Shown here: piece by piece, positions 1 through 20,762 of the stretch
How the letters are laid out: each line of letters starts with the position of its first letter
Numbering within the stretch: position 1 is the first letter of the stretch
Assembly: GCA_038257035.1 (NCBI GenBank)
Contig: JBBSJT010000034.1
Location: 1-20,762 of the forward strand
Direction: 5' to 3'
DNA: 20,762 nucleotides
From: Chlamydiia bacterium
GTDB taxonomy: Bacteria; Chlamydiota; Chlamydiia; Chlamydiales; Parachlamydiaceae
Notes under the pieces: model-generated
Database searches by the model: none
Told to the model about the DNA's origin: nothing
The model's input: the letters and a program-made list of their open reading frames with translations, nothing else
Made by a program: the position numbers and the translations under genes

Positions 1-1528
1 AATTAAAACGCTTGCCGACATCGTAGCGTTTACGCTCGGGCCAAAAGGCTGTAACGTCGGTTTGGAAAAATCCTATGGCGCACCTATCATCACTAATGAT
101 GGTAACAGCATTGTTAAAGACATCACCTTAAAAAATACTTTTGAAAACATGGGTGTTTCCATGGCAAAAGAAGTCGTGCAACAGATCAAAGAAAAATGTG
201 GCGATGGCACAACGACAGCAACTCTTCTTTTAAATGCTATGGTAGAACATGGAATTAAATACATCGCTGCAGGTGCAAGCCCTATCAGCCTAAAACGTGG
301 AATGGATAAAGCTGTTGAAGCGGTTATTAAGGAAATTGAAAAAATTGCCATTCCTGTTAAAGATTCAAAGGAAATTTGCAATATCGCAACGGTATCTGCG
401 TCCGGAAATAAAGAAATTGGTAAAATCATTTCTGATGCCATTGAAAAAGTTGGAAAACTTGGCGTTATTACCATTGAAGAAGCAAAAGGAACAGAAACAA
501 CAATTGAGCTTGTTGAAGGCATGCAATTTGATCGCGGCTATTTAAGCAGCTATTTTTGCACAAACCAAGAGCGCTTGACTGTTGAAATGCATAATCCTCA
601 AATTTTGATTATTGATGGTAAAGTTTCTAACATTCACGAACTTCTTCCTGTTTTACAAACTGTTGCAACAACAGGTAAAGAATTATTGATTATCGCAGAA
701 GACATTGAAGGCGATGCCTTATCTACTCTTGTAATCAATAAACTGCGCGGTTCACTAAAAGTTGCAGCGGTTAAAGCCCCAGCCTTTGGAGATAGACGAA
801 AGGCCATGTTGCAAGATATTGCTGTTTTGACAGGCGCAACACTTATTTCTGAAGAAACAGGTATTACTTTAAAAGACACTCCTGCCGATGCTTTAGGATC
901 TGCTGAAAAAGTGACTATCACTAAAGAAAACACGATTATTGTTAATGGAAAAGGCTCTGATACTGAAATTAAAGCAAGAATCAAGCAAATTGAAAACGAA
1001 GTGGAAAGTGTAACAAGCCCATATGAAAAAGAAAAACTAGTTGAGCGCAAAGCAAAATTAAGCGGTGGTGTTGCCGTTATTTATGTCGGAGCATCCACAG
1101 AGCCTGAACTTAAGCAGAAAAAACAAATGTTTGAAGATAGCTTAAATTCAACCAAAGCTGCCCTAGAAGATGGTATTGTACCCGGCGGTGGTGTGGCTCT
1201 TATTAAGGCAGGCAATGTGATTTCTTCGTTAAATCTTGAAGGAGATGAGCTACTTGGAGCTAAAATCGTACAGTTAGCTTGCGATACCCCTTTGAAGCAG
1301 ATTGCTCATAATGCAGGTTTTGATGGTTTTGTTATTTTACATGAAGTGCGTGCCGGAAAAGCTAATGATGGTTTCAACGCTCTTACTGAAAAGGTTGAAA
1401 ATCTGCTTGATGCTGGTGTTGTCGACCCTGCTAAAGTTGTAAAATATGCGTTAACCTATGCATCCTCTGTTGCAGGTATCGTTTTAATCTCTGAGGCATT
1501 AATTGCCGACGCAGAAGACAACGACTAA
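1..1528 (+). CDS. groEL: Chaperonin GroEL (Cpn60) paralogue, 5'-truncated by the window edge
   Basis: The frame is open from base 2 (IKTLADIVAFTLGPKGCNVGLEK...), so the TTG at 62 is not the real start. Motifs: TLGPKG, ITNDG, GDGTTT, EGMQFDRGYLS, AVKAPAFGDRRK, GIVPGGG, GVVDPAKV. Ends in ADAEDND with no GGM tail. Confidence 0.97.
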   Translation, partial: IKTLADIVAFTLGPKGCNVGLEKSYGAPIITNDGNSIVKDITLKNTFENMGVSMAKEVVQQIKEKCGDGTTTATLLLNAMVEHGIKYIAAGASPISLKRGMDKAVEAVIKEIEKIAIPVKDSKEICNIATVSASGNKEIGKIISDAIEKVGKLGVITIEEAKGTETTIELVEGMQFDRGYLSSYFCTNQERLTVEMHNPQILIIDGKVSNIHELLPVLQTVATTGKELLIIAEDIEGDALSTLVINKLRGSLKVAAVKAPAFGDRRKAMLQDIAVLTGATLISEETGITLKDTPADALGSAEKVTITKENTIIVNGKGSDTEIKARIKQIENEVESVTSPYEKEKLVERKAKLSGGVAVIYVGASTEPELKQKKQMFEDSLNSTKAALEDGIVPGGGVALIKAGNVISSLNLEGDELLGAKIVQLACDTPLKQIAHNAGFDGFVILHEVRAGKANDGFNALTEKVENLLDAGVVDPAKVVKYALTYASSVAGIVLISEALIADAEDND

Positions 1529-1533
1529 TCCAA

Positions 1534-1644
1534 TGTAGCGTAGGTTTTAACCTGCGCATGTTTTTGCAGGTTTCAACCTGCAAGCCTTTAAACGCAACGG
1601 GTTAAAACCCGTTGAAACATGCGCAGGTTAAAACCTACGCTACA
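1534..1644. repeat. GTAG-type REP doublet (REPIN-like cruciform) between convergent genes
   Basis: Perfect 30-bp inverted arms TGTAGCGTAGGTTTTAACCTGCGCATGTTT (1534-1563 / 1615-1644). Each arm is GTAG plus its own palindrome. Two related palindromes lie inside (1564-1583, 1595-1614). Confidence 0.85.
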
Positions 1645-1647
1645 AAC

Positions 1648-2445
1648 TTAATAATCTAGATCTGCTTTTGCCAAGTTGGCGAGCCTATAGATGGCCTCGG
1701 TGTGCCCTTGAGTTGCAGCTTTTGTGAAATATTCAAAAGCTTTTTCTGTCCATTGTTCATCCTCCACATAATGCTCTTCATAAAAAATGCCGACCATGTA
1801 TTGAGCATCCGCATTTCCTTGATCTGCACTAAGTTTAAAATACTTAAAAGACAAAACTCCATCAGGATCCTCTTCGACACCATCATTATAACATTGTGCA
1901 ACCTGATATTGGGCTTCCATATGGCCCTGGTCTGCACTCAATTTGTAATACATAAAAGCTTCTTTATCCTCCACATCACTGGCATAGCCATAGTAATAGG
2001 ATTCAGCAAGATAATATTGAGCTTCTTTATTTGCATAAGGTGAAGAAAGATACTGAGTAATAGGCTCTAAGATTTCCTGCATCTGAAATTTGACCATTCT
2101 TTCATGAATGCTGTTCCATTTTTTGCATCTAGTTAATATATCTTTCATTTGATTGGAATAGGAACAATAGAGTTCTCTCCAAACTAAAGAATCCATTTTA
2201 TCTTTGTAATCGCTTTCATAGGCTTTAAATTCTGTACATACACGATTTTTCCAATAACTTTGTTGATCTTTATAAACATCTTGGCTGTTTGAATCGCAGA
2301 TCATATCGTGAAAGAATAAGTTTGTAGCACCGAGCATGGCTGTTGTTTTTGCTCCATCTGCATAACCAAATGCGATGAGCTTCCATGCTTCATAAACGCA
2401 ACCATGATCCAAATTATAACTGTTTAATTCATTAGCTCGTTTCAC
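1648..2445 (-). CDS. Sel1-like repeat protein with F-box-like N-terminal domain (putative secreted effector)
   Basis: About 3 Sel1 repeats (AQYYLA..YYYG...EAFMYYKLSADQGHMEAQY...KLSADQGNADAQY...KAATQGH.EA). GTG start lies 7 nt after AAGGA. The first ~93 aa are homologous to 9699..10178. Confidence 0.85.
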   Translation of the reverse strand: MKRANELNSYNLDHGCVYEAWKLIAFGYADGAKTTAMLGATNLFFHDMICDSNSQDVYKDQQSYWKNRVCTEFKAYESDYKDKMDSLVWRELYCSYSNQMKDILTRCKKWNSIHERMVKFQMQEILEPITQYLSSPYANKEAQYYLAESYYYGYASDVEDKEAFMYYKLSADQGHMEAQYQVAQCYNDGVEEDPDGVLSFKYFKLSADQGNADAQYMVGIFYEEHYVEDEQWTEKAFEYFTKAATQGHTEAIYRLANLAKADLDY

Positions 2446-2470
2446 TTTTCATTCCTTTATGTTGTTAAAT

Positions 2471-2509
2471 AAAAAAAAGGCATTAACTAAATTTTAGTTA
2501 ATGCCTTTT
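2471..2509 (-). terminator. Intrinsic terminator of the 1065-aa gene
   Basis: Hairpin AAAAGGCATTAACTAA / TTAGTTAATGCCTTTT with an 8-nt U tract on the minus strand, about 20 nt past the stop at 2531. Confidence 0.8.
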
Positions 2510-2530
2510 GCTTGTTTTAATGCTTTTAAA

Positions 2531-5500
2531 TTAAGCCTTAATCATAATCTTACCATGGTCAAGTTCTACCTTTCTATTGAATGAGCTTGCTGCACCATCG
2601 ACCGCTGAATAAAGTGCACTAAAAAATAGGTACTTATTCACTCTTGTTGCATCGACTCGATTCACAAAAAGATCTACTGCATCTTTATAGCCGGTTTTAT
2701 CAATAATCATCTTAGTGATTACACTAAGATCAGCGTTAAGATTAGCGTTAATCAAGTCATCGACTAATACTTTGACTACGCTTGAAAGATCGTTTGATTG
2801 ATCTTTTAGGTTTAAGAGCTCATTTAACTTCCCAGCACTTAATTTTCTTAAAGCTTCCGGACTGTCAATCAGCCTTATCACTAAACCTAATTGCTGCTTA
2901 ATTTGATCTTTGAAAAAAGTACTTTGTCCTGTTACTTTTAACAATCCTTTCAAATCACTCGGCACCCCTTCAGGGAACAAGATATGATCCTGAATAAGTG
3001 TTGCAATGCTATCAAGGTATTTAGCCTCACCAGCCGCTACTTTTTCCCTTGCAGCTTTTAAGCTTTGTAAGGAAACAATAGTTGCCTGTTCACGTGCAAT
3101 TTCGTTATTCAGAAGACCTATCTTAAGAAGATCAGCCCCAATAATCTTAGCTTGCAAAATCTTGATGTTGGCTTGTCTTGCCAATATCGCAGATTCCGGC
3201 GTTTGAGAAGCTTTTAGCTTCGTAATAGCGTCAGATTCTTCATTTTGCAGTTTCTCAAGTTCCAATCTTATATCTCTTGTCCAATTGGCGTCATGAGTTT
3301 TATTGATATGTTGCACTAAATCATCCTGAGGATTGTAAGATGCATTTATGTCTTTAAATTCTTGATAAAGCTCATCCTCTGTTAGAAATCCTAAATCTGC
3401 CATTGTCTTTAAATCGCGCATTTTAGACTTATAATTGTCAGATTCTTTTTCTAAGCGTGCTTTATCTTCTTCTATCTTCTTAGCTAAAGACTCGGCTCTT
3501 AGCTTATATTTTTCCTCAACCCGTGTAATCAAATCTACAGTTAATGCTTTTCTATCGGCAATAGCTTTTTGAATGATCGGGGTGCTGCTTTCAATAAGCG
3601 AAGTGCCTTCTAAAAGTAAGCTAGCCTCAAGATCCGTTAATACCGGAACTGCCTGACTCAACAAATCGCCTTTCCAGCCTTTGTCGCTAGCTCTTAGTTT
3701 TTCTAGTGCCTTATTTTGGATAGCAACGTTATAATCATTTGAAGATTCATTTGCAGTTTTTGGAGTACCATGGTAAACCTGATTTATAATATTCAAGTTA
3801 TCTGTCAAATCCTTGACAACTTCTTTTTGAACATTATCCAAGATAACTTTAACTCTTTGTCTGTTTTCCTTGCCAAAAACATATTCCCTTAATCCTTTAA
3901 GCGAATTGTTAATAAGACCTGAACTTACAACATGGCTCGCTTTGTTAATAACTGACGGGAAAATGCCGGCAATTGTTCTAACAATAGGAATATTATAGAG
4001 GGCAAAATCTACAAAATCACGGACAGTATCATCGCTATTTTCCGCATCTTCCTCAAGCTCAAATTTAGCATTAAGTACATTGTAGATATTTTTTAATTCC
4101 TCATTATCAGCAGCATTTTTCTGACCTACTTGATTGAGCGCTTCTAATTTGTCAATAATAGCAGGATCTTGCGCTATTCTAACTACCTCAGCTACTGATG
4201 CTGCAAATAAGCTATTTTGCTTTGCTTTTAATCCTAACGCTTCAACCTTGGCATTTTTTTCCAATTCATGAGCTTCTTTTCTGTATTGTCTAGTAAATGG
4301 GTCGCTAAACTTGTAAAAAGCATCTTCATAAGCCACTTCAAAATCTCGAATAGTCATCACAGACTTTGTATCATTCAAATAATTTCTTATAAGGCTTGAT
4401 GAATCTTTAAACTCCTTGATCATATTAAATTGTTGATCACTTCCCAAAATCCGTTTCATTTCAACGTTTAATTCTTTAAATGAATCACTTGTTGCAACTT
4501 CGCGAATTTTACTGTTTAAATCAAGGATTGCTCTTTCTAAATCAGCCATTTCCTTAACATGATTTTCAGTTTGATTCAATGTTACCAAGAGAGAATTGTG
4601 CCTGATACGCTTGCATTCTCTTAAGGAGTACAAGTCATAAGCTTTTTTAAGAATGGCTTGTCGTTCTTTATTTTTTGTCTTTAAAGCTCTCTTGTCAGAT
4701 TCAAGCTTCACTTCAATAGCGCTTTTTGGCTTGCATAATCCAAAAAAGACCCCAATCTTATGAAATATTTTTGAGACAAATTTAACGATGCCACTTATGA
4801 ATTTCATAAAGCCTGATTGGCTTTTATTAACTAGTTTAACTTTTGATAAGGGTGAAGCCTGGATAGCCTTTTCGCCTTTTTCGATTGCATCAATTGCCTT
4901 ATTCTTTTGCGCATCTACCACCATTTGAATATCAACCGGCCCTAAGCCTAAAACGCTAGGAATACCACCTAAATTTGGAAAACCAATCCTTGCAACTGAA
5001 TCTTGGAAATTTGCAAGAACAGGGTCTACCACTGTAGCATTTCTTTTCGCATTTCTTATATCTAAGGCAACTTTTCTTTCCTCTAAAGCCTTCATTGGAT
5101 GAATTTCTTTTGGCATTGCAATTCCTGAAATCGGATCAAACACGTAATTTGTTACAATTTTAGGTTCCTGTTGAACCTCTACCCCAATTTCATTATGATC
5201 AATATCGATCTTTTTAATTTCTGCATTTAATTTTTTACCGGCTTCTGAAATTTTATCTTGGACAAAACCTTTGATATCGGTGATAACATCCATGAAACCA
5301 ACAGTTTGTTGATCACTTACATTAAAAACAGCATCCTCCGGATGATCATCTACCGGTACATCAGCTAATTTCAGCCTTGCATTGTCAACAACATTAGAAA
5401 ATTGTTTATTAATAAAACCTTTAACATCATCTAACTGAATGTCGTTTTTATCAAATTCTGAAGAAACAGCATCCTCCGGATGATCATTTACCGGTATATC

Positions 5501-5728
5501 GCTTAATTGCTGTCTTGCTGTTTTAGCAATGTTTGAAATTTGTTCCTTGATAAAATCTATTTCAGGATTTTTTTCAGGCTCTTGAACAAACAAATCATCA
5601 ACACTTTGAACAAAATTGTCGTCTAATTCTATGATTGTTTCATTCATTTCTTGGAGTTCTTTATCTGAGATTTCAGATTCATCTGGTGAATTTCCTGAAA
5701 AATAGCTAAAAACGTTATATATATTCAT
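2531..5728 (-). CDS. Large hypothetical helical/coiled-coil protein with N-terminal 46-aa repeats
   Basis: 1065-aa ORF with AGGGAG RBS, an upstream extended -10 and a downstream terminator. Repeats DIPVNDHPEDAV / DVPVDDHPEDAV. K/E-rich coiled-coil segments. No catalytic motif recognised. Confidence 0.85.
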   Translation of the reverse strand: MNIYNVFSYFSGNSPDESEISDKELQEMNETIIELDDNFVQSVDDLFVQEPEKNPEIDFIKEQISNIAKTARQQLSDIPVNDHPEDAVSSEFDKNDIQLDDVKGFINKQFSNVVDNARLKLADVPVDDHPEDAVFNVSDQQTVGFMDVITDIKGFVQDKISEAGKKLNAEIKKIDIDHNEIGVEVQQEPKIVTNYVFDPISGIAMPKEIHPMKALEERKVALDIRNAKRNATVVDPVLANFQDSVARIGFPNLGGIPSVLGLGPVDIQMVVDAQKNKAIDAIEKGEKAIQASPLSKVKLVNKSQSGFMKFISGIVKFVSKIFHKIGVFFGLCKPKSAIEVKLESDKRALKTKNKERQAILKKAYDLYSLRECKRIRHNSLLVTLNQTENHVKEMADLERAILDLNSKIREVATSDSFKELNVEMKRILGSDQQFNMIKEFKDSSSLIRNYLNDTKSVMTIRDFEVAYEDAFYKFSDPFTRQYRKEAHELEKNAKVEALGLKAKQNSLFAASVAEVVRIAQDPAIIDKLEALNQVGQKNAADNEELKNIYNVLNAKFELEEDAENSDDTVRDFVDFALYNIPIVRTIAGIFPSVINKASHVVSSGLINNSLKGLREYVFGKENRQRVKVILDNVQKEVVKDLTDNLNIINQVYHGTPKTANESSNDYNVAIQNKALEKLRASDKGWKGDLLSQAVPVLTDLEASLLLEGTSLIESSTPIIQKAIADRKALTVDLITRVEEKYKLRAESLAKKIEEDKARLEKESDNYKSKMRDLKTMADLGFLTEDELYQEFKDINASYNPQDDLVQHINKTHDANWTRDIRLELEKLQNEESDAITKLKASQTPESAILARQANIKILQAKIIGADLLKIGLLNNEIAREQATIVSLQSLKAAREKVAAGEAKYLDSIATLIQDHILFPEGVPSDLKGLLKVTGQSTFFKDQIKQQLGLVIRLIDSPEALRKLSAGKLNELLNLKDQSNDLSSVVKVLVDDLINANLNADLSVITKMIIDKTGYKDAVDLFVNRVDATRVNKYLFFSALYSAVDGAASSFNRKVELDHGKIMIKA

Positions 5729-5771
5729 CTCAATCTCCTAATTAGGGATTACTTTTATTATTTAAAGTTTA

Positions 5772-5780
5772 ATTATAACA
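5772..5780 (-). promoter_or_regulatory. Putative extended -10 promoter (TGTTATAAT) for the 1065-aa gene
   Basis: Minus strand reads TG-T-TATAAT about 44 nt upstream of the ATG. The -35 is weak (TCGCAA). Confidence 0.5.
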
Positions 5781-5876
5781 GATGAATTGTTATATTGCGA
5801 TAAATTTGATGTAAAGATCTCGTTAAGATAAACATTTTTTGAACTTTTTAGTAAATTATAAATTGATGTTTGTGAA

Positions 5877-6014
5877 TTTTAAAAGCGAAGGACTAAGAAA
5901 GAGCCGAAGTTTTTTAATTTTGCTTAGAAGTAATCGACTTTTAAGCATCACAAAGAAATATTTAAGAAGTTTGCGCTAATCTTCGCAAACTCCGCGATCT
6001 TCGCGTTAAAAAAA
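5877..6014. repeat. Degenerate T-tract/AAC-GAG-type palindromic element
   Basis: The right end reads TTTTTTTAACGCGAAGATCGCGGAG on the minus strand. The decayed left end reads TTTTAAAAGCGAAGGAC. Same pattern as 10222-10310. Confidence 0.45.
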
Positions 6015-6053
6015 TGAATACTCTACGATATTTAAAGGCCTGCTGTAAACTAG

Positions 6054-6082
6054 TTGACAAAGATAAAAAATTTTATTACTTT
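6054..6082 (+). promoter_or_regulatory. Sigma70/sigma66-type promoter TTGACA-17-TACTTT
   Basis: Perfect -35 at 6054-6059, 17-nt spacer, TAnnnT -10 at 6077-6082, directly upstream of the small ORF. Confidence 0.7.
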
Positions 6083-6105
6083 GCTAGTTTTTAACGGGGT
6101 TATCC

Positions 6106-6234
6106 ATGAACATACTAGGTGCAGGCCTTTTTGTAGAAGCGGCAGTTGTTGGGATTGTTTGCGCAGTCTTTCTGATTCTTTTTGTTGTTGCAGGGATCAG
6201 GCAAATTCTTAAAGGTGATAACGACCAATATTAG
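6106..6234 (+). CDS. 42-aa single-pass membrane microprotein (not in ORF track)
   Basis: MNILGAGLFVEAAVVGIVCAVFLILFVVAGIRQILKGDNDQY*. GGGGT RBS lies 5 nt before the ATG, with a consensus promoter upstream and a hairpin downstream. Confidence 0.7.
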   Translation: MNILGAGLFVEAAVVGIVCAVFLILFVVAGIRQILKGDNDQY

Positions 6235-6244
6235 TGTTATCAAC

Positions 6245-6322
6245 CTAGTACATCATGTCGATTAAATTGATAGGTAATAACTTTAAATTTTGCGTATCAA
6301 TTTAGATGTCATGGTGTACTAG
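6245..6322. terminator. Long imperfect hairpin between the convergent microprotein and pgm genes
   Basis: CTAGTACATCATG pairs with CATGGTGTACTAG and TAAATTGATA pairs with TATCAATTTA. There is no clear U tract. Confidence 0.5.
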
Positions 6323-6323
6323 T

Positions 6324-8081
6324 CTATCTTAGCTCTTTTTCAAAAGATGCTAAAAGTAAATTAATCTTTTCTTTAGCCTGAGTCAACGCAACTTCCACAT
6401 TGTCAAATTTTTTATTGACTACACCAACATAAATTTTAATTTTCGGCTCTGTACCCGATGGTCGCACAATAAGCTTGCTACCATCTTCAAGCCAAAAAAT
6501 CAGGACATCCGATTTTGGTAGTGTTAAAACGTGCTCTTTACCGGTTTTCATGTCTATTGAAATAGATTTTGCATAATTTTCAAGCAAAATCACTGCACTG
6601 TCATTAATTGATTTGGGAGGGTTTCTCTCGAGCTTCTCCATCCCCTTTTGCATCTTTTCCTTGCCATCTTTCGTCTCTTCAAATTTAACTGAAAGTAGAC
6701 CTTCGACAAAAAGTCCGTGAGTTTTGTAAATGTCATTTAATTTATCAATAAGGGTTTTGCCTTCAAGCTTTAAAGACAATGCCATCTCTGCAATCATTAA
6801 AGAAGTTGAAATGGCATCTTTATCCCTTACAAGTGTGCCATAAAGGTAACCGTAAGACTCTTCTGCTCCAAATATATATTTTGGACCCTCCTCGAGCGTT
6901 TCCCATTCTCTAATTTTTTCTGCGATGTATTTAAAGCCTGTCAACACATCGACACACTCTTTTTGGCTTGATTTAACGATTTCTTTAAAAAGTTCTGTTG
7001 TGACAATTGTCTTAATAAAGGCAGCATTTTTTGGCATTTGACCATTGGCATTTAACCCTTTGATAATGTGATCAAGAAGCATACAGGCAATTTGATTACC
7101 ATTTAATATCATAACATCTTTGCCATGTTTAACAGCGACTCCAACACGATCGGCATCAGGATCTGTGGCAATCAAAATGTCGCCATTTATTTTTTCTAAA
7201 AGATCGATTCCAAGTTGCAAGGCAGCCTTTTCCTCGGGATTTGGCGATTTCAGAGTATGAAAATTTCCATCAGGAATACATTGTTTTTCAACATAAGCTA
7301 CATTTGTAAAGCCGCAATCCTCAAAAGCTTTAGGAATTAAGGTAATTCCAGTGCCATGCAAGCTTGTGTAAACGATGCTGAGTTGATTTCCCTTTTCAAG
7401 GTTTTGTTTTTGATAAAGTGGCAATTTTATAATTTCGCTTAAATAAATCGCATCCACTTGATTTAAAACATGTTCGATATGAGGATCGTTTAAGGAAGCA
7501 GAAGATTTAATTTGGTGTAAAGATGTGATGAGGTTTACTTCTTCAATGATACCTTCATCATGAGGGGGCAAAACTTGAGCACCATCATTCCAATAGACTT
7601 TATACCCATTATATTCTTTTGGGTTGTGTGAAGCTGTGATCATGATAGCTGCTTGGCAACCTTTTAATCGGCACCCAAAGGATACGTAAGGTGTTGGTCT
7701 GATTTCCTCGGTAATATAGACGTGCAAGTCGTTTCCTGCTAATACTTTTGCGGCCTCTTCTGCAAAGAGTTTAGAATGATGTCGTGAATCATAACTAATA
7801 AAAACAGAAGGCGTTTCTGAAGTTTTTGGCTGCTTTTTGATGTAATTGGCAATGCCCTGAGTTGCAGCTTTTACCGTGTATTGATTCATGCGATTGGTTC
7901 CAACACCCATCAACCCCCGGAGCCCGCCCGTTCCAAAGCTTAAGTTGGTATAGAAAGCATCGACTAACTCTTTTTCATTATCGACAAGTAATTTTTTGAT
8001 TGTTGATTTTGTATCTTCATCGTAAGGCCCGTTCAACCATGTGTCAATGCGCTTTTGAATTTGCTGATCAATCATTTTCAC
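6324..8081 (-). CDS. pgm: Phosphoglucomutase/phosphomannomutase (alpha-D-phosphohexomutase)
   Basis: FGTGGLRG, catalytic ITASHNP, metal loop DPDADR, GAEESYG, RPSGTEPKIK. The start overlaps the Mrp stop (GTGA); an alternative ATG is at 8075. Confidence 0.95.
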   Translation of the reverse strand: MKMIDQQIQKRIDTWLNGPYDEDTKSTIKKLLVDNEKELVDAFYTNLSFGTGGLRGLMGVGTNRMNQYTVKAATQGIANYIKKQPKTSETPSVFISYDSRHHSKLFAEEAAKVLAGNDLHVYITEEIRPTPYVSFGCRLKGCQAAIMITASHNPKEYNGYKVYWNDGAQVLPPHDEGIIEEVNLITSLHQIKSSASLNDPHIEHVLNQVDAIYLSEIIKLPLYQKQNLEKGNQLSIVYTSLHGTGITLIPKAFEDCGFTNVAYVEKQCIPDGNFHTLKSPNPEEKAALQLGIDLLEKINGDILIATDPDADRVGVAVKHGKDVMILNGNQIACMLLDHIIKGLNANGQMPKNAAFIKTIVTTELFKEIVKSSQKECVDVLTGFKYIAEKIREWETLEEGPKYIFGAEESYGYLYGTLVRDKDAISTSLMIAEMALSLKLEGKTLIDKLNDIYKTHGLFVEGLLSVKFEETKDGKEKMQKGMEKLERNPPKSINDSAVILLENYAKSISIDMKTGKEHVLTLPKSDVLIFWLEDGSKLIVRPSGTEPKIKIYVGVVNKKFDNVEVALTQAKEKINLLLASFEKELR

Positions 8082-8833
8082 TCCATAATCTTTTTCATTT
8101 GTTTTGCGATTTCATTAAAATAAAGTCCTGTTTGTGAGGCGCCCTGATGGAAAGCTGCAGGATACCCTTCATCGCCTCCTATTCTGATGGCAGCATCAAG
8201 CGGGATGCTTCCAAGTAGTGGAACATTAAAATTCCTGCTTAATTCTTCAACTTTACCTTTCCCGAAAATATCATAGACATCGTTTGTTCCCGGAACGGTA
8301 AAGCCTGCCATATTTTCTATCATTCCAAGAAGTGGGATATCTAACAAATGAAGAGAATTAATAGCTTTGATAGCATCTAAGATGGCAACTTCCTGTGGTG
8401 TCGAAACAATAAAAGCGCCATCGATTTTTAGAAGTTTTGAAAGAGAAATAGGAACGTCTCCTGTGCCAGGAGGCAAATCAATGATTAAAACATCCAAATC
8501 GCCCCAGCTGATTTCTTCAATCATTTTTTTCAAAATATTATGCAACATCGGTCCTCTAAAGGACAAACTTGTGGCTTCCTCGATAAAAAAACCGATCGAC
8601 ATCGATTGAATGCCAAACTTAGAAAAAGGAAGAGTCTTTGATTCTCCATTTTCTTTGACAACACGAGGAGTTAGACGTCTAAGCCCAAGCATCACAGGAA
8701 TAGATGGCCCATAAACATCTGCATCAAGTAGGCCTACAGAAAAGCCCAATTTAGCAAGGGCAATGCTTATGTTGACTGAAACAGTCGATTTACCAACGCC
8801 TCCCTTTCCTGAGCCTATAACATAAATTTTCAT
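8078..8833 (-). CDS. mrp: Mrp/NBP35 (ApbC) family P-loop ATPase
   Basis: Deviant Walker A GKGGVGKS, DADVYGPS, SIGF, RGPM, DLPPGTGD, VSTPQ, ENM. The start overlaps the upstream stop (ATGA). Confidence 0.93.
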   Translation of the reverse strand: MKIYVIGSGKGGVGKSTVSVNISIALAKLGFSVGLLDADVYGPSIPVMLGLRRLTPRVVKENGESKTLPFSKFGIQSMSIGFFIEEATSLSFRGPMLHNILKKMIEEISWGDLDVLIIDLPPGTGDVPISLSKLLKIDGAFIVSTPQEVAILDAIKAINSLHLLDIPLLGMIENMAGFTVPGTNDVYDIFGKGKVEELSRNFNVPLLGSIPLDAAIRIGGDEGYPAAFHQGASQTGLYFNEIAKQMKKIME

Positions 8834-9279
8834 GTATTTATCTGAATATTGAGTTGGGTTTGAATTGTGCTAAGAGGCACAACGCTTGCATCTTTTCGAA
8901 TTCCTTCACAGTAGTTTGCAGCCTCAACCCAATCCTGTTCGCTCTTTAAATTTTGCGGCCACCATGGAAATGTTCTGCACTGTTTTGGTCTAACTTGATA
9001 AATAGAACATTTACGCTCTTTAAGAAACACACAATCATATGTTTTACTCATTTCCACCAATGCCAACTTGCCATTGATGCGTCGAAGATAGCGCATTGAG
9101 AATTGATTAACTTCCAAGTTTAAATGAGCTGCCATTGTTTCAATTTCCTCATCTGAAACCCATACGTAGCCTGGAGCCCCGGTACAGCATTGCCCGCATT
9201 CTGTGCAGCTGAAAGCCAACCCGTTTTTATACCATGGGCTATCATCTACTTCATTGACCATCTGTAATTTATCACTCAT
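8830..9279 (-). CDS. YkgJ-family (CxxCxxCC) cysteine-cluster protein
   Basis: CTECGQCC...CVFL...CSIY..RP.QCRTFPWW...C.G. The ATG at 9279 follows GAAGG by 5 nt and is preferred over the TTG at 9291. Confidence 0.9.
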   Translation of the reverse strand: MSDKLQMVNEVDDSPWYKNGLAFSCTECGQCCTGAPGYVWVSDEEIETMAAHLNLEVNQFSMRYLRRINGKLALVEMSKTYDCVFLKERKCSIYQVRPKQCRTFPWWPQNLKSEQDWVEAANYCEGIRKDASVVPLSTIQTQLNIQINT

Positions 9280-9299
9280 AAAAACCTTCAAAATAGTAA

Positions 9300-9328
9300 A
9301 GTTTATCCGTTAGTTTGGGGATTGTCAA
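9300..9328 (-). promoter_or_regulatory. Promoter TTGACA-17-TAAACT for the YkgJ-family/mrp/pgm operon
   Basis: Minus strand -35 at 9328-9323, 17-nt spacer, -10 at 9305-9300. The three genes have overlapping stop/start codons. Confidence 0.75.
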
Positions 9329-9431
9329 GTTTATTATATACCACGTTTTTTTTAACACCGAGACCACCGAGGAGCGAGGAGAGAAGAAAAGGAAGAAAGA
9401 AGAAATGCTTTGATTTCACTAGATGGTATAA

Positions 9432-9619
9432 TTTGCTAAATTTGGAGTACTGTGCCTTAAGGCTCTGCTTTGTTGCTCAAATCGGCTTGGGCGTTGCATA
9501 CCCGATTTATCGGCTTGAAGTATTTTTTAACAACTTGAATCGACAAGGTCGATTCAGCAGCCCGCCAGGTCGGGCTGAAAACAAAGCTTTGACAGGTCAC
9601 AGCACTCCAAATTAGCAAA
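9432..9619. repeat. GGAG-type REP doublet (REPIN-like) with internal hairpins
   Basis: Arms TTTGGAGTACTGTGCCTTAAGGCTCTGCTTT (9441-9471) and AAAGCTTTGACAGGTCACAGCACTCCAAA (9583-9611). Inner hairpins at 9502-9513, 9536-9556 and 9558-9577, with a recurring GACA(A)GGTC-like core. Confidence 0.7.
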
Positions 9620-9657
9620 ATTACAATTGCTATGAAAGCTTAGCTCAAAGCATACAA

Positions 9658-9697
9658 GTTGACACCCATGTCTAAACGCTTTCCTCCTTCGCAGCTA
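9658..9697 (+). repeat. Decayed direct-repeat copy of the 10393-10433 sequence
   Basis: GTTGACACCCATGTCTAAACGCTTTC-CTCCTTCGCAGCTA vs GTTGACACCCGTGACTACATGCTTTCGCTGCTCCGCAGCTA, 34/41 aligned positions identical. Confidence 0.75.
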
Positions 9698-9698
9698 G

Positions 9699-10178
9699 CT
9701 ACAACTGAAACATATAATTCATGCCCGATAATTGATTATTTATGTCTGCTGCTTGTTCATTTATTTCTGCTAATTGTGCATTTATGTCTTCAAATTGTTC
9801 ATTCATGTCTGCAAATTGTTGCTTCATTTCATTAGAATTGGCCGATATTCTCTCTGTTATATCTAACATCTTTGCCAAAGTATTCTTGTGATTAGTCATG
9901 GTTGAACCATACAGTTCTTTCCAATCAGAAGTAGAAGTATCTCCTTCGTAATCTCCAAATTCTTGAATCGCATGATTTTTCCAAAACAGTTGTTGCTGAT
10001 CACGGGTTTCTTTTTGATTGGATTGGCAGATCAACTCATAAAAAAATGAACTGGTAGCACCTAACATTGCAGCGGATTCAGGTTCCATTTCCCCTGATTG
10101 GAAAATTACTAGTTTCCACGCTTCAATAAGTAAACAAAGGTCAAAATTAACGTTGTGGAAGTCATTTGGTCTTTTCAT
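9699..10178 (-). CDS. F-box-like protein with C-terminal heptad-repeat coiled coil (paralogue of 1648..2445)
   Basis: AAGGA RBS. Shares EAWKL..F, AMLGAT..FF...IC.SN, WKN....EF and W[KR]ELY with the Sel1 protein. The C-terminus is built of 7-aa repeats. Confidence 0.8.
   Translation of the reverse strand: MKRPNDFHNVNFDLCLLIEAWKLVIFQSGEMEPESAAMLGATSSFFYELICQSNQKETRDQQQLFWKNHAIQEFGDYEGDTSTSDWKELYGSTMTNHKNTLAKMLDITERISANSNEMKQQFADMNEQFEDINAQLAEINEQAADINNQLSGMNYMFQL
9719..9823. repeat. Five imperfect 21-bp tandem repeats (coding)
   Basis: TCATGCCCGATAATTGATTAT, TTATGTCTGCTGCTTGTTCAT, TTATTTCTGCTAATTGTGCAT, TTATGTCTTCAAATTGTTCAT, TCATGTCTGCAAATTGTTGCT. Confidence 0.8.
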
Positions 10179-10221
10179 ATTATCCTTAGATAAGTGCGTA
10201 GGACGAGTAAATTAATAACAT

Positions 10222-10310
10222 TGTGATTTTTTTAACGCAGAGACGCAGAGAGGAACAAAAAAAATTCGTTCCTCTCTGCGTCTCCGCGTCTCTGCGTTAA
10301 AAAAATCACA
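10222..10310. repeat. Palindromic element TTTTTTTAACGCAGAGACGCAGAG...CTCTGCGTTAAAAAAA
   Basis: Near-perfect inverted arms built of 8-mer CGCAGAGA units. The right arm has one extra 8-mer. Confidence 0.85.
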
Positions 10311-10346
10311 CAGGTCAATTAAAAAAATGTTTATAAACACAAAATC

Positions 10347-10433
10347 TGTCGCTGCTATCGCAGCTTAATTTTTATTTTAATTAATACCACGGGTTGACAC
10401 CCGTGACTACATGCTTTCGCTGCTCCGCAGCTA
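10347..10433. repeat. Multi-hairpin REP-like element (CACGGGTTGACACCCGTG core)
   Basis: TCGCTGCTATCGCAGCT and TCGCTGCTCCGCAGCT short hairpins in direct orientation flank the palindrome CACGGG-TTGACA-CCCGTG. Confidence 0.7.
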
Positions 10434-10550
10434 AAAACAATATTCTTAAATACTACAAGATCAAATCCTTAAAGCAAAATTAACCTCTCTCATTTCTCTC
10501 ATGCAGCTTCTCTGTGATCTCTGTGTTAAAAAAAAGGTCTGTAGTGAAAC

Positions 10551-11099
10551 CTACCAGCTATCGTTGATGTAGTCGCTGATTTTTTTGGCGAGGTTGAAAT
10601 ATAAAGGCTTTTTAGAAGCATCCAAGGCCTCATCGTAGTCTGTCAGTTGACCAAGTGAGTTGGAATTGATCTGATCCCTTGTTGAGTAATAATCATGATC
10701 AAAATCAGTGCTTGCAGACACTTCAACAGGACTTAACACTTCATACCCCGTGCAGGCATCGATCAGGGAAAAAACTGCCGTAACGGTTGATCGAGTTTCA
10801 ACAGGGATTGTTTCTCTTGTAAGTTCATTTTTTTTATTTCTATAGTAGCGATACCCGATATTTTCTACATCAAAATCAACCAACTCTATTTTTAATACAA
10901 GGTCTGCACCAACTCTTCTGTACTGAAAAATGGATCCTGTCGAAATGTGATGGATCATTTCGTTTGTAAAACTGCCATCAAAATCACCTGAGGCATAAGG
11001 CACCGAGAGTGTGTTGTAACGTGAAGAAAACTGCGAACTACCAAACTGGTAGCCACAGCCACTAAGACAAACAAGTAGAAATGCTAAAACAAATTTCAT
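10551..11099 (-). CDS. lptE: LptE-like LPS assembly lipoprotein
   Basis: Lipobox LSGC followed by GYQF, LptE-like size and layout, translationally coupled to the bamD-like gene as in chlamydial gene order. Confidence 0.7.
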   Translation of the reverse strand: MKFVLAFLLVCLSGCGYQFGSSQFSSRYNTLSVPYASGDFDGSFTNEMIHHISTGSIFQYRRVGADLVLKIELVDFDVENIGYRYYRNKKNELTRETIPVETRSTVTAVFSLIDACTGYEVLSPVEVSASTDFDHDYYSTRDQINSNSLGQLTDYDEALDASKKPLYFNLAKKISDYINDSW

Positions 11100-12070
11100 T
11101 TAGATCTCATTAAAAATGCCAACCGCTTTTGACAAAGCTCTGCGATGGCCGTTTCAGGAAATTGACGGATTGCATTTTGATAATAAATTAAAGATGCACG
11201 TGGCTCTTCAATGCGCTCATAAAACTGACCGGTTTCATATAACCCTTTTGCAAATAATTCTTTCATTTGCATTACAAAACTTTCAGCCTTTAGTACTTTT
11301 TCTTCTCTTGGAAATTGCGCTCTAAAACGTCGAACGTTCAGTTCGGCAAAGGCTAAAATATCGGGATTTTGAAATTCTGCTTGGGCTTGCTCAAAATAAA
11401 TTTGATTTACAGCCAAGTAACTTTGGGGAGCAAGCTCATTTTTTGGAAAGCGTTTAATCACAAGGTTTAAGGCATCGATACTATCACGGTACTGTTTCAT
11501 GTTAAACAGAAGACTTGCTTTTGAATAAAGTGCTTTTGCGGCAAGATCATGGCCAGGCAGAGCTGCAATTACTTCATCATAAATTGTTAAACTTAAAGCC
11601 TCACCGGATGCCCATTTAGGCATTTGCTTTTTGCCGAAAAAACGTCTTGTGGCACCGTTTCTAAATTCTTCGGCAATAAGAAATTTATATTGAACCGCTT
11701 CAATAAAAAATTTTGGATGATTTTTTGCAACAATGTATTCATTGAAGGCATCATTTGCAAAATCAAATTCCTTTTGATTGAAATATGAAATTCCTAAATA
11801 ATAATGTGCATCCACAGCATAAGTTGATAAAGGAAACGATTTCGCAATAATTTGAAAGTTTGCTGCAGCTGTACACCAATCTTGATTTTCAAAACTTGAA
11901 AGTGCAAGGTCATAGTGCTCGGCAGGCGACAGGGTGGCAACTTGATTAGTGTCCACTAAACGTCCCTTTTTTAAGGCCCAGGCCGCATCCATATGTCCTG
12001 TAGCTGTCAAACAAACAACATTCATCACAAGAAAACTGATGTATTTTTTAGTTTTTAAACAAAAAGTCAT
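11096..12070 (-). CDS. bamD: Outer membrane protein assembly factor BamD-like TPR protein
   Basis: N-terminal signal-like segment, TPR helices (FP.S.YA.DAHYYLG; FP..ELAPQSY), and C-terminal YETGQFYER...AS.IYY...I..FPET typical of BamD/YfiO. Confidence 0.8.
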   Translation of the reverse strand: MTFCLKTKKYISFLVMNVVCLTATGHMDAAWALKKGRLVDTNQVATLSPAEHYDLALSSFENQDWCTAAANFQIIAKSFPLSTYAVDAHYYLGISYFNQKEFDFANDAFNEYIVAKNHPKFFIEAVQYKFLIAEEFRNGATRRFFGKKQMPKWASGEALSLTIYDEVIAALPGHDLAAKALYSKASLLFNMKQYRDSIDALNLVIKRFPKNELAPQSYLAVNQIYFEQAQAEFQNPDILAFAELNVRRFRAQFPREEKVLKAESFVMQMKELFAKGLYETGQFYERIEEPRASLIYYQNAIRQFPETAIAELCQKRLAFLMRSK

Positions 12071-12093
12071 AAAAACTGATCTCCTATTAAATT

Positions 12094-15000
12094 TTAAATT
12101 CTTTCTAAGCTCTTAAATGATGGGAATTTCTTGAGATCTTTTAATAAAAGGTCGTCAACCGTAACTCCCCATTTTGTATCGATGTGTAAAGTTGCGATTA
12201 ATTTCTCATGTGTAAAAAACTCTAAACATACAGGTATGGTTCCTCTGTTATCTTGAAAAAGCTTTTTAATTTCCAAAATGTGACTTAAGCGAACTTTATC
12301 AATGTCTAACTTAACCTGAAGCATTTTATCCTTTGGTTTCTCTTGGACCGGTGTTACAGAAGTAGCAATTGTCTCTTTTGGTTTTTTAGGCTTATTATCG
12401 TCTGCGGCTTTCATCTTAGCAAATCGTTTTACTTGATTTTTTGCCTTATCAAAAGCCACATCACAAGTTTCTACCATGGAATCATTAATGCAAGTCAAGT
12501 CATCAAACCATCGACAGCTGATTCTTGTATGCTCTTCTTTTTTATCAACTTGTAATACCGCATAAATTAATTGATTTTCATTTAAAAGATGACCTTTTTC
12601 TTCAAAAAGTTCTGCCCATACCGGAAGTTCATAGCGCATCATACCATCGCTGATCGTTAAAATGGCAAATTTCTTTTGTGTTTTAGAAGAAATTTTAACC
12701 TCTACTGACTCAATAATAAGGGCTGCTCGAAACACATGATCATGGTCCATTGCTTCAACATCGCTAAGTGGCACCGAAGACAATCTTGTTAAAATGTCTT
12801 TATAAGCATCCATCGGGTGACCTGTAAGAAAGAAACCTAAAAGTTCCTTTTCCTTTAGCAGAAGATTTAATTGAGTGCGTTTATTTTTTACTAAAGGCAT
12901 TTTTTTAAAACGTTCTTCGTTTGAATCTCCCATAATAGAAAAAAGAGACATCACACCAATTTTATTATCTTGTCGCTCTTTTGTGGCTGAATCAAACATT
13001 GGGTCTACACTTTCCTTCAACGCATCCCTTGACCATCCTGTAAAATCAAAACAACCGGCATCCACTAAATTTTCGATCGCCTTTTTATGCACTTTATTGG
13101 TATCGATGCGCTTCATGAAATTGTAAAGACTGGTAAATGGGCCTTTGCTTTCCCTTTCCTGAATAATGGCTTCAACAACACCCTTACCGATACCTTTAAT
13201 TCCTGTCATCGCAAAGCGAATTCCTTTTTTTGCTGCAAAAAAAGTGTCTTTGGCTTCGTTAATATCAGGCGGTAAAACGGCAATATTCATCGCCTGGCAC
13301 TCACCGATGAATTTGGCAACTTTTGTCAGATCGTCTCGATCGCAAGTCATTAAAGCTGCCATCCACTCATAAGGGTAATTGGCCTTCATGTAAGCTGTCA
13401 CATAGGAAAGGTAACCATACGCTGCAGCGTGGGATTTGTTAAAACCATATTGCGCAAATTTTTCCATCTTATCGAAAATGCGCATCGAAGTTTCTTCATC
13501 AATTCCGTTTTCAGAGGCACCCAACCGAAATTTATTGCGCTCTTTTGCCATCTGCTCCATGTCTTTTTTACCCATGGCACGTCTTAAAACATCCCCTTCA
13601 CCAAGTGAGTAGCGGGCAAGCTTGCTTGCAATTTGCATAACCTGCTCTTGGTAAACCATAATCCCATAAGTTTCAGACAAAATTTCCTGCATCCACGGAT
13701 GATCATACTCAATTGGCTCTCGACCATGTTTTCTGTTGATGAAAGAGGGAATCATGTCCATCGGACCCGGTCGATAAAGAGCACCGACCGCAATGATTTC
13801 TTCGAATTTATCAAGGTGCAACTGTTTTGCAAGGTCTTGCATTCCACCGGATTCTAACTGAAATATACCTAAAGTTTTGCCTTGGTTCAAAAGATCAAAT
13901 GTTTTTTGATCTTCCAAATTTAAATTGACCCAATCGATTTGCTGACCTGTATTGATTTTGATCGCATCAACGCAAACCTTAATGGCTGTCAAGGTTTTTA
14001 GCCCAAGAAAGTCAACTTTCAACATACCTACAAGCTCAACCGGCTTCATGGAGTACTGCGTGACCGGCATTTCGGAATCTTTGGCATTGCAAATCGGTAT
14101 AAATTCAGTGAGTGGCTGACCGCTAATAATGATTCCTGCAGCATGAATCCCAGTATTTCGGATAGAGCCTTCCAATCGTTTACCAAGATCGATGATGCGG
14201 GCAGCATCTTCATCATCCTCATACATGCGGCGTAAATCTTGATCCTTTTCCAAAGCCTTTTCAAGTGTGATGTTCAAATCGTCGGGTACAAGTTTTGCAA
14301 TAGCATTGACTTTTGCCAAAGGAACGCTTAAGGCTCGGCCTACATCCTTAATCGTCATTTTGGCTTTCATAGTACCGAATGTGATGATCTGGGCAACGTT
14401 GTCTTTACCATATTTATTTAAGGTATAGTTGATTACATCGGCACGTCCCTCCATGCAAATATCGACGTCGATATCGGGGTAGGAAATACGTTCCGGGTTA
14501 ATGAAACGCTCAAAAAAAAGATGGAACCTTAAAGGTTCAATGTCTGTGATACCGATCAAATAAAGAATAATGGAGCCGGCTCCGGAACCTCTCCCTGGAC
14601 CCATTGGGATGTCATTTGCCTTAGCCCAGGCAATAAAATCGCGAACGATTAGCAAATAATCGCTCATGCCTTTTGGAACAATGACGGAAATTTCAAGCTC
14701 AAGCCGTTCTCTGATTACATCATTAGGGTTTTTATCCGGATAAATCTCTTTAATTTTATCAAGTTTATCTTGGGTATAACATCTTGGAATGCCCTCTTCG
14801 CAAAGCTGCATCAAGTATTTTCCAACTTCTTGTTCTTGAATTTCTTGAGTGTATTCTTTGCCTTCAAGGCTCGGGGGAATAAAAACCGGGTAATGCTTGG
14901 TTTTAAAATCCATTTCCATGTTGCATTTATCTGCAACTTCTAGCGTATTGATCAGGCTTTCGGGTAAATCTGCAAAAAGCTGCTGCATTTGTTCTGGTGA

Positions 15001-15849
15001 CTTAAAGTAGTACTCATGCGATGCAAACACTTTACGCTTAGGATTTAAAATACGTAATTTAGGATTGCCAAAAGAATCCTTTTGCCAGATTTCGACAGGT
15101 TCACCAGATTGGATATTCAAAAGAACTTCATGCGCCCTAAAATCTTGCCGCTCAATGTAATGACTGTTGTTTGTTGCAACAAGTTTGATGTTTAATTCTT
15201 TTGAGGCTTCAACAAGTAGCTCATTTACTTTTTTCTGTTTTGCAATGAAATCTTCGTAGTGCTGTAGAAGCCACGATTCGTCATACATACCACCCGATTG
15301 CAGATCAGCTTCACTCATTTGATGCCGTTGCAACTCAAGGTAATAATCCTCGCCAAATAGATCATGGTGCCATTTGATGATTTCGTAGAGACTCTCTTTC
15401 GTTCCATGAATTGCTTCATGCGCTACATGACTGCTTTGACAACCGGAAAGACAAATTAAACCTTCGCTATGCTGTTTTAATGTGTCATAATCAATTCTTG
15501 GATTGTAATAAAAGCCTTCCAAGTAGCCCATAGAACTTAATTTACAAAGGTTATGGTAGCCTTGTCTATTTTTTGCAAGTAGAATTAGGTGGTAGCTTGT
15601 TCTAGCGCCATACTCTTTTTTCTTATCTTTCCTGTCACCTGGCGCCACATAAAATTCAACACCGATGATTGCTTTTAGGCCCTGTTCCTTACATGCCTTA
15701 TAAAATTCGACAGCGCCATAGAGGTTCCCGTGATCAGTTAAAGCACATGCCGGTATGCCAAAAGCTTTTGCTTTTTTGGCAATTGCATCAACACTCGATT
15801 GTGCATCAAGAATTGAATATTGCGAATGAACATGTAAAGGAACCCACAT
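12094..15849 (-). CDS. dnaE: DNA polymerase III alpha subunit
   Basis: PHP domain HVHSQYSILD/TDHGN, GPGRGSGAGS, FERFINPER..PDIDVD, KVDFLGL, YQEQVMQ, FAQYGFNKSH, EKELLGFF. Confidence 0.99.
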   Translation of the reverse strand: MWVPLHVHSQYSILDAQSSVDAIAKKAKAFGIPACALTDHGNLYGAVEFYKACKEQGLKAIIGVEFYVAPGDRKDKKKEYGARTSYHLILLAKNRQGYHNLCKLSSMGYLEGFYYNPRIDYDTLKQHSEGLICLSGCQSSHVAHEAIHGTKESLYEIIKWHHDLFGEDYYLELQRHQMSEADLQSGGMYDESWLLQHYEDFIAKQKKVNELLVEASKELNIKLVATNNSHYIERQDFRAHEVLLNIQSGEPVEIWQKDSFGNPKLRILNPKRKVFASHEYYFKSPEQMQQLFADLPESLINTLEVADKCNMEMDFKTKHYPVFIPPSLEGKEYTQEIQEQEVGKYLMQLCEEGIPRCYTQDKLDKIKEIYPDKNPNDVIRERLELEISVIVPKGMSDYLLIVRDFIAWAKANDIPMGPGRGSGAGSIILYLIGITDIEPLRFHLFFERFINPERISYPDIDVDICMEGRADVINYTLNKYGKDNVAQIITFGTMKAKMTIKDVGRALSVPLAKVNAIAKLVPDDLNITLEKALEKDQDLRRMYEDDEDAARIIDLGKRLEGSIRNTGIHAAGIIISGQPLTEFIPICNAKDSEMPVTQYSMKPVELVGMLKVDFLGLKTLTAIKVCVDAIKINTGQQIDWVNLNLEDQKTFDLLNQGKTLGIFQLESGGMQDLAKQLHLDKFEEIIAVGALYRPGPMDMIPSFINRKHGREPIEYDHPWMQEILSETYGIMVYQEQVMQIASKLARYSLGEGDVLRRAMGKKDMEQMAKERNKFRLGASENGIDEETSMRIFDKMEKFAQYGFNKSHAAAYGYLSYVTAYMKANYPYEWMAALMTCDRDDLTKVAKFIGECQAMNIAVLPPDINEAKDTFFAAKKGIRFAMTGIKGIGKGVVEAIIQERESKGPFTSLYNFMKRIDTNKVHKKAIENLVDAGCFDFTGWSRDALKESVDPMFDSATKERQDNKIGVMSLFSIMGDSNEERFKKMPLVKNKRTQLNLLLKEKELLGFFLTGHPMDAYKDILTRLSSVPLSDVEAMDHDHVFRAALIIESVEVKISSKTQKKFAILTISDGMMRYELPVWAELFEEKGHLLNENQLIYAVLQVDKKEEHTRISCRWFDDLTCINDSMVETCDVAFDKAKNQVKRFAKMKAADDNKPKKPKETIATSVTPVQEKPKDKMLQVKLDIDKVRLSHILEIKKLFQDNRGTIPVCLEFFTHEKLIATLHIDTKWGVTVDDLLLKDLKKFPSFKSLERI

Positions 15850-15860
15850 TCTTTTAGTAC

Positions 15861-17195
15861 CTATAATTTTTTGTTGTTTTCAGTCACACCATAAAGAGGA
15901 AGAAGAAAAAGAAGCGAAATAAAGCTGCAAATAAATAGGGACCAGAAAAATCCTTCCCATCCATATTCTTGAGTAATTCTGCCAAGCGGATAACCTGCAA
16001 CTGCCGCTCCTATATAGGCAAAAAGACCAACAAAACCTGTGGCTGTAGCGGCCGCTTTTTTATGACTCATTTCAGCGGCAGCAACTCCAATCAACATTTG
16101 GGGACCAAAAATCGAAAATCCAACAAGAAAAATAGCCAGAGTATTTAACCAAGGTAAATCGGCCGGTATCATCCAAAAAGTTAAAATAGAAAGACACATG
16201 CTAATAGCAAAAAACACGTTAACAGGCCCCCTTCTTGCGGCAAAAAGCCTATCTGAGGCCCATCCTGCAAAAAGACTACCGATAAAACCACCAGCCTCAA
16301 AAAAAGAAGCGGTTACATTGGCACCAGTTACTGAATACCCTTTTGATTCAATCAAATAAAGTGCCGTCCAATCATTAATACCTGTCCTTACACTATAAAC
16401 AAAAAAGTAGGCAAAAGCTAAAAGCCACATGTATTTATTCTTAAACACATATTCCATCAAAATCTGTTTTGAAGTTAGAGTACTCTCCTCTTCAAAGACA
16501 GCTTTGGAGGAGCCGTAATCGTTTCTAAAGACTTCAATAGCAGGCAATCCTAAAGATTGAGGCGTATCTCGCAGACGGTTAATCAGAAATAACCCCCCAA
16601 AAATACAGATCACTCCGGGTACATACATCGCATAGCGCCATCCAAAATATTGAAGGGCTGGTCCTGCTATATATGGAATAAGAAAAGCACCCACATTATG
16701 AGAGACATTCCAAGTGGACCACCAGGAGCCACGCTCTGAATGAGAGTACCATTGCGTTAAAAATCTTGCACATGGCGGCCAGCCAAATCCTTGGAAATAA
16801 CCATTTAATCCCCAAAAAACGGCAAACATCATAATGCTGGAGGACATTCCAAATAAAATGTTGACAACACCCGTAGAGATAAGTCCGAATGCCATAAAAT
16901 AGCGCGGATTGGATCTGTCTGCTAAAAAGCCACTTGCAAATTTGCTAAAACCATAAGTGACCGAAAAAATACTACCCAAAAGTCCAAGTTGGCTTTTATC
17001 AAAATGAAGTTCTTGAATAAGACCCGGCATGGCAATGCTGAAGCTTTTTCTGGTAAAATAGTAAAAGGCATACCCTATAAACATCGAATACAAAATTCGA
17101 ATGCGCCAATAACTGTATTTTTCAGCTACAACTTCAGGGTCTTTGATTGGCTCGATAAAGGGAGCGGGTTTGAATATTTCAAAAATTGAAGTCAC
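15861..17195 (-). CDS. uhpC: UhpC/GlpT-family MFS hexose-phosphate transporter
   Basis: YAFYYFTRKSF, YGFSKF, FQGFGWPP, ERGSWWSTWNVSHNVG, RDTPQSLGLP, FGPQMLIG, AATATGF. GTG start with AAGGAG RBS. Confidence 0.93.
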   Translation of the reverse strand: MTSIFEIFKPAPFIEPIKDPEVVAEKYSYWRIRILYSMFIGYAFYYFTRKSFSIAMPGLIQELHFDKSQLGLLGSIFSVTYGFSKFASGFLADRSNPRYFMAFGLISTGVVNILFGMSSSIMMFAVFWGLNGYFQGFGWPPCARFLTQWYSHSERGSWWSTWNVSHNVGAFLIPYIAGPALQYFGWRYAMYVPGVICIFGGLFLINRLRDTPQSLGLPAIEVFRNDYGSSKAVFEEESTLTSKQILMEYVFKNKYMWLLAFAYFFVYSVRTGINDWTALYLIESKGYSVTGANVTASFFEAGGFIGSLFAGWASDRLFAARRGPVNVFFAISMCLSILTFWMIPADLPWLNTLAIFLVGFSIFGPQMLIGVAAAEMSHKKAAATATGFVGLFAYIGAAVAGYPLGRITQEYGWEGFFWSLFICSFISLLFLLPLYGVTENNKKL

Positions 17196-17254
17196 AAAAG
17201 TGCTCCTTCTTAAGCGGTAATGGGTCCCTATTATATTAATAAAAAAAGAACCTT

Positions 17255-17284
17255 ATTCTAAACCAGCCTACCCTTTTTAAGCAA
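17255..17284 (-). promoter_or_regulatory. Putative promoter TTGCTT-18-TAGAAT for uhpC-dnaE-bamD-lptE
   Basis: Near-consensus hexamers on the minus strand about 60 nt upstream of the uhpC start. Confidence 0.5.
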
Positions 17285-17342
17285 CCACTCTTTTTTTTTC
17301 ACCATAGAGAGATCCTAGCTTTGCACTTTATAGCATTTTGAA

Positions 17343-17446
17343 TTTTTACCAGTGAGGCAGTGAGAAAGACATGAGGAAAGTGAGGGTCTCTGAATTCCTT
17401 ACCTCTCACTGAGCTCATGTCTTTCTCACTGCCTCACTGGTAAAAA
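17343..17446. repeat. Palindromic element with perfect 33-bp arms
   Basis: TTTTTACCAGTGAGGCAGTGAGAAAGACATGAG (17343-17375) is inverted at 17414-17446. It has 8-mer CAGTGAGR units and the same layout as 10222-10310. Confidence 0.85.
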
Positions 17447-17543
17447 AATCTGAGACTTTGATATCATTAATGACCCTCTGAACTTCCTTCGCTTTTTTGC
17501 ACCCTTGATCTCGTCGGTAAAAGGTAACATATTGTCTAATAAC

Positions 17544-17572
17544 TTGACTCCATATCTCCAATATGGTATATC
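17544..17572 (+). promoter_or_regulatory. Putative promoter TTGACT-17-(TG)TATATC
   Basis: Near-consensus -35, 17-nt spacer and a TG extension, upstream of the ATG at 17631. Confidence 0.5.
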
Positions 17573-17630
17573 CTGCGTGAAGCATCAGGTTTTTGAATTT
17601 TTTAGGAAGGGTGATTATTAATAAAACATT

Positions 17631-19706
17631 ATGATTAAATTAACGGTAAATCCTAAATTAAATCCTGTTGTTCACACCTTTGAAAAAAAGGTTGTTTTGA
17701 TCGGCTCCGGATCTTCCCCTGATATTGACCTGATATTAAATGAGCTAGAGCAAGACTCTATTCAAATTAAAATTTTAGATCACAACGGCTACTTTCTAGC
17801 AATTAACGTTGCAAACGACCCTACGATCAAATTTAATGGGCTTTTTTTCAAAAAAAAAGTATTAAAAAACAATGATCTCTTGCAAATCGGTTCTGTCTCC
17901 ATCGAATTCAATCATGATCTTGCCGAAGATCCGACCGGTCCAAACTCAGCAATTGAAACAGATAAAAACGATAAGCCACTTGACGAGCAGGAAAAAAAAT
18001 TAGCCCTACAAGGCTTCACTAATAAACCGAGTAACTGGAAATTACTACTTTCTATTATTTTGGCTGTAATTGTCCTATTTAGCATTTGCTTTTCCGTTTT
18101 TTACGTTAATATTATTGAACAAACTGAAAAAGAAGAAATAAAAGCAATCGAAGGTGTTGCCGATGTTGCCATGGCACTTACTTACGCACAAATTCATCAT
18201 ATTAATCCGTTAGCGCAAAATTGGTCTAACCCCGATTTCTTAAAAAACAATTTTTCCTCCATCATTCCCTCAGATTACCCTTTTTTAGTTAATATTGACT
18301 CTGTCGGACAATTTAATAATTGCCCCTACATTCTGCGCATTTATACGGACCACGATTTTTCAAGTTTTCTTGTCATTGCTTTACCAGATTCAAGCTTACT
18401 TCAATCAATTGCTCCTAAAAATGCGATTGTTGTGCATTCTAAAACAATGGAGCTAAGGAAAATTGAAGATTTGCGAGCTTTAAACAGATTGCTTGTAAAT
18501 TCCAATACTTTAGATGGTGCTAACGGAAGCGAAATTGTCAATCTTGTCAAAAACGGAACTTTAATTCCCCTTGCAAAACTTGTTAAAAAAACAAAAGATC
18601 AAGGTTTTGCCCCTCCAAAGGCCCTAGGGTTGAGGCGACCTGGTGCAGAAAATTACATATACAATGCTCCTCGTTACTACCAATTTAGTGACACTTATGT
18701 CAGACGCGCCCTTTATTTAATGAAAACATCAGAAACCAGTAGCCATGAAATGGCAAGGCTTCAACATGAAATCTTGCAGATGTCAAAATTACCAAATCTT
18801 GTTCTTTACTCATCTGACGGAATTGAAACTGCCATCCAAGCAGAAAAAGCCTTTAGAACTTTAGCTCCATTTGGAAAATTTTTAAATGCCTACGTAATTT
18901 CCAATACGGAAGGACAAATTTTGGGTAGTCATTTGATTATGGAAGCCGACCAAAGCAAATTTCAAAAAAATGATTGGTCCTCAGTAGAATTTAAAAGCCC
19001 GGATTTTGAAAACTCCCTGATAGGATCTGTTTCTGAAAGAGAGACATCTCACCCACTGGAATTCCAACTCTCCAATTTAGCAATCTCAAGGAGTGAATCC
19101 TTAAAACTAATTGCTGAAAAAATTAACGCTCTCATGGATCGCCAAATTGAAGAATATCGATCAGAATTTAGTGCAGAACTTGCCGATCTTGCGATTGAAT
19201 TTCAGCAAAAAGATTTTGAGGAAAAAGAAAAAATTGCAAGAACCTTAACCAAACTTTATGAAGACTACACAACTTTACCCCTTGTAGAGGCATTATCTTA
19301 CGTTAAAGCTGCAGGTCTTGAGCCGATACTCCTTGAAATTCTTGCAAAACAGGAAAAAGTATTAGAAACCCAAGATGTATCTGAAGAGCTCATTGGAGCC
19401 GAAATGCAAATCATTAAAAAAGCTAAAACATTTAAAGAATTGGATGAGAGTTTAACTAAAGCAATCGATCTACTTAACTTGAAATTTATACCAAAACCTC
19501 AATTATTGATGACCTACCAAAATGAAACAAAACTTCTTGTCATTGAAAAGCTTGAACAATTTTTGCTAAACGCAAACTTTCAACTGCCAAAAAGTGAATT
19601 TGACGTTAAAAACCGCGATATTTTAAATCACATTTTAGATTTATCTTGGATCACAGATCCACATGAAGCCTCATTTTATCTAAATGAGTTCGATCTTTTA
19701 AAATAA
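17631..19706 (+). CDS. Membrane-anchored hypothetical protein with degenerate N-terminal FHA-like domain
   Basis: Residues ~1-95 show FHA-like patterning (V.IG.....D..L; I.FNG......L...D.LQIG...I.F). One TM helix LLLSIILAVIVLFSICFSVFYV precedes a long C-terminal region. Confidence 0.75.
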   Translation: MIKLTVNPKLNPVVHTFEKKVVLIGSGSSPDIDLILNELEQDSIQIKILDHNGYFLAINVANDPTIKFNGLFFKKKVLKNNDLLQIGSVSIEFNHDLAEDPTGPNSAIETDKNDKPLDEQEKKLALQGFTNKPSNWKLLLSIILAVIVLFSICFSVFYVNIIEQTEKEEIKAIEGVADVAMALTYAQIHHINPLAQNWSNPDFLKNNFSSIIPSDYPFLVNIDSVGQFNNCPYILRIYTDHDFSSFLVIALPDSSLLQSIAPKNAIVVHSKTMELRKIEDLRALNRLLVNSNTLDGANGSEIVNLVKNGTLIPLAKLVKKTKDQGFAPPKALGLRRPGAENYIYNAPRYYQFSDTYVRRALYLMKTSETSSHEMARLQHEILQMSKLPNLVLYSSDGIETAIQAEKAFRTLAPFGKFLNAYVISNTEGQILGSHLIMEADQSKFQKNDWSSVEFKSPDFENSLIGSVSERETSHPLEFQLSNLAISRSESLKLIAEKINALMDRQIEEYRSEFSAELADLAIEFQQKDFEEKEKIARTLTKLYEDYTTLPLVEALSYVKAAGLEPILLEILAKQEKVLETQDVSEELIGAEMQIIKKAKTFKELDESLTKAIDLLNLKFIPKPQLLMTYQNETKLLVIEKLEQFLLNANFQLPKSEFDVKNRDILNHILDLSWITDPHEASFYLNEFDLLK

Positions 19707-19718
19707 GGACTTAATACT

Positions 19719-20762
19719 ATGATCTCTACACCACCTGGCGTCTTTGATATTCTTCCTATCAAACAAATAAATAATGAATGGCGCAATTCTTCCATTTGGC
19801 AATATGTTGAAACAATGATGCGTCAAACGGCAAAAGATTTTGGCTATAAAGAAATCAGGACCCCGATTTTTGAAAAAACAGAACTCTTTGTTAGAAGTGT
19901 TGGTGAAACATCAGATATTGTCACCAAAGAAATGTATACTTTCCAAGATAAGGGAAATCGCTCAATGACCCTACGTCCTGAAGGAACAGCTCCTGTCATA
20001 AGATCGTTTATTGAAAATCAATTGCACACACATGCAAGCATTACCAAATTATTTTATATCGCACCGATGTTCCGCTACGAAAGATCACAGGCAGGAAGAT
20101 ACCGTCAGCATCATCAATTTGGAGCAGAATCCATCGGAAATGGCTCAGCATTACAAGATGTTGAAATGATCGACATGCTCTATACTCTTTATAAGCGTTT
20201 AAACTTAAAAAATTTGACCGTATACATTAATTCAATTGGTGACAAAACATCGCGCGATAATTTTAGAAAAGCGCTAACAAATTATTACCAACAGCACTTA
20301 GAGCTATTATCCTCTGATAGCAAAGTACGCTTTGAAAAAAATCCACTTCGCATCTTAGATTCAAAAGATGAGGGCGACATAGCCATCAACAAAAATGCAC
20401 CTTCGATCTTAGATTATCTTGAACCCCAAGCAAAAGAGCATTTTGAAGATGTTAAGCGTCTTTTAACTAAATTGGACATTCCCTTTGTCATCAATGAAAA
20501 ACTTGTTCGGGGTTTAGACTATTACAATAAAACTGTTTTTGAAATTACCGCAGGCGAACTTGGCAGTCAAAATAGTGTAGGCGGAGGCGGTCGCTACGAT
20601 GGACTTTTAAAATCATTAGGCGGGCCGGATTTACCCTCAATTGGTTTTGGTACTGGAATTGAGCGCATCATTCAGACAATGATTGCACAAAATGTTTCCT
20701 ACCCCGAAAAACAAGAACTACAATTATTTATTATTGCCTTGGGCGATGAGGCAAAGGAAGCT
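19719..20762 (+). CDS. hisS: Histidyl-tRNA synthetase, 3'-truncated by the window edge (not in ORF track)
   Basis: AAGGA RBS and ATG at 19719 (MISTPPGVFDILP). Motifs RTPIFE, KEMYTF, LRPEGTA, MFRYER.QAGRYRQHHQ, LVRGLDYY, GGGRYD, GFGTGIER. Confidence 0.97.
   Translation, partial: MISTPPGVFDILPIKQINNEWRNSSIWQYVETMMRQTAKDFGYKEIRTPIFEKTELFVRSVGETSDIVTKEMYTFQDKGNRSMTLRPEGTAPVIRSFIENQLHTHASITKLFYIAPMFRYERSQAGRYRQHHQFGAESIGNGSALQDVEMIDMLYTLYKRLNLKNLTVYINSIGDKTSRDNFRKALTNYYQQHLELLSSDSKVRFEKNPLRILDSKDEGDIAINKNAPSILDYLEPQAKEHFEDVKRLLTKLDIPFVINEKLVRGLDYYNKTVFEITAGELGSQNSVGGGGRYDGLLKSLGGPDLPSIGFGTGIERIIQTMIAQNVSYPEKQELQLFIIALGDEAKEA

Follow-up and report, generated by a model that had tools for sequence, protein, structure and literature searches.

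The stretch of DNA analyzed here, referred to as the window, is contig C34 (20,762 nucleotides) of a 2.37-Mb chlamydial assembly that consists of 210 contigs and is 95.8% complete. Between a gene of the lptE family and a gene for a CxxCxxCC protein of the YkgJ family lies a unit in which several repeats and a single gene are enclosed by two inward-facing repeat arms of a family that we call A1. The parts of the unit, its flanks, and one related gene are as follows.

1648..2445, minus strand: the paralogue nearest to the enclosed gene (38% across 107 aa), which also has Sel1 repeats
8830..9328, minus strand: CxxCxxCC (YkgJ-family) gene, flank
9346..9400, plus strand: A1 left arm, a 30-bp core (9346-9375) with a purine-rich tail
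9429..9623, no strand: palindromic doublet of family C (the GGAG doublet)
9658..9697, minus strand: DR1, a degenerate, truncated family B arm that starts right behind the stop codon of the enclosed gene
9699..10178, minus strand: enclosed gene of 159 aa
10222..10310, no strand: intact hairpin of the sister family A2
10345..10434, minus strand: full family B arm that includes DR2 (10393-10433)
10480..10535, minus strand: A1 right arm (core 10506-10535), 15 bp behind the lptE stop codon
10551..11099, minus strand: lptE-family gene, flank

This nest of repeats and a gene within A1 arms is a real feature of the window. The coordinates of all its parts (outer repeats, doublet, DR1, gene, hairpin, and DR2) proved correct in the first-pass annotation, as did the remark made there that the unit nearly fills the space between the two operons, because it takes up 1190 of the 1259 bp between the start of the ykgJ-family gene and the stop of lptE. 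The outer inverted repeat (9346-9375 and 10506-10535) matches at 26 of 30 positions and at 36 of 60 on extension. The arms of the family C doublet (9429-9454 and 9598-9623) are 81% complementary, DR1 and DR2 are 83% identical over 41 nt, and the 30-nt arms of the A2 hairpin are 97% complementary. The hairpin is intact, as had been described, but it does not belong to the family of the outer ends, to which it had been assigned: it is a member of the sister family A2, one base shorter in the unit. The two direct repeats are likewise present, but DR2 forms the outer portion of an arm 90 bp long, and both are arms of family B. All noncoding parts of the unit are dispersed repeats, and a BLASTN comparison with the genome leaves only the gene and short linkers uncovered.

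A σ70-like promoter match for the ykgJ-family gene is found at 9328-9300, with the A1 left arm just outside it. The left arm is an A1 arm without a preceding stop codon, and the right arm occupies the usual A1 position behind one. A right arm behind the lptE stop together with a left arm outside the ykgJ promoter is the usual anatomy of one whole element.

The enclosed protein consists of the N-terminal domain of a family with 15 members in the genome, followed by a coiled coil that is encoded by 21-bp tandem repeats. The three longer members that were scanned all carry Sel1 repeats, and the family is partly tandem, with four neighboring members on contig C8 and four on C3. The closest paralogue has no A1 arms around it and lies at the other end of a rearranged ykgJ-mrp-pgm block, to which we return below. 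BLASTN detected no second nucleotide copy of the enclosed gene in the genome, and no homologue of the protein was found in 72 other genomes of the family. There are 7 matches among 1.84 billion representatives, the close homologues being only the unnamed proteins P0002 (79%) and P0003 (64%), and no loci of these homologues were recovered from the metagenome or genome collections searched.

The protein had been labeled F-box-like. It has no Pfam match at E ≤ 0.1 and does not reach the curated F-box cut-off, and one of the 15 family members is F-box-like at E 0.024, also below the cut-off. An hhalign comparison with the F-box (p = 0.021, probability 2.3%) scored above 11 of 11 controls and falls on the second helix, and F-box clusters stand at ranks 4 and 5 among the five ESM Atlas rows listed, with scores of 0.92 and 0.89. 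Structure comparisons used a predicted model with a pLDDT of 72.7: Foldseek returned no match at E ≤ 0.001, VIA-align gave long-helix matches only (Z ≤ 6.7) with residues 1-54 barely covered, and a sequence search of the PDB gave coiled-coil noise only. F-box identity is therefore weakly supported, by the profile comparisons. By analogy with the family architecture set out in passages of PMC4209131, the gene might possibly encode an effector.

Outer arms and GxxExxY nuclease genes

Profiles for 14 repeat families detected about 900 arms in the genome and, for each family, 0 matches in the reversed genome. The A1 family accounts for 107 arms after the removal of 7 cross-matches to a sister family. 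Adjacent A1 arms within 1.3 kb of each other face inward in 19 of 19 cases, and those spaced more widely have mixed orientations (3 inward, 8 outward, and 13 the same). The pairs, which contain 38 of the 107 arms, range continuously in size from 98 to 1209 bp, and the other 69 arms are lone. In 17 of the 19 pairs, an arm is no more than 30 bp from a stop codon, and the same is true of 56 of the 69 lone arms; the 13 lone arms that do not follow a stop codon represent the rarer type, as does the left arm of the window.

The A1 motif is present in 130 of 401 genomes of the order, and its occurrence there connects it with genes for nucleases of the GxxExxY family. At the GxxExxY loci of relatives, an inverted repeat lies between the flanks in 20 of 26. 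By eye, A1-type arms stand on both sides of the gene in 6 of these 26 loci and A2-type arms in 2 (L117 and L103). A survey of other genomes listed 594 arms in 22 genomes; G005 and G010 have at least 100 each. Outside the window genome, 15 long A1 pairs were considered, namely 12 inward pairs of at least 367 bp chosen by eye and 3 from the order-wide motif search, two wider pairs (5 and 6.7 kb) being excluded. Five hold a GxxExxY gene, 7 hold solely other repeats, 1 holds an IS-type element with an integrase domain (in G365), and 2 hold several genes over 3-4 kb, one of these having a hidden nearer partner. A single passenger gene was found in none of the 15.

The window genome encodes two GxxExxY genes, on contigs C7 and C17 (PF13366, and TIGR04256 for the one scanned). 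That on C7 has A3-type arms on both sides, matching at 41 of 42 positions, and the assembly contains no GxxExxY gene bracketed by A1 arms. The window unit has the inward arms characteristic of GxxExxY loci, and a GxxExxY gene is absent from between them; it is a derivative of the arm-bounded GxxExxY cassette that lacks the nuclease gene and has other content. Judged from sequence, the outer arms most likely have a GxxExxY nuclease and not a RAYT as their partner, the link between arm and gene being one of association. A RAYT or other HUH transposase, or a nuclease, flanked by the same ends had been suggested as something to look for, and none was found in this assembly: inspection of 7 Y1 transposase loci revealed A1 arms on both sides of none, and GxxExxY genes between A1 arms were found only in other genomes. 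Two further candidates were set aside, DUF559, which was not found in the genome, and a four-helix-bundle gene (PF05635, sole copy, on C166), the flanks of which have no repeat match. A literature search for GxxExxY, TIGR04256, or PDDEXK_3 together with repeats found no published description of an element made up of a GxxExxY gene and arms, nor any report in print of GxxExxY activity on A1-type arms, and we know of no biochemical activity of these proteins on such arms.

Inner repeats and the contents of A1 loops

The repeats inside the unit each occur at 23-54 other loci and match copies elsewhere better than they match each other. Family C has 48 arms in the genome, and the Y1 transposase gene of contig C68 has at each of its ends a match to the doublet in the unit (82% across 62 bp and 83% across 41 bp). 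The full family B arm (10345-10434) is 78-81% identical over 90-93 bp to both ends of another Y1 gene, on C119, a gene interrupted by an internal stop. Of the 7 Y1 loci, six have inverted ends of their own. By score, both Y1 proteins tested are TnpA of the IS200 type, and against the NCBIfam RAYT model they reach 29 and 24 bits where the cut-off is 80. An interpretation of DR1 and DR2 as long terminal repeats or as a target duplication was rejected because both belong to family B, which has 23 further loci, and DR2 is closer to a copy elsewhere (86%) than to DR1 (83%). The inner copies are 14-18% divergent from their nearest full-length relatives. As to structured RNA within the unit, Rfam returned only subthreshold hairpin matches, the best at 47 bits against a threshold of 80.

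The nesting of families is strongly one-sided. Of the 19 A1 pairs, 12 hold a repeat from some other family, which is true of just 4 among the 304 pairs that are not A1; the converse arrangement, with A1 on the inside, never occurs. In other genomes, the IS-type element of G365 sits inside an A1 loop, and repeats lie inside 7 more loops. Among the 14 families, A1 is the only one with inward pairs longer than 600 bp that hold anything besides their own enzyme gene. These observations support the second of the two readings offered in the first-pass annotation, namely that the loop of the outer hairpin serves as a landing pad, and it may be said of A1 loops generally that their role as landing pads is supported. 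The consensus identity of A1 is 0.81 compared with 0.88-0.92 for A2, A3, A5, and A6, and this low value, together with the low rate of pairing (38/107), is what would be expected of an old family. The age of A1 is not cleanly measured by it, because families E, G, and A4, at 0.79-0.80, have a consensus identity as low.

Gene-holding units, rearrangement, and chance

The question of whether such pairs of ends enclose other cargo, raised at the outset, has a positive answer: three further A1 pairs in the genome, and one in another genus, hold a gene or a gene fragment. The unit at C4:23466-24675 has the same layout as that of the window and contains a true F-box gene (PF00646, E 1e-7). In the unit on C47 (about 8120-9240), a HAD-domain gene is accompanied by the family C doublet known from the window, and the left arm is degenerate. 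The third (C60:4186-4816) holds a hairpin and an HTH antitoxin-like fragment, whose 78%-identical counterpart in G010 is paired with a HigB gene. In the other genus (G014:C7), between a thioredoxin-like gene and uvrD, A1 arms bracket a 371-aa gene at a distance of only about 65-70 bp, and the intervening DNA has no further repeat. The 371-aa protein may be Inc-like, judging from a hydrophobic stretch; no family match exceeded its cut-off. A locus on C21 was discarded, with no partner arm seen. C47 came from a list of degenerate partners of lone arms sought within 3 kb and was accepted by eye, the 18 inward matches on that list not being clearly above the controls (13, 11, and 6 at a score of 30).

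These units invite the explanation that a GxxExxY protein acting in trans excises A1 arms and their passenger as one piece and inserts them behind stop codons, the passenger replacing the nuclease gene, which was in essence the first reading proposed for the window. Several observations lend themselves to it. The same arms flank GxxExxY genes; the units of C34, C4, and C47 have a common layout and a size of 1.1-1.2 kb; and the arms of C4 are mutual near-best matches (ranks 5 and 6 of 106). Furthermore, the units of C60, C47, and G014:C7 are at junctions where relatives are without the gene. Among 5 relatives, the genes flanking C60 either overlap or have 5-9 bp between them in 4, and the fifth has a spacing of 213 bp. 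For C47, 3 of 5 loci were uninformative; G001 has some 200 bp between the two flanking genes, and G020 has some 1.4 kb there, with no HAD gene. For G014:C7, both flanking genes are shown in 10 of 24 other loci and are 21-60 bp apart in 6, 181-314 bp in 3, and 916 bp in 1. At C4, the left neighbor is a different one in relatives.

Set against this, no passenger occurs twice, the four A1 units of the genome carrying four different ones, and none of the 15 long pairs of other genomes holds a single passenger gene. The relatives, at 60-70% protein identity, are too distant to reveal insertion in one step, and the activity required of GxxExxY is not one that we found in print. There is also no target-site duplication: over the 19 pairs, the mean longest flank repeat is 4.1 compared with 3.9 in shuffled pairings (p = 0.21), and at the window unit it is 3 bp. 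Read mapping had been suggested as a means of detecting excised circles, and no excision joint over the window unit appeared in the contigs of run X1. This soil metagenome is the single run that holds the stretch and may be its source sample; no RNA run is listed. A 967-bp "skip" at C4 was rejected as an excision, as one of its sides is 23 bases long and a further nested repeat copy would account for it. At the window locus, where the gene is single-copy and the target duplication absent, mobilization of the unit with its gene thus has no support, the counterpoint being the three similar units elsewhere at sites without the gene in relatives. We consider transposition as a whole cassette unlikely. 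To the same degree unlikely is the corresponding general proposition that the arms are a vehicle for gene capture in environmental chlamydiae, by which a lineage-specific, effector-like passenger (F-box, Inc-like, HAD, or antitoxin) would replace the nuclease gene and the nuclease, in trans, would insert the entire unit behind housekeeping-gene stop codons without target duplication. The suggestion that such units are a general route for the spread of effectors also fared poorly. A repeat arm lies near 15 of 41 F-box genes and near 590 of 1656 other genes, and arms are on both sides of 1 of the 41, which are those of 54 Pfam matches that map to an open reading frame away from contig ends. Gene-holding units are rare, and they do not account for the F-box expansion.

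The surroundings of the unit are themselves unusual. Of 40 relatives, 32 yielded lptE as well as ykgJ. In none of the 32 are the two genes neighbors, and where they share a contig, 72-390 kb separates them. The site is therefore a rearrangement junction, and the alignment that had been proposed as a check for an empty lptE-ykgJ site yielded none, as none is possible in relatives in which the two genes are nowhere adjacent. lptE is followed by another gene, X, in 20 of 29 relative loci, groEL directly precedes ykgJ in both congeners, and a DEAD helicase gene faces pgm or mrp in four other genera. The window genome instead has the arrangements lptE-ykgJ, pgm...groEL, and helicase-X, three junctions not seen in the relatives examined, with hairpin repeats at each.

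A second explanation follows this rearrangement: the arms would have come from two A1 elements, one behind lptE and one before ykgJ, that were joined together with the gene as the order changed. The three novel junctions with their repeats are consistent with it, as is the position of the closest paralogue at the other end of the rearranged block. The arms of the window are not specially alike either (each ranks the other 28 and 37 of 106), but gene-less true A1 pairs also have partner ranks that are often unremarkable, from 1 to 106. The other two junctions carry families A3 and D and not the reciprocal A1 halves, and the units of C60, C47, and G014:C7, where gene order is conserved, would be left unexplained. 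Such a hybrid origin is in our judgment rather unlikely.

It might finally be argued that two lone arms happen to face each other across a gene. That solo arms are abundant enough for the pairing to be expected by chance had been put forward as an objection, and its first half is correct (69/107). When 73 lone arms were placed randomly with the stop-codon preference kept, 0.14-0.50 inward enclosures were expected and 2 were seen (C4 and C34), giving P(≥2) = 0.008-0.09 and P(≥1) = 0.13-0.39. Outward or same-direction enclosures of genes up to 1 kb numbered 0 compared with 0.4-1.05 expected. C60 and C47, which are outside the thresholds of the test, are further inward cases, and the left arm of the window is of the rarer type. 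The test is modest evidence because the window case was selected for showing the pattern. Chance pairing of the outer arms is unlikely. A contig mis-joined at a repeat is far less likely still. Contigs of X1 join ykgJ, left arm, and doublet (8842-9517) and also DR2, right arm, and lptE (10314-10765), with no differences in either case. Among the X1 pieces listed, none bridges two short stretches, 9517-9837 and 10303-10314, but the divergence of the inner copies from their nearest full-length relatives would make a mis-join improbable. Chance and mis-join together are the most improbable of the explanations considered.

Formation of the unit and comparison with known systems

The origin that we favor, and regard as moderately probable, is that of a passive nest: an old, gene-less A1 element, the loop of which was filled stepwise with three younger repeat families and the gene. 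We infer all four steps of this process from the family identity of the parts, the one-way nesting, the arm behind the stop codon, and the other gene-holding A1 pairs in this genome and in another genus. In the first, a gene-less A1 hairpin of about 100-190 bp would have inserted behind the lptE stop codon, probably through GxxExxY acting in trans. Its two arms would then have fenced off most of the intergenic space between the stop codon and the next promoter, and the loop would therefore have been a harmless landing place. In the third step, the repeats linked to Y1 transposases (families B and C) and the A2 hairpin would have entered the loop. HUH enzymes of the TnpA-REP kind cleave and rejoin single-stranded repeats, and the models of cleavage, strand transfer, and single-strand circles in passages of PMC3333891 give a route for the exchange of DNA between repeats. 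The gene may have entered last, by recombination or break repair at the inner repeats, possibly during the rearrangement that joined lptE to ykgJ. In a variant of this step, a circle crossing over at a family B arm would leave two B arms in the same direction, DR1 and DR2, around the gene. Some observations sit less easily with stepwise filling. The unit of G014:C7 looks as much like a whole cassette as a filled loop, the limited likeness of the window arms is also what a hybrid of two elements would give, the assembly has no A1-bracketed GxxExxY gene, the direct repeats that circle integration would leave around a gene are present at the window unit and C47 (13 bp) but absent from C4 and C60, and the intermediate state, an A1 hairpin without the gene between lptE and ykgJ, was observed in none of the relatives.

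A1 loops take up repeats, insertion sequences, and whole lineage-specific genes. As passive nests, A1 units would mark both the breakpoints of the conserved chlamydial gene order and the places at which new genes join it. Should the units move whole, they would be a substrate for an uncharacterized nuclease family and a route for the spread of effectors, and if gene capture is real, they would constitute a PD-(D/E)XK-driven cargo element without target duplication and a new route of effector turnover in intracellular bacteria.

Among the closest parallels are the REPINs and REPtrons. As described in passages of PMC3116915 and PMC3333891, these share with the window dispersed intergenic inverted doublets and with A1 an enzyme gene between copies of the repeat, single arms left over from doublets, and the absence of a target duplication. 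The inverted doublet is the usual unit in A1 (19 of 19 inward), though most arms are lone. A1 differs from a REPtron in that its gene is a PD-(D/E)XK GxxExxY gene and not one for an HUH enzyme, and in having no GTAG tag; those passages, moreover, describe no passenger genes inside the doublet. TIRtrons (TIRYT), in the account given in parts of PMC3733652, are tyrosine transposase genes with long inverted repeats unlike the GTAG REPs and with dispersed gene-less copies. The inner families B and C fit this pattern, having the same repeat on both sides of a Y1 HUH gene (C119 and C68), and the scores of the two Y1 proteins agree with the TIRYT class, but TIRtrons cover the inner layers only, as none of the 7 Y1 loci has the outer arms at both of its ends. 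Nonautonomous ends, passenger genes, and the lack of a transposase are features that the window unit shares with IMU and NFM2-MITE, known from the mobilization of integrons (reviewed in PMC3184786), and with the TIMEs (PMC4133298). Those elements use two whole MITE copies or Tn3-type 38-bp ends where the window unit has one arm per side, and they depend on a DDE transposase and make 5-6-bp target duplications, with movement demonstrated for TIMEs. The GxxExxY family itself (TIGR04256/PF13366) provides genes bracketed by A1-, A2-, and A3-type arms, from which the window unit differs in having no nuclease gene.

For the enclosed gene, the relevant comparison is with the F-box and BTB families of the Parachlamydiaceae. 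Passages of PMC4209131 attribute their expansion to duplication and portray chlamydial genomes as not littered with mobile elements, a picture unlike that of the window genome, with its hundreds of repeat arms in 14 families and a 159-aa protein without a Pfam F-box match. The architecture described there, a lineage-specific N-terminal module joined to a repeat domain in families that are partly tandem, is like that of the window family.

Gene-bearing A1 pairs in the genome

The A1 family, to which the outer arms of the window unit belong, comprises 107 inverted-repeat arms. Inward-facing A1 pairs enclose genes or a gene fragment elsewhere in the genome under study (G000):

C4:23466-24675 (= L126:4467-5676), 1.2-kb A1 pair, the second of this size: a true F-box gene together with one palindrome (family D) and one hairpin (A4)
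C47:8120-9240 (L193), A1-bounded unit: a HAD gene of the Swiss Army Knife RNA-repair type
C60:4186-4816 (L127), A1 pair: a HigA-like antitoxin fragment, broken and lacking a toxin

The left arm on C4 encodes the final codons of the upstream gene, and the unit on C47 has a degenerate left A1 arm, with a 13-bp direct repeat of a family C end on both sides of the HAD gene. The pair on C60 lies between holA and a methylase gene, which abut in relatives.

Lone arms, other repeats and gene order

Genome-wide, 56 of the 69 lone A1 arms follow a stop codon at a distance of at most 30 bp, with the T-tract leading, a placement that suggests either targeted insertion or selection on stop-proximal arms. 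The window and contig C37 hold further repeats:

Window 1534-1644: family D hairpin
Window 5950-6014: A3-like lone arm
Window 6245-6322: hairpin of family I, to which no enzyme gene is assigned
Window 17343-17446: A5 hairpin
Window 5309-5420 and 5447-5558: 112-nt direct repeat internal to a 1065-aa ORF (2531-5728), itself without a Pfam match
C37:14400-14861: A2 pair, 457 bp wide

The D, A3-like, I and A5 repeats of the window all belong to dispersed hairpin families. The roughly 300 bp enclosed by the A2 pair look like a gene fragment and match none of the 14 repeat families.

Compared with the relatives examined, gene order is rearranged at three junctions, namely lptE-ykgJ, pgm-groEL and helicase-X, X being the gene behind lptE in most relatives (window 2-9291; C79:7905-8358), and hairpin repeats are present at all three. 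On a small contig, C166 (L096), a four-helix-bundle gene adjoins rimM-like and methyltransferase-like sequence; the sequence gives the impression that this contig could be contamination by a member of another phylum.

A1 arms and GxxExxY genes in other genomes

Two examples of A1 arms enclosing DNA come from other genomes:

L143:1586-2919 (G014:C7): arms closely around a 371-aa Inc-like gene
L174 (G365:C1:2125411-2127739): a loop that contains an IS with an integrase domain and, besides it, a transposase-like remnant

The G014 site is empty in six relatives and is the cleanest cassette-like case among the A1 units. In G035, many of the 67 matches to GxxExxY nuclease genes, which A1 arms bracket in relatives, are C-terminal fragments with identical scores, suggesting the recent spread of a truncated cassette. 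Among the matches listed for G005 and G010, the A1 arm word mostly forms dimers that face outward with a spacing of about 30 bp, the reverse of the pattern in the genome under study.
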